Positions 1-64,000 of a DNA stretch of 64,000 bases are shown here, piece by piece. Every line of letters starts with the position of its first letter. Within the stretch, counting starts at the first letter, position 1. The position numbers and the translations under genes are program-made. Source of the DNA: an uncultured delta proteobacterium (lineage in GTDB: Bacteria > Desulfobacterota > Binatia > UBA9968); assembly GCA_963840855.1 (NCBI GenBank), contig CAWJBB010000059.1, forward strand, positions 34,990 through 98,989, given 5' to 3'. The notes beneath the pieces were generated by a model. It worked only from the letters and a program-made list of their open reading frames with translations. It searched no databases and was not told where the DNA came from.

Positions 1-14259: not shown

Positions 14260-14346
14260 GTTCAAAGTTCAAGGTTCAACGTTCAAAGTTGAAGATTCAA
14301 GATTCCGGATCCGAAACCTTGAACCTTGAACCCGGAACCTTGAACT
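14260..14346. repeat. Heptamer tandem/inverted repeat element between rny and ymdB
   Basis: About 6 GTTCAAN units followed by about 4 inverted ACCTTGA units; can fold into one long hairpin. Confidence 0.85.
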
Positions 14347-15911
14347 TATTTCGCAAAATCCACCGAGCGCATTTCACGAATCACAGTGACTTTGATCTGC
14401 CCCGGATAGGTCATTTCGTTTTCAATCTTGCGCGCCATCTCCCGCGCCATGCGCGCGGCCTCGTCGTCGGAGACGATATCGTGCTGCACCATGACGCGAA
14501 TCTCTCTTCCCGCCTGCACCGCGTAGGACTTCTCCACCCCCTTGAACGAATTGGTGATGCGCTCCAGGTCCTCCAGGCGGCGCACGTAGCTCTCCATCAT
14601 CTCGCGCCGCGCGCCCGGGCGGGCGCCCGATAACGCATCCGCCGCGTCCACGAGAGGCGCCAGGATGGTTTCCGCTTTAACGTCTTCATGGTGCGCCGCG
14701 ATGGCGTTGACGATCTTCGGCGATTCGCCGTACTTGCGCGCCAACTCCGCGCCGATGATCGCGTGGGAACCTTCTACTTCGTGGTCGACGGCCTTGCCGA
14801 TATCGTGCAACAAAGCCGCCCGCCGCGCCTGTTTTTCATTGAGCCCCAACTCCACAGCCATGTGGCCGCAAATAAACGCCGCTTCGATGGAATGGAGCAA
14901 GACATTTTGCGCATAACTGTACCGGTACTTGAGCCGGCCCAAGAGCTTGACGATTTCCGGATGGACGCCGTGAATACCGACATCGAAAATTGCCTTTTGT
15001 CCCGCCTCGCGAATCGATTCGTCGAGTTCTTGCTCAGACTTGCGCACCACCTCTTCGATACGCCCCGGGTGAATACGCCCGTCCGCAACCAATTTCTCCA
15101 GAGACAACCGCGCGACTTCCCGGCGAATCGGATTATGACCCGAAATGACGACCGTCTCCGGCGTGTCGTCCACGATAAGATCGATACCCGTCGCCGCTTC
15201 CAGCGCGCGGATGTTCCGCCCTTCGCGGCCGATGATTTTTCCCTTCAACTCGTCGTTGGGCAGCGGAAATACCGTCACGGAACGTTCCGCGACAAAATCC
15301 CCGGCCAATCTCTCGATGGCCAGCGCAACGATCTTCTGGGCCTTACGCACCGCCTCCTCCTTGGCCCCCTCTTCAATCACGCGAATGCGTTTCGCCGAAT
15401 CATGCTTGGCTTCTTCGGTCATCTCATCGATGAGGCTTTTCTTGGCCTCTTCGCGGGTCATTCCCGCAACCTGCTCGAGCTGCCGGCGGGCTTGATCGAC
15501 CTGTCGAGCGCATTCAACGGCTTGATCTTCAATCGCCTTCTCGCGTGACTTGAGAGCGTTTTCACGCCTGGAAAGCTCTCCTTCACGCTTGTCGACGGAG
15601 TCCACCCGCTTATCGATTAATTCCTCTTTGCCGATCAGCCGCTTCTCCTGGCTCTGCAGCTCCCGGCGTGCCTCTCGAACCTCCTTCTCAAAATCGGCCT
15701 TTCCCCTTAAAACGATATCCTTCGCCTGAATCTCGGCTTCCTTCCTGATGACCGCGGCGTCTTTTTTTGCCTCTTCAATAATTCTGCTGGCGCCTTGCTT
15801 TGCCGATTCCAGTTGTCCCTGACTCTGCTTGCTCCGAATCCAAGTAAAAACCAGCGCCAAAATGACGCCCCCGACCAATCCCGCTAAACCAACTAGCACT
15901 ACTTCATTCAA
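14346..15911 (-). CDS. rny: Ribonuclease Y
   Basis: N-terminal TM, coiled coil, KH domain ([13 protein letters not shown]) and HD domain (LLHDIGK). Confidence 0.97.
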
Positions 15912-15937
15912 TTAAAACACCCCCTTATCTTTACCAA

Positions 15938-16558
15938 TCACTGCGACACTTGCCTCAACGGCGGGTTCGCGGTGTCGCAGTCTATGAGTTTCGTTTCAGT
16001 TACGATGTAATGAACTTTTCGGTCCCATGCCTCGGTGGGCACTTTCTCGACCACTTGAAAATCGTAGGACAGCGCCACCAGGGTGGCTTTGTCGTCCAGG
16101 CGCGCCAGGATTCGATCATACCAGCCTTTTCCTCTTCCCAAGCGATTGCCTGCGGCGTCGAACGCGACCCCGGGGACAAATACAACGAGGTTCTGCCGAT
16201 CCCCATCGGACAACCGCTCCGTACCGGTAGGTTCGAGAATACCGTAGCGGCCGGCACGTAAATCGTCGCCGGATGCGGCGCGAATGAACTGGCCGGCCCC
16301 GCCCGCGCCGGTTCGAGGGTAGAAAACCTTGCGTCCCTCGCTCAGAGCATTCTTGAGGATCTCCTCGGTGTCGACTTCGTTTTCCGCCGGGCTGTACAGC
16401 GCTACCGAACGGGAGGCGGCGTAGGCCGGCAGCTGAAGCGCGCGGGTCTGAATCGCCCGGCTGCGCAGAAGGCATTCATGCTTGGTGAGCGCGTTGCGCT
16501 GGGACAATACCGTTCCGCGCAAAGCGAGCTTCTTCTCTTCGTTAGCCACGCGCCACAT
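15938..16558 (-). CDS. 5-formyltetrahydrofolate cyclo-ligase
   Basis: VPGVAFDAAGNRLGRGKGWYDR signature. Start trimmed to the ATG at 16558 (or GTG at 16549). Confidence 0.92.
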   Translation of the reverse strand: MWRVANEEKKLALRGTVLSQRNALTKHECLLRSRAIQTRALQLPAYAASRSVALYSPAENEVDTEEILKNALSEGRKVFYPRTGAGGAGQFIRAASGDDLRAGRYGILEPTGTERLSDGDRQNLVVFVPGVAFDAAGNRLGRGKGWYDRILARLDDKATLVALSYDFQVVEKVPTEAWDRKVHYIVTETKLIDCDTANPPLRQVSQ

Positions 16559-16600
16559 TGGATTGCACCGCGAGTACGCGTGAGATGAAGAGGAATTTTC

Positions 16601-16816
16601 GGGGAAGGGCTTATCAGCGAAGTGATCTAGACGGGAAACGAGTTGGTCCCCGCGACGACCGCGTTCGACGCGGCTCCAGGAGCGGCACCAAAGTGGTAAA
16701 ACCCAACGGAATTTCCACGACTTTATTAAAACTTCCCAAACGGGTTCGCCACATTCCAATGCTCTTCAAGAACGCAAGAACCCACGCGATCAAATCGTTA
16801 AGTATCGCTTCTCCCC
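16601..16816 (-). ncRNA. ssrS: Probable 6S RNA
   Basis: Conserved position between zapA and the cyclo-ligase gene. The termini GGGGAGAAG...CTTCCCC and internal TGATC/GATCA can pair as a rod. Boundaries approximate. Confidence 0.65.
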
Positions 16817-16915
16817 AATTCCACATCATTCCACGCTGCCTTAATGTGCGGCTTTGCTCCCTCCGCGCGGTTTTGCGAGCGCCGGCATTGAGCAAAGCCA
16901 ACACGGCTCGAACTC

Positions 16916-17194
16916 TCAACCCTCCTCGGTCAAACTTGTCGCTAATCGGCTCGAAATTTGATCCAGTTTGTGCAACATCGACTCATGCGCGTCTTTAAGC
17001 CGATGATACTCATCGGCGATATTGAGCGCCGCCAACATGGCGATATTCGATCTGGCAATGGGTTTCGGCGACTGCAGCAACTCCTGCATTTTGCCATCGA
17101 CATACCCGGCGACCCGTAGCATGTAACCTTCCTCGGCATCGCTGCTGATCGTGAGTTTTTGCCCTAAAATTTCGACATCCAGCGCCTTTTTCAT
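16916..17194 (-). CDS. zapA: Cell division protein ZapA
   Basis: VEILGQ...VAGYVDGKM...AMLAALNIADE. Confidence 0.92.
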   Translation of the reverse strand: MKKALDVEILGQKLTISSDAEEGYMLRVAGYVDGKMQELLQSPKPIARSNIAMLAALNIADEYHRLKDAHESMLHKLDQISSRLATSLTEEG

Positions 17195-17209
17195 TGCCGC
17201 TTCCCCTGA

Positions 17210-17440
17210 TCAGTCAGAGATATCCATACTGGCCAACTGTCCGATGATTTTATTTATCTTTTCCCTGAGCTCAATCCGCTCACGCTCATAGCGCCGTATT
17301 TGCCCTTGTAGATGGTGCCACTCGCTTTCCTTCTCAGCAAGTTTCTTTTCGATGGAAGCTTTTTCCTTCTTCACCCGCTCATGATTTTCGATCAGGCGAT
17401 TAATCGTCCCTTCAAGTTGGTCAATATTGTCGAAAGGCAT
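17210..17440 (-). CDS. ZapB-like coiled-coil protein
   Basis: 76-aa heptad-rich protein directly upstream of zapA. Confidence 0.7.
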   Translation of the reverse strand: MPFDNIDQLEGTINRLIENHERVKKEKASIEKKLAEKESEWHHLQGQIRRYERERIELREKINKIIGQLASMDISD

Positions 17441-17471
17441 CGCTGAACGCACCTCGAAAACTTCATGTTTG

Positions 17472-17500
17472 AGTTTAGTTTTAAGCCCCAGCCTTGTCAA
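17472..17500 (-). promoter_or_regulatory. Promoter of the zap operon
   Basis: TTGACA-17 bp-TAAACT. Confidence 0.7.
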
Positions 17501-17677
17501 GGTGAACTTTAGACCGGTTTTTGAGCGATACACCCGGTTCAAGGTTCAAAGTTCTCAAGGTTTAATGTCTCAATTCTGCACTCAACTGCCGGATGGCGTG
17601 AGGCCGTCGCAGCTCGTCCTTAGATTCTGCGGAAAACCTTAGAATAGTTCGACGACAATGCTCATACTTCGAAAAGC

Positions 17678-17923
17678 TCAATAAAACAGAAAATCTCCAA
17701 TGATTTCAACTGCTCCACTCGTTCCTTCGATTAAACTAGTGACCAGCAAAGTTCCTAAGGACAACGCGCAGATCTGCATAGAGAATAATCCCCAGATGAA
17801 TAATAGTAGTGTTGGTACATCGCCGAACACTCCCAGCATCAACAAGGCTCCGATCCCGCCAAAAATACAAATCCCGTAGTCAAAAACTTCTAACCGGTGC
17901 AATGTATCATTCTCGCTTCGCAA
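17678..17923 (-). CDS. Small hydrophobic hypothetical protein (possible cassette remnant)
   Basis: AT-rich ORF with two hydrophobic stretches, beginning just after the GTTAGGC core of repeat copy A. Confidence 0.35.
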   Translation of the reverse strand: MRSENDTLHRLEVFDYGICIFGGIGALLMLGVFGDVPTLLLFIWGLFSMQICALSLGTLLVTSLIEGTSGAVEIIGDFLFY

Positions 17924-17939
17924 TCTGGCAACAGGCTAT

Positions 17940-18110
17940 GCCTAACCAGAAACGCGGAACAGTATTTGCCGATATTAATATCTGTAAATGCCAAATGCGA
18001 AATCGCTTCCATGAGCGCGGAACTCCGCCCTAGTGTTGGCGACGCGGAATTGTCGGGAGCAATAGTAACTGCATCCCTGACACTGAATCGTTTCTCCCAA
18101 GTCGATGAAG
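17940..18110 (-). repeat. Promoter + attI-like module, copy A
   Basis: Aligns with 22349-22534 and 23562-23748 and ends in GTTAGGC on the minus strand. Confidence 0.75.
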
Positions 18111-18335
18111 AACTGTTGAAATGGTTGGCCTGCACAATTCCCTACGCTGGGCTCAGAGGTCCGAATTCTGATTTCAGGAATGTCGTATCCAAGCACCGCG
18201 TAAAGCGATTGTTTCCACGATTGCAAATAGCAAAAATCTGCCTTGACCCCCAGCTGGCATTCTGGAAGTTGCATTAACGAGCAGGCGTCGCATTTTGACC
18301 GATGCGCGCTCGACTTTCTTTGGTTCAAGGTCGGA

Positions 18336-18365
18336 TTGACACGGACGCGCTATCCGTCGGATAAT
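18336..18365 (+). promoter_or_regulatory. Putative promoter of the 2-TM/TPR operon
   Basis: TTGACA-18 bp-GATAAT, 36 nt upstream of the ATG at 18402. Confidence 0.5.
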
Positions 18366-18401
18366 TCCGGCCAGGCGTGTCAGAGTACATATAGTGTGTA
18401 T

Positions 18402-18791
18402 ATGGAGCCCTGGATTGAAATTGTGACGCACCCGTTGGGTCTCGTCGGGTTTTCGCTTTTCATCGTGTTTTCCCTCCTGGCTCGAATGGGTCCCACCGGT
18501 CGTTGGCCGTGGCTCGCGCCTGCAGCCGTCACCATGGCTTTCATTGCGCTGCTCGGCGGCCTCGGCTTGGCATTCAGGCAAAGCCATCGAACCGCGGTCC
18601 AAGAAAAACCTGATAAGGCGGTCACGGAGAAGTCTGTTGCAAATGGAACCGGCCAGACGCAAGGGCAAGCTCCGCCGGAGCAACCGACGACAATCCAGCA
18701 ACAGACTTCCGGATCGCAAAGTCCCGCCGTCTCCAACATCCAAGGAGACGTAAACATCACGATCCAGGGGAATCAGGAACAAAAACGGTGA
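18402..18791 (+). CDS. Small 2-TM membrane protein with a C-terminal Q/N/G-rich amyloid-like motif
   Basis: Two hydrophobic helices with a basic loop, a low-complexity linker, then TIQQQTSGSQSPAVSNIQGDVNITIQG. The stop overlaps the next start. Confidence 0.8.
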   Translation: MEPWIEIVTHPLGLVGFSLFIVFSLLARMGPTGRWPWLAPAAVTMAFIALLGGLGLAFRQSHRTAVQEKPDKAVTEKSVANGTGQTQGQAPPEQPTTIQQQTSGSQSPAVSNIQGDVNITIQGNQEQKR

Positions 18792-20665
18792 TGAGATTCA
18801 TCGCGTTTTGCTTTTTGACCCTCGCCGCAGTTGCCGCTCGCGCGGCGACATTCGAGCAAACCACGTCGGGCTGGTGCAGTCCCGCCGTCGCCGCGGTTCA
18901 AGGCAAGGTGACGATCGTCTGCAACGGAGTGGACCCGAAAGCTCTCCACCGACTCAACGAGCTGCTAGACAAGAAAGACGTGGAACTCGCCAGGAAGGTT
19001 GCCGAGGCCGAAGAATGGGCCCGCCGATACCGGGAGCTCGAGCAGCGCCTCGCCGACGAGACGAACAACGCCGGGCGGCCCGACCTCGCGGAGCTGCTTG
19101 CCGACGCCCAGCGGAGCCTGAAGGACGGCGATCTGGAAAAAGCGGGCGCCCTGCTCGACCGGTTGATCGAATCGAGCGAAGCCGAAGTCGGGCGCGCCGC
19201 CACCCATCACTACAGCCGCGCTCAGGTCTTCGACCTTCAATTCAAGGCGGCCCAAGCCCTGCCTCATTACGAAAGGGCTCATCGCTATCGCCCCGAGGAT
19301 TTGAAGTACGCATTCGCTTATGCCAACGCGCTGTTCGCTGCCAACCGCTATGCCGAAGCGGAAACCCTCTATATCGATAATGTAAAAAAACTACGGAACC
19401 TGAGCCGCGATGATCCCCAAAAGTATCTCCCCATGCTCGCCGGAAATCTTGGGAACCTCGCTTATCTTCGCGGCGATATGGGGCGCCAAAACGAGGCGGA
19501 GGAAGCGAGCCTGGAGTCTTTGGAGATCCTCCGGGCCCTCGCCGGCGGCGAGCCTTTGTTTCACCTTCCTCTGCTTGCGAAGGGGCTTACGATCCAGGGC
19601 GATCTCTATCAGAGCGTCTTGAGATGGAAGGACGCCGAGGCGGCCTACCAGGAGGCGCTCGACCTTCGCCGCAAGCTGACGACTGCCGATCGTTCGCGTT
19701 ATCTGCCCGAAGTCGCCGATACGCTCAACGCCCTCGGACGTCTTTACCTGACGACCCAGCGCGTCGCCGGCGCGGAAAAAATGTTCGCCGAAGCTTTGGA
19801 TACGTATCAAGCGCTCGCACAGGAAAAACCCGCAGTCTACTTACCCGACTTGACCGAGGCTCTTGGGCAGATGGGACTGCTCTATGTGTACACCCGACGA
19901 TTGGAAGCTGCGGAAAAGAGCTACCGTGAAGCCTACGAGATTCTCACGAAACTGTCGCGGGAAGATCCGGCAGGGTACGAGAGCTCGATGGCATGGATGC
20001 AGCTACAGTTGGGGATCGTATACACCGAAACCCGTCCTGCCGAAGCTGAGCAGGCAATTGCCGAAAGCGTCAAACGTTACCGCAAACTGGCGGATCACAA
20101 CCCCGCAAAATTCTCTCGGGCGGTGGCCATGGCCCTCGAGTTGGTGGGGAGGTCTTACCATAATTCCCAGCGCTTGACTGAAGCCGAGAGCGCCTACGAC
20201 GAATCCCTGAAGATTCGGCGCAAACTGGCGAAGGAAAACCCGCTGGCCAGAATGGAGCTGGCGGGAGTATTGACCCGAGTCGGCGTTCTTTATGCGGCGA
20301 CCCACCGTCGCAATGAGGCGGAGCGGGCGTACAATGAAGCGCTGGCAATTCGACGTCAACTCGACCCTTCCCATTCCGGCCTGCTCGAAGGCCTGGCGGA
20401 TACACTGCACAATCTCGGCGTCCTGCTTTACGAGTTGGGCCGTTGGAATGAATCCGAAAAAGCGCTACGGGAAGCGCTCGAAATTCGCCGCAAACTGGCC
20501 GAAGTCAATCCAGCGGCTAATGTTCCCCACCTGGCCGCGACACTCAAGAGTGCCGGAACTCTTTACCGAGAAACGCAGCGGCCGGATGACGCCGACAAGG
20601 CGTTTGCGGAGGCCGAGGAGATTCTACGAAAGACCGCCAAGCCCCTTGCCTCATCCAGGCCTTAA
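18788..20665 (+). CDS. Secreted tetratricopeptide-repeat protein with an N-terminal amyloid-like motif
   Basis: Signal peptide (MRFIAFCFLTLAAVAARA), the motif TFEQTTSGWCSPAVAAVQGKVTIVCNG, a coiled coil, then many kinesin-light-chain-like TPRs (EALEIRRKLA). Confidence 0.88.
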   Translation: MMRFIAFCFLTLAAVAARAATFEQTTSGWCSPAVAAVQGKVTIVCNGVDPKALHRLNELLDKKDVELARKVAEAEEWARRYRELEQRLADETNNAGRPDLAELLADAQRSLKDGDLEKAGALLDRLIESSEAEVGRAATHHYSRAQVFDLQFKAAQALPHYERAHRYRPEDLKYAFAYANALFAANRYAEAETLYIDNVKKLRNLSRDDPQKYLPMLAGNLGNLAYLRGDMGRQNEAEEASLESLEILRALAGGEPLFHLPLLAKGLTIQGDLYQSVLRWKDAEAAYQEALDLRRKLTTADRSRYLPEVADTLNALGRLYLTTQRVAGAEKMFAEALDTYQALAQEKPAVYLPDLTEALGQMGLLYVYTRRLEAAEKSYREAYEILTKLSREDPAGYESSMAWMQLQLGIVYTETRPAEAEQAIAESVKRYRKLADHNPAKFSRAVAMALELVGRSYHNSQRLTEAESAYDESLKIRRKLAKENPLARMELAGVLTRVGVLYAATHRRNEAERAYNEALAIRRQLDPSHSGLLEGLADTLHNLGVLLYELGRWNESEKALREALEIRRKLAEVNPAANVPHLAATLKSAGTLYRETQRPDDADKAFAEAEEILRKTAKPLASSRP

Positions 20666-20823
20666 CTGCCCCATTTCTTAGCGAAGGGACACGCCTTCGA
20701 ACCAAGGAAGGAGCTTCTGCGGGATGTGTACGCGGGGCATGCTTCGTCGAATCCTAAGCACTAAGCAGCACGGTACCGACGCTCCTTGAATTACCTCAAC
20801 ATAGCAGCGTCTGATTGCGAGCG

Positions 20824-20853
20824 GGCTAACGATCTTGCAACCGCGTGTCGGGC
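20824..20853 (-). other. Collapsed attC-like site
   Basis: GCCCGAC-ACGCGGTTGCAAGATC-GTTAGCC: the typical left and right arms with the centre deleted, at the end of the ORF. Confidence 0.5.
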
Positions 20854-21209
20854 AGTTGCGCTGAATCGTCATCCTCTTGGTCGCGCAGGAACGCAAGGTG
20901 CACTCGGAGCATCTCGATGGCGTCGGCGCCGGCTTCCTCCTCGGTGATCAACCCGCGGTGAATGGCATGGGCAACCGCAAAGTCGAGGTTCGAATGGTCA
21001 TAAACTGAGAAGAGTTTCCGAGCAGGTCCTTGATGAAAGCGATGAATGTGGTCTGAGAGCTCGTAGGCATCGATTTCGCCAGCGCGCCATCGCCCGAACT
21101 CGGTCTCGAGTTTCGAGAGCTCAGCGGAGAGGTCCCGTTCGTAAGCGACCGCGCCCAGCTCGCGAAGCCTTCGGCGTTGCGCTTTCGAGAACTCGCGGTT
21201 GGTCTTCAT
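20826..21209 (-). CDS. Hypothetical protein (gene cassette)
   Basis: MKTNREFSKAQRRRLRELGAVAYERDL starts 17 nt after an attC core. Confidence 0.75.
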   Translation of the reverse strand: MKTNREFSKAQRRRLRELGAVAYERDLSAELSKLETEFGRWRAGEIDAYELSDHIHRFHQGPARKLFSVYDHSNLDFAVAHAIHRGLITEEEAGADAIEMLRVHLAFLRDQEDDDSAQLPDTRLQDR

Positions 21210-21225
21210 TCCCTGGCTCCAAGCT

Positions 21226-21289
21226 GTCCAACGTTCATCGTGAACGGCGCGCCGCTCGCGGAGCGGCCGTTTCGACGGTGCTGTTAGAT
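21226..21289 (-). other. Integron attC site
   Basis: 64-bp imperfect palindrome ATCTAAC (RYYYAAC) ... GCCGCTCCGCGAGCGGC ... GTTGGAC (GTTRRRY) lying between two co-oriented short ORFs. Confidence 0.8.
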
Positions 21290-21633
21290 CGCGACGGAAT
21301 TGCCCGAAACGACGAATCGTCGCCAAGATGAAAGTAAAGATGACCGTAAAGCTCGCCGCCTCTTAAGACGGCCCAGCCTCGGCCGGATACGGGATCCATT
21401 TCATCGTTCCCCAACCATGAAAACTCGACACGGTATTCTCCGCGGAATTCTTCCACGCGGCAGTCAAGTTCGCCATGTACTGCCCCGAAATGAAACTCGC
21501 CGTTACCGCCTTTCGAAAAGTCGATGTAGCCCGGACCTTCAAGATCAATGAACTCCCGGTCCCATTGCTCCATCTCAATGATGCGCCATCGTCCGAGAAA
21601 AAGATTGCTAGATTTCTTCACGCGCGTAGGCAT
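21235..21633 (-). CDS. Hypothetical beta-rich protein (gene cassette)
   Basis: FLGRWRIIEMEQWD...GNDEMDPVSGRGWA. It is preceded by an attC right-arm-like sequence (about 21647-21664) and reads into the attC. Confidence 0.75.
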   Translation of the reverse strand: MPTRVKKSSNLFLGRWRIIEMEQWDREFIDLEGPGYIDFSKGGNGEFHFGAVHGELDCRVEEFRGEYRVEFSWLGNDEMDPVSGRGWAVLRGGELYGHLYFHLGDDSSFRAIPSRSNSTVETAAPRAARRSR

Positions 21634-21738
21634 GTCACGTGTCGCGAACCAACGCTCCGGGTGAGAGTGGCATCTTTTTTTTAGCTTCCTTTTCCCCCAA
21701 GGCTTAGCTGACCTTTCAAAACTTGTACTCGGTCTGAC

Positions 21739-21990
21739 CTACTGTTTCGCGAGCGGCTGCTTCTTGCCGACTGACACCTTCTTCAGCTGGATTACCAACC
21801 GCAAGGCTTCGTTCACCGCTTCGGCGTCATTTGCAAAAGCCTTGGCCACATCCGGTGCCAATAGGACTAGGTTCGTCCCAGCCCGATACCGCTCGGCGTA
21901 CTTGCCTCTGACTCCATCCTTGAGCAGCTCGTGCAAATCATATTCGGGACGTAGCTCGTCGTCGATCTCACTTTTTCGTTTCTTCTTCAT
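21739..21990 (-). CDS. BrnA-like antitoxin
   Basis: DELRPEYD...GVRGKY...PDVAKAF...AVNEALR; overlaps the toxin gene. Confidence 0.8.
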   Translation of the reverse strand: MKKKRKSEIDDELRPEYDLHELLKDGVRGKYAERYRAGTNLVLLAPDVAKAFANDAEAVNEALRLVIQLKKVSVGKKQPLAKQ

Positions 21991-22249
21991 AAGCTTTTCT
22001 TTCAGCCCGAGTTAGCTCCCGTGCGCTAATAAGACGAATCCGTTCCCCACGCTCCGTATGGGCTACCATCACCAGACGGCCGCGCCTGGACATTCCTACG
22101 GTGATGTATCGGTCCTCTGCTAGCGAGTGGTCTGGGTCAGGCACAGTAGTCCCGAGTAAATCGCCGAAAACCGTCGCCGCCTCGTTGAATGAGATCCTAT
22201 GGTTGCGAACGTTCTTCGCGGCCTTTTTTGGATCCCACTCGAATTCCAC
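21968..22249 (-). CDS. BrnT-family (DUF497) toxin
   Basis: FEWDPKKAAKNVRNHRISFNEA...HSLAEDRY...IRLISAR. Confidence 0.9.
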   Translation of the reverse strand: MEFEWDPKKAAKNVRNHRISFNEAATVFGDLLGTTVPDPDHSLAEDRYITVGMSRRGRLVMVAHTERGERIRLISARELTRAERKAYEEETKK

Positions 22250-22348
22250 TGGCAAAACGTAGCAGCTCCTGTCCTGTTTCGAAAGTCTACCATAAGTCGC
22301 GGAACCGCACCCCGCAGTTATCACGCGCGTTTGACACGCGCAGGAGTG

Positions 22349-22534
22349 AGCTAACCAGCAATATAAGGAACGGTGTTCTCCGATTCTAATATCTGTAAAT
22401 ACCGAATGCAAAACCGCTTCCATGATCGCGGAATTCAGGCCTGATGGCGGCGACCGGAACTGGTCGCGAGCAATAGTAACTGAATTTTTGAAACCAATAA
22501 TTTACTCTGGTTCGAACCCACGTCGATGTGTGAG
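22349..22534 (-). repeat. Promoter + attI-like module, copy B
   Basis: Contains TTGCAT-17-TAGAAT (22411-22383) and ends ...ATATTGCTG-GTTAGCT. Confidence 0.8.
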
Positions 22535-22551
22535 GGAAAAGGGCTGGCCGG

Positions 22552-22704
22552 CAATCCGATCTTTCAAAGATGCTTCGCGGAGAATTTAACCAATTCTCGG
22601 TTGAACGCTTATTGCGGTTTCTGGTTGCGCTCGGTCACGACGTGGAAATTGTGGTGAAGCCGCATCAAGGCAAAAACGAGCGCGACGCTTCGCACGTCTC
22701 TTAA
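22552..22704 (+). pseudogene. C-terminal fragment of an XRE/HigA-like HTH antitoxin
   Basis: Hand translation QSDLSKMLRGEFNQFSVERLLRFLVALGHDVEIVVKP; no start codon. Confidence 0.7.
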
Positions 22705-22831
22705 CCCCGCCGTCTCTTCCTTCCTGCCGAGCAATCCCCGCTTGCGTCGCACGCGGACTCGAAGACGGGCGCCGACGTGAAGCGTTCACACATCGCTATG
22801 CCACTGACGCGAAATCGGGTCCAGCGGCGGA

Positions 22832-23041
22832 TTAGGCCCTACGCGACCGTTTGTGTTTTGCGATCAGTTCGCGGATTGTTGGAACAAGCTCTTTAGGCAC
22901 TTCCATATCGGTTTGAGTGGAATCCTCAAAAGCCGCCTCGTCCTCAGCGACTGCCTCCTTATCCGCCCGTTGCTCGTAATGTTCCGGCACTCGGCGAACT
23001 CGTTGCTCGTTCCAACCGGGAGGAAATTTGCTCTGTTTCAT
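22832..23041 (-). CDS. Small acidic hypothetical protein (putative antitoxin; partner gene truncated)
   Basis: MKQSKFPPGWNEQRVRRVPEHYE...AEDEAAF. It is preceded by a basic C-terminal remnant (YELRGKPLFAYRRSRRRKGKK), and the stop lies within GCCTAAT, an attC-left-like sequence. Confidence 0.65.
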   Translation of the reverse strand: MKQSKFPPGWNEQRVRRVPEHYEQRADKEAVAEDEAAFEDSTQTDMEVPKELVPTIRELIAKHKRSRRA

Positions 23042-23129
23042 TTCTTTCCTTTCCTGCGTCGACTTCGTCGATACGCGAACAAAGGCTTTCCTCGTAGCTC
23101 GTATGGGGCTAACCAGTAATGGGCCGATA

Positions 23130-23508
23130 TCGACGCCAATACGATCGCGCACGACTGCAATGGCGTCGGCTGTTGGACGGTCCTCATGCGGTGCGATCCC
23201 AGAACTGTCGATCCGTCCGTCCGCGCCTAGATTCTGCTGACAGAAGGCGGCCGCCATCGGGCTGCGGCAGGTGTATAAGAACCCTTCATCGCGAGATAGG
23301 CTACAACTTGTTGCTCAAGCGTACCGACCCAAATATTGCATTGAGCCCGAATGACTTCCCGAAAGATCGTGCCAGCGCGGTCGAGCGTGAGTGTTTGCCA
23401 CAAAGGGAGAAACGCGTATGCGGCTTGCCCGGACCGGTGCCAAACGCCGACGACGGCAGGTTCGTCGTCGTCTTGAAATGGTCGAATGGATACGTTCACA
23501 TGAGTCAT
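23130..23508 (-). pseudogene. Fused fragments of a GNAT acetyltransferase N-terminus and an LMW phosphatase/arsenate reductase
   Basis: IRPFQDDDEPAVVGVW...VVAYLAM breaks off abruptly, followed by MAAAF...IDSSGIAP...AIAVVRDRIGVDI. Confidence 0.6.
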
Positions 23509-23561
23509 CGGTCAGCGTCGCTCACCGCCTCGTCGTTCGTACTTCGCGTAGCATGTCGTCC

Positions 23562-23748
23562 GGATAACCAGTAATATACGGAACCGTAGCTGCCAATATT
23601 AATATCTGTAAATGCTGAATGCAAAACCGCTTCGATTAGCCAGGAATCCCGGCCTCGTGTTGGCGACGGGAAGTGGTCGGGAGCAATAGTACCTGCATTC
23701 CTGAATCCGAATAGGTAATTCTGTTCCCAACCCACGTCGATGTGTGAG
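23562..23748 (-). repeat. Promoter + attI-like module, copy C
   Basis: Contains TTGCAT-17-TAATAT (23624-23596) and ends ...ATATTACTG-GTTATCC. Confidence 0.8.
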
Positions 23749-23789
23749 TTACCTTTGAGACCGCTGACTGGCACAATTTCTGCGGTGGG

Positions 23790-24025
23790 CTTGGATCCCA
23801 ATTCCGTATACAGGAGCATCGTGGTTAAATATACGTTGGAAACGGGTATCAGCGCCGAAGTGAACAGGTTGTGCGTTCACTCGCTACGCGCAACGGCCGC
23901 GACGAACGCGTTTTCCCACGATTCCGATATCGCCATGGCTAGACACGCGAACGTGTGCACCAAGTGGCCTTACGACCAGCGCAAAACCCGGCCCGGAAGA
24001 AAGTCCGACGTTCAGGGTGAAGCTT
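23790..24025 (+). pseudogene. Tyrosine recombinase C-terminal fragment
   Basis: CVHSLRATAATNAF...HANV...YDQRKTRP matches degenerate box II; the N-terminal two-thirds are absent. Confidence 0.75.
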
Positions 24026-24049
24026 TAAAATGGCGGCAGAGGCATATAA

Positions 24050-24514
24050 ATGACACACTGGGATCCCTTCCATGAGGCAAAAGAAGCCCTTCAAACCGTG
24101 CAGCGCGAATACACTGCGACCAACTCTATAAATGCTGCGACGGCTTACACCGTCGTCCATGCTGCTGAGACGGCGGTGCGCAACCTTTACACTTTCGCCA
24201 CTAGCGCTAATTTTCCCTACGATAAGTTTCCGCATCATGTTCCTGAGCGACTCGTCGAGAGTCTAGGCCTAGCGCCGTTCTATTCTCCCAAAATGCAAAC
24301 TTTTTTAGGAAAGCTGACTGGCTATGCGCCGCAGGATGTTCGCTATGAAAGCACACGGGCGTTTCAGGATCACACTAACCCAAAATCAGCCGGTCGCGGG
24401 AAAGAACTAATGGATGGCGTAACTCGTTTCGTTGAAGAGAGTGAAATATTAGCTAAAAATCCCGCCGCGCTTGAAGCAATTAGATCCAAGGTAACGAGCG
24501 CGTCTCTGCCATGA
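24050..24514 (+). CDS. HEPN-like domain protein
   Basis: All-helical pattern HAAETAVRNLY ... PHHVPERL ... DVRY resembling HEPN. Confidence 0.5.
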   Translation: MTHWDPFHEAKEALQTVQREYTATNSINAATAYTVVHAAETAVRNLYTFATSANFPYDKFPHHVPERLVESLGLAPFYSPKMQTFLGKLTGYAPQDVRYESTRAFQDHTNPKSAGRGKELMDGVTRFVEESEILAKNPAALEAIRSKVTSASLP

Positions 24515-24628
24515 GAAAGAGGCGGGAGCCCGCTCCGATGACGATAAAGTCGTACAGCAACGCATGGCGGCACGCACAATGTTTCGTGCAAACTGAGATG
24601 CACCGCGGAAGTTTTCGAGGAAAATGTA

Positions 24629-25560
24629 TTAGGAGACCTTCCGGATTAGCCAACTGACCAGGCCGGCATCCATCACTAAATCCGCGAGTTGTTCGGGTCC
24701 TATGACAGTCACGCGCGCGTCATCCGTGTCTGCGTTGCCGGAATGATATACATAGAACATCCGGTCATATGGGCCGTCCTTAATTTTGGCGATATATTCA
24801 GTGAGTTCAGCTGATGTGGTCTTTGATTTCACTTGCACGAACGCTCGCTCGTTGGTGCTTGGCAGGATCACGTCAAGATCAAGCGTCTTTTGGGCCTTAC
24901 CTACGGTTCCCACTCGCCGCCAACCGCTTGCTGTGAAAACAAGATCAACCAATAGCTCAAAATCGCGCGGTCCTAGCAGCTTCATCAAGGCGATTGCGGC
25001 ATTCTTCATCTCTTTGGAGGCGATGAGTGCGCGTTCTACCTCGGGTGTTTTCTGGCCGTTGATGCGACGGATTACGTAATCGCTCGCGTCCACGTCGCAA
25101 GACGTGCCGCGATACGCCGCCAGCTTCGTCAACGCACCCGACAGTTGGTCTTTCGTCAATAATTCTCCATTGAGGTCGGTCGAGTGCCATCCGTCACGTA
25201 TCGGTCTCCACACGCCCCGATCGTCAGCATGCCGCTGGACCTTGGCACGGTCCATTCTCCCCCAACACAAACGTTCGCCGATGAACGTGATCAAAGCATA
25301 GAGCGTCGTCTTAAAGAAAAACGCAATTCGTTGGTGGAACGGGTGGCAGTCCCCTTATCCTTACCTTCCGCGATGAAAGATTTGGGAAGGATGTTTCATC
25401 GTCCGGACTTTCACAATTGAAACCGTTGTCTCTGCGCGCTGCCGAAGCCAATACGAATAATGCCTTTCTCTAGACACTCCTTTTCCCAGCGCCCGGACTC
25501 GCCGAGCTTTATATAGCGGACAGCAGTCGGATTAATTTTCTTTTTTGCAGAAGTGCTCAT
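24629..25560 (-). CDS. Mrr-like restriction endonuclease (frameshifted near 25410 and 25295)
   Basis: C-terminal FELLVDLVF...GW...LDL...FVQVKS (D...QxK motif). The N-terminus VRYIKLGESGRWEKECL is in another frame. Confidence 0.75.
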
Positions 25561-25866
25561 AACATAAATTGTCACCCAGATTGACATTTCATGCTTGATT
25601 TCATGTAGCACAGTCAAGTTGATTTAAAGCACTCCTTTCCCTATTCGCCTTTTTCTTTGAAGCGCGCGTCTATGCCATGAGAGGCAGCCGCAAGCCCGCA
25701 CTGATAACGGCGCCGGTAGAGCAGTACGCGGGGCCGTGCGAGGTAATGGTACTCAGAAAGGCGATATTTGGCAGAATTTTTCCACGTGAATTTCACATTA
25801 CGCGTGGCGGGGCCACGAGAAAAAGGCGCACACAACGAAACGCGCGCATGAGATTTCGGCTATCAA

Positions 25867-27168
25867 TCATTTCAGAGGAGAAGCGGCGGGATCAGGTAGA
25901 AACTCGAAAATGACATAGTCATCATCTTCGTCAATTCCGGCGCGTTCAAACTTGGCATTGCTGAGGGTATAGCCTTGTTCTAGCCAGCGCTGAAACTGAT
26001 TATTCTCTCCGCGAGCGAAGCGTTTGAACTGTTCCGGCGAAATTTTTCCTGCGAGGTACTCCTGCAACAAACGAGCTGAGATTTTCATGGTTAACGGCTC
26101 CCCGGTTGTAATTTCAGATCCCAAATACCAGCCTCTGGCAGATGGCGTAAACACGCCTTGTTTCTGAAGTGACCTTGCCTGATACCCTTCTAATCTAGGG
26201 GCAGGCAAAGTCCCCGCAAGCTTTCTTAGTTTTTCTTCGGGGAGGGGGCGGTCATTTGGGGAAAACAGCGACACCCGCCAACTCAAATTATCGGAACTAG
26301 AAAGAAAGGATGATTGTCTGAACGGAGAGAAAACGCAAACCCCATCCACCGACGATTTGTGCAGGAAGTGCTCGATAATCTCCGCCCCAGATTTATAACG
26401 ATTCAGATGGTCTCGTTGGCGGAGTAGCCGCAAAAGCCTGGACCCTCCATCGGCAACGAAAATAACCTTGAGTGCCCCCACGGAGACGCCAGATAGCTGA
26501 TCCCCTTTATCTTCGAGTCTGCCAAAGAGAGGATTGTTTTCGATATCGTACGCCAAAGGCGGCAGTGATGAAAAAAAATTGAATCCCTGTCTTTGACGAT
26601 GACTCTTAGATTCAATTACGACATCAATGCGCTCATTTTTTAGCCGTAATGGTATTCTCTCAGAGTCGGATGAATTTTTTAACCATGTAAAAATTTGATC
26701 CTTCAATACCTGGTCAAGTTGGAAGTCAGACGTGACACAGTGTTCCCGTGTGAACACGTTGCCGCTCCACGAGCTGGTTTCACTAAAAGTAAGATAAAGA
26801 TAATTGCCACGGCCTTTGTCGATGGTATTCGCAAAGTCTACGATCTTTTGTGTGGCACGCTGCATGTTTTCTTCCCCGGATAGCTTGCCATCAGAAAGCG
26901 TTGTAATTTCTATATAAGACGGTCTATCAAACAGGCCTGTTGAAAGTGCTTCCGGCCTTCTGGAGCTGTTGGGCAAGGTGGGTTCTATTTCTATATCGGC
27001 AACCTGTTGGATGCCCCACAACAGTCCCAACTCCATCTCCGCTGCGAGCGCCTGTTCCGGCTTGTCATTGGAAAGTCGTGCTAATAAGTCGTTGGCTTTT
27101 TTACTGTCGAGAAGCGGACGCAAGTCGTCCATCATCTTCTGCAGCCTTCTGCGGGAGAATATCGGCAT
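25867..27168 (-). CDS. Hypothetical protein, possible PD-(D/E)xK nuclease fold
   Basis: Long, lower-GC ORF with the pattern AEMEL...SRRPEA...YIEITT. Confidence 0.65.
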   Translation of the reverse strand: MPIFSRRRLQKMMDDLRPLLDSKKANDLLARLSNDKPEQALAAEMELGLLWGIQQVADIEIEPTLPNSSRRPEALSTGLFDRPSYIEITTLSDGKLSGEENMQRATQKIVDFANTIDKGRGNYLYLTFSETSSWSGNVFTREHCVTSDFQLDQVLKDQIFTWLKNSSDSERIPLRLKNERIDVVIESKSHRQRQGFNFFSSLPPLAYDIENNPLFGRLEDKGDQLSGVSVGALKVIFVADGGSRLLRLLRQRDHLNRYKSGAEIIEHFLHKSSVDGVCVFSPFRQSSFLSSSDNLSWRVSLFSPNDRPLPEEKLRKLAGTLPAPRLEGYQARSLQKQGVFTPSARGWYLGSEITTGEPLTMKISARLLQEYLAGKISPEQFKRFARGENNQFQRWLEQGYTLSNAKFERAGIDEDDDYVIFEFLPDPAASPLK

Positions 27169-27244
27169 AAACTCAGGCCCAAAAGTTTCCAAAACGTTCA
27201 GTCACCAGAAGCTTTGTGTCACGTACGCCGGTGCTAATCTCGGT

Positions 27245-27883
27245 TCATTTCCTCGGCAACAATTTTCGCACATCTTGCAGAATCGCTTTGGGGTCGGGTG
27301 ACGTGCCGATATAGGCGATACGCATAGTCCCGCTGCGGTCGACCAGCGCGGTTAATGTCGTGTGATCGATGAGCCGCGCGCTTTTCTCTGAACGCCGACG
27401 CCGAAGTTCTTCCAGATTTTTTTGAGGACCGCCTCGTCGCCGGTGAGAAAGGCCCAATTTGCTAGGTCGACGCCGTAGCGCTTGGCATACGCCGCCATTA
27501 CCTTGCGGCGTGTCGATTTCAGGGTCCGTGGTTATGGTAACGAAATAGGTTGACGCGCGCTCATCCTTAGTCAGAGCGTCCTGAGTCTGGCGCATGGCAG
27601 CGGTGATTAGGGGGCAGACATCTGGACAAGTGGTGTAAGCGAAAGCGATAATCGCCACTTTGCCGCGCAGCGATTGGAACTTGAACGGCCGCGATGTTTG
27701 ATCCGTCAACGTGAAATCCTCAATGGGGATACGGACCTCGCGGCGCTCGGCCCCCTTGGCCTTCTGCGCCGCGCTCTGGTCATGGCTCCAGGCCGGCCAA
27801 GGCGCCGTAAAGGCGAAGAGAATCGCGTATAGCGGCAACACGAATCGCAAAGAGTTGAAGAATTCGGCTATGAGCGTGTTCAA
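27245..27883 (-). CDS. SCO family copper chaperone (internal compensating frameshifts)
   Basis: FTLTDQ, YTTCPDVCP, ITTDPEIDTP and DHTT motifs; signal peptide. Confidence 0.85.
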   Translation of the reverse strand: MNTLIAEFFNSLRFVLPLYAILFAFTAPWPAWSHDQSAAQKAKGAERREVRIPIEDFTLTDQTSRPFKFQSLRGKVAIIAFAYTTCPDVCPLITAAMRQTQDALTKDERASTYFVTITTDPEIDTPQGNGGVCQALRRRPSKLGLSHRRRGGPQKNLEELRRRRSEKSARLIDHTTLTALVDRSGTMRIAYIGTSPDPKAILQDVRKLLPRK

Positions 27884-27896
27884 AAAATCGTGTTCG

Positions 27897-27955
27897 TGTT
27901 CAACGTTTTGAACGGAGCGAAGCGGTTGAACGATTTGAACGGCTTGAACTACCGC
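27897..27955. repeat. Nonamer TTGAACNNN tandem repeat
   Basis: TTGAACGGA...TTGAACGAT TTGAACGGC TTGAACTAC. Confidence 0.7.
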
Positions 27956-27970
27956 AGGCCAATTAATCAA

Positions 27971-28459
27971 TCAGTACAGCAAGGCATTTGATGTTATTCT
28001 CGTTGTCGATTCGCGACTATTGTTTCCCGCCTGCGGTTCCTGCGGCGCTTCCGGCGGTTCATCATAGCCAAAGACCGCCTCCCACGGCACGCTGCAGTGG
28101 GCGGCAACCAGCGTGTCATATTTTTCCCACCAGCTTATCTCGCGCCCTTCCCGGCTCAGAAAACGAACCATCCGCACCATGTCGTTGATTTCGCCCGGCT
28201 TGAGACGCGGGATCAAACGCAGGCATCATGCCTTTGCCTTCAGCGATAATCTTGCGGATCTGACCTTTGCTTTTTCGCTCCACGGTCTGTCTAAAATCGG
28301 GAACTCGCACAGGCAACGAAGCCGCGGTCTGTCCATCGCCCTTGCCAACTGCCCCGTGACAACCGATACAGCGCTGCGCATACAGCGCGTCCATCCGCTC
28401 GCTGCGGCCGCAACCCATAACCCGCGGCGATAAAGATAACGGCGCAAGGTTTCATTCAA
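27971..28459 (-). CDS. c-type cytochrome (frameshifted)
   Basis: CIGCHG heme motif and GMMPAF distal Met; continues in the next frame as LKPGEINDMV. Confidence 0.8.
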
Positions 28460-28509
28460 GTGTTATTCTTGAGAGTTATCACAGTATGCGCAATTCCGAT
28501 GCGCCGCGG

Positions 28510-28585
28510 GTTCAAGTCGTTCCAATCGTTTCAGTCGTTCCAACCGTATTCGTATCGTTCGACGATTTGAACGAGTTGAACACCT
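28510..28585. repeat. Nonamer tandem/inverted repeat hairpin
   Basis: GTTCAAGTC GTTCCAATC GTTTCAGTC GTTCCAACC ... GATTTGAAC GAGTTGAAC. Confidence 0.75.
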
Positions 28586-28597
28586 TAAAAGGTTTAA

Positions 28598-28930
28598 TCA
28601 GAGCAAGCGAAAAGACCGGGTTTTCATGATAAGAAATACCGACCTCTCCTCGACGAGGCGTAGCCTACTCACAGCCGAAGCTGTAAGCCGCACGTAAAAT
28701 TCGCCACCTGCTGATACTGTTAGCATAGCTTCGCCATCAAGCAAGTCGATCTTGCGCACAACCCCCGCCACGACGTTACCAGCCGAGATTTGCTCCGGCC
28801 GTTGCGTCGCGACGAGAATGTCGTCGGCGCCTATGCGAATCTGCAGTTGTTTTACCCGAACCGGACGGCCCAAAGATAGCGGTGATGCGGGATTCGAACG
28901 ACGGACTCTCGGACTGTATGAACATTGAGA
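28598..28930 (-). pseudogene. Internally deleted second modC copy
   Basis: Walker A AIFGPSGSGK is joined almost directly to a C-terminal TOBE domain (ISAGNV...FYVRLTA...FLIMKTRSF) that parallels 30722-30950. Confidence 0.75.
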
Positions 28931-29427
28931 TCATTCGGACCTCGAATAAAAGCAACCGCGCGCGCCGATTGAGCAGGCCCTGAACGGTCGTTGGCACCGA
29001 TGTGATTCAGCTTTGACACGCGCCTTCATCTATAATAGGGATTTGTTACGTTCGATCTAGCCAGCCAGCGAGTCTCATGAGGCTCGCAAGCCAGCGTCAA
29101 ATTCACGATTATTATTGGAGGTAGATGATGCACATCGGGCTTTTCTCGAATGGTGAGCGACGCAATCAGGTTCACGGTTCTCTAGTCTCACTCAAGTCAC
29201 ATCTTCTTGGTCGGTCTCGGCCCAACGTATATTCGTTTGCTGTTTCTCCGTTGGACCTCTTAACTGAAAACAAAATGTTCGTCTCGCTAGCGCATATCGT
29301 CTCGGACCTTAATTGCCGCTGTGCGGGGAGACTCTGGAGAGCCGCTGTTGCTTGGCTATGCCGCGTGGACGGTCTATCTGTCGTTCTTCGCAGTCTTCCC
29401 GATCATTTTGCAGATGATCAACGTCAG

Positions 29428-29745
29428 TTAGGCGGGCGCATGAAACTCCTTTAATCGTGCGAGCATCTCCTCCTTCGAGATATCAGTTACAACTATATGT
29501 ATACAGCAAGAATTTCTCTTGTAGGTGAAATGACGGCTGACGACTTTGAAGTCTTGTTTTTTCCCACCATGCAGGTAGCCAACGCTATCTCCCACATTCG
29601 GAATCGGGGAAAACTCGCCCTCTTCTAATTCAATAGGCTCGTCTTGAGGTTCATCCTGTGGCCGGGCTGATGTGGGCGATTTATACTGGAATTCAATTTT
29701 GTATTTCACATTAACCTCCAGTTCGTAGTACTGGTTAGAGGTCAT
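29428..29745 (-). CDS. Hypothetical protein
   Basis: AT-rich ORF with PIPNVGDSV...FKVVSRHF. A GGAGG precedes an internal GTG start, and the stop lies within GCCTAAC. Confidence 0.6.
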   Translation of the reverse strand: MTSNQYYELEVNVKYKIEFQYKSPTSARPQDEPQDEPIELEEGEFSPIPNVGDSVGYLHGGKKQDFKVVSRHFTYKRNSCCIHIVVTDISKEEMLARLKEFHAPA

Positions 29746-29918
29746 GAGGCATGCGCCCCGTAGTTCGCGCGCCTATCGGGGCAGCCAAGGCGACTGTCAA
29801 GAAAAAGTTGGTGCTGTTCACATCGCCATTTGGCGGGGCCGCAACTAAGGCTGCCATACTTGGGTGCCTCTCATGGTCAAACCTGACCTTGGTTTAGCAC
29901 GTCAACAACCGGGCACTA

Positions 29919-30380
29919 TTAGCTTTGTACAGGGGCAAAACCATGCTTTACAAGTATTTCCTGTCCCTGCGCGGAAAGGATGAATTGGGACAATCGCGTT
30001 GACGCTGCGCTCGCGCCATTCAGCACAGTCATGCCGTACTCTGCCCCAACGGCGAGCGCTTCCGGCAGCTGGATCACTTTCAGGCCGGGCGCCTCCCGCG
30101 ACGCCAGGATAGCGTTGGTGCAATACGTCAGGAACACATCGGCCTTGTTTTCCGCCATCAACATAGTGTAAACGCTGCGGTCCTTGGGCGGCGGCGGTGC
30201 ATCCGTCCCGCCAACCAGCTTCAAGGCCTTGCCCGAGAACGCCGCATAGGCCCCGGGGCGAAGCTTTTCCGCCTTCTCGAACATGACCCACGTGTAATCC
30301 CCCGAAGGGTCGTTTTTTGGAGTGGACGACCCGACGCGTATCTTGGGGTCGAGCAGCTTCACTGGATTGACCAGGCGTTC
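29919..30380 (-). pseudogene. C-terminal half of a ModA-like molybdate-binding protein
   Basis: STPKNDPSGDY, ADVFLTYCTNA and GQEILVKHGF motifs. The upstream in-frame part is unrelated and has no signal peptide. Confidence 0.75.
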
Positions 30381-30721
30381 CGGCCCTGTCCATAGATACG
30401 GAAACGAAACGCAGTTGATTGGTTCTCCATTCATCGTTCCCCCTTTGGCAAGATTTGTCCACGTTTGTTGAGATCGCCCTTCGGCGCCAAGGGCTTGTTG
30501 AATATCGTCACAGGTATACCCAATCAGAGATTGGAGGTACTTTGACAACCGACTTCCGCGCTTGAACTACCGTCGTACAGCACACAAACTATTTTCGCCA
30601 TTGCATCCTGCTTCTTAGTTATTGTCCAACTACACTCCCCCAACGGGTTTGAAGCCTGCGGACAGTCTTACCAGTCGATCATCCAATTCAACAAATTCCT
30701 TTTCGGGCATGGCACGAATGG

Positions 30722-31795
30722 TTAAAGCAAATGGAAAGACCTGGTCTTTCATAATCAGAAAAACGCGGCTATCTTCGACAAGGCCGAGCTTGCTCACCGC
30801 GGCGGCGGTGAGCCTTACGTAGAATTCTTCTCCTGCCAATACCGTTAGTATAGCTTGACCGTCGAGCAATTCGATTCTTCGGACCGTCCCCGGGATGACA
30901 TTACCTGCGGAGATCCCTTCGGGTCTGCGTGCCGACCAAAATATCGTCCGCACTGATGCGAATCTGGAATGAGATGGTTCGCCGGTTGCTGGCAGATAGG
31001 GGATAACAAGCTCTTGGCCCGATTCCAGACGAACTCTAGTGCGACCGGCTTCGGGATCTGACTCGACGAAGGTCACGGTAAAAATGTTTTCGAACTGATC
31101 TTCTGGGAATTTGCATGATCGCGTGCGCCGATCTCAGTGCCTCTCGCGGAATTCCTTGCGTGACCAACTGTCCCTGGCTGGATCATCAATACCCAATCCG
31201 CCAGGGCCAGAACTTCGGTCAAATTATGCGTCACGTAAATCATCGGAATTGAGAATTCGTTTCGCACGCGGGCAAGGTAAGGCAGGATTCTTTCCTTGAG
31301 ACCGATGTCGAGGGCAGCCAAAGGTTCATCCAACAAGAGCAATTGCGGGTGCGACAATATCGCTCTAGCCAGTGCAACTCTTTGCGCCTCACCCCCTGAG
31401 AGCTTTGTGACGGGCCGATCCAGGAGATTTCCGATTTCCAAGACATCCAACACATGGTTCACACTGATGTCTTTAGACTTGCCGTACGTATCGCGATTCG
31501 CTCCGAATAGGATATTCGTTCGGACCGAAAGATGCGGAAACAGCGCGCCCTCTTGAGAAACGTAGCCGATGCCCCTGTCTCGAGGTGGGCGATTGATTCC
31601 ACGAGCCGAGGAGAACAGCGTTCGTCCGTTGACTTCGATCTCCCCCGCTGGGATATGTCTCAAACCGGCGATGGCGTCGAGAAGTGTGGTTTTGCCGGAA
31701 CCCGAAGGTCCGAAGATGGACGTCACCCGCGCATCGAAAGTTACGTCGACATCGAGCTCAAAATGCGCCAGCGGTATCCGACAACGCAGCAGCAT
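30722..31795 (-). CDS. modC: Molybdate ABC transporter ATPase (frameshifted)
   Basis: GPSGSGKTT, LSGGEAQR and LLLDEP motifs. The TOBE domain is in shifted frames, ending ...MKTRSFHLL. Confidence 0.9.
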
Positions 31796-31796
31796 G

Positions 31797-32471
31797 TCAG
31801 GTGTTGCTTCTCGTTCTTAAGAGCCATTCCGAGCACCAGACGAACAAGAACGCTAAAGCGACAGTGATTCCCAGCAAGACGTACGCTTCAGGGTCCTTGC
31901 CTAACTGGACAAAATTATAAATCGCCAGAGACAACGTCTGGGTCTCTCCTGGGATATTTCCTGCCAGCAAGATCGTCGCGCCGAACTCGCCTAGCGCCCG
32001 CGAAAACGCCAGCAGCGCTCCGGCGACGATGCCCTTATACGCCAAGGGAATCGTAATGACGAAAAAAATTCGCAGCCCCGACGCGCCGAGCGTCGCGGCG
32101 ATCTGTTCGAGGCGCGGATTGACTTCCGCGAATGACGTGCGCACCGATCGCACCAGCAGCGGAAAGGACATCACCGCCATCGCGATCAGGACGCCTTTCC
32201 AGTTGAAAACGATCTCTACGCCGCGTTCGTAAAGCCAATGTCCGAGGGGGCTACGTCGGCCGAATATCTTCAAAAGGATCAGTCCCGTCGACACCGGCGG
32301 CATGACCAGCGGCAAAAGCACGATGGTTTCAACAACGCTCTTTAGTGGCCAATCTTTGCGCGCGAAAAGCCAGGCCAGCGCGATGCCGAACGGCAAAATT
32401 AGCAGCGTACTGGCAAGCCCGACGGAGAGCGAAAAGAGTGTGATTTGCCAGGTTTCAAACGAAAAGATCAC
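31797..32471 (-). CDS. modB: Molybdate ABC transporter permease
   Basis: LPLVMPPVSTG and FSRALGEFGAT motifs. Confidence 0.95.
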   Translation of the reverse strand: MIFSFETWQITLFSLSVGLASTLLILPFGIALAWLFARKDWPLKSVVETIVLLPLVMPPVSTGLILLKIFGRRSPLGHWLYERGVEIVFNWKGVLIAMAVMSFPLLVRSVRTSFAEVNPRLEQIAATLGASGLRIFFVITIPLAYKGIVAGALLAFSRALGEFGATILLAGNIPGETQTLSLAIYNFVQLGKDPEAYVLLGITVALAFLFVWCSEWLLRTRSNT

Positions 32472-32492
32472 TAAACGATAGGTTCCCCGCGC

Positions 32493-33272
32493 TCAATCTA
32501 ATACGACAAAGCCGTATTTTTTGAAAGCGTCCTTTGCGACAGGACTCTGGACGTAGTTCATGAAATCACGCGCGGCTTCTTTGCGCTTGGATTCTTTCAC
32601 GATGGCTGCCGGGTAAGTGATCTTGGGTCCCTTATCGATGGGCACTTCGTAGACAATCTTGACCTTCTTGGAAACTGCCGCGTCGGTTTTGTAAACGAAA
32701 CCGGCTTCAACGTTGCCGGACTCGACCGAAGCTAGAGTCGCACGGACATCCTGCACCGGAACCACCTTCGGCTTGACCTGGTCCCAAAGACCTTCGTCGG
32801 TCAGATATTTACTGCTGTAGACGCCCACCGGTACAGAGGACGGCTCGGCAAGAGCGATCCTTTTGATGTCGGACTTCAACAAATCCTTTGGGGACGAGAT
32901 GGCGAGCTTGGAATCCGCCGGGACAATGATCACCAGCTGGTTCGAGAGCAGATTCCTTCGGGTTTCCGGTTCCAGACGGCCATTTTTGTCCAAAGTGTCC
33001 ATCTGCGGCAGATCGGCCGAGAAGAAAATATCCGCCGGCGCGCCTTCTTCGATTTGCCGCGCCAGGCCGCTGGACGGACCAAAATTGAATTTTACTGTGT
33101 GTTTGGATTTTGCCTGAAAGCCGCTGCTGATTTCCTTCAGGACATCGGTGAGACTTGCGGCCGCAGAGACCAGAATTTCGTCGGCAAGCGCGTGCGCGTA
33201 GGTCCAGGCTAAGACAAAGAGCACCGCGATCACCGAAAGGTACTTGCACGCACCGCGGTTGAATTGAAACAT
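32493..33272 (-). CDS. modA: Molybdate-binding periplasmic protein
   Basis: AAASL, PSSGLARQIEEGAPADIFFSA, VPVG, DVR and GFVYKTD motifs. Confidence 0.95.
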   Translation of the reverse strand: MFQFNRGACKYLSVIAVLFVLAWTYAHALADEILVSAAASLTDVLKEISSGFQAKSKHTVKFNFGPSSGLARQIEEGAPADIFFSADLPQMDTLDKNGRLEPETRRNLLSNQLVIIVPADSKLAISSPKDLLKSDIKRIALAEPSSVPVGVYSSKYLTDEGLWDQVKPKVVPVQDVRATLASVESGNVEAGFVYKTDAAVSKKVKIVYEVPIDKGPKITYPAAIVKESKRKEAARDFMNYVQSPVAKDAFKKYGFVVLD

Positions 33273-33326
33273 TTCTACCGATTCTCCTTGTGTGTGTTGA
33301 ATGTTGGTCTTGAGCGATTCCGCCTC

Positions 33327-33536
33327 TTATTCTTTGCCGACAATGACCTCTGAGGCTTTGATGATCGCGTAGGCCTCGTCTCCCTTTTTGAGATTCAAGT
33401 CTTTGGCGGCCTCCGCCGTGATGGAAGACGTGATGACGATGCCATGGCCCAGATCGATCTTGACATTAGAAGTAGTTACGCCCTTATTCACTCCGATGAC
33501 TTTTCCCTTTAGGACATTTCGCGCACTGAGTTTCAT
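33327..33536 (-). CDS. Molbindin (Mop/TOBE)
   Basis: MKLSARNVLKG...SSIT...IKASEV, 69 aa. Confidence 0.93.
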   Translation of the reverse strand: MKLSARNVLKGKVIGVNKGVTTSNVKIDLGHGIVITSSITAEAAKDLNLKKGDEAYAIIKASEVIVGKE

Positions 33537-33587
33537 ATGATTCTCCTTGTTTGAGTTTTTCTCGTAGATCTTGAGGTAATGAAGCGT

Positions 33588-34303
33588 TTATCCGTCACCT
33601 TTAATTTCATTCACCGGCAGATAAAGCGTCATCCCTTGCGGTGAGTTAAACGCTTCGAGGTGTCCGGCCAGTCGGTTGTCCATGGTTCTAACATGCATGT
33701 GAAGATCCGAATCGCGGGGTGTGAAAATGCCGCGGTGATGTCGCGAGTAGAATCCGATGATCTCGACCGACTCCTGGCGATCGGAAAGCGAACTTTGCCT
33801 TTTTCGTGCAGCTCCGGGCCATATTTCCGTCACTCTGATTGCACAGGACATGCAACTTGGCCGTCGATCATGCGCCCAGTGGATCAAGAATGGAAACGGC
33901 TGCATCGACCGTCGATTCCGTTCTACACCGCCAAGGGCAGCAAGCTGTTCTGTCGAGCTGTTGCTCGCTCATCAATGCCGATTCTCAGGGTTACCGCGCC
34001 GCCAAGTTTCGACGATCCCGTAAACCAGGAATCCGCACGGTGACAGAAACCTGATCGATACGTTCGACTTGCCCGTCTCTAACTTGTGAAATCAGCGCGT
34101 ACGCTATTGAAAATCGAAACTTCACCACGTCCTTGTTCCAGAGGACCGACCGCATAAAGACCGTTCAGATTAGCGAATCGCTCAAGGGAAATGGGCTCCT
34201 TGGCCTTCCCGGCGATGAAATCTCCCTGGGAACCAAACCACTCGACGCACCAAGGACGAATCTGAGCGGGCGCTTTCTCAGATTTCAAAGCTTCGTCAAC
34301 CAT
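33588..34303 (-). CDS. Acetolactate-decarboxylase-like protein (frameshifted)
   Basis: LYAVGPLEQGRGEV and GFYS.HH.GIFT...LHMH...AGHL metal motif. The start overlaps the upstream stop. Confidence 0.65.
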
Positions 34304-35448
34304 GGGCCGCCTCGACGATTTTGCCAATCTCGCGTGTATCGTAACCGCCAAGCGCTTCAAGCTCATCTCGGAAGGGTTTGCTGACCATCGTGTCGAGCAG
34401 GACCTGCAGGCCGCTCAATGTTTCGTAATAGCTTTTCGGGATGACCAGGTCGTAGCGTTCCCGTTGCAGCGGAACAAAGTCTAGACCGCAGATCGCGGCC
34501 GCGGCGCGCACGCCAATACCTGCGTCAGCCAGGCCAGCTTTGATCCGCGACGCTACCTCCAGATGGGACAAGACTTCGTCGCTATAGCCCTTCACCCGGT
34601 TGGGCTCGATCCGGCTCGCGTCCAACTGTTTGTCGAGCAGACGGCGCGCACCTGAACCTTTTTCGCGGTTGACGATTCTGACGGTTGATTTCGCAATGTC
34701 AGTGACAGCTCGGATCTTCTTGGGATTGCCCTGGCGGACAATGAAGCCTTCTTCCCAATGGGCGAAAGTGACGATGATATAGTCCATATCGCCGAGGCTG
34801 TGCTTTAAATTGGGAAGTTGCCACTTGCCTGCAGCTCTCATCAGCGAGATGGATGCCTGCCACATGAACTTCACCGCGCTTGAGCGCTGCAAGGGCGATG
34901 CTGCTGCCCATCAGACAGGGCACTAAGTTTTCCTGATCGTGCTTTTTGACATGCTCACCGGCTAAAAACATAGCCGGATCGCATCCGCCCACGATAATTT
35001 TCCTGCGTACAGCTTCGCGATCTTTCAGTAATTTGACTTTTACCCGGCTCGTATCGGGGTTTGACTCTATGACAAGGCCGTCCGCTGTGGCGCTTAGGCT
35101 GGCGAGCTCTCCGAGTCCATGAAGCGGCCGCACCAGCAGCCGGTGACCGATCTGAGTTACCTGAGCTCTCCACGGTCCAGTGCCTTGGGGAATGGCACCG
35201 AGCAGCTCGCCTTCGACAATCTCGCCGCCGCTCTTGAGGCTGAAAAGATCCTCGACCCGGCAACGGAGCGCCCGCGCGAGCTGGAGTGCAACCGACGTGG
35301 CGGGCGAATAATGATTCGCCTCTAAAGCGGAGACGGCTTGCCGCGTGATCCCGGCCAGATCCGCCAGTTGTTTTTGCGAGAGAGCCAGCGCCTGCCGTTT
35401 CGCGCGCAGGTGGTTCTCCATTTCTACCTGAGTGACATCGGTTTCCAT
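34296..35448 (-). CDS. XRE-HTH + molybdate-binding PBP-superfamily transcriptional regulator (frameshifted near 34830)
   Basis: LSQKQLADLAGITRQAVSALE HTH; GSSIAL...HVAGIHL, VNREKGSGARRLLD and FVPLQRERYDL. Confidence 0.85.
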
Positions 35449-35579
35449 GCGGGCTCCGACAGGATAATTGACATTATGTCCGGTATCATATACTAAGCGC
35501 GCATGTCAAGCATCATTTCCAGCGCTGTGGCCAAGTTGTGACTGAAGGGACGGACATGATAGTCAAAAGGGACGGAGCG

Positions 35580-36639
35580 ATGGGGTACAAAAGCACGAAT
35601 AGGATCGCCGCTTTCGTGTTGATTACGGCGGCTCTTCTCGAGTCATTGGCGTTCGCTGCCGACAAACGCGTCGTGGTGGATTCCGCGGGACGCAAGGTCG
35701 AGGTCCCGGCTAAGGATCGAGCGCGTGTTCGTCGCTGGCGGCCCGGCCGCCACCTTCATTTATACCCTCGCACCCGACAAGCTTCTCGGCTGGACTTCTC
35801 CCCCCACGCCTGGACAACGCGCCTACATCCCGGCTCGCTTCATGGAGCTGCCCGTGCTCGGGCGGCTCACGGGACGGGGCAACACGGCCAACATTGAAGC
35901 AGTCCTCGCCGCCCGCGCCGACGTCATCCTCGACTACGGCACTATCAATCCGACGTACATCTCTCTCGCTGACCGGGTCCAGAAGCAGACCGGCGTCCCG
36001 TATCTGCTTTTCGACGGCGCTTTTGACCGCATCCCAAGCGTCTACAAATTAGCCGGCGCGGCGCTCGACGCAGACGAAAGGGCCGCGGATTTGTCGCGCT
36101 ATGCGGAACGGCTGCTTGCCGATGTCGACAAACACTTAGCACGCGTGCCGCCCGAGAAGAGGCCCATGGTCTACTTCGCTCGGGGACCCCGTGGATTCCA
36201 GACGGGCCTTAAAGGTTCGATCAACGTGGAGAGCATCGAACGAATTGGCGCTCGCAACATTGCCGCGGAGCGCATGGGCTCCGGAGGGCTCGTCACGGTC
36301 TCACCGGAGCAGCTCCTTCTGTGGAATCCCGACATTGTCATTACCATCGAACCCTCTTTTCCCGCTGCCGCGCGCTCCGACGACGTATGGAAGGGAATCA
36401 ACGCGGTACGGAACGGTCGCCTCTATCTTGCGCCAACCGATCCGTTTCCCTGGCTCGACTTCCCGCCGTCCGTAAACAGGCTCATCGGCTTAAAGTGGCT
36501 CGGGCGTGTCCTGTATCCTGAGTGGTTTCCAGAGGATCTTCGCGCTGAGACGCGGACCTTCTACAATCTTTTCTATCATCGAACGCCGGATGAACGGCAG
36601 CTCAACACCTTACTCGGCGGCGCGGGTCAGGCAAGGTGA
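35580..36639 (+). CDS. Type II (FecB/BtuF-like) ABC substrate-binding protein (frameshift near 35715)
   Basis: Signal peptide, VVDSAGRKVEVP, LPVLGRLTGRGNTANIE and PFPWLDFPPSVNR. Confidence 0.85.
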
Positions 36640-37688
36640 TGAACCGAGACGCTCCCAGATCAACGCGGCTCACCGCCCGCCGACGTGAGGCCTTGGGCTT
36701 TGGCCTATCGGCTGCGTTACTGGCACTGCTGTTTCTGGTCTCGTTCTCAGTCGGCCGATTTCCTGTTGCCGTCGTCGACTTGATACATCTCGTATGGTCC
36801 AAGTTTTCGGGCGTCCCCAGCGGTCTGCCTGGGAACGTTGAGGCTGTGGTCTTTAACGTGCGCGGCCCTAGGGTGCTCGCCTCTATGGCGGTCGGCGCGA
36901 CGCTCGCCGCTTCAGGTGCCGCCTATCAAGGATTGTTTCGCAATCCGCTGGTGTCGCCTGATATTCTTGGCGTTTCCTCGGGCGCAGCTCTTGGAGCTGT
37001 GCTCGGTATCTACTTCTCGCTCGGCGTCGTTGGAATACAAGCGCTCGCCTTCGCGGTAGGTCTGGGCGCAGTTGCAGCCGTCTATGCCATCGGCACCTCG
37101 CTCCGACATCACGATCCCGTTCTCATACTGGTCCTTGCTGGCGTTGTGATCGGTACCTTGCTCGGTTCCGCGGTCGGTCTTATCAAGTATCTCGCCGATC
37201 CATACAACCAGCTTCCGGCCATTACCTTTTGGCTGCTGGGTAGTCTCACGGCGATCACCGCGGCTGATCTCCGAGCCATTCTTCCGGCTATCCTTCTCGG
37301 TCTCGTCCCGCTCTTCCTGCTCCGTTGGCGCATGAACCTGATGACCCTGGGCGAGGAGGAAGCTCAGGCGCTCGGTGTCGATACGCGGCGGACTCGGATC
37401 GCGATTGTCTCGGGCGCCACACTGATGACAGCGGCGGCCGTTTCGGTAAGCGGCATTATCGGCTGGATCGGCCTACTCATTCCCCATTTTGCGCGGCTGC
37501 TCGTCGGCCCCGAATTCGGCCGCATGTTGCCGGCGTCCATGCTTTTGGGCGCCGGTTATCTTCTCGCCGTTGATACGCTCGCCCGTACGATCTCAAATAT
37601 CGAGGTGCCACTCGGCGTGCTCACGGCGTTTATTGGCACGCCGTTCTTTATCTGGCTTCTTTCTTCCGCGCGCAGGGTCTGGCAGTAA
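36636..37688 (+). CDS. FecCD/BtuC-family ABC permease
   Basis: FRNPLVSPDILGVSSGA and GIIGWIGLLIPH motifs. Confidence 0.93.
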   Translation: MMNRDAPRSTRLTARRREALGFGLSAALLALLFLVSFSVGRFPVAVVDLIHLVWSKFSGVPSGLPGNVEAVVFNVRGPRVLASMAVGATLAASGAAYQGLFRNPLVSPDILGVSSGAALGAVLGIYFSLGVVGIQALAFAVGLGAVAAVYAIGTSLRHHDPVLILVLAGVVIGTLLGSAVGLIKYLADPYNQLPAITFWLLGSLTAITAADLRAILPAILLGLVPLFLLRWRMNLMTLGEEEAQALGVDTRRTRIAIVSGATLMTAAAVSVSGIIGWIGLLIPHFARLLVGPEFGRMLPASMLLGAGYLLAVDTLARTISNIEVPLGVLTAFIGTPFFIWLLSSARRVWQ

Positions 37689-37690
37689 AG

Positions 37691-38512
37691 TTGATAGCGA
37701 TGCGACTCCAAGTCGATAATCTCATCTTCGGATACGGCGAAAAAATCGTCGGCGCCGGCGTTAGCTTCGCGCTCGAAGCGGGTGAGGTGCTGTGCCTCCT
37801 GGGTCCCAACGGCGCCGGCAAAACGACGCTCTTCAAGACGATCCTGAAGCTCGTGGCGCCCCTCGGAGGCGCCATCTCAGCCGACGGTGAAACAATCGGT
37901 CAATGGTCGCGCCGTAGGTTGGCTCGCCTCTTCGGCTATGTGCCGCAGGCCCAACTCGGCTTCTTCCCATTCACTATTCGCGAAGTCGTTCTGATGGGCC
38001 GCACGGCGCACATCGGCGTTTTCACCACGCCCTCCTCGCGAGATGCGGAAGTTGCGGAGAGAATGCTTTATCTCCTCGGCATCGGCCATCTTGCGGACCG
38101 GACATACACTGAAGTGAGCGGCGGTGAGCGGCAGCTCACGCTCATCGCACGGGCGCTCGCTCAGGAGCCCAAAGTGTTGGTGATGGACGAGCCGACCGCG
38201 AGCCTCGACTTCGGCAACCAAATCCGGGTGCTCTCGGAGATCAAGACTCTCGCCAGCCACGGCATCGCCGTGATCTTATCGACCCACGATCCCGATCAGG
38301 CTTTTCTCTGCGCCCAGCGCGTGGCGATCCTGCACCAGGGCCGACTTGCTCATATCGGTCCGCCCGAAGATGTCATCACGCCGTCGATTCTGCGCGCGGT
38401 TTATGGCGTCGAAGTCGAAATCGTGCAGCTCAACAGCAGCGGAGAAAAACGCCTGATTTGTCTTCCGTCGCTTGCTCCCTTGGGTCCTGGCACGCGCTCT
38501 AGTGCCAGCTAA
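37691..38512 (+). CDS. ABC transporter ATP-binding protein
   Basis: GPNGAGKTT, VSGGERQ and MDEPT motifs. Confidence 0.93.
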   Translation: MIAMRLQVDNLIFGYGEKIVGAGVSFALEAGEVLCLLGPNGAGKTTLFKTILKLVAPLGGAISADGETIGQWSRRRLARLFGYVPQAQLGFFPFTIREVVLMGRTAHIGVFTTPSSRDAEVAERMLYLLGIGHLADRTYTEVSGGERQLTLIARALAQEPKVLVMDEPTASLDFGNQIRVLSEIKTLASHGIAVILSTHDPDQAFLCAQRVAILHQGRLAHIGPPEDVITPSILRAVYGVEVEIVQLNSSGEKRLICLPSLAPLGPGTRSSAS

Positions 38513-38614
38513 ATTCTCTACAGAACTACAGCGGCTAGTCGCCGTGACGAATTCTCAATCATCCAGTGCTCGGCGAATTGTGTCTTCACAATTTTTTGCG
38601 CCGTTCAAGCCGCG

Positions 38615-38641
38615 GTTGCACTAAATTATTTTTCGTGTTAC
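38615..38641. promoter_or_regulatory. Putative NikR operator upstream of nikR
   Basis: GTTGCAC-N13-GTGTTAC. Confidence 0.6.
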
Positions 38642-38655
38642 GAGAATTGCAGGCT

Positions 38656-39072
38656 ATGAGTACAGTTTCTCGCTTCGGCGTTTCTCTGGAGGAGGATCTT
38701 CTCGCCGCTTTTGATTTAAGTATCGGCGGCCAAGGCTATCAAAACCGTTCGGAGGCGATCCGTGATCTGATCCGCGATCACTTGATCCAGAAGCGAGTCG
38801 GTCAGGGGGATTCCGAGGTCATTGGTGTGGTCACCCTGGTCTATGACCACCGGGTGCATCGCCTGAGCGATGTTTTGGCGGATATGCAGCATAAAGCCGA
38901 AGTCGCCGTGAATGCCAGCTTGCATATTCACTTGGATGAGCATAACTGCCTCGAAGTGATCGTTATCCGGGGACGCGCCGACAAGGTGCATGAAATCGCC
39001 GGCAAGCTCATCGCCACCAAAGGAGTGCAAAATGGCAAGTTGGTGACCACTACGCCGGAGATGACGCACTAA
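38656..39072 (+). CDS. nikR: Nickel-responsive regulator NikR
   Basis: RHH domain (RFGVSL...NRSEAIRDLIR) and the Ni site YDH...QH...LHIHLDEHNCLE. Confidence 0.95.
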   Translation: MSTVSRFGVSLEEDLLAAFDLSIGGQGYQNRSEAIRDLIRDHLIQKRVGQGDSEVIGVVTLVYDHRVHRLSDVLADMQHKAEVAVNASLHIHLDEHNCLEVIVIRGRADKVHEIAGKLIATKGVQNGKLVTTTPEMTH

Positions 39073-39088
39073 AAAATTTTGCCACTAG

Positions 39089-39115
39089 GTAACACCAATT
39101 TTCGTTCTATAGCAC
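39089..39115. promoter_or_regulatory. Putative NikR operator upstream of the MFS gene
   Basis: GTAACAC-N13-ATAGCAC. Confidence 0.6.
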
Positions 39116-39154
39116 CTGTTCTTTTTCGACGCGCAAAGCCTCAAAGAAGGGCCA

Positions 39155-40421
39155 ATGTCAGAACCGCACAATCATCATCACGAGGCGTCCTCTAACCGAA
39201 CTGGTGGTTCAAGGGCCACGCTCACACTCATAAGCCTCGCGCATGGCATTAACCACGCCCAGTCGGCGCTCAAACCGCTGGTCTTTCCGATGGTCCTGCG
39301 CGATCTTAATTTCGGATATAGCGAGCTGGGGATAATGCTGGGCGTTGCCGCCGCGGTTGGCGGCGTGCTGCAGCTCTTCGCGGGCGCTCTTGGCAAGAAT
39401 CCTGCCCCGGCACCTGATCCTCGGCATCGGCAACGCTTCCGTCGGTATCTGCTTCGTATTCGTCGGTCTTGCCCAGAGCTTTTCTCAGTTTTTTCTTTGG
39501 ACCGTGGTGTCCCGGGTCGGCGGCGCGGCGCAGCATCCCGTCGGCAGTTCGCTGTTATCCCATCACTTCAAGGAGAAAAAACTCGGCACTGCGCTGGCCA
39601 CTCATTTCACCGCAGGCAACCTCGGCACCGCCGTGATCCCCCTCTGCGCCGCTATCCTGATCGGATTCTGGGGCTGGCGCGCCACGGTCATCTTATTTGC
39701 TGTTCCGGCAATACTGGTCGGGATAGCGATGTGCATCTGGCTTCAAGATACTGCGCGTACACAGAGCGCTGCGGTTTCCAACACCTCGTCGTTCTGGCAG
39801 GACAGCGGCGAAGCGATCGGCAATCGCAATCTCCGTTGGATACTGATCGCCGCGGTGGTCGCGGCAGGCGGCTCCGGACACGGCATTATCTCGAGTTTCT
39901 TGCCGCTCTACTTGAATCACAATCTGGGCATGGAAGCCACTGCCGTGGGCGTCATTTTCACCTTGATGAATGTCGGCAGCATCGTTGGCCCCATGCTTTG
40001 CGGCAAGCTCGCGGACCGCTATCCGCCGCAGCGGATTTTGCTGATCAGCTACCTGCTGTCCGCCGCGATCACGCTGCTGATACCCTGGTTGGGCGTGAAT
40101 TTCATAGGCGTCGCGCTGGCGGTGACGATGCTTGGCGTTACAGCTTTCGGCACCAATCCGCTTCTCCAAACTCTGGTCGCTCAGACGACGTCCGATCGAT
40201 TGCGCGACACCGGCTTCGCCTGGTTTTACACGGCGTCGTTTCTCGCCGGCGCCCTTTGGTCGCCCACCGTCGGTTACCTCAGCGAATGGTTAGGACTGAA
40301 GGCGGCCTTTGGCGCCATGGCTGTGTCGTTCATCGCCGCGATCTTCTGCGTTTTGTGCGGCCGTTTTCACGAGGTGTCTCGCTTCGAGCCGCGCTCGGGT
40401 GAAGTCGCACAGCACGGCTAA
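39155..40421 (+). CDS. MFS transporter (Fsr-like; frameshift near 39395)
   Basis: AHGINH, QHPVG and GKLADR motifs; about 12 hydrophobic segments; His-rich N-terminus. Confidence 0.85.
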
Positions 40422-40438
40422 AATTTTTTTATGCACAG

Positions 40439-40465
40439 ATCACACGAATTTCAATTAAGTAACAC
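40439..40465. promoter_or_regulatory. Putative NikR operator upstream of the TonB-dependent receptor
   Basis: ATCACAC-N13-GTAACAC. Confidence 0.55.
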
Positions 40466-40480
40466 CTGGGAGTACATAGA

Positions 40481-42515
40481 ATGCTGCGGTTTTTGACGTG
40501 GATCTTTTTCGCCACCGGGCTCGCCTTGCTGATCGCTCAACCCATCGCGCAGGGCGCCGAGCCCGTCGAAGTCTACATCTGGGGGCAACAGCCAACGTCA
40601 GCGGCGACGGAGCAAACGCGTTGGGCGCGCGACTTGGAGCTACGCCCCTCGAACACTCCCAGCGACGTGCTGCGAACTGACGCCCGGACTGCTCATCGGC
40701 CAACACCATGGCGGCGGCAAAGCAGATCAGATCTTATTCCGCGGCTTCGATTCCGATCATGGGACCGATTTCGCAATCTTCATCGACGGCATCCCGGTCA
40801 ATATGGTGAGCCACGCGCACGGACAAGGCTATGCCGACATGCATTGGCTCATTCCCGAGACCGTCGACCGGGTGGAAATCTACAAGGGTCCCTATTTCGC
40901 CCATCTGGGCGATTTCGCCACCTCCGGCGCCATGAACATTATCACCAAGCGCGGCGACAAAAGCAGCACGCTCACGCTCACCGGCGGCAACTACAACACA
41001 CACCGCTACGTCGGCATTTTCGCACCGCCCGAAAGCACCCTCTTGCGCCCCTACATCGCCGGCGAGGTTTACTACAACGACGGGCCGTTCAAAAACCCTA
41101 ATAACTATATTCGCTACAACATTCTCACCAAACTCGGTCTTCTGTCGACGGCAAATTCGAACCTGACTTTCCTCGGAACGTTCTTCAAAACCGACTGGGA
41201 TGCTTCCGGCGAGATTCCCGCCCGGTCCGTGCGCGGCGGCGAGATCGGCCGATTTGGCTCTTTCGACCCCAGCGAAGGCGGCAAGTCTCAGCGTCAAAAC
41301 ATGAGCTTGGTCTACAACTACACCGACGCCAACCAGAGCTTCAACGCGCAGAGTTGGGTGTCCTGGTATCAGCTCCAGCTCTGGTCCAATTTTTCATTGT
41401 TCTTCAACGACGACGTAAACGGCGACGGCATTGAACAAAGGGACAAACGCTTCCTCGCGGGTAACAACATCAACTACCGGAGAAACTACAATCTTTTCGG
41501 GCTGCCGATGGAGACCCTCGTCGGCTTTCAAAGCCGCTTCGATCACATCCGCGTCGGACTATTCAATCAGACGAACCGCCGCCGCCGCGAGACCGTCCAG
41601 AACAACTATGTAGATCAGACCAATCTGGGCTGGTTCGTACAGCAGGAGATCCGGCCGACTTCGTGGTTGCGCACTCAGATCGGCGCGCGTATGGACAATT
41701 TCTGGTTTAAGGTGAATCAAATCGGCGCAGTGGCCGAGCCGATCGCCGGCAACGGTTCGGACACGATCGTAAACCCCAAGCTCAATTTTATCTTTTCACC
41801 GTTCAGCGATAACAACGTCGCCAAGTCTACCAATCTATTTCTCAACCTTGGCGGCGGCTTTCATAGCAACGACGCGCGCGTCTTCGTCCAAGATCCCAAG
41901 AAAGAGATCCCGCGCTACTGGGGCGGCGAAGTAGGAACCAAAACACGTCTTTTCGAACGATTAAACACCACATTTTCCTACTGGCGCTCTTATCTGGAGA
42001 GCGAACTTGTCTTCGTCGGCGACGAGGGAACTTTTGAGCCGGCAGGACCGAGCAACCGCCATGGCGTCGAGACCGAACTGCGCTACGACATCCTGCCTTG
42101 GTTGACTTACGATCTCGATCTCTCTTACACCTGGGCGAAATTTACCAACGGCGACAAAGTGCCGCTCGCGCCGCGCTTCCAAACCTTTACCGGTATCACC
42201 GCGCGCCATGAGTCGGGGATACAGGCGCGTTTGCAGATGCGCCATGTCGGCCAGCGCTACGGCATAGAAGACGGCAGTATCAAGGTTCCCCCAGCGACGG
42301 TCTTTGATCTATTTCTGAAATATGTTTGGAAGCGCTACGACTTCTTTGTCGAATTCCTAAACCTGGCAAACACAAAATGGCGCGCCGCCGAGCATGTGTT
42401 CGAGTCGCGCACCCCCGGCGAAGTGGCCTCTGGTGCGCCCGGGCAGCTCGATGCCCATTTCACGCCCGGCGACCCGTTCACGGTGAAAGCGGGTATCACA
42501 ATTCATCTGTGGTAG
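40481..42515 (+). CDS. TonB-dependent outer membrane receptor (frameshift near 40678)
   Basis: Signal peptide; plug QHHGGGKADQ..RGFDSDHGTD, HAHGQGYAD and RVEIYKGP; C-terminal aromatic residue. Confidence 0.9.
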
Positions 42516-42562
42516 AAGTCAACCTCTCGTATTTTCGGTTCAGTGAGATATTAAAAGTAGGC

Positions 42563-43822
42563 ATGCAAACCAACACCGAACAAACCACTGCCAACCCGTC
42601 GTCGAACCGCAAGGCGATTTTTTCCATCGTCTGCGGCGGCCATTTTATCAACCACTTTCAGTCGGCCATGCTCGGCGTCATCTATCCGCTGATGATGAAA
42701 GAGTTAGGCATGAGCTACCTGGCGATCGCGTCCCTCGCCTCGGTGTATAACACGCTGGGCAGCGTCTTGCAGGCATCCTACGGCTTCATCGTGCCCTATC
42801 TGCGCCGCGGCGTGATCCTGGGCATCGGCAATTGCCTGCTCGGACTATCCGTGGTTGCCAGCGGCTTCGCTTCGACGTTCAGCCAATTTTTTACCGCGCG
42901 GTTGATCGGCGGCGTCGGCTCCAGCCCGCAGCATCCGGTGGGATCGAGCATGCTTGCCAGCCACTATAGCGAAGCGCGCGGCCGCGCGCTGGCCTTCCAC
43001 ACGACCGCGGGACAGATCGGCGGTCTGTTGGCCCCAGTGCTGGCGGCGGTGCTGGTAACATGGTTCGGTTGGCGCGGCGTCTTTTGGTTCGTCGGCGCGC
43101 TGACTACTGCGGTGGGGCTGATTTGCTTCGTCTTTCGCGACAGTCTACGCGCCGCGACGCAAGACAAGCCGAAATCACGCCTGGTGCCGGTCGGCTGGGA
43201 GGCCTACAAGATTTGTCTCAAGGACAAAAATATTCTGCTCGTTTCGCTGGTTTTCATGGCCGGCGCGGCTGGACGGGGGCAAGACATCAATGAGGTTTAT
43301 ATCATTCCCCACTTCGTCCATGACTTTCACCTCGATCTTACCCGCGCCGCTTTTCTTTTCAGCTTGATTCAAGTGGGCAGCCTGATCGGCCCCTACGTTT
43401 GGGGCTGGATCTCGGATCGCTTCAATCGAAAACTGGTTATCCAAGCGTCGCTTTTTATTTCGGGATTATGCACGTTGTGGCTTGCCTGGCAGGAATCAAT
43501 TTCCGCAAGCCTCTTTGTCAATCTCGTCGTCTACGGCGCGGCGGTCACCTCACGGCAGACGTTGACCCAGGCGTTGCTCGCCGATCTGGTCGGCGAAGAG
43601 CTTTTCGACGCCGCTTTCAGCCTTTACTATTTTATCGGCTTTATCTCGATTCCCTTCTGGACCGTGATCACCGGCGGGGTCATGACCAAGTACGGCTTCG
43701 GCCCCGCGTTCAGCGTCATCTCAATTTCGTACCTTGTCGCTATGAGCCTCCTGGTATTGCTGCGCGTCCCCGCGAAAGGCCCCGGTCTCGCTCAAGAGCG
43801 ATCGCATCATCCGCGCCAATGA
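42563..43822 (+). CDS. MFS transporter, paralog of 39155-40421
   Basis: GHFINH, QHPVG and GWISDRFNRK motifs. Confidence 0.88.
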   Translation: MQTNTEQTTANPSSNRKAIFSIVCGGHFINHFQSAMLGVIYPLMMKELGMSYLAIASLASVYNTLGSVLQASYGFIVPYLRRGVILGIGNCLLGLSVVASGFASTFSQFFTARLIGGVGSSPQHPVGSSMLASHYSEARGRALAFHTTAGQIGGLLAPVLAAVLVTWFGWRGVFWFVGALTTAVGLICFVFRDSLRAATQDKPKSRLVPVGWEAYKICLKDKNILLVSLVFMAGAAGRGQDINEVYIIPHFVHDFHLDLTRAAFLFSLIQVGSLIGPYVWGWISDRFNRKLVIQASLFISGLCTLWLAWQESISASLFVNLVVYGAAVTSRQTLTQALLADLVGEELFDAAFSLYYFIGFISIPFWTVITGGVMTKYGFGPAFSVISISYLVAMSLLVLLRVPAKGPGLAQERSHHPRQ

Positions 43823-43906
43823 GCACCATCATTTTACACGAAAGGCAAACGCGGCAGGCCGGTGTTGGAAAATGGCCATCGCACGAGCGCATAAAGAAAG
43901 CCCGCC

Positions 43907-44701
43907 ATGAGAGATGACTCACTCGGCATTCCGTTCATCTGCTCACTCGTCATCCATGGTCTGGTGATCCTGCTTGGTTCGGTCATTATTCACAACACCA
44001 ACCAGCTCCGAGAGGATTTTCTACCCATTCACTTGGTCGACCCGCCGACGCTGGAAAGCCCGCCGCAGGATAAAAAACCCGAGGTGCAACCGGAGATCAA
44101 AAAGCCTGCGCCGTCGCCTAAACGAGAAAACCCTCAAGAAACGCCGCCGGTCGCCAAAACCACTGTGGTTAAGCCTGAGCTTCCTACGCCGCCACCGACC
44201 CCGGCGACAGCAGAGCCGGCGAAAACGGAGAGCGCCCCAAGCTTTGCCTCGGACCCGCGCGTCATAGGCGGCGGCAGCGAAGCCGGCGCCGGCAGTTTAC
44301 TCGGCAACGGCGATGTAGGAATCGTCCCTGGATCCGGCGCCTCCGGCGGAGGCGGCGGCACAGCCGCGTCCGGCTTGGGCCGCGGCGCCGGGGTACCTGG
44401 TCTGCCTGCTCAAACAGCTCCGATAAAAACTAATCGTGAAGCGAAACCGATTCAAACCGTGCGCGCCGACTATCCGGCAATGGCGCTGCGCGTTGGACTT
44501 CAGAGCGATGTTACGTTGAGAATCGAAGTCGACTCCGTCGGGAACGTCACTAAAGCTGAAATCATCAAGAGTGGCGGCAGCGGCTTCGATGAAGAAGCGC
44601 TCAAAGCGGTCAAGCAATCGCGCTTCGAGCCGGCGCAAAAAGACGGTCAGAACGTGCCGGCTGAGTTCACATACATCTATCGGTTCAGGCTGCAAAGATA
44701 A
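43907..44701 (+). CDS. tonB: Energy transducer TonB
   Basis: TM helix with SLVIH, Pro-rich linker and C-terminal YP...G...F.PA domain. Confidence 0.88.
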   Translation: MRDDSLGIPFICSLVIHGLVILLGSVIIHNTNQLREDFLPIHLVDPPTLESPPQDKKPEVQPEIKKPAPSPKRENPQETPPVAKTTVVKPELPTPPPTPATAEPAKTESAPSFASDPRVIGGGSEAGAGSLLGNGDVGIVPGSGASGGGGGTAASGLGRGAGVPGLPAQTAPIKTNREAKPIQTVRADYPAMALRVGLQSDVTLRIEVDSVGNVTKAEIIKSGGSGFDEEALKAVKQSRFEPAQKDGQNVPAEFTYIYRFRLQR

Positions 44702-44795
44702 CTGGCTATGCAAGGTTGATATTGGAGATCACAATCATTAGCTGACATAGGATACTCCGAGGAAACCTTGAACAGACGAAGAAGGGAGATCTAAT

Positions 44796-45446
44796 ATGGC
44801 AAACACCCCGCACTCATCGGGAGATCACGATCACGGGCAGCACGGAGAACGGGAACATCAGCATGGTCACGATTCCCATGACTGGGCTTCGCCGGAGTAT
44901 GTTTCCAAATGGGCCAACGGGCAGGATCCAAAGGAAGCCGACCGCGCGCAGGCGTTCGAGGTGATGGCGGATACCATCCCGTTCGATAAGTCGCAACCGA
45001 TTCGGATCTTGGACCTCGGCGCCGGCTACGGCGCGTTGACTCAGTTTCTGCTCGAACGCTTTCCCAACGCCACGGCGGTTTGTCAGGACGGCTCGGAAGA
45101 AATGGCCAAGCTCGGCTACGAGCGCATGAAGCAGCTTGCCGGCAGGTTCGAGTATGTTTTCTGCGATTTCAGCCGCTCTGGCTGGAGCAAACTTCTGCCC
45201 GGCCCGTTCGAAGCGGTAGTCTCCTCCATCGCCATCCATAATGTGCGAAGCCCTAACATCATTCGCGGCATCTACGAGGACGCCTTTGGGCTGGTAAAGC
45301 CCGGCGGATGCTTTCTCAATTTCGACCGGCCCCGGCCTCCCTGGGAGGATCAAATGAAGTGGCTGAGCGGCGCGGGCTTCGCAGACGTAAGAATTTTCTG
45401 GCAAGGCGGAAACCGAGCGGTGTTCGGCGGATTTAAAAAAGCATGA
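44796..45446 (+). CDS. Class I SAM-dependent methyltransferase with a His-rich N-terminus
   Basis: ILDLGAGYG, VVSSIAIH and LVKPGGCF motifs. Confidence 0.88.
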   Translation: MANTPHSSGDHDHGQHGEREHQHGHDSHDWASPEYVSKWANGQDPKEADRAQAFEVMADTIPFDKSQPIRILDLGAGYGALTQFLLERFPNATAVCQDGSEEMAKLGYERMKQLAGRFEYVFCDFSRSGWSKLLPGPFEAVVSSIAIHNVRSPNIIRGIYEDAFGLVKPGGCFLNFDRPRPPWEDQMKWLSGAGFADVRIFWQGGNRAVFGGFKKA

Positions 45447-46465
45447 GCGCATGGATGCGATGGATAACTTTTTTATCGCTGGCCTTCTGCTGTCTCTGGC
45501 TGACCGCGAGCTGTGAAAAAAAGGAGCAAAATCGTCAGCCTTTGGCCGAGCGGAAACTTAACGTCGTCACCACCGTCGCGCCGATCACAAGCATCGTTGA
45601 AAACGTCGCCGGCGACAGGGTCAAGATCACCGGCATCATTCCGGAAGGGATCAACTCGCATACCTTCGAGCCGATACCGTCGGACAGTAAGTTACTGAGT
45701 AGCGCCGACTTGGTCATCATTAACGGCCTGGATCTGGAAACGCCGACGCTGAAGCTCGCGCAAGCGAACTTGAAACAAGGGGCTTCGATCCATTCCCTCG
45801 GCGACAAGACCATCAAGGAAGGGGAATACATTTTCGATTTTAGCTTTCCCAAAGCGCAGGGACATCCTAACCCCCACTTATGGCTTAATCCTGAATACGC
45901 GACGCGCTATGCAACTTTGGTGCGCGATGAGCTGATTCGCGTCGATCCGAAGAATAAAGACGTCTACGAGAAGAACGCGGCGCAATTTCTCAAGAAGCTC
46001 GAAACCCTCGACCAAGCCATCAAAGACGCCAGCGCCACGATCCCGTCGAACAATCGCCGCCTGCTCACCTATCATGACTCGTGGCCTTATTTTGCGCGCC
46101 GTTATGGATTTCAAGTCATAGGAGCCGTGCAGCCGTCCGATTTCGCCGAGCCGAGCCCCAAGGAAGTGGTTCGGTTGATCGAGCAGATTCGAAGAGAGAA
46201 AGTCCCAGCCGTGTTCGGCTCCGAGGTATTTCCCAGCCCGGTGCTAGAACAGATCGCAAAAGAAGCAAAGAGCAGATATATAGATAAGCTCAGAGACGAT
46301 GAGCTGCCGGGCAAGCCGGGCGATCCGCGGCATTCGTACATCGGCATGATGGTGGAAAATATGACGATCATGTTCGAAGCCCTGGGCGGCTCGGCCGACA
46401 CTTTGAATAAGGTCGATGCCGCGCCCGTCGCCGGCGCTCACGCCGATTACCGAAGAAAGAACTGA
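45443..46465 (+). CDS. Metal ABC transporter substrate-binding lipoprotein (ZnuA/TroA family)
   Basis: Lipobox TASC; SHTFEP, NPHLWL and YHDSW motifs. Confidence 0.92.
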   Translation: MSAWMRWITFLSLAFCCLWLTASCEKKEQNRQPLAERKLNVVTTVAPITSIVENVAGDRVKITGIIPEGINSHTFEPIPSDSKLLSSADLVIINGLDLETPTLKLAQANLKQGASIHSLGDKTIKEGEYIFDFSFPKAQGHPNPHLWLNPEYATRYATLVRDELIRVDPKNKDVYEKNAAQFLKKLETLDQAIKDASATIPSNNRRLLTYHDSWPYFARRYGFQVIGAVQPSDFAEPSPKEVVRLIEQIRREKVPAVFGSEVFPSPVLEQIAKEAKSRYIDKLRDDELPGKPGDPRHSYIGMMVENMTIMFEALGGSADTLNKVDAAPVAGAHADYRRKN

Positions 46466-46479
46466 GCGCATTTCGTTCC

Positions 46480-47340
46480 ATGAACCCGCACGACCATCGG
46501 CCTGGCGATCCCCATAGCCTCCATCCACCCGGCGTTGAAGACCGTTCCTGGGACAGCGCGGCGGCCGCGCCGCTCGTCGAAATGGCGGAAGTTAGCAGCA
46601 GCTACGGCAATACAGTAGCTCTACAAAACGTTTCGCTGAAGATCTGGCCCGGCCAGTTCATGGCCATCGTCGGGCCCAACGGCGGCGGCAAAACCACCTT
46701 GCTGCGCACGATTCTCGGCATGGTCCCTGTTACATCCGGGAAGGTTCTCTTGCGCGGACAAATGCTTACACGCCCATCGCTGGAGCATATCGGCTATGTG
46801 CCGCAGCTCGAAACCATCGATTGGAACTTCCCGATCACCGTCGAGGAAGTCATTTCCATGGGGTTCTTCATCAAGAATCGCTGGTTCGGCGGCATCGGTG
46901 ACAGGGAAAAACGCAAGCTGCACGAAATCCTGGAACGGTTGAATCTACATGGCTTGGGCAAGCGCCATATCCGGGAGCTCTCCGGCGGCCAGCAGCAAGC
47001 GGTATTCATCGGTCGCGCCCTGTTGGGCGATCCCAAACTAATCCTGCTCGACGAGCCCGCGTCGGGGCTCGATATCAGCTCCCGCGATGACGTGATCCAT
47101 TTCCTACACGAGATCAATCACCAGGGAGTCGCCATCGTTCTCACCTCCCATGATTTGAACTGGGTGGCCGCCCATTTGCCCTGGGCGGTGTGTCTCAATC
47201 ACCGGATGATTGCCGAAGGGCGGCCCAACGACGTATTCAACCCTGAAGTATTGAAGGAAGCCTACAGCGGCGAGCTCGTCGTCATCCATCAAGACGGCAT
47301 GGTCATGATCGGCGAACGCCCCCACGCGCCGCACAACTAA
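46480..47340 (+). CDS. Metal ABC transporter ATPase (ZnuC-like)
   Basis: GPNGGGKTT, IGYVPQ and LSGGQQQ motifs. Confidence 0.92.
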   Translation: MNPHDHRPGDPHSLHPPGVEDRSWDSAAAAPLVEMAEVSSSYGNTVALQNVSLKIWPGQFMAIVGPNGGGKTTLLRTILGMVPVTSGKVLLRGQMLTRPSLEHIGYVPQLETIDWNFPITVEEVISMGFFIKNRWFGGIGDREKRKLHEILERLNLHGLGKRHIRELSGGQQQAVFIGRALLGDPKLILLDEPASGLDISSRDDVIHFLHEINHQGVAIVLTSHDLNWVAAHLPWAVCLNHRMIAEGRPNDVFNPEVLKEAYSGELVVIHQDGMVMIGERPHAPHN

Positions 47341-47353
47341 AGCTCGCATACAT

Positions 47354-47482
47354 GGTTCAAGCCGTTCAAATCGTTCAAGTCGTTCAAAACGTCTGAATCG
47401 AGTCAGATCAATTTGAATCTCTCTGCGGTTTTTGTCTTAGCAACGATTTGAACGGCTTGAACTACTTGAACGATTTGAACTG
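47354..47482. repeat. Nonamer tandem/inverted repeat hairpin inside the ABC operon
   Basis: Four GTTCAANNC units ... four NNNTTGAAC units. Confidence 0.85.
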
Positions 47483-47485
47483 TCA

Positions 47486-48316
47486 ATGTCTTTCTTCGCT
47501 CCGTTCGAGTACGAGTTTTTTCGTAACGGTTTCATCGCGGCGGTGGTCATCGGCGCGCTCTGCGGCTTCATCGGCGTTTACGTCGTCTTGCGTCGCATGA
47601 GTTATATCGGCCACGGACTGGCTCATGCTATTTTCGGCGGCGCGGTGCTGAGTTACGTGCTGAACGTGAATTTTTTTGTCGGCGGCGGGCTGTGGGCGTT
47701 GCTCGCCGGCGTATTGATTCATTGGATCAGCCACCGGCGCTGGGTCGGCGCCGACGCCGCCATCGGCGTCGTCACGACGTCCAGCTTCGCCCTCGGCGTC
47801 GCCATCATTTCCACCCATCGGCGTTTCACGCGCAACATCGAAGCCGCGCTCTTCGGCAATATCCTCGGCATCACGCAAACCGATGTCTGGATCGTCGTAG
47901 GTATCTCAGTGATCGTGTTCTGCGCCCTCTTCATGATCCGCCGGCCCCTGCTCTTCTCGACCTTTGACCCCGAAGTCGCATCGGCCTACGGCGTCTCCAC
48001 CGGCAAGATCGACCTCATGTTCGTGATGCTTTTGGCCGTCACCGTGCTAGCGTCGACGCAGATTCTCGGTGTCACACTGGTGGCGGCCGCCATGGTCATC
48101 CCGCCGGTGATCGCGCGTTATCTAACGCAAAAGTTTCAGACCCTGCTCATCGTCTCACCGCTCCTTGGCGCCCTGTGTGGCGGCGCCGGGATGTTATTGA
48201 GTTTCTATTTCGACATTTCCTCCGCCGCCACCATCGTGCTAACGTCCGCGGCGTTGTTCATCGCCGTCGAATTCGCCCTATTTGCCCGCGGCGGCGCGCG
48301 GCGAACGGCGCAATAG
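47486..48316 (+). CDS. Metal ABC transporter permease (ZnuB-like)
   Basis: GVYVVLRRMSYIGHGLAH, LFGNIL and TFDPEVA motifs. Confidence 0.92.
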   Translation: MSFFAPFEYEFFRNGFIAAVVIGALCGFIGVYVVLRRMSYIGHGLAHAIFGGAVLSYVLNVNFFVGGGLWALLAGVLIHWISHRRWVGADAAIGVVTTSSFALGVAIISTHRRFTRNIEAALFGNILGITQTDVWIVVGISVIVFCALFMIRRPLLFSTFDPEVASAYGVSTGKIDLMFVMLLAVTVLASTQILGVTLVAAAMVIPPVIARYLTQKFQTLLIVSPLLGALCGGAGMLLSFYFDISSAATIVLTSAALFIAVEFALFARGGARRTAQ

Positions 48317-48653
48317 CGAAACGTCGAGACTCATGACTCGTCAAAAAAAACAATGCCGGAACCGACTCGGCCGCCGATACTTCTGCGGGCTAGCCAGCGA
48401 TCACGGCAGAGCAATCATGACCAGGTCATGACGCGCCGGTGCAAGGTTTTGAAGATCTCCATCTCAGGGGCGAACTCAGATTGATGCAGGAATCTCGAAC
48501 GCTCCCCAACGACACCGCGACGATTCTGCCGTTCGGACATTGACCGGCGCTTGCGTGGAAACCGAAGTCTCAAACGAAATATCACCATACCGCCGGCGCG
48601 AGCTGTTGAACAATCATCGGCTTGTGCGTTATGTTAACTCCGGTGCGACGCTC

Positions 48654-49052
48654 ATGCCGTCTTTGATCCGCATATTGTCTCGTGAAAACCGCGACCAGGC
48701 CCGCGTCGCGGTCGCCGCCGCGTTCCTCTTTTTTGTTCTCTACTCCGCTCCCCATCGGGTGCATCATTTCTTCGAGCAGGGAACCGTTGCGGCGACGCAG
48801 GACAATAACCAAGCATGGCATGATCACCCCCCGGCCGCGAACGGCCATGACCACGAGCGCGAGCCGCCGCAACCGAGACCCACTGATTGCGCCGCGCAGT
48901 TGGCCGCGCAAAATACCCACTTTGCCGCGCTTCCGCTCATCGAATTCCCGTTTGCGACATTTAACAGTACTGCTGTTGAGCCTCATGCAGTCGCGTGGGC
49001 TTCATCCTTCAATCCTTCTCCCTATTCACAGCGAGCACCCCCGCTCGCCTGA
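48654..49052 (+). CDS. DUF2946-like leader protein ending in RAPP
   Basis: N-terminal TM/signal, His-rich middle, a single Cys and C-terminal QRAPPLA. Confidence 0.7.
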   Translation: MPSLIRILSRENRDQARVAVAAAFLFFVLYSAPHRVHHFFEQGTVAATQDNNQAWHDHPPAANGHDHEREPPQPRPTDCAAQLAAQNTHFAALPLIEFPFATFNSTAVEPHAVAWASSFNPSPYSQRAPPLA

Positions 49053-49277
49053 CGCGCGCACCTCTCGCTTTCATCATTGACGCTGCCGGCCCCAGCGATG
49101 GTATCGGCGGCGGGAGTTTTTTCCAGCTCCGTTCAACTCGCCGGCCAACAGATTCGCGGGTCGGCATGGCGGAACGGCAATCCGGGATCGGATTGCGCTC
49201 GCGGCGTTGTTTGACAATGACGGGCGCCGACAGCAAAAACGGCGCCCACGAGCCGCCCCAAGGAAGGATGATGAACT

Positions 49278-50603
49278 ATGAGAAGAAAATCGATTCAAAC
49301 CGCCTTTGTGATCAGTCTCTTCACGCTCTCTGCTTGCGGCTCCACTATGGTTACGCCCGCCGGCTCCACTCGCTCCAGTAATGTTGATTTCGGCTCAGAA
49401 CGGATTCTTGGACAGTCGGAGAAAAATCCGTCCACGCCGTTCCTGCGATTTGCCCCCGACGGCCGGCTGTTCGCTATCTGGTCCGAAGATCATGATGTTC
49501 TCTGGCCCGAAGGCAGTCACGCTGCCGGACATCACCGAATGGCCGGCGACCGGGCCCCGTCGCCGATGCGCAACGCTTTTCTCGCGTGGTCCGCCGACGC
49601 CGGCAAGACCTGGTCAACCGCCAGGCGCGTGAACTCGACCGTCGAGGCCGTCCAAGGCGAGGAGAACGGCCCGAAAGTCGCCTTCAACAAAGACAACAAA
49701 GCCTATGTCGTCTGGTCCATTCCAGGTGAGAAGGGTGACAAGACGCGGGCCAACATTCGCTTCGCGATGGAAGACGGCAATGGTGGTTTTACTCCAGCGA
49801 AGACACTGAATGAAATTAAAGACGCAGGACGTTTTCCAATTATCGAAGCGACACCCGACGGCAACTTCCTCGTAGCCTGGATCGACCGGCGCATCGATGG
49901 TCCGAAGCCGCGCCAGCTCTATCTGATGCGTCTCGATTCCAACGGGAAAGCACTCACGAAAAACTACCAAGTGGGCGAAGGGCTCTGCGAGTGCTGCAAG
50001 TTGGGCATTGCCTTCGCGGATAGTGGCAAGACGGTGTATATGGTCGACCGTGAGGTCGACGGTCAAAAGATTCGTAATCATGTGCTGCGCAAATCCACCG
50101 ACGGTGGTGCGACATTCGGCATGCCCGTGGAAATCAGCAACGACGGCTGGCAAGTGCCCTCGTGCCCGCATTCAGGTCCCAGCATCGGACGCGACTCGCG
50201 CGGCCAGCTTCACGTGGCCTGGTTTACGCTCGGCCGCTCGGAAAACGAAGCGGGGATTTATTACAGTGTGTCAAAAGACGGCGGCAAAAGCTTTGCGCCG
50301 CGCCATCTAGTCCACGCCAACACCGCACCGGAAATTCTCTACAACAACCTCTTGGTGGGCGACGGCGATACGGTTTACCTGGCTTGGAGCAATCTCGACG
50401 GCGATAAAAAGTCACAGATTTACCTGCGCACTCTCGCTCCCGATGGTCGTACTTGGAGCCCGATCCAGCAGATCAGCGCCGCCCGCGGCAACGCCGGCCG
50501 CCCGGTTTTGGCGCTCTTGAAGAATCAATTGCACATCGCGTGGACAGAAACCTATGGCGAGACATCGCGGGTGGTTGTCAGAAACGCGACAGTGGACCAA
50601 TGA
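49278..50603 (+). CDS. BNR/Asp-box (sialidase-like) beta-propeller lipoprotein
   Basis: Lipobox LSAC; Asp boxes SADAGKTW, STDGGATF and SKDGGKSF; CECC and CPHSGP motifs. Confidence 0.85.
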   Translation: MRRKSIQTAFVISLFTLSACGSTMVTPAGSTRSSNVDFGSERILGQSEKNPSTPFLRFAPDGRLFAIWSEDHDVLWPEGSHAAGHHRMAGDRAPSPMRNAFLAWSADAGKTWSTARRVNSTVEAVQGEENGPKVAFNKDNKAYVVWSIPGEKGDKTRANIRFAMEDGNGGFTPAKTLNEIKDAGRFPIIEATPDGNFLVAWIDRRIDGPKPRQLYLMRLDSNGKALTKNYQVGEGLCECCKLGIAFADSGKTVYMVDREVDGQKIRNHVLRKSTDGGATFGMPVEISNDGWQVPSCPHSGPSIGRDSRGQLHVAWFTLGRSENEAGIYYSVSKDGGKSFAPRHLVHANTAPEILYNNLLVGDGDTVYLAWSNLDGDKKSQIYLRTLAPDGRTWSPIQQISAARGNAGRPVLALLKNQLHIAWTETYGETSRVVVRNATVDQ

Positions 50604-51172
50604 ATATTTCGATTCGAACGAGAAAGTTAACGCAACGGCAGTCACTGTGGCCGGGGCTGCCGCTCATGAGCTGTGCCTTTGCAATCGCGTTGCTGGCAGC
50701 TCCCGCTTGGGCGCAACATGTTCACCCGGAGCCTCAAAACTCCGCGCCCGTTGTCGGCGCCGCCGCGGTCCCTTTCGATTTGAAAACGTTGGACGGAAAA
50801 CCAGCGGGGCTGGAAACATTTCGCGGCAGGCCGCTGGTAATGAATTTCTTCGCCAGCTGGTGCGACCCCTGCCGCGAGGAGATGCCCTTGATCAATGAGC
50901 TGGCGGCGAAGGGAGCTAAGCAAGGATACAACGTGCTAGGCATCGCGGTTGAAGACACTCGCGCCGCGGTGACGGAGTTCGCCAAAGAAGCGAAGCTCTC
51001 ATTTCCCATCGCGCTCGATCTGAACAGCACTGTCAAGCGCGGCTACCGAATCTTCGGCCCGCCCGCGACATTTTTCATCGACGCACAGGGTGTCATCCGC
51101 GACGTCGTCCTCGGCCCGTTAACGGCGGAGCGGGCGCGGCAGGCACTCAAAAAAACCGCCGGCGATCTTTAG
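50600..51172 (+). CDS. TlpA-family thiol-disulfide reductase
   Basis: NFFASWCDPCREEMP and PATFFID motifs. Confidence 0.9.
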   Translation: MNISIRTRKLTQRQSLWPGLPLMSCAFAIALLAAPAWAQHVHPEPQNSAPVVGAAAVPFDLKTLDGKPAGLETFRGRPLVMNFFASWCDPCREEMPLINELAAKGAKQGYNVLGIAVEDTRAAVTEFAKEAKLSFPIALDLNSTVKRGYRIFGPPATFFIDAQGVIRDVVLGPLTAERARQALKKTAGDL

Positions 51173-51274
51173 CCGGGCCGGAGAATGACGCCATCGACAA
51201 AGCGCGGCGGTCTTGTCACCGTTGCGAACGTCACATTTGTGACCAATAGACTTCGCAAAAAGAAGGATAACCCA

Positions 51275-52096
51275 ATGAACGGATTCATACGGATGGAACG
51301 ATCTCAGCTGCTCATGTTCATTTTGCTCTTCCCCGCGGTGGCCTGGAGTCATGACGGCTGGATTCAGGTGAGTCCGATCGTCGAAAGAGGCCAGCCGATA
51401 ACGATCGCGCTAATGCACGGCAACCACTCAAATGAACACGGGAGCTTTCGGATAGCCGGCAAATGGGACTTGCAGTATACGAAACTCTGGATTCTCGATC
51501 CGAGCGGGAAAGCAGCTGATATCACCAAATCTGTCGTAGACCTGGGTGAAGATCCCGAAAAGACCGGACCCAAGGGTCCTAAGGGTTTCCATTTGGCCCA
51601 GTTCACGCCGCGCGAGGAAGGCCCATACGTCGTGTTGGCGCGCCAGGAGCGCGTGCTTCACCAAGACGGCGGTTCGACCCTTCGGACCATGCGCAACGCG
51701 CGATCCGCTTTCGTCGCCTTGCGCAACCCTCGCGTATCCGAGGCCCTGAGAACCGAAGGCTTCAGCCGCACGCATGCAACCGATAACCTTTTGGAGATTG
51801 TTCCGGTGACGAATCCGGTCGGTGTCATGCACAAAGGTTCGATCCTCTTCGAGGTTATTCACAAAGGCAAACCTGCGATAAACAAGATGGTGACGGTGAT
51901 TAGTCAAATGGCGAGCGCGGCCTCGGCGCAGGATCTCAAGACCGATGACAAGGGTCGAATCAAGGTCACGGTCGGCGCGGCGGATGCCTACTTGGCTCGC
52001 GTGAAGTTCGATGAGGATATCCGGCAGGCTTCGGGGCGGATCGACAAGGAGTCATACGAGGCTACGTATGTCTTTCAAGTCTTTAATCCTATGTAG
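51275..52096 (+). CDS. DUF4198 (NikM-associated) periplasmic protein
   Basis: His right after the signal cleavage site (AWS-HDGWI), HGNH, LEIVPVTNP and KTDDKG. Confidence 0.75.
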   Translation: MNGFIRMERSQLLMFILLFPAVAWSHDGWIQVSPIVERGQPITIALMHGNHSNEHGSFRIAGKWDLQYTKLWILDPSGKAADITKSVVDLGEDPEKTGPKGPKGFHLAQFTPREEGPYVVLARQERVLHQDGGSTLRTMRNARSAFVALRNPRVSEALRTEGFSRTHATDNLLEIVPVTNPVGVMHKGSILFEVIHKGKPAINKMVTVISQMASAASAQDLKTDDKGRIKVTVGAADAYLARVKFDEDIRQASGRIDKESYEATYVFQVFNPM

Positions 52097-52445
52097 CGCG
52101 CTGTTGATGCCGATGACTTTCGCGCGAGCGGATTTTGCTTCGGCGCACGCTTATCCGGTTAACGTATCGCCGGCGGACGGGTCCACGATTGCGCAGCCGC
52201 CTCGTGAGGTCCGAGTTCAGTTCACCGAGGGAGTCGAGCTGGAATTCAGCCGCATCGACGTCAAGAACGCCGGCGGCGAAAAAGTTACTCAGGGCACCTT
52301 GAGAAAGATTGCCAATGATAGCCTGGCCATCGATCTCAAGCCGTTGGCTCCAGGCAGCTACATCATCGAGTGGCAAGTTTTATCGGTAGACACCCATATA
52401 ACGGAAGGCCGGTTAGGCTTCACGGTCAAGCTTGTAGGACGCTAA
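52068..52445 (+). CDS. copC: Copper-binding protein CopC
   Basis: A-HAYPVNVSPADG ... F.E..E ... WQVLSVDTHITEG. Confidence 0.9.
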   Translation: MSFKSLILCSALLMPMTFARADFASAHAYPVNVSPADGSTIAQPPREVRVQFTEGVELEFSRIDVKNAGGEKVTQGTLRKIANDSLAIDLKPLAPGSYIIEWQVLSVDTHITEGRLGFTVKLVGR

Positions 52446-52449
52446 CGCA

Positions 52450-53713
52450 GTGCTGTTTACGATCGAAGCAGCGGTTTCAGGCATCGGCTACTTGACGTTG
52501 GCGCTGAGCGTGGGCACGCTATTAACCGCCGGCTTTCTGCTACCGGCCAACGACAGCGTCTTGCGGCGCAATTTAGCGGCGGCCGCGCGGCTGTTTTTGT
52601 TCGTTTTCTTGATCGTCGGCTTTCTTGCCGTGCTTGTGCAGGGAGCCAAATTGAGCGGCGGAACATGGCCGTCTGGCGATGTTTTGATCCGCTATCTCGG
52701 CCGTACCCAAAGTGGTCGAATCTGGCTCGCGCGCGAGATTTACGTGGTGTGCCTCATGGCGCTGGCCACGGCGCTTTTGCGCCGCGGGGTTAATGTCCGA
52801 GCACTGCGGCTACTTTTCTTTCTGGTTTTGGTGTTGGTCGCGACTCGCGGGCTCACCGGGCATGCGGTCGCCGCGCGAGAGAATGCGGTCCTGTTGATCG
52901 GCGCCGATGCGATTCACATGACCTGCGTTACGCTCTGGGCAGGCGGGTTGCCGGTGCTTTCCTGGCTGCTCTGGAGGGGGAGACGATCGCAGGAAAGCGC
53001 CAACCGGTCGGCTGTGGCGGTACGGCACTTTTCACGCGTGGCACTGGTCAGCGTCTGCTTGCTCGTATCGAGCGGCCTTTACCAATCGGTGACTCATGTG
53101 GAGGTCTTTCTGCGCTGCTCAATACCGCTTACGGCAACCTCCTGACTTTCAAGCTTGCGTTGGTTGGCTTGATGTTAGCTTTGGGCGCGTTAAACCGTTT
53201 TTCTACCAAACCCGCTCTGGCCCGCGCCGCTTCATCGGCGACCGCCGAGTCAAGGGCCGCAAAAGCATACCTGCCGATCGGCTGGGAAGGGGCTTTGGGA
53301 ATGTCTAGTACTGGTTCTCACCGGGTTTCTCACTACCTTGCCGCCTGGGGTCCACAGCGCCCACACTCCGACGCAACCGGCAAGACGGGAGCATGCCTAG
53401 CCCTGCGCATTCTCATGCTCCGGCAAACCTCCTCGCACCCGCTGAAGGCGCCAGCGTAAGAATCATTGTCCCGGCGCCGGGACAAGTCTTTTCCGGGGAT
53501 CGGGTGCCCCTCGAATTCCTTCTCATCAAGGGAAAACGCGGCCACCATGCGCACGCGTACGTAGACGGTGAGCTAGCTGGCATGTTCGAGACCACTAAGG
53601 GCACTTTGACTGGAATCAAACCAGGAGAGCACACGCTCGAAATTCGAGTTGTCATGGAAGATCACAAGACCGAGATTGATGCCACGGACAGAGTGACCTT
53701 TGCCATCGAATGA
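52450..53713 (+). CDS. copD: CopD membrane protein with a C-terminal His-containing Ig-like domain (several frameshifts)
   Basis: LTGHA, HMTCVTLWAGGL and FSRVA motifs. It continues via YGNLLTFKL and LPPGVHS into the GHHAHAYVDG domain. Confidence 0.75.
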
Positions 53714-53720
53714 ACTGCTC

Positions 53721-54870
53721 ATGAAACGAGGCATCCAGACCGCTTTCAGTCTCACCACCGCCTTCGTTCTTGTCGGTTGTGATTCTGGCGCGTCCAGCCG
53801 GCGCAGACCTTTCGCTGGGATATTCCGGACTGGATTCCCCCGCCGGCCGAACCGGCCGACAATCGAATCACGCCGGCAAAAGTAGAACTTGGCCGCTATC
53901 TCTTTTACGATAAACGGCTATCGGCCGACCAGACCATGGCGTGCGCGACTTGCCATGAGCAGGCACGCGCCTTCACCGACGGCAAACGGACTGCGGTCGG
54001 CATTACCCATGAGGCAAGCAAACGTAACACAATGAGTTTAACCAACGTCGCGTACTATCCAAGCCTCACCTGGGGAAATCCACGAATCGAATCCCTGGAA
54101 GCTCAGGCACTGATTCCGCTCTTCGGCGAACGTCCCGTGGAAATGGGAATGGCTGGGCAGGAGACATTATTGTCAAAGCGGCTGAGAACGGAACCGCTTT
54201 ATCAAAAGCTATTCGCCGAGGCTTTTCCGGAAAAGACGCGCGATTCCCCAGCGGACTTGTATTCCCTTTCCACTCTCACCGATGCTGTTGCCTCCTTCCA
54301 GCGCACCCTGTTGTCTTTCAACTCGCCCTATGATCGCTACAAGTACGGCGACGATAAGAGCGCCATCAGCCCGGCGGCACAGCGCGGCGAAGCGCTATTC
54401 CGGCGGGGGAAGATGGGTTGCTATAGATGCCACGGCAGCCTCTATTTTACCGACAACGTCAAGCATGCGCGGCTCGACGTTCCGGAGCAGCGTTTTCATA
54501 ACACCGGTCTTTACAACGAAGACGGCCGGGGCGCTTACCCCGCGGGACACGCGGGCATAGCCGAATTCACAGGCCGCGACGACGATATGGGCAAGTTCCG
54601 CACGCCCAGTTTGCGCAACGTCGCGCTGACGGCGCCGTACATGCACGATGGCTCCATCGCCACGCTGGAGGACGTCATTCGAACACATTATGCCAGGAAG
54701 GGCGCGCCGTTCACGCGGGCAAACCCGCCAATCCGCTGCGCAGCAGACTGATTGACGGTTTTCAGGTCAGCGACCGCGAAGTGCGTGACCTGGTGGAATT
54801 CCTCAAGAGCCTGACGGACGAGAGCTTCGTCAAGAATCCAAAATTCTCCGATCCGTGGCAAAAGAAATGA
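53721..54870 (+). CDS. MbnH-like di-heme cytochrome c peroxidase-family enzyme (frameshifts near 53790 and 54700)
   Basis: PADNRITPAKVELGRYLFYDKRLS, CATCH, LTWGNP...PLFGERPVEMG, CYRCH, FRTPSLRNVALTAPYMHDG and C-terminal FSDPW. Confidence 0.85.
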
Positions 54871-55857
54871 AGATGAACAATTCCCACTGGATAGGATTGA
54901 AAGCATTGCCGTGGTGACGCTCTCCAAATCATCGCTTTTCGCGCTGGCGGTCGTTCCATTGTTGTTCCGGCAGCTATCGTGAATTTTATCGCCACCAACC
55001 ACCACCGGAAAAGCCTATGGAAGTCGCGCGTTCCTATCTCAGGGTCACTCTGGCGCGGAACTACCGGGAGGCCTATCGCTTCATTTCAGCAGCCGATCGA
55101 AGCGGGTAGCCAACCAAGAAGATTACGTTGCAAGCTCAGGGAGCGTTTCAGCGGGTTTGCCCTGCAAGTGGCCAAAATGACTCGCCGCACAGGTTGGAAT
55201 TCCGGCTGGTCGAGCAAGAGATCGAAGGACGACCGGGCGCGTTTGACTTTAGACTACAAAGTCCCCGCCGCCGATGAACTTTCTGCGCTGCTGTACAACT
55301 GGGACCAAGATAAGCTCAACGCGCTTTCCCGCGCCGAGCAACAACGCATCATTGGCGCCTTGGAAAAAATGAAAAAAGCTGGAAACATGATCAACATCGA
55401 AGGCCGGGAGACATTCAATCTGGTCAAAGAGGACGGTCGCTGGAAAGTATTCCTGGATTGGGCGTCGGGGATCAAAGTATCGTTTAATGCCGCTCTGCCC
55501 TCCGACAGCTTGGTTGAGGTTGAAGTGCTGAAGCGCGAACTTTTTGCGAGCGTGGATGAGCCGTTTCAAACCAACCTCAAATTTTGGAACCGAGGGCAAC
55601 ATGAGGTGGTGGCGCAGATCGATCACCTTATCGAGCCGAGGGAATTCGCCGGCCGCGTCGCCATGATCGCCTGCGGCTTTCTCAGACCGCTAACGCTTTA
55701 CCCCGGCGAAGTGCGGGAAGTCTCCAGCGCCTATCTGCTCGACAGTGGGTTTCCGAAACCGACGCAGCTGAGCATCACGTACGAGTTAAAGCTTGGGCCC
55801 AACCCATCGGCGGCGAGCCGCCAGTCGAGTACGGCGAGTAAGGTTCGAAATCAATGA
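54867..55857 (+). CDS. Cox11/CtaG-like domain protein, paralog 1 (5' part frameshifted)
   Basis: LLYNWDQDKLNAL, LVKEDGRWKVFLDW and HLIEP...MIACGFL motifs. Confidence 0.65.
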
Positions 55858-55901
55858 GCCGTTGCGGCCTGTTAACCGCTGAACTGACACTGAAGGACAA
55901 A

Positions 55902-56795
55902 ATGAACCTATTCCTGCTGTTCGCTGTGGTCCTATTTCCATTTCTCACGGCGCATAACCTGCGGTCCGCAGAACCGGCCGTGAGTATACGCCAGCCCGCG
56001 TCGGTAGCTCACGCTTACTTGCGCGCGGTGTACGCCCGCGACTTTGCCGAGGCCTATCGTTATGTGTCCGGCGAGGACCAGCGCGCCAGAAATCTCAATC
56101 AATACCTGCGCCAGCGCGGCCCCTTTAACGGTTTCGCCCTGGACGTGGCTAGAATGCTTGCAGCGATGGTCGAGGTCAAAACCACCCAAACACAAACTGT
56201 TTCGAATCGCGTGCTGTTAACCGTTCATTACACGGCGCCTGATCCGGAAAAACTCTCGGCGCTTTTGCGCCACTGGAACGGCTACCAGTTAAACTCGCTA
56301 TCGCCTACGGAACGCAAGCAAATCATCGAAGCCATCGAGAGCAAGAAACGCGACAGGTCGATCGAGATGATCGCCGGCGAGGAAAAATTGACCCTCATGA
56401 AAGAGGGCGACGAGTGGCGCATCTTTCTAGACTGGGCCGCAGGCGTCACGATCCCGATTCACACCATCGTTGCGGAGCCCGCCGCCGCAGCCGCCATAGA
56501 CGTTCGTTTCTCGCCCAAACAAGTCGCAACTCAGCCCGGAGAAGTTTTCGAAATCATTTTAAAAATAAAAAACCTTTCTCCACAGCCCATCACCACGCGC
56601 ATCGGCCATCTTGTCGAGCCCAAAGAACTGGCTGATTATTTCGAGATCGTGCAGTGCGGTTTTCTCTTGCCCGTGAGCCTCCAACCGGGGGTCGAGCAAG
56701 AATATTCCGCTACCTATTTACTAAGGGGGAGCCTTCCGGAAGGCGTTCGGAAACTGAGCTTGAACTATGATTTCAGATTAGACCAGGCGAAGTAG
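55902..56795 (+). CDS. Cox11/CtaG-like domain protein, paralog 2
   Basis: Signal peptide; YARDFAEAY...EGDEWRIFLDW; PGEVF...KNLSPQPI...VEPKELADYFEIVQCGF...LSLNYDF. Confidence 0.75.
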   Translation: MNLFLLFAVVLFPFLTAHNLRSAEPAVSIRQPASVAHAYLRAVYARDFAEAYRYVSGEDQRARNLNQYLRQRGPFNGFALDVARMLAAMVEVKTTQTQTVSNRVLLTVHYTAPDPEKLSALLRHWNGYQLNSLSPTERKQIIEAIESKKRDRSIEMIAGEEKLTLMKEGDEWRIFLDWAAGVTIPIHTIVAEPAAAAAIDVRFSPKQVATQPGEVFEIILKIKNLSPQPITTRIGHLVEPKELADYFEIVQCGFLLPVSLQPGVEQEYSATYLLRGSLPEGVRKLSLNYDFRLDQAK

Positions 56796-56881
56796 AACCT
56801 CGTGAATATTTTATGGTTAATTGATCGGCAAACAGCTGCGTGAACCGGGATTGGCATACGTCTAAAGATTACGGAGGAAAC

Positions 56882-57475
56882 ATGAAACTGCGACTGCTGA
56901 TTTGCCATATACCTTTATTTCTTGCCATCGTTTTGTCTGGCCTGTCTTTGCGGGCCACGCAATCGTCGTATCTTGCGGTTTTGACAGCTCAGGCCCAGGA
57001 TTCGTCTCTTGAGAATAAGAAAATTGTGCCCTTCGTGCCGACACCTCAAGAGGTTGTTGACAAAATGATCGAGCTGGGCGGGGTTAAAAAAGGCGACACC
57101 GTCTACGATCTGGGCTCCGGCGATGGCCGTATCGTCATCACCGCGGCGAAAAAAGGCGCCAGGGCCGTGGGATTCGAGATCGACGGAGATCTGTTGAAAG
57201 AATCGCGGGAAAATATCCAGAAGGCCGGCGTGGAAAATTTAGCCGAGATTCGCCAGCAGGATATTCTCACCGTTGATCTCTCCGCCGCATCGGTGGTCAC
57301 CATGTATCTACTGCCGGACGTCAATCTAAAACTCAGGCCCAATGTCTTGAGCCAGATGAAACCCGGCTCCCGAGTCGTCTCCCACGCTTTTGACATGGGC
57401 GACTGGAAACCCGACAAAACCGAAAGAGTCAACGGCCGCACGATCTATCTTTGGATCGTTCCCGCCAAGAAATAG
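56882..57475 (+). CDS. Class I SAM-dependent methyltransferase with a signal-peptide-like N-terminus
   Basis: VPFVPTP, YDLGSGDGRI, VVTMYL and RVVSHAF motifs. Confidence 0.88.
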   Translation: MKLRLLICHIPLFLAIVLSGLSLRATQSSYLAVLTAQAQDSSLENKKIVPFVPTPQEVVDKMIELGGVKKGDTVYDLGSGDGRIVITAAKKGARAVGFEIDGDLLKESRENIQKAGVENLAEIRQQDILTVDLSAASVVTMYLLPDVNLKLRPNVLSQMKPGSRVVSHAFDMGDWKPDKTERVNGRTIYLWIVPAKK

Positions 57476-57505
57476 TATATTGCGTTCGACCCTGAACCAA
57501 TTGTC

Positions 57506-58384
57506 GTGAAAAAACTATTGCTCATTGCCAGCTCGCTGCTGCTGATCTTACGCCGCTTTTTCTGCTTAAACATGGGCCCCGCGCCGCGCTGCCCGAGCCC
57601 GTCCTCGTCCTCTCGCGTTATCTCAAAGCGAGCTACGCGCGCGATTACAAACAAGCCTATAGGTTTATATCTGCGAAAGACCGGCAGTTGAAACCCGAAA
57701 AAGTCTATGTGCGCGAGCGCGGCACCTTTAGCGGCTTTACCTTGGCGGCGGCGCGCAAGCTGGCCGAGTCGATCGCCGTTGAGCCGGTGAAAATCACCGC
57801 GGACGGAGACCGCACCAGGATCAGAGCTGCGCTCAAACTTCCCGACGCCGGCAGCCTCGCGCCTCTGCTGATGGATTGGGATGAGGAAAAACTCAATGCC
57901 CTGCCGTCCGCCGACCAGCGCAAAATCCTTGCCGCCATCGACCGGCTAAGCCGCAGCGGCACGATCAAAACGATTCAAGGGGAAGAAGAGTTCGCGCTGG
58001 TCAAGGAAGACAAGGCGTGGCGCCTCGCCTTGGATTGGGACGCCGCTTTGCGCGTCAGCTTCGCTTCCGTCGTGCCGGCTGACGGCGCCCTCGAAGCCGA
58101 GCCGATTCCTCAGGGAAACCGTCGTCAAATCCAGCGAACCGTTCCGCATCAGCTATCGGGTCAGCAATCGCTCCGGCAAAGCTCTGCGCACCCGCATCAT
58201 CCACAAGGTCGAGCCACAAGAGCTCAGGGAATATCTGGACATTATCGAATGCGCGCTGCTCCTGCCCACCTCCGTCCCTGCGGGGCAACAGGCGGAGTAT
58301 TCGACGACTTACTTGGTGCGCGGCGATCTGCCCGAGAGCGCGCGCAAGTTCAATATCACCTATGAGTTCAAAATCGACCCGTAA
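57506..58384 (+). CDS. Cox11/CtaG-like domain protein, paralog 3 (frameshifts near 57590 and 58110)
   Basis: SYARDYKQAY and LLMDWDEEKLNAL; the shifted frame gives HKVEPQELREYLDIIECALLLP...FNITYEFKIDP*. Confidence 0.72.
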
Positions 58385-59006
58385 GCGCATCGTGACGATT
58401 TCGTGGGTCGTCGGCGCATTCTATTGCGTCTTCACCTGCGCCGCCGCCTTCGCCCACTTTCCCATTCCGCCAAAGAAAAGCGAGATCGGCCGCCGGGTGG
58501 TCGACAAGCCGGTGAAAAATTTTATCCTCACCGATCAAGAGGGAAAAAAATTTCAGCTCGCGGACGCCCGGGGAAAAATCTTGGCCATAACCTTCGTATA
58601 CACGAAGTGTCCGGATGTCTGCCCGCTTTTCACCGCGAAGTTCGCGTCCATACAGCGCGCCCTCGAGCAGCAAAAAAAGCCAGCGGATTACCTGTTGCTG
58701 ACGATCACCACGGACCCGGAATATGACACGCCGAAGCAGCTCAAGTCTTACGCGGATCACTTCAAGCCGAATTTTTCTACTTGGCTCTTTCTCACCGGCA
58801 CGAAAGAGCCTTTGGGCAAAGTCTGGAAGGATTTCGGCGTAAACGTGCGCAAGAGCGCCGATGGCCACGTACAGCACACGGCTTTAACGACGCTCATCGA
58901 CCGCAAGGGCATGCGCCGGGTTGACTACTATGGGGACAAATGGCACGAAAACGAACTTTTGCAGGATCTCGTTTCACTCGCCGAGCGCAACCAGCCCGCG
59001 GACTGA
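58362..59006 (+). CDS. SCO family copper chaperone
   Basis: YTKCPDVCP, ITTDPEYDTP and QHT motifs. Confidence 0.9.
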   Translation: MSSKSTRKRIVTISWVVGAFYCVFTCAAAFAHFPIPPKKSEIGRRVVDKPVKNFILTDQEGKKFQLADARGKILAITFVYTKCPDVCPLFTAKFASIQRALEQQKKPADYLLLTITTDPEYDTPKQLKSYADHFKPNFSTWLFLTGTKEPLGKVWKDFGVNVRKSADGHVQHTALTTLIDRKGMRRVDYYGDKWHENELLQDLVSLAERNQPAD

Positions 59007-59554
59007 TGGCGCTTTGCGCCGGCGTCGCCGCCGCGCTGCTCTTCGGCGGCGTTCTTCATGCGGCGAGCGCAGACCAGGGACTTTTGGAAATTCGCGTCAA
59101 GGACCATCGCGAGGCCATCGGCGATTTTTCCCGCCTGACACTGAAGCTCGGTAAAATCTCTATCAGCCCAAAACCCGGCCTGGCATTTTGGAAAGTGGGC
59201 TGGCGGGAACTGTCACCCGCAGTTCAAGCCGTGGACTTGACGAAGTATACCGGTAAGGAAACCGCGACGGTCTTCAAAGCTATGATCGATGCCGGCCCTT
59301 TCGACGCGATCCAGCTCAAGCTCGACGGCATTGAAGGCATTCTCAAGAAAAACCAGCGCCAGTCAAAAGTGAAAAATGCCCTGACACCCATCAAACTTTC
59401 TTTCTCCGTCGAACCCAAAGGCGAAACTGTCATTATCCTCGACCTCGTCGTGCTCGACATGTCGGATCACCCGCCGCGGGGCTATGAACTGGGCCTCAAA
59501 GGCTACGAGCTTTATATGAACGGTAAATTGATCGATAAAATACCTCCAGGTTGA
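59006..59554 (+). CDS. DUF4382-like exported beta-sandwich protein
   Basis: Signal peptide; GLLEIRVKD, VDLTKY, GPFDAIQL and IILD. Confidence 0.6.
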   Translation: MALCAGVAAALLFGGVLHAASADQGLLEIRVKDHREAIGDFSRLTLKLGKISISPKPGLAFWKVGWRELSPAVQAVDLTKYTGKETATVFKAMIDAGPFDAIQLKLDGIEGILKKNQRQSKVKNALTPIKLSFSVEPKGETVIILDLVVLDMSDHPPRGYELGLKGYELYMNGKLIDKIPPG

Positions 59555-59704
59555 ACGCAGAGCGCGGATAGCGGCATCAATCGCCGAAGCAAGAGAGCAA
59601 GTTTGCTGCTTCCCGACGTCTAAGTGGTATGAAGCGGGCGGTGAAGCCGGAGGTCCTTTAAGCGGGTAGAAAAAGGTAATGGGGCAAAAATGATCGGAGG
59701 TGCA

Positions 59705-60733
59705 ATGAAAACTGCGTTTTTCGCGCTGACCTTTTTGATTTTATTGACGTCGCCTACGTTCTCGCAAACGCCTTTCTATCAAGGCAAGACCATCAGAGTG
59801 GTAATAGGATACACCGCCGGAGGCACCAACGATCTGTGGGCGCGCGCCGTCTCCCGCTTTTGGGGCAAGCACATTCCGGGAAATCCCAATATCATCGTGC
59901 AAAATATGCCGGGCGCCGGCACAATGGTCGCGGCTAATTACGTTTATGGCGTTGCAAAATCGGACGGGCTTACCCTCGGGTTGATCGCCAACGCCCTGTT
60001 TTTCAACCAGATTGGAGGGCAAAAGGAAGTCAAATTCGATTGGGCAAAGTTCGCGTGGATCGGCTCGCCGGAGGAAACCAGCGAAATGCTCTCCATGCGC
60101 TCCGACAGTCCGTTCAAAACTATGGATGATATTCGCAACGCGACCGTGCCGCCCAAATGCGGCACCACCGGAGCCGGCACCCCTGGCCATTACTTCCCGC
60201 GACTACTGGAAGAGGTTCTGGGACTGAAGATTGACCTCGTTACCGGTTATCCCGGTGCTTCTGAGATTGACCTCGCCATCGAGAAAGGAGAAGTCCAGTG
60301 CCGCGGCGGCACAACCAGCGCTTTTTTTGGCCGGGAACCAGGCCGCACCTGGGCCAAGACCGGATTTGTCCGCATACTTGTAATCGGCGGATCAAAGCGA
60401 GACGCAAGGGCGCCGGACGCGCCAACGATCTGGGAGCTGATGGACAAACACAAAACACCGGAGTCTGGCAAACGCCTTACCACGGTTTTGCTCTCGCCGG
60501 GTTCGTTTGGCCGTCCCATCGTGGGCGGCCCCGGGATTCCCGCTGACAGGGTCAAAGTCCTCCGCGATGGCTTTTTAAAAGCGATGAGTGATCCCGAGCT
60601 TTTGGCCGAAGCAGAAAAGCGCGGCTGGGAGCCGGACCCCGTAACCGGCGACAAGCTTCAGGCTCTGGCGCGCGAAGTGGTCACGCAGCCGCCCGAGGTC
60701 ATCGCCCGAATGAATGTGGTCTTGGGAAAATGA
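59705..60733 (+). CDS. Tripartite tricarboxylate transporter (Bug/TctC) substrate-binding protein
   Basis: FYQGKTI...AGGTND, VQNMPGAG, DGLTLG and GYPG motifs. Confidence 0.9.
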   Translation: MKTAFFALTFLILLTSPTFSQTPFYQGKTIRVVIGYTAGGTNDLWARAVSRFWGKHIPGNPNIIVQNMPGAGTMVAANYVYGVAKSDGLTLGLIANALFFNQIGGQKEVKFDWAKFAWIGSPEETSEMLSMRSDSPFKTMDDIRNATVPPKCGTTGAGTPGHYFPRLLEEVLGLKIDLVTGYPGASEIDLAIEKGEVQCRGGTTSAFFGREPGRTWAKTGFVRILVIGGSKRDARAPDAPTIWELMDKHKTPESGKRLTTVLLSPGSFGRPIVGGPGIPADRVKVLRDGFLKAMSDPELLAEAEKRGWEPDPVTGDKLQALAREVVTQPPEVIARMNVVLGK

Positions 60734-60853
60734 GCATTGTTCACGGAGGTGAGACCAACGAAGACATTGTTCCGAAGGGAATCTAAAATAGCTCGATCTG
60801 GCGGCGTCGAAGGTCTTAAATCACCGACTCACCTTCTATCGTTTCTAAACTCG

Positions 60854-63800
60854 TTACGCCGCCACTTCCCAACCCAGCAATTCCACTTGCTCCAACACCG
60901 TCTGCGTTGCCTTCTCCTGCTTGTCGGGCGGGTAACCGTACTTGCGCAGGATTCGTTTGATGATGACGCGTAATTGAGCGCGCACGTTCTCGCGCATGGT
61001 CCAGTCGATGGTGACGTTTTTACGCACCGCGTCCGTGACCTCGCGCGCGATGGTGCGCAAAGTTTCGTCGCCGAGAATCTTGACCGCGCTGTCGTTGGTT
61101 TCGAGAGCGTCGTAGAAAGCCAACTCCTCTTCGCTTAACTTTAGCGTCGCGCCCCGTTCGTTAGCCCGGCGCATGTCCTTGGCGAGGGCGATCATTTCTT
61201 CGATCACTTGTGCTGCTTCGATGGCGCGGTTCTGGTATTTTCGGATGGACTGCTCGAGCATCGCGGCAAACGATTTTGCTTGGACGACGTTCTTTTTGCG
61301 CCTCATCTGAACTTCGCCGGAAAGCAACTTCCGCAGTAATTCCACGGCGAGATTTCTTTGCGGCATGCCGCGTACTTCGGCCAAGAACTCGTCTGAGAGG
61401 ATAGAGATGTCGGGCTTTTGCAGTCCCGCAGCCGCGAAGATGTCCATCACGCCCTCGGGCGCGACCGCGCGAGACACGATTTGCCGAACGGCCAAATCCA
61501 ACTCTTCTTGAGTCTTAGTTTCACCTGGCGCGTGTTTGGTGAGCACCGCGCGCACCGCCTGAAAGAAGGCAACGTCGTCGCGTATGCGCAGCGCCTCCTC
61601 GTGCGGCACTGCGAGCGCAAACGCCCGCGAGAGATCGCGCACGACTTCCATCAGCCGCTCCTTACCCTTCTCTAGCTCGGGCCTCAGGATATGTTCCTGG
61701 GCTGCCGGTAAGACAGAGAGTCGTTCTTCGGGTTTGCCCGCTTTCCATTTCGACCAGTCGAATCCGTGGAACAGGCCGCAGCAGATTTCGTACTTTTCCA
61801 ACATGACCGCCACCGCTTCTTCCTGATCGATGGCGGTTTTACCGGTGCCGCCGCTTTCCGTGTAGGTGGCGAGCGCTTGCTTCAGCTCGTGCGCAAGTCC
61901 GAGATAGTCGACCACCAGTCCTCCGGGCTTCTCCCGAAACACACGGTTTACGCGAGCGATCGCCTGCATGAGCCCGTGGCCACGCATCGGTTTGTCTACG
62001 TACATAGTATGCAGCGAGGGCGCGTCGAAGCCGGTCAGCCACATGTCGCGGACAAGGACCATCCTGAATGGATCGGCAGGATCACGAAAGCGTTTGGCGA
62101 GATCTTCGCGCCTTGACTTGTTGCGTGCGTGCTCCGCCACTCGTGGTCCTTCAGACGCGTTACCGGTCATAACTACTTTGATAATTCCTTTATCGTCGTT
62201 CGGACTGTACCAATGAGGGCGCAGCTTCACGATTTCGTCGTGTAGGTCCATGCAAATCCGTCGACTCATGCACACGATCATCGCCTTGCCTTCGTCCTGG
62301 GTCTGGCGCAGCATCGCCTCCGCCCGCAATTCGAAGTGGTCGACGATGTCCTGGGCGATGAGCTTGATGCGCTTGCCCGCGCCGACCACGGCTTCGAGCT
62401 GTGCCCACTTGGACTTGAGTTTTTCTTTCCTGTCGATTTCTTCGCCCTCGGTCGCTTCCTCGAAGTCCGGGTCAATCTTGGGCCGCTCCGCTTCGTCGAG
62501 TTCCAGCTTGGCCAAACGGCTTTCGTAGTAGATCGGCACGGTCGCTTTGTCTTCGACGGCGCGCTGGATATCGTAAACGCTGATGTAGTCGCCGAAAACT
62601 GCGCGGGTGTTCTTGTCGGTAAGCTCGATGGGCGTGCCGGTGAAACCGATGAAAGACGCGTTGGGCAAGCGCGTCGCGCATGTGGCGCGCAAAGCCGTCG
62701 ATAAAGTCGTATTGGCTCCGGTGCGCTTCGTCGGCGATAACCACGATGTTGCGCCTGTCGGAGAGCACCGGGTGTTGATCGCCTCTCTCCTCCGGCAAAA
62801 ACTTCTGGATCGTCGTGAAGATCACACCCCCCGCGTTCACGTTAAGTTTCGCGCGCATGTCGGCGCGGCTCTCCGCCTGCACCGGTGGCTGTCGCAAGAG
62901 TTCCTTACAACGTGAGAAGGTGCCGAATAGTTGATCGTCGAGATCGTTTCGATCAGTCAGTATTACGAGCGTCGGATTCGCCATCTCCGGTTCGAGGATC
63001 ACTCGCCCGGCGTAGAATGCCATCGTGAGACTCTTGCCCGATCCTTGCGTATGCCAGACGACGCCTACCCGACGATCACCCGGTTTGCCTCCTGGCTGTT
63101 TTGATGATCTTGTAAACGCCCTCGCAGGATCATGCCAACTTGTTCCGTCTCTGCCCGCATGCGCGCCGCGCGCAGGGTCTCCTGGACCGCAACGTTGACC
63201 GCGTGGAACTGGTGGTAGCCTGCGATCTTCTTAGCCACCGCGCCGCCACCAAAATCTTCGAACACGATGAAGTAACGAAGGAGGTCGAGGAAACGCCGCT
63301 TGTCAAAACACTCCTTGGATCATCACCTGGAGTTCCGGTAAGTAATTTTCAGCAAGCGTCTCGCCACGTGATTGTGCGCCAAGGTTTAAACCACTCCCGG
63401 CCCGCGCCAAGCGAGCCGATGCGCGCTTGGACCCCATCCGAAATCAGCAACGTCTCGTTGTAGGCGAACAGCGACTGAATCTCGGCCTGGTAGGTCTGCA
63501 ATTGCTGATAGGCATCCCAGATCGTCGTGTCCTCATCAGCGGCATTCTTTAGCTCAACGACAGCCGAGTGGGAGACCGTTGACGAAGATGACAATATCCG
63601 GTCGCCGGTTGTGTTTGTTTTCAACGACGGTGAATTGATTGACGGCGAGCCAGTCATTGTTGTCCGGATCCTTGAAATCGATCAGGAAGGCCTGGGCGCC
63701 GCGAATGGCACCGTCGGATCGATACTCGACTGTGACGCCGTCTACCAGCAGCCGATGAAACGCCCGATTCCTCGCATCGAGCGTTGCGCCTTCAAGACGG

Positions 63801-64000
63801 GTGATTTTACGGAAAGCGTCGTCAATCGCTTCGGCGGGCAGAGTCGGATTCAGTCGCACGAGCGCTTCGCGCAGGCGGGTCGCGAGGATGACTTGGCCGT
63901 AGTCTCCCCGTTCGGCGAACAGCTCTCCCGGCGCGATTTCTGGCCCATGCTTGACAGCGAATCCGAGGCTCTCCAGCCATGCGAGCGCGGCATCTTCGAC
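60854..64000 (-). CDS. hsdR: Type I restriction endonuclease subunit R (several frameshifts; start beyond the window)
   Basis: [17 protein letters not shown] nuclease motif; [38 protein letters not shown] and [10 protein letters not shown]. Confidence 0.95.

What the first reader, a model, noticed from the sequence alone, without database searches (positions are those of the whole stretch)
18402..20665. Candidate periplasmic amyloid/RHIM-like signalling pair: a 2-TM protein and a secreted TPR protein share one motif
Seen: two overlapping genes. The small protein ends in TIQQQTSGSQSPAVSNIQGDVNITIQG (about 18690-18770). The TPR protein begins, right after its signal peptide, with TFEQTTSGWCSPAVAAVQGKVTIVCNG (about 18848-18928). 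14 of 27 residues are identical without gaps, and the proteins are otherwise unrelated. Established: fungal and bacterial NLR amyloid signalling (HET-s/NWD2, BASS and RHIM-like motifs) uses this layout, with the motif at the effector C-terminus and the adjacent repeat-receptor N-terminus. Different here: no NTPase domain, the receptor is exported, and the positive-inside rule puts the effector motif outside the cytoplasm. Two Cys replace Q and I in the receptor copy and could disulfide-lock the fold. Inference: a TPR sensor oligomerising through its coiled coil templates assembly of a membrane effector for pore formation or signalling. Its location among TA and nuclease genes suggests defence.
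Basis: partly seen in the sequence, partly recalled or inferred. Interest (0 to 1): 0.88.

Follow-up and report, generated by a model that had tools for sequence, protein, structure and literature searches.

The report
Paired periplasmic motif linking two proteins
A small membrane protein and the exported repeat protein encoded right after it carry the same short, co-evolving sequence on the outer side of the cell membrane, which looks like a new docking or signalling device in soil bacteria.

Summary
The 2-TM ORF S (18402-18791) ends with a 27-residue motif that recurs at the mature N-terminus of the overlapping TPR ORF D (18788-20665): 14/27 identical, E 2e-5. It is not a recent duplication. 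The pairing is conserved: 64 of 75 assessable related loci have a D module directly downstream of S, and 1 has it upstream. The motif copies co-vary within pairs, and the family profiles match at E 1.1e-9. D belongs to an unannotated family of 578 cluster representatives: signal peptide, motif bracketed by two near-invariant Cys, coiled coil, TPR_10/12. Charge counts place the S motif in the periplasm too. There is no NTPase, no conserved third gene and no PADLOC hit. The cassette is rare and missing at the syntenic site of a same-genus genome. My reading is a periplasmic homotypic adaptor coupling a TPR protein to a membrane hairpin. Amyloid-like templating is possible but untested. RHIM membership is not met. 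The defence role is unsupported.

The parts
18336..18365 (+). sigma-70-like promoter (TTGACA-18-GATAAT, 11 of 12), 37 nt before the S start
   Evidence: This is a consensus match only: 2 sites were found against a shuffle mean of 1.4.
18402..18791 (+). S: 129-aa two-TM helical-hairpin protein with a C-terminal motif
   Evidence: There are 7 homologues in the word-indexed search and 85 related loci. The start M-x-[ED]-W is shared with homologues; GTG 18396 is an alternative start (P0001).
18432..18482 (+). S TM1 (PLGLVGFSLFIVFSLLA), the most conserved stretch of the family
   Evidence: Alignments; segmentation.
18483..18521 (+). S inter-helix loop, predicted cytoplasmic (basic in the family)
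   Evidence: Over 68 S proteins the loop has a mean of 4.65 K/R, against 0.97 in the N-tail and 1.85 in the 15 residues after TM2. The window's own loop has only 2 Arg.
18522..18575 (+). S TM2 (AAVTMAFIALLGGLGLAF)
   Evidence: hydropathy window.
18576..18689 (+). S linker, variable and rich in P, Q, A and T
18690..18770 (+). S-type motif TIQQQTSGSQSPAVSNIQGDVNITIQG
18788..20665 (+). D: exported TPR protein (625 aa from GTG 18788, 624 aa from ATG 18791); its start overlaps the S stop
18791..18847 (+). D signal peptide (MRFIAFCFLTLAAVAARAA, with A-R-A before the motif)
   Evidence: Sequence. Family-wide n/h/c pattern. In the 150 best representatives the module starts at median residue 21. No dedicated signal-peptide predictor was available.
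18848..18928 (+). D-type motif TFEQTTSGWCSPAVAAVQGKVTIVCNG; Cys29 at 18875-18877 and Cys44 at 18920-18922
   Evidence: Both Cys are invariant in 28 and in 94 aligned D proteins. 148 of 150 representatives have at least 2 Cys here. AF2 places strands at 29-33 and 40-44, with pLDDT 57-62.
18935..19174 (+). D conserved helical/coiled-coil region (GVDPKALHRLNELL..., EEWARRYRELEQRL...)
   Evidence: helices 49-62, 66-92, 97-111, 115-128.
19187..20650 (+). D TPR superhelix (TPR_10/TPR_12)
   Evidence: only generic TPR structures match.
17549..20876 (.). Segment holding the cassette that is absent at the syntenic site of same-genus genome G002, where about 570 bp stand instead
   Evidence: No flanking repeats were seen.

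Best explanation
S and D form a self-contained two-gene cassette. S is an inner-membrane helical hairpin with N-out, C-out topology. It exposes to the periplasm a flexible linker and a motif of about 25 residues that can form a beta-hairpin. D is Sec-exported. After signal-peptide cleavage its N-terminus is a copy of the same motif closed by a disulfide, followed by a coiled coil and a TPR_10/12 superhelix. The two motif copies act as a homotypic adaptor: they pair directly, strand to strand, in the periplasm. This docks the TPR protein, which probably oligomerises through its coiled coil, onto several membrane hairpins in a defined hetero-oligomer. Binding of a ligand or partner by the TPR domain would then be coupled to the conserved transmembrane part of S. 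Shown here: the pairing, its conservation, the co-variation, the predicted shared compartment, and independence from other genes. Inferred: direct binding, stoichiometry, and what the TPR domain senses.
For: The motif similarity is significant for the pair and for the family profiles. In 64 of 75 assessable loci a D module follows S directly, and in 1 it precedes S (the HMMs were built from part of these loci). The genes overlap by 4 or 1 nt or are a few nt apart in most loci. RNA-library contigs from two studies bridge the junction. Cognate S/D motif scores average 59.2 against 44.9 for non-cognate pairs among 39 non-redundant pairs, and 0 of 10000 permutations reach the observed sum. Subfamily-specific changes are shared by both partners, such as loss of SP or an AVNAAGVQGG variant. 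Identical residues use the same codon no more often in cognate pairs (182/498) than in non-cognate pairs (958/2566), so the co-variation is not gene conversion. Both copies are predicted to lie in the same compartment. D shows signal-peptide features and two near-invariant Cys. The S loop is basic. In 5 loci (L013, L038, L041, L057, L066) S has its own Cys pair around the motif. Natural single chains carry S-type and D-type copies together: P0008/P0184, P0096, P0170, and by eye P0081, P0112, P0144 and P0176. AF2 models the D motif as a hairpin with the Cys at the strand ends. No third gene is conserved nearby.
Against: No binding was shown. The D-motif hairpin has only pLDDT 57-62. Ten assessable loci have an S-like gene without D. 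In four of them (L019/L027, L053/L056) the motif is followed by another domain in the same chain, so the motif can work without a D partner. For the 578 D-module representatives the upstream gene could not be inspected, so D may often lack S. Topology rests on charge counts and hydropathy only, and the window's own S loop has just 2 Arg. The strong conservation of TM1 is more than a passive anchor needs.
Confidence: 0.45

Rival explanations
1. Extracytoplasmic amyloid-like signalling. The TPR protein oligomerises on a cue. Its disulfide-locked motif then nucleates a cross-beta stack that recruits and converts the S motif, which clusters the S hairpins into a pore or a signal.
For: The layout matches BASS and Bab/Agp pairs. 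The motif is about 25 residues long and sits at the C-terminus of a small membrane-targeting protein and the N-terminus of a repeat protein. The genes are collinear and often overlap (Dyrka 2020 sections 7 and 9; Ibarlosa 2024 section 4). Agp is also a TPR protein without a NOD NTPase. The composition is rich in V, Q, G, T, S and N and poor in K and L, as reported for BASS. The motif is duplicated on the small-protein side in P0004 and occurs three times in P0008/P0184, like the pseudorepeats of BASS1/6 and HET-s. Partners co-vary. TM1 is strongly conserved, has small residues, and an acidic residue sits at position 2-3. The distribution is sporadic and accessory.
Against: A conserved Pro sits in the motif centre, whereas BASS are reported as depleted in P. 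A disulfide-closed hairpin looks like a stably folded element, not a switch. There is no NTPase and no ATP in the periplasm to drive oligomerisation. In some S variants the motif is internal, with a domain after it. No known amyloid-motif family matched S at E up to 1 in Pfam.
Confidence: 0.25
2. The two motifs do not touch each other. Each binds the same third component, for example an envelope polymer, an outer-membrane protein or a processing enzyme. The shared motif would then be a common address tag.
For: D-type motifs head many exported proteins with other domains: adenosine deaminase in L063, alpha/beta-hydrolase-like P0065, the 199-aa protein in L100, and parvulin PPIase in 2 of 87. 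S-type motifs occur on other membrane anchors (P0026, P0030). Some S genes lack a D partner.
Against: A common invariant target does not explain the lineage-specific co-variation, including shared indels, of the two adjacent copies. No third gene is conserved beside the pair.
Confidence: 0.12
3. The similarity is a chance match or a leftover of a local duplication without function.
For: The motif is short and of biased composition. A 12-nt identical run exists.
Against: The similarity gives E 2e-5 for the pair and 1.1e-9 for the profiles. It is conserved across 65 loci with distinct S-type and D-type signatures. DNA identity is only 49/81, and there is no excess of shared codons.
Confidence: 0.02

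Closest known systems
Bell/NLR gene pairs with bacterial amyloid signalling sequences, BASS1-10 (Dyrka et al. 2020, bioRxiv 10.1101/2020.01.06.895854; I read the abstract and sections 6, 7 and 9)
   Same: A motif of about 25 residues is shared by the C-terminus of a small membrane-targeting protein and the N-terminus of the repeat protein encoded next to it. The genes are collinear and often overlap. The composition is rich in Q, N, G and V. Pseudorepeats occur on the small-protein side.
   Different: There is no Bell domain and no NB-ARC/NACHT. Both partners are predicted to be extracytoplasmic. The receptor copy is bracketed by two Cys and has a conserved Pro. The taxa are mostly Acidobacteriota from soil, not Actinobacteria or Cyanobacteria. 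That paper never uses the terms 'signal peptide', 'periplasm', 'disulfide' or 'Acidobacteria'.
Bab/Agp antiphage system with BASS11 (Ibarlosa et al. 2024, bioRxiv 10.1101/2024.11.07.622273; I read the abstract and section 4)
   Same: The receptor is a TPR protein without a NOD NTPase. The small partner has a hydrophobic N-terminal helix and a C-terminal motif. The genes are adjacent.
   Different: Agp carries GreA/B-C and PIN domains and acts in the cytoplasm. Bab is a helical bundle, not a constitutive 2-TM hairpin. No sequence comparison with Bab/Agp was made here.
Effector-associated domains (EADs) and the EACC1-caspase two-gene membrane system (Kaur et al. 2020, eLife, PMC7159879; I read passages found by term search)
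   Same: Homotypic adaptors are present in two adjacent gene products, and the adjacent copies are closest to each other. A 5' small protein has a strongly conserved TM segment rich in small residues, and a 3' larger protein follows. Caspase-like proteins are among the carriers (P0008/P0184 here).
   Different: EADs are domains, not 25-residue strands. EACC1 is described there with a single TM helix. S matched no Pfam family above cut-off. Those systems are described as cytoplasmic or NTP-dependent.
Curli CsgB/CsgA nucleation (recalled, no call)
   Same: An extracytoplasmic templated beta-assembly is nucleated by a cell-bound protein that carries a related repeat.
   Different: Curli subunits are multi-repeat fibre proteins with a dedicated secretion machine. 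Here each partner has one short motif, plus a TPR domain.
Periplasmic coiled-coil plus TPR proteins such as CpoB/YbgF (recalled, no call)
   Same: The order is signal peptide, N-terminal coiled coil, then TPR domain in the periplasm.
   Different: There is no Cys-bracketed N-terminal motif and no motif-sharing membrane partner. No NCBIfam model reached its cut-off for D.

Membership tests
Amyloid signalling pairs (BASS / HET-s type) | The same short motif at the effector C-terminus and the receptor N-terminus, encoded by adjacent collinear genes | tested here: met
Amyloid signalling pairs (BASS / HET-s type) | Receptor has NLR architecture (NB-ARC/NACHT plus repeats) | tested here: not met
   Only TPR families were found in D. 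26 of 28 and 82 of 87 relatives carry TPR families and none of the 25 most common families listed is an NTPase. Agp shows that this feature is not universal.
Amyloid signalling pairs (BASS / HET-s type) | Effector is a Bell/HeLo-type helical bundle or another death/immune domain | tested here: not met
   S has no Pfam family above cut-off. It is a 2-TM hairpin. No Bell model was on hand.
Amyloid signalling pairs (BASS / HET-s type) | Motif forms amyloid fibrils and propagates as a prion; the receptor copy seeds the effector copy | not testable with these tools
   This needs peptides and ThT, EM or cross-seeding assays.
Amyloid signalling pairs (BASS / HET-s type) | Composition enriched in Q, N, G, V, I and depleted in K, P, L (Dyrka 2020, section 9) | tested here: inconclusive
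   The S motif has V 15.7, Q 15.4, G 15.1, N 7.9, K 1.6 and L 0.7 %, but P is 4.3 % and at a conserved position.
RHIM | Core tetrad [IV]-Q-[IVL]-G (recalled) | tested here: not met
   S reads N-I-Q-G-D and D reads A-V-Q-G-K. No RHIM family hit in Pfam at E up to 1.
TPR proteins (TPR_10/TPR_12) | Match to the Pfam TPR models above gathering score | tested here: met
   TPR_12 at E 1.3e-34 and TPR_10 at E 8.6e-28. AF2 gives an all-helical superhelix with pLDDT 90.7.
Sec-exported proteins | N-terminal n/h/c signal peptide with small residues at -3 and -1 | tested here: met
   By eye and hydropathy only. 121 of the 133 representatives whose module starts within 40 residues have a hydrophobic stretch before it. 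No SignalP-type tool was available.
Holins | Match to a holin family above cut-off | tested here: not met
   Phage_holin_3_6 scores 16.3 bits, E 0.01, against a cut-off of 28.4.
Known anti-phage defence systems (PADLOC 2.0) | Match of S or D to a PADLOC model | tested here: not met
   S has none. D has one 15.6-bit hit with no stretch that passes on its own.
EACC1-caspase two-gene system | 5' EACC1 domain with a single conserved TM helix, then a 3' caspase-fused protein | tested here: not met
   S has two hydrophobic segments and no Pfam hit above cut-off. D has no caspase. Whether Pfam holds an EACC1 model is recalled, not checked.

The most novel reading that the evidence does not exclude
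This would be the first amyloid-signalling-type system that works outside the cytoplasm. A periplasmic TPR sensor carries a disulfide-locked beta-arch that nucleates a cross-beta stack of the matching motif on a two-TM effector. The stack clusters the effector hairpins into a pore or an envelope signal, with no NTPase. The same adaptor would also recruit exported caspase-like, deaminase and hydrolase domains.
Probability: 0.25. Interest if true: 0.9.

Novelty: new variant of a known kind. Interest (0 to 1): 0.74.

Why it matters
Motifs shared by adjacent gene products are the hallmark of amyloid signalling and of EAD-type adaptor coupling. So far both have been described for cytoplasmic immune and cell-death systems. 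Here the same logic appears in proteins that are predicted to be exported, with a conserved disulfide in one copy and no NTPase.

The receptor-side module heads a large family (578 cluster representatives) with no Pfam or NCBIfam hit to the module itself. If the motifs pair directly, this gives a compact, specific and evolvable docking device for the periplasm. It also gives a testable case for whether templated beta-assembly can carry a signal across the envelope.

If it is only a tether, it still names the partner and the topology of an abundant class of 'hypothetical TPR proteins' from soil bacteria.

Tried and rejected
- **Complex prediction** on the D module (A4) with the S tail (A5) returned 'no answer' (score 0.03). 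It counts neither for nor against binding.
- **AF2 of the natural tandem protein P0170** (A11) left the S-type motif at pLDDT below 55. It says nothing on how the two motif types pack.
- **Foldseek** of the D model against the PDB gave only generic TPR superhelices.
- **The ESM Atlas search** gave scores of 0.80 or less, so these are leads only.
- **tblastn** of the D module against plasmids found no match.
- **Rfam** found nothing at gathering score in 15500-21500.
- **The repeat finder** showed no repeats flanking the inserted segment, only TPR periodicity.
- **The listing of cluster members** gave only generic names.
- **Strict regexes** missed variant motifs and one was miswritten. This was corrected.
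- **A search for a conserved third gene** found none beyond redundant contigs.
- **The last protein search** found one homologue of P0008.
- **Genome tallies** scored at most 19 first-look candidates per genome, so the rarity may be overstated.
- **RNA-library contigs** can contain DNA, and parts without cover mean nothing.
Full report
**1. The observation**

The window holds two overlapping + strand ORFs. S runs 18402-18791 and encodes 129 aa. D runs 18788 (GTG) or 18791 (ATG) to 20665 and encodes 625 or 624 aa. The S stop TGA at 18789-18791 overlaps the D start.

S ends with TIQQQTSGSQSPAVSNIQGDVNITIQG followed by NQEQKR. After a hydrophobic leader (MMRFIAFCFLTLAAVAARAA), D reads TFEQTTSGWCSPAVAAVQGKVTIVCNG. 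BLASTP aligns the two stretches without gaps, 14/27 identical, E 2e-5, and finds nothing else in common.

The coding DNA is 49/81 identical. Six-frame regex scans of the whole 7.1-Mb assembly find the motif only at these two places. Pfam sees only TPR families in D (TPR_12 at E 1.3e-34) and nothing above cut-off in S. NCBIfam and PADLOC add nothing.

**2. The pairing is conserved**

The word-indexed protein search gave 7 S homologues, all with the motif, and one (P0004) with two copies. Scans of genome and metagenome contigs gave 85 related loci, L009-L093. The named ones are Acidobacteriota MAGs, plus one labelled Nitrospinota.

I ran HMMs built from the S alignment and from the D-module alignment A4 over all six frames of the 86 loci, window included:

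| Outcome | Loci |
|---|---|
| D module starts within 400 nt after S on the same strand | 64 |
| D directly upstream of S (L055) | 1 |
| No D although at least 330 nt follow S | 10 |
| Locus ends too soon to tell | 11 |

The HMMs were built from part of these same loci, which favours detection. The earlier regex scan already showed the pairs without them.

The 10 loci without D fall into four groups:
- Two kinds of S with an extra C-terminal domain after the motif (L019/L027, L053/L056).
- Two degenerate S genes (L087, L090).
- Three distant S-like genes without the motif (L083, L089, L092).
- One intact S (L020).

In most pairs the D start overlaps the S stop by 4 or 1 nt, or lies within a few nt.

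**3. The two copies are separate lineages that co-evolve**

The S-type consensus is QxTxGxGSPNVQGVQGDVTITVDQS. The D-type consensus is QxSSGWCSPNIANVxGNVTVNCIGVDP. The profile of 48 S tails matches the profile of 44 D modules with probability 96.4% and E 1.1e-9 over 24 columns.

Among 39 non-redundant pairs the cognate S-tail/D-N-terminus score averages 59.2, against 44.9 for non-cognate combinations. None of 10000 permutations reaches the observed sum. One of the 39 pairs, L089, is AT-rich low-complexity sequence and doubtful.

Subfamily changes are shared by both partners:
- The SP dipeptide is lost in both copies in L011, L012 and L085.
- An AVNAAGVQGG-type variant with an extra residue appears in both copies in L039, L051, L061, L062, L064 and L073.
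- L093 has NSPxSxAV in both copies and no Cys pair.

If the copies had diverged independently since an old duplication, a cognate excess would not be expected.

The excess is not gene conversion. At aligned identical residues the same codon is used in 182/498 cognate positions and in 958/2566 non-cognate positions. These are 36.5% and 37.3% (36 pairs, each compared with 6 random non-cognates).

**4. Both copies are predicted to be periplasmic**

The D proteins start with a short basic or neutral n-region, a hydrophobic core of 10-15 residues and small residues before a Q-rich mature end, such as ...ALA|QQ.

The A4 profile, searched against 1.84 billion representatives, finds 578 proteins at E up to 1e-3 and 286 at E up to 1e-10. 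In the best 150:
- The module starts at median residue 21.
- 133 start within 40 residues, and 121 of these have a hydrophobic stretch before the module.
- 148 have at least two Cys in the first 35 residues of the module.

The two Cys are invariant in alignments of 28 and 94 D proteins.

For S, counts over 68 family members give 4.65 K/R in the loop between the helices, 0.97 in the N-tail and 1.85 in the 15 residues after TM2. By the positive-inside rule this puts the loop in the cytoplasm and the C-terminal motif outside. The window's own loop has only two Arg, so the call rests on the family.

In 5 loci (L013, L038, L041, L057, L066) S carries its own Cys pair around the motif. This also fits an oxidising compartment. 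No dedicated signal-peptide or topology predictor was available.

**5. Architecture and relatives of D**

AF2 with a 94-row alignment gives mean pLDDT 90.7. The model has a leader helix, a hairpin with strands 29-33 and 40-44 that begin and end at the two Cys, four helices to residue 128, and then a TPR superhelix. The blocks covering residues 21-40 have pLDDT of only 57-62. The PDB returns only generic TPR matches.

TPR_10/12 are present in 26 of the 28 complete D proteins of the loci. TPR_12 is present in 82 of 87 representatives of 300 aa or more, and 2 of these carry a parvulin PPIase.

Exceptions show that the module is portable:
- L063 D is motif plus adenosine deaminase.
- P0065 has a hydrolase-like N-terminal part (by eye).
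- L100 is a 199-aa exported protein with another C-terminal part.

**6. Natural fusions**

P0184 (695 aa, with a leader) and P0008 have a caspase domain. The Pfam Peptidase_C14 match (E 4.7e-8) was obtained for P0008, and P0184 is its homologue. They carry three motif copies in a row. The last copy is D-type with C...C and GV..A..L, and a further domain follows.

P0096 has a D-type module at its N-terminus and an S-type motif at its C-terminus. P0170 has an S-type motif 20 residues before its D-type motif. By eye, P0081, P0112, P0144 and P0176 do the same. P0034 and P0181 have two D modules.

Such single-chain combinations argue that the two motif types work together physically.

**7. Context**

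- Upstream lie RNase Y, 5-FTHF cyclo-ligase, ZapA and a ZapB-like gene. Downstream lie unknown ORFs, a BrnT toxin and a sub-threshold Mrr hit.
- Related loci share no other gene.
- A sigma-70-like site sits 37 nt before S.
- GC and GC3 do not stand out.
- RNase Y is 93% identical in same-genus genome G002. There the DNA aligns up to window 17548 and resumes at 20877 after about 570 bp, so the cassette is absent at that site.
- The module was found in 1 of 301 genomes of the window's phylum (only G000) and in 2 of 301 of the phylum of G340, a MAG titled Acidobacteriaceae. At most 19 candidates per genome were scored.
- With S as query, none of 40 relatives gave more than a weak match to the TM part.
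- Contigs from RNA libraries of two studies bridge the S/D junction (X15 record 2, X18 record 12). This fits a bicistronic transcript but does not prove one.

**8. Mechanism**

The facts above fit a homotypic adaptor. The two copies pair strand to strand in the periplasm and couple the TPR protein to the membrane hairpin.

I favour a defined hetero-oligomer (0.45) over triggered amyloid-like templating (0.25), for three reasons:
- The receptor copy looks like a stably folded, disulfide-closed hairpin with a conserved Pro.
- Nothing like a NOD is there to drive assembly.
- The motif can be internal.

The amyloid reading keeps real support:
- The layout, overlap, composition and pseudorepeats match what is reported for BASS pairs.
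- Agp shows a TPR receptor without a NOD NTPase.
- TM1 of S is far more conserved than an anchor needs.

A common third target (0.12) does not explain the co-variation. Chance or a duplication remnant (0.02) is contradicted by the data.

**9. Comparison and novelty**

The closest described kinds are BASS/Bell-NLR pairs, Bab/Agp, and EAD coupling with the EACC1-caspase pair. Membership in BASS, RHIM, EACC1 and PADLOC systems fails on tested features.

The literature searches and the term searches within three papers found no exported or periplasmic motif pair of this kind. Supplements were not seen.

I rate it a new variant of a known kind: adaptor-motif coupling moved to the periplasm, disulfide-locked and without an NTPase.

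Noticed in passing
P0184 and P0008 (metagenome proteins): A caspase-domain protein (Pfam Peptidase_C14 match obtained for P0008; P0184 is its 695-aa full-length homologue with a leader peptide) carries three tandem copies of the motif, the last one Cys-bracketed, and an unknown C-terminal domain. It looks like an all-in-one relative of the S/D pair.
   Followed up: partly
L063:2954-4588: Here the partner downstream of S is not a TPR protein. It has a signal peptide, the motif and an adenosine deaminase domain (Pfam E 1e-17). The same domain matches the ADA part of a PADLOC CARF_ADA model (E 6.4e-17).
   Followed up: partly
L019:5898-6638 and L053:87-1034 (also L027, L056): These are S variants in which the motif is followed by an extra domain of 130-200 residues without a Pfam match. 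No D gene follows.
   Followed up: partly
P0096 (189 aa): A small exported protein with a D-type module at the N-terminus and an S-type motif at the C-terminus. In principle this layout could assemble head to tail.
   Followed up: no
window 21739-22423 (-): A BrnT toxin domain (E 5.4e-26) lies in an ORF that overlaps a preceding 83-aa ORF. This is probably a BrnT/BrnA toxin-antitoxin pair.
   Followed up: partly
window 14346-17542 (-): A housekeeping block of RNase Y, 5-formyl-THF cyclo-ligase, ZapA and a ZapB-like coiled coil. No Rfam family, for example 6S RNA, reached gathering score between them. In E. coli, ssrS lies between zapA and the cyclo-ligase gene (recalled).
   Followed up: partly
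L100 (G340:C16:385619-388750): A second, unlinked exported 199-aa protein in the genome of L009. It begins with a D-type Cys-bracketed motif but has a different, unannotated C-terminal part.
   Followed up: no
L036:5756-6222: A second D-type gene follows the first D gene in tandem, so one S has two candidate partners.
   Followed up: no
G000 as a whole: The assembly is rated 94% complete with 8.3% contamination. The contig with the window does belong to the lineage, since RNase Y is 93% identical and syntenic in a same-genus genome.
   Followed up: yes
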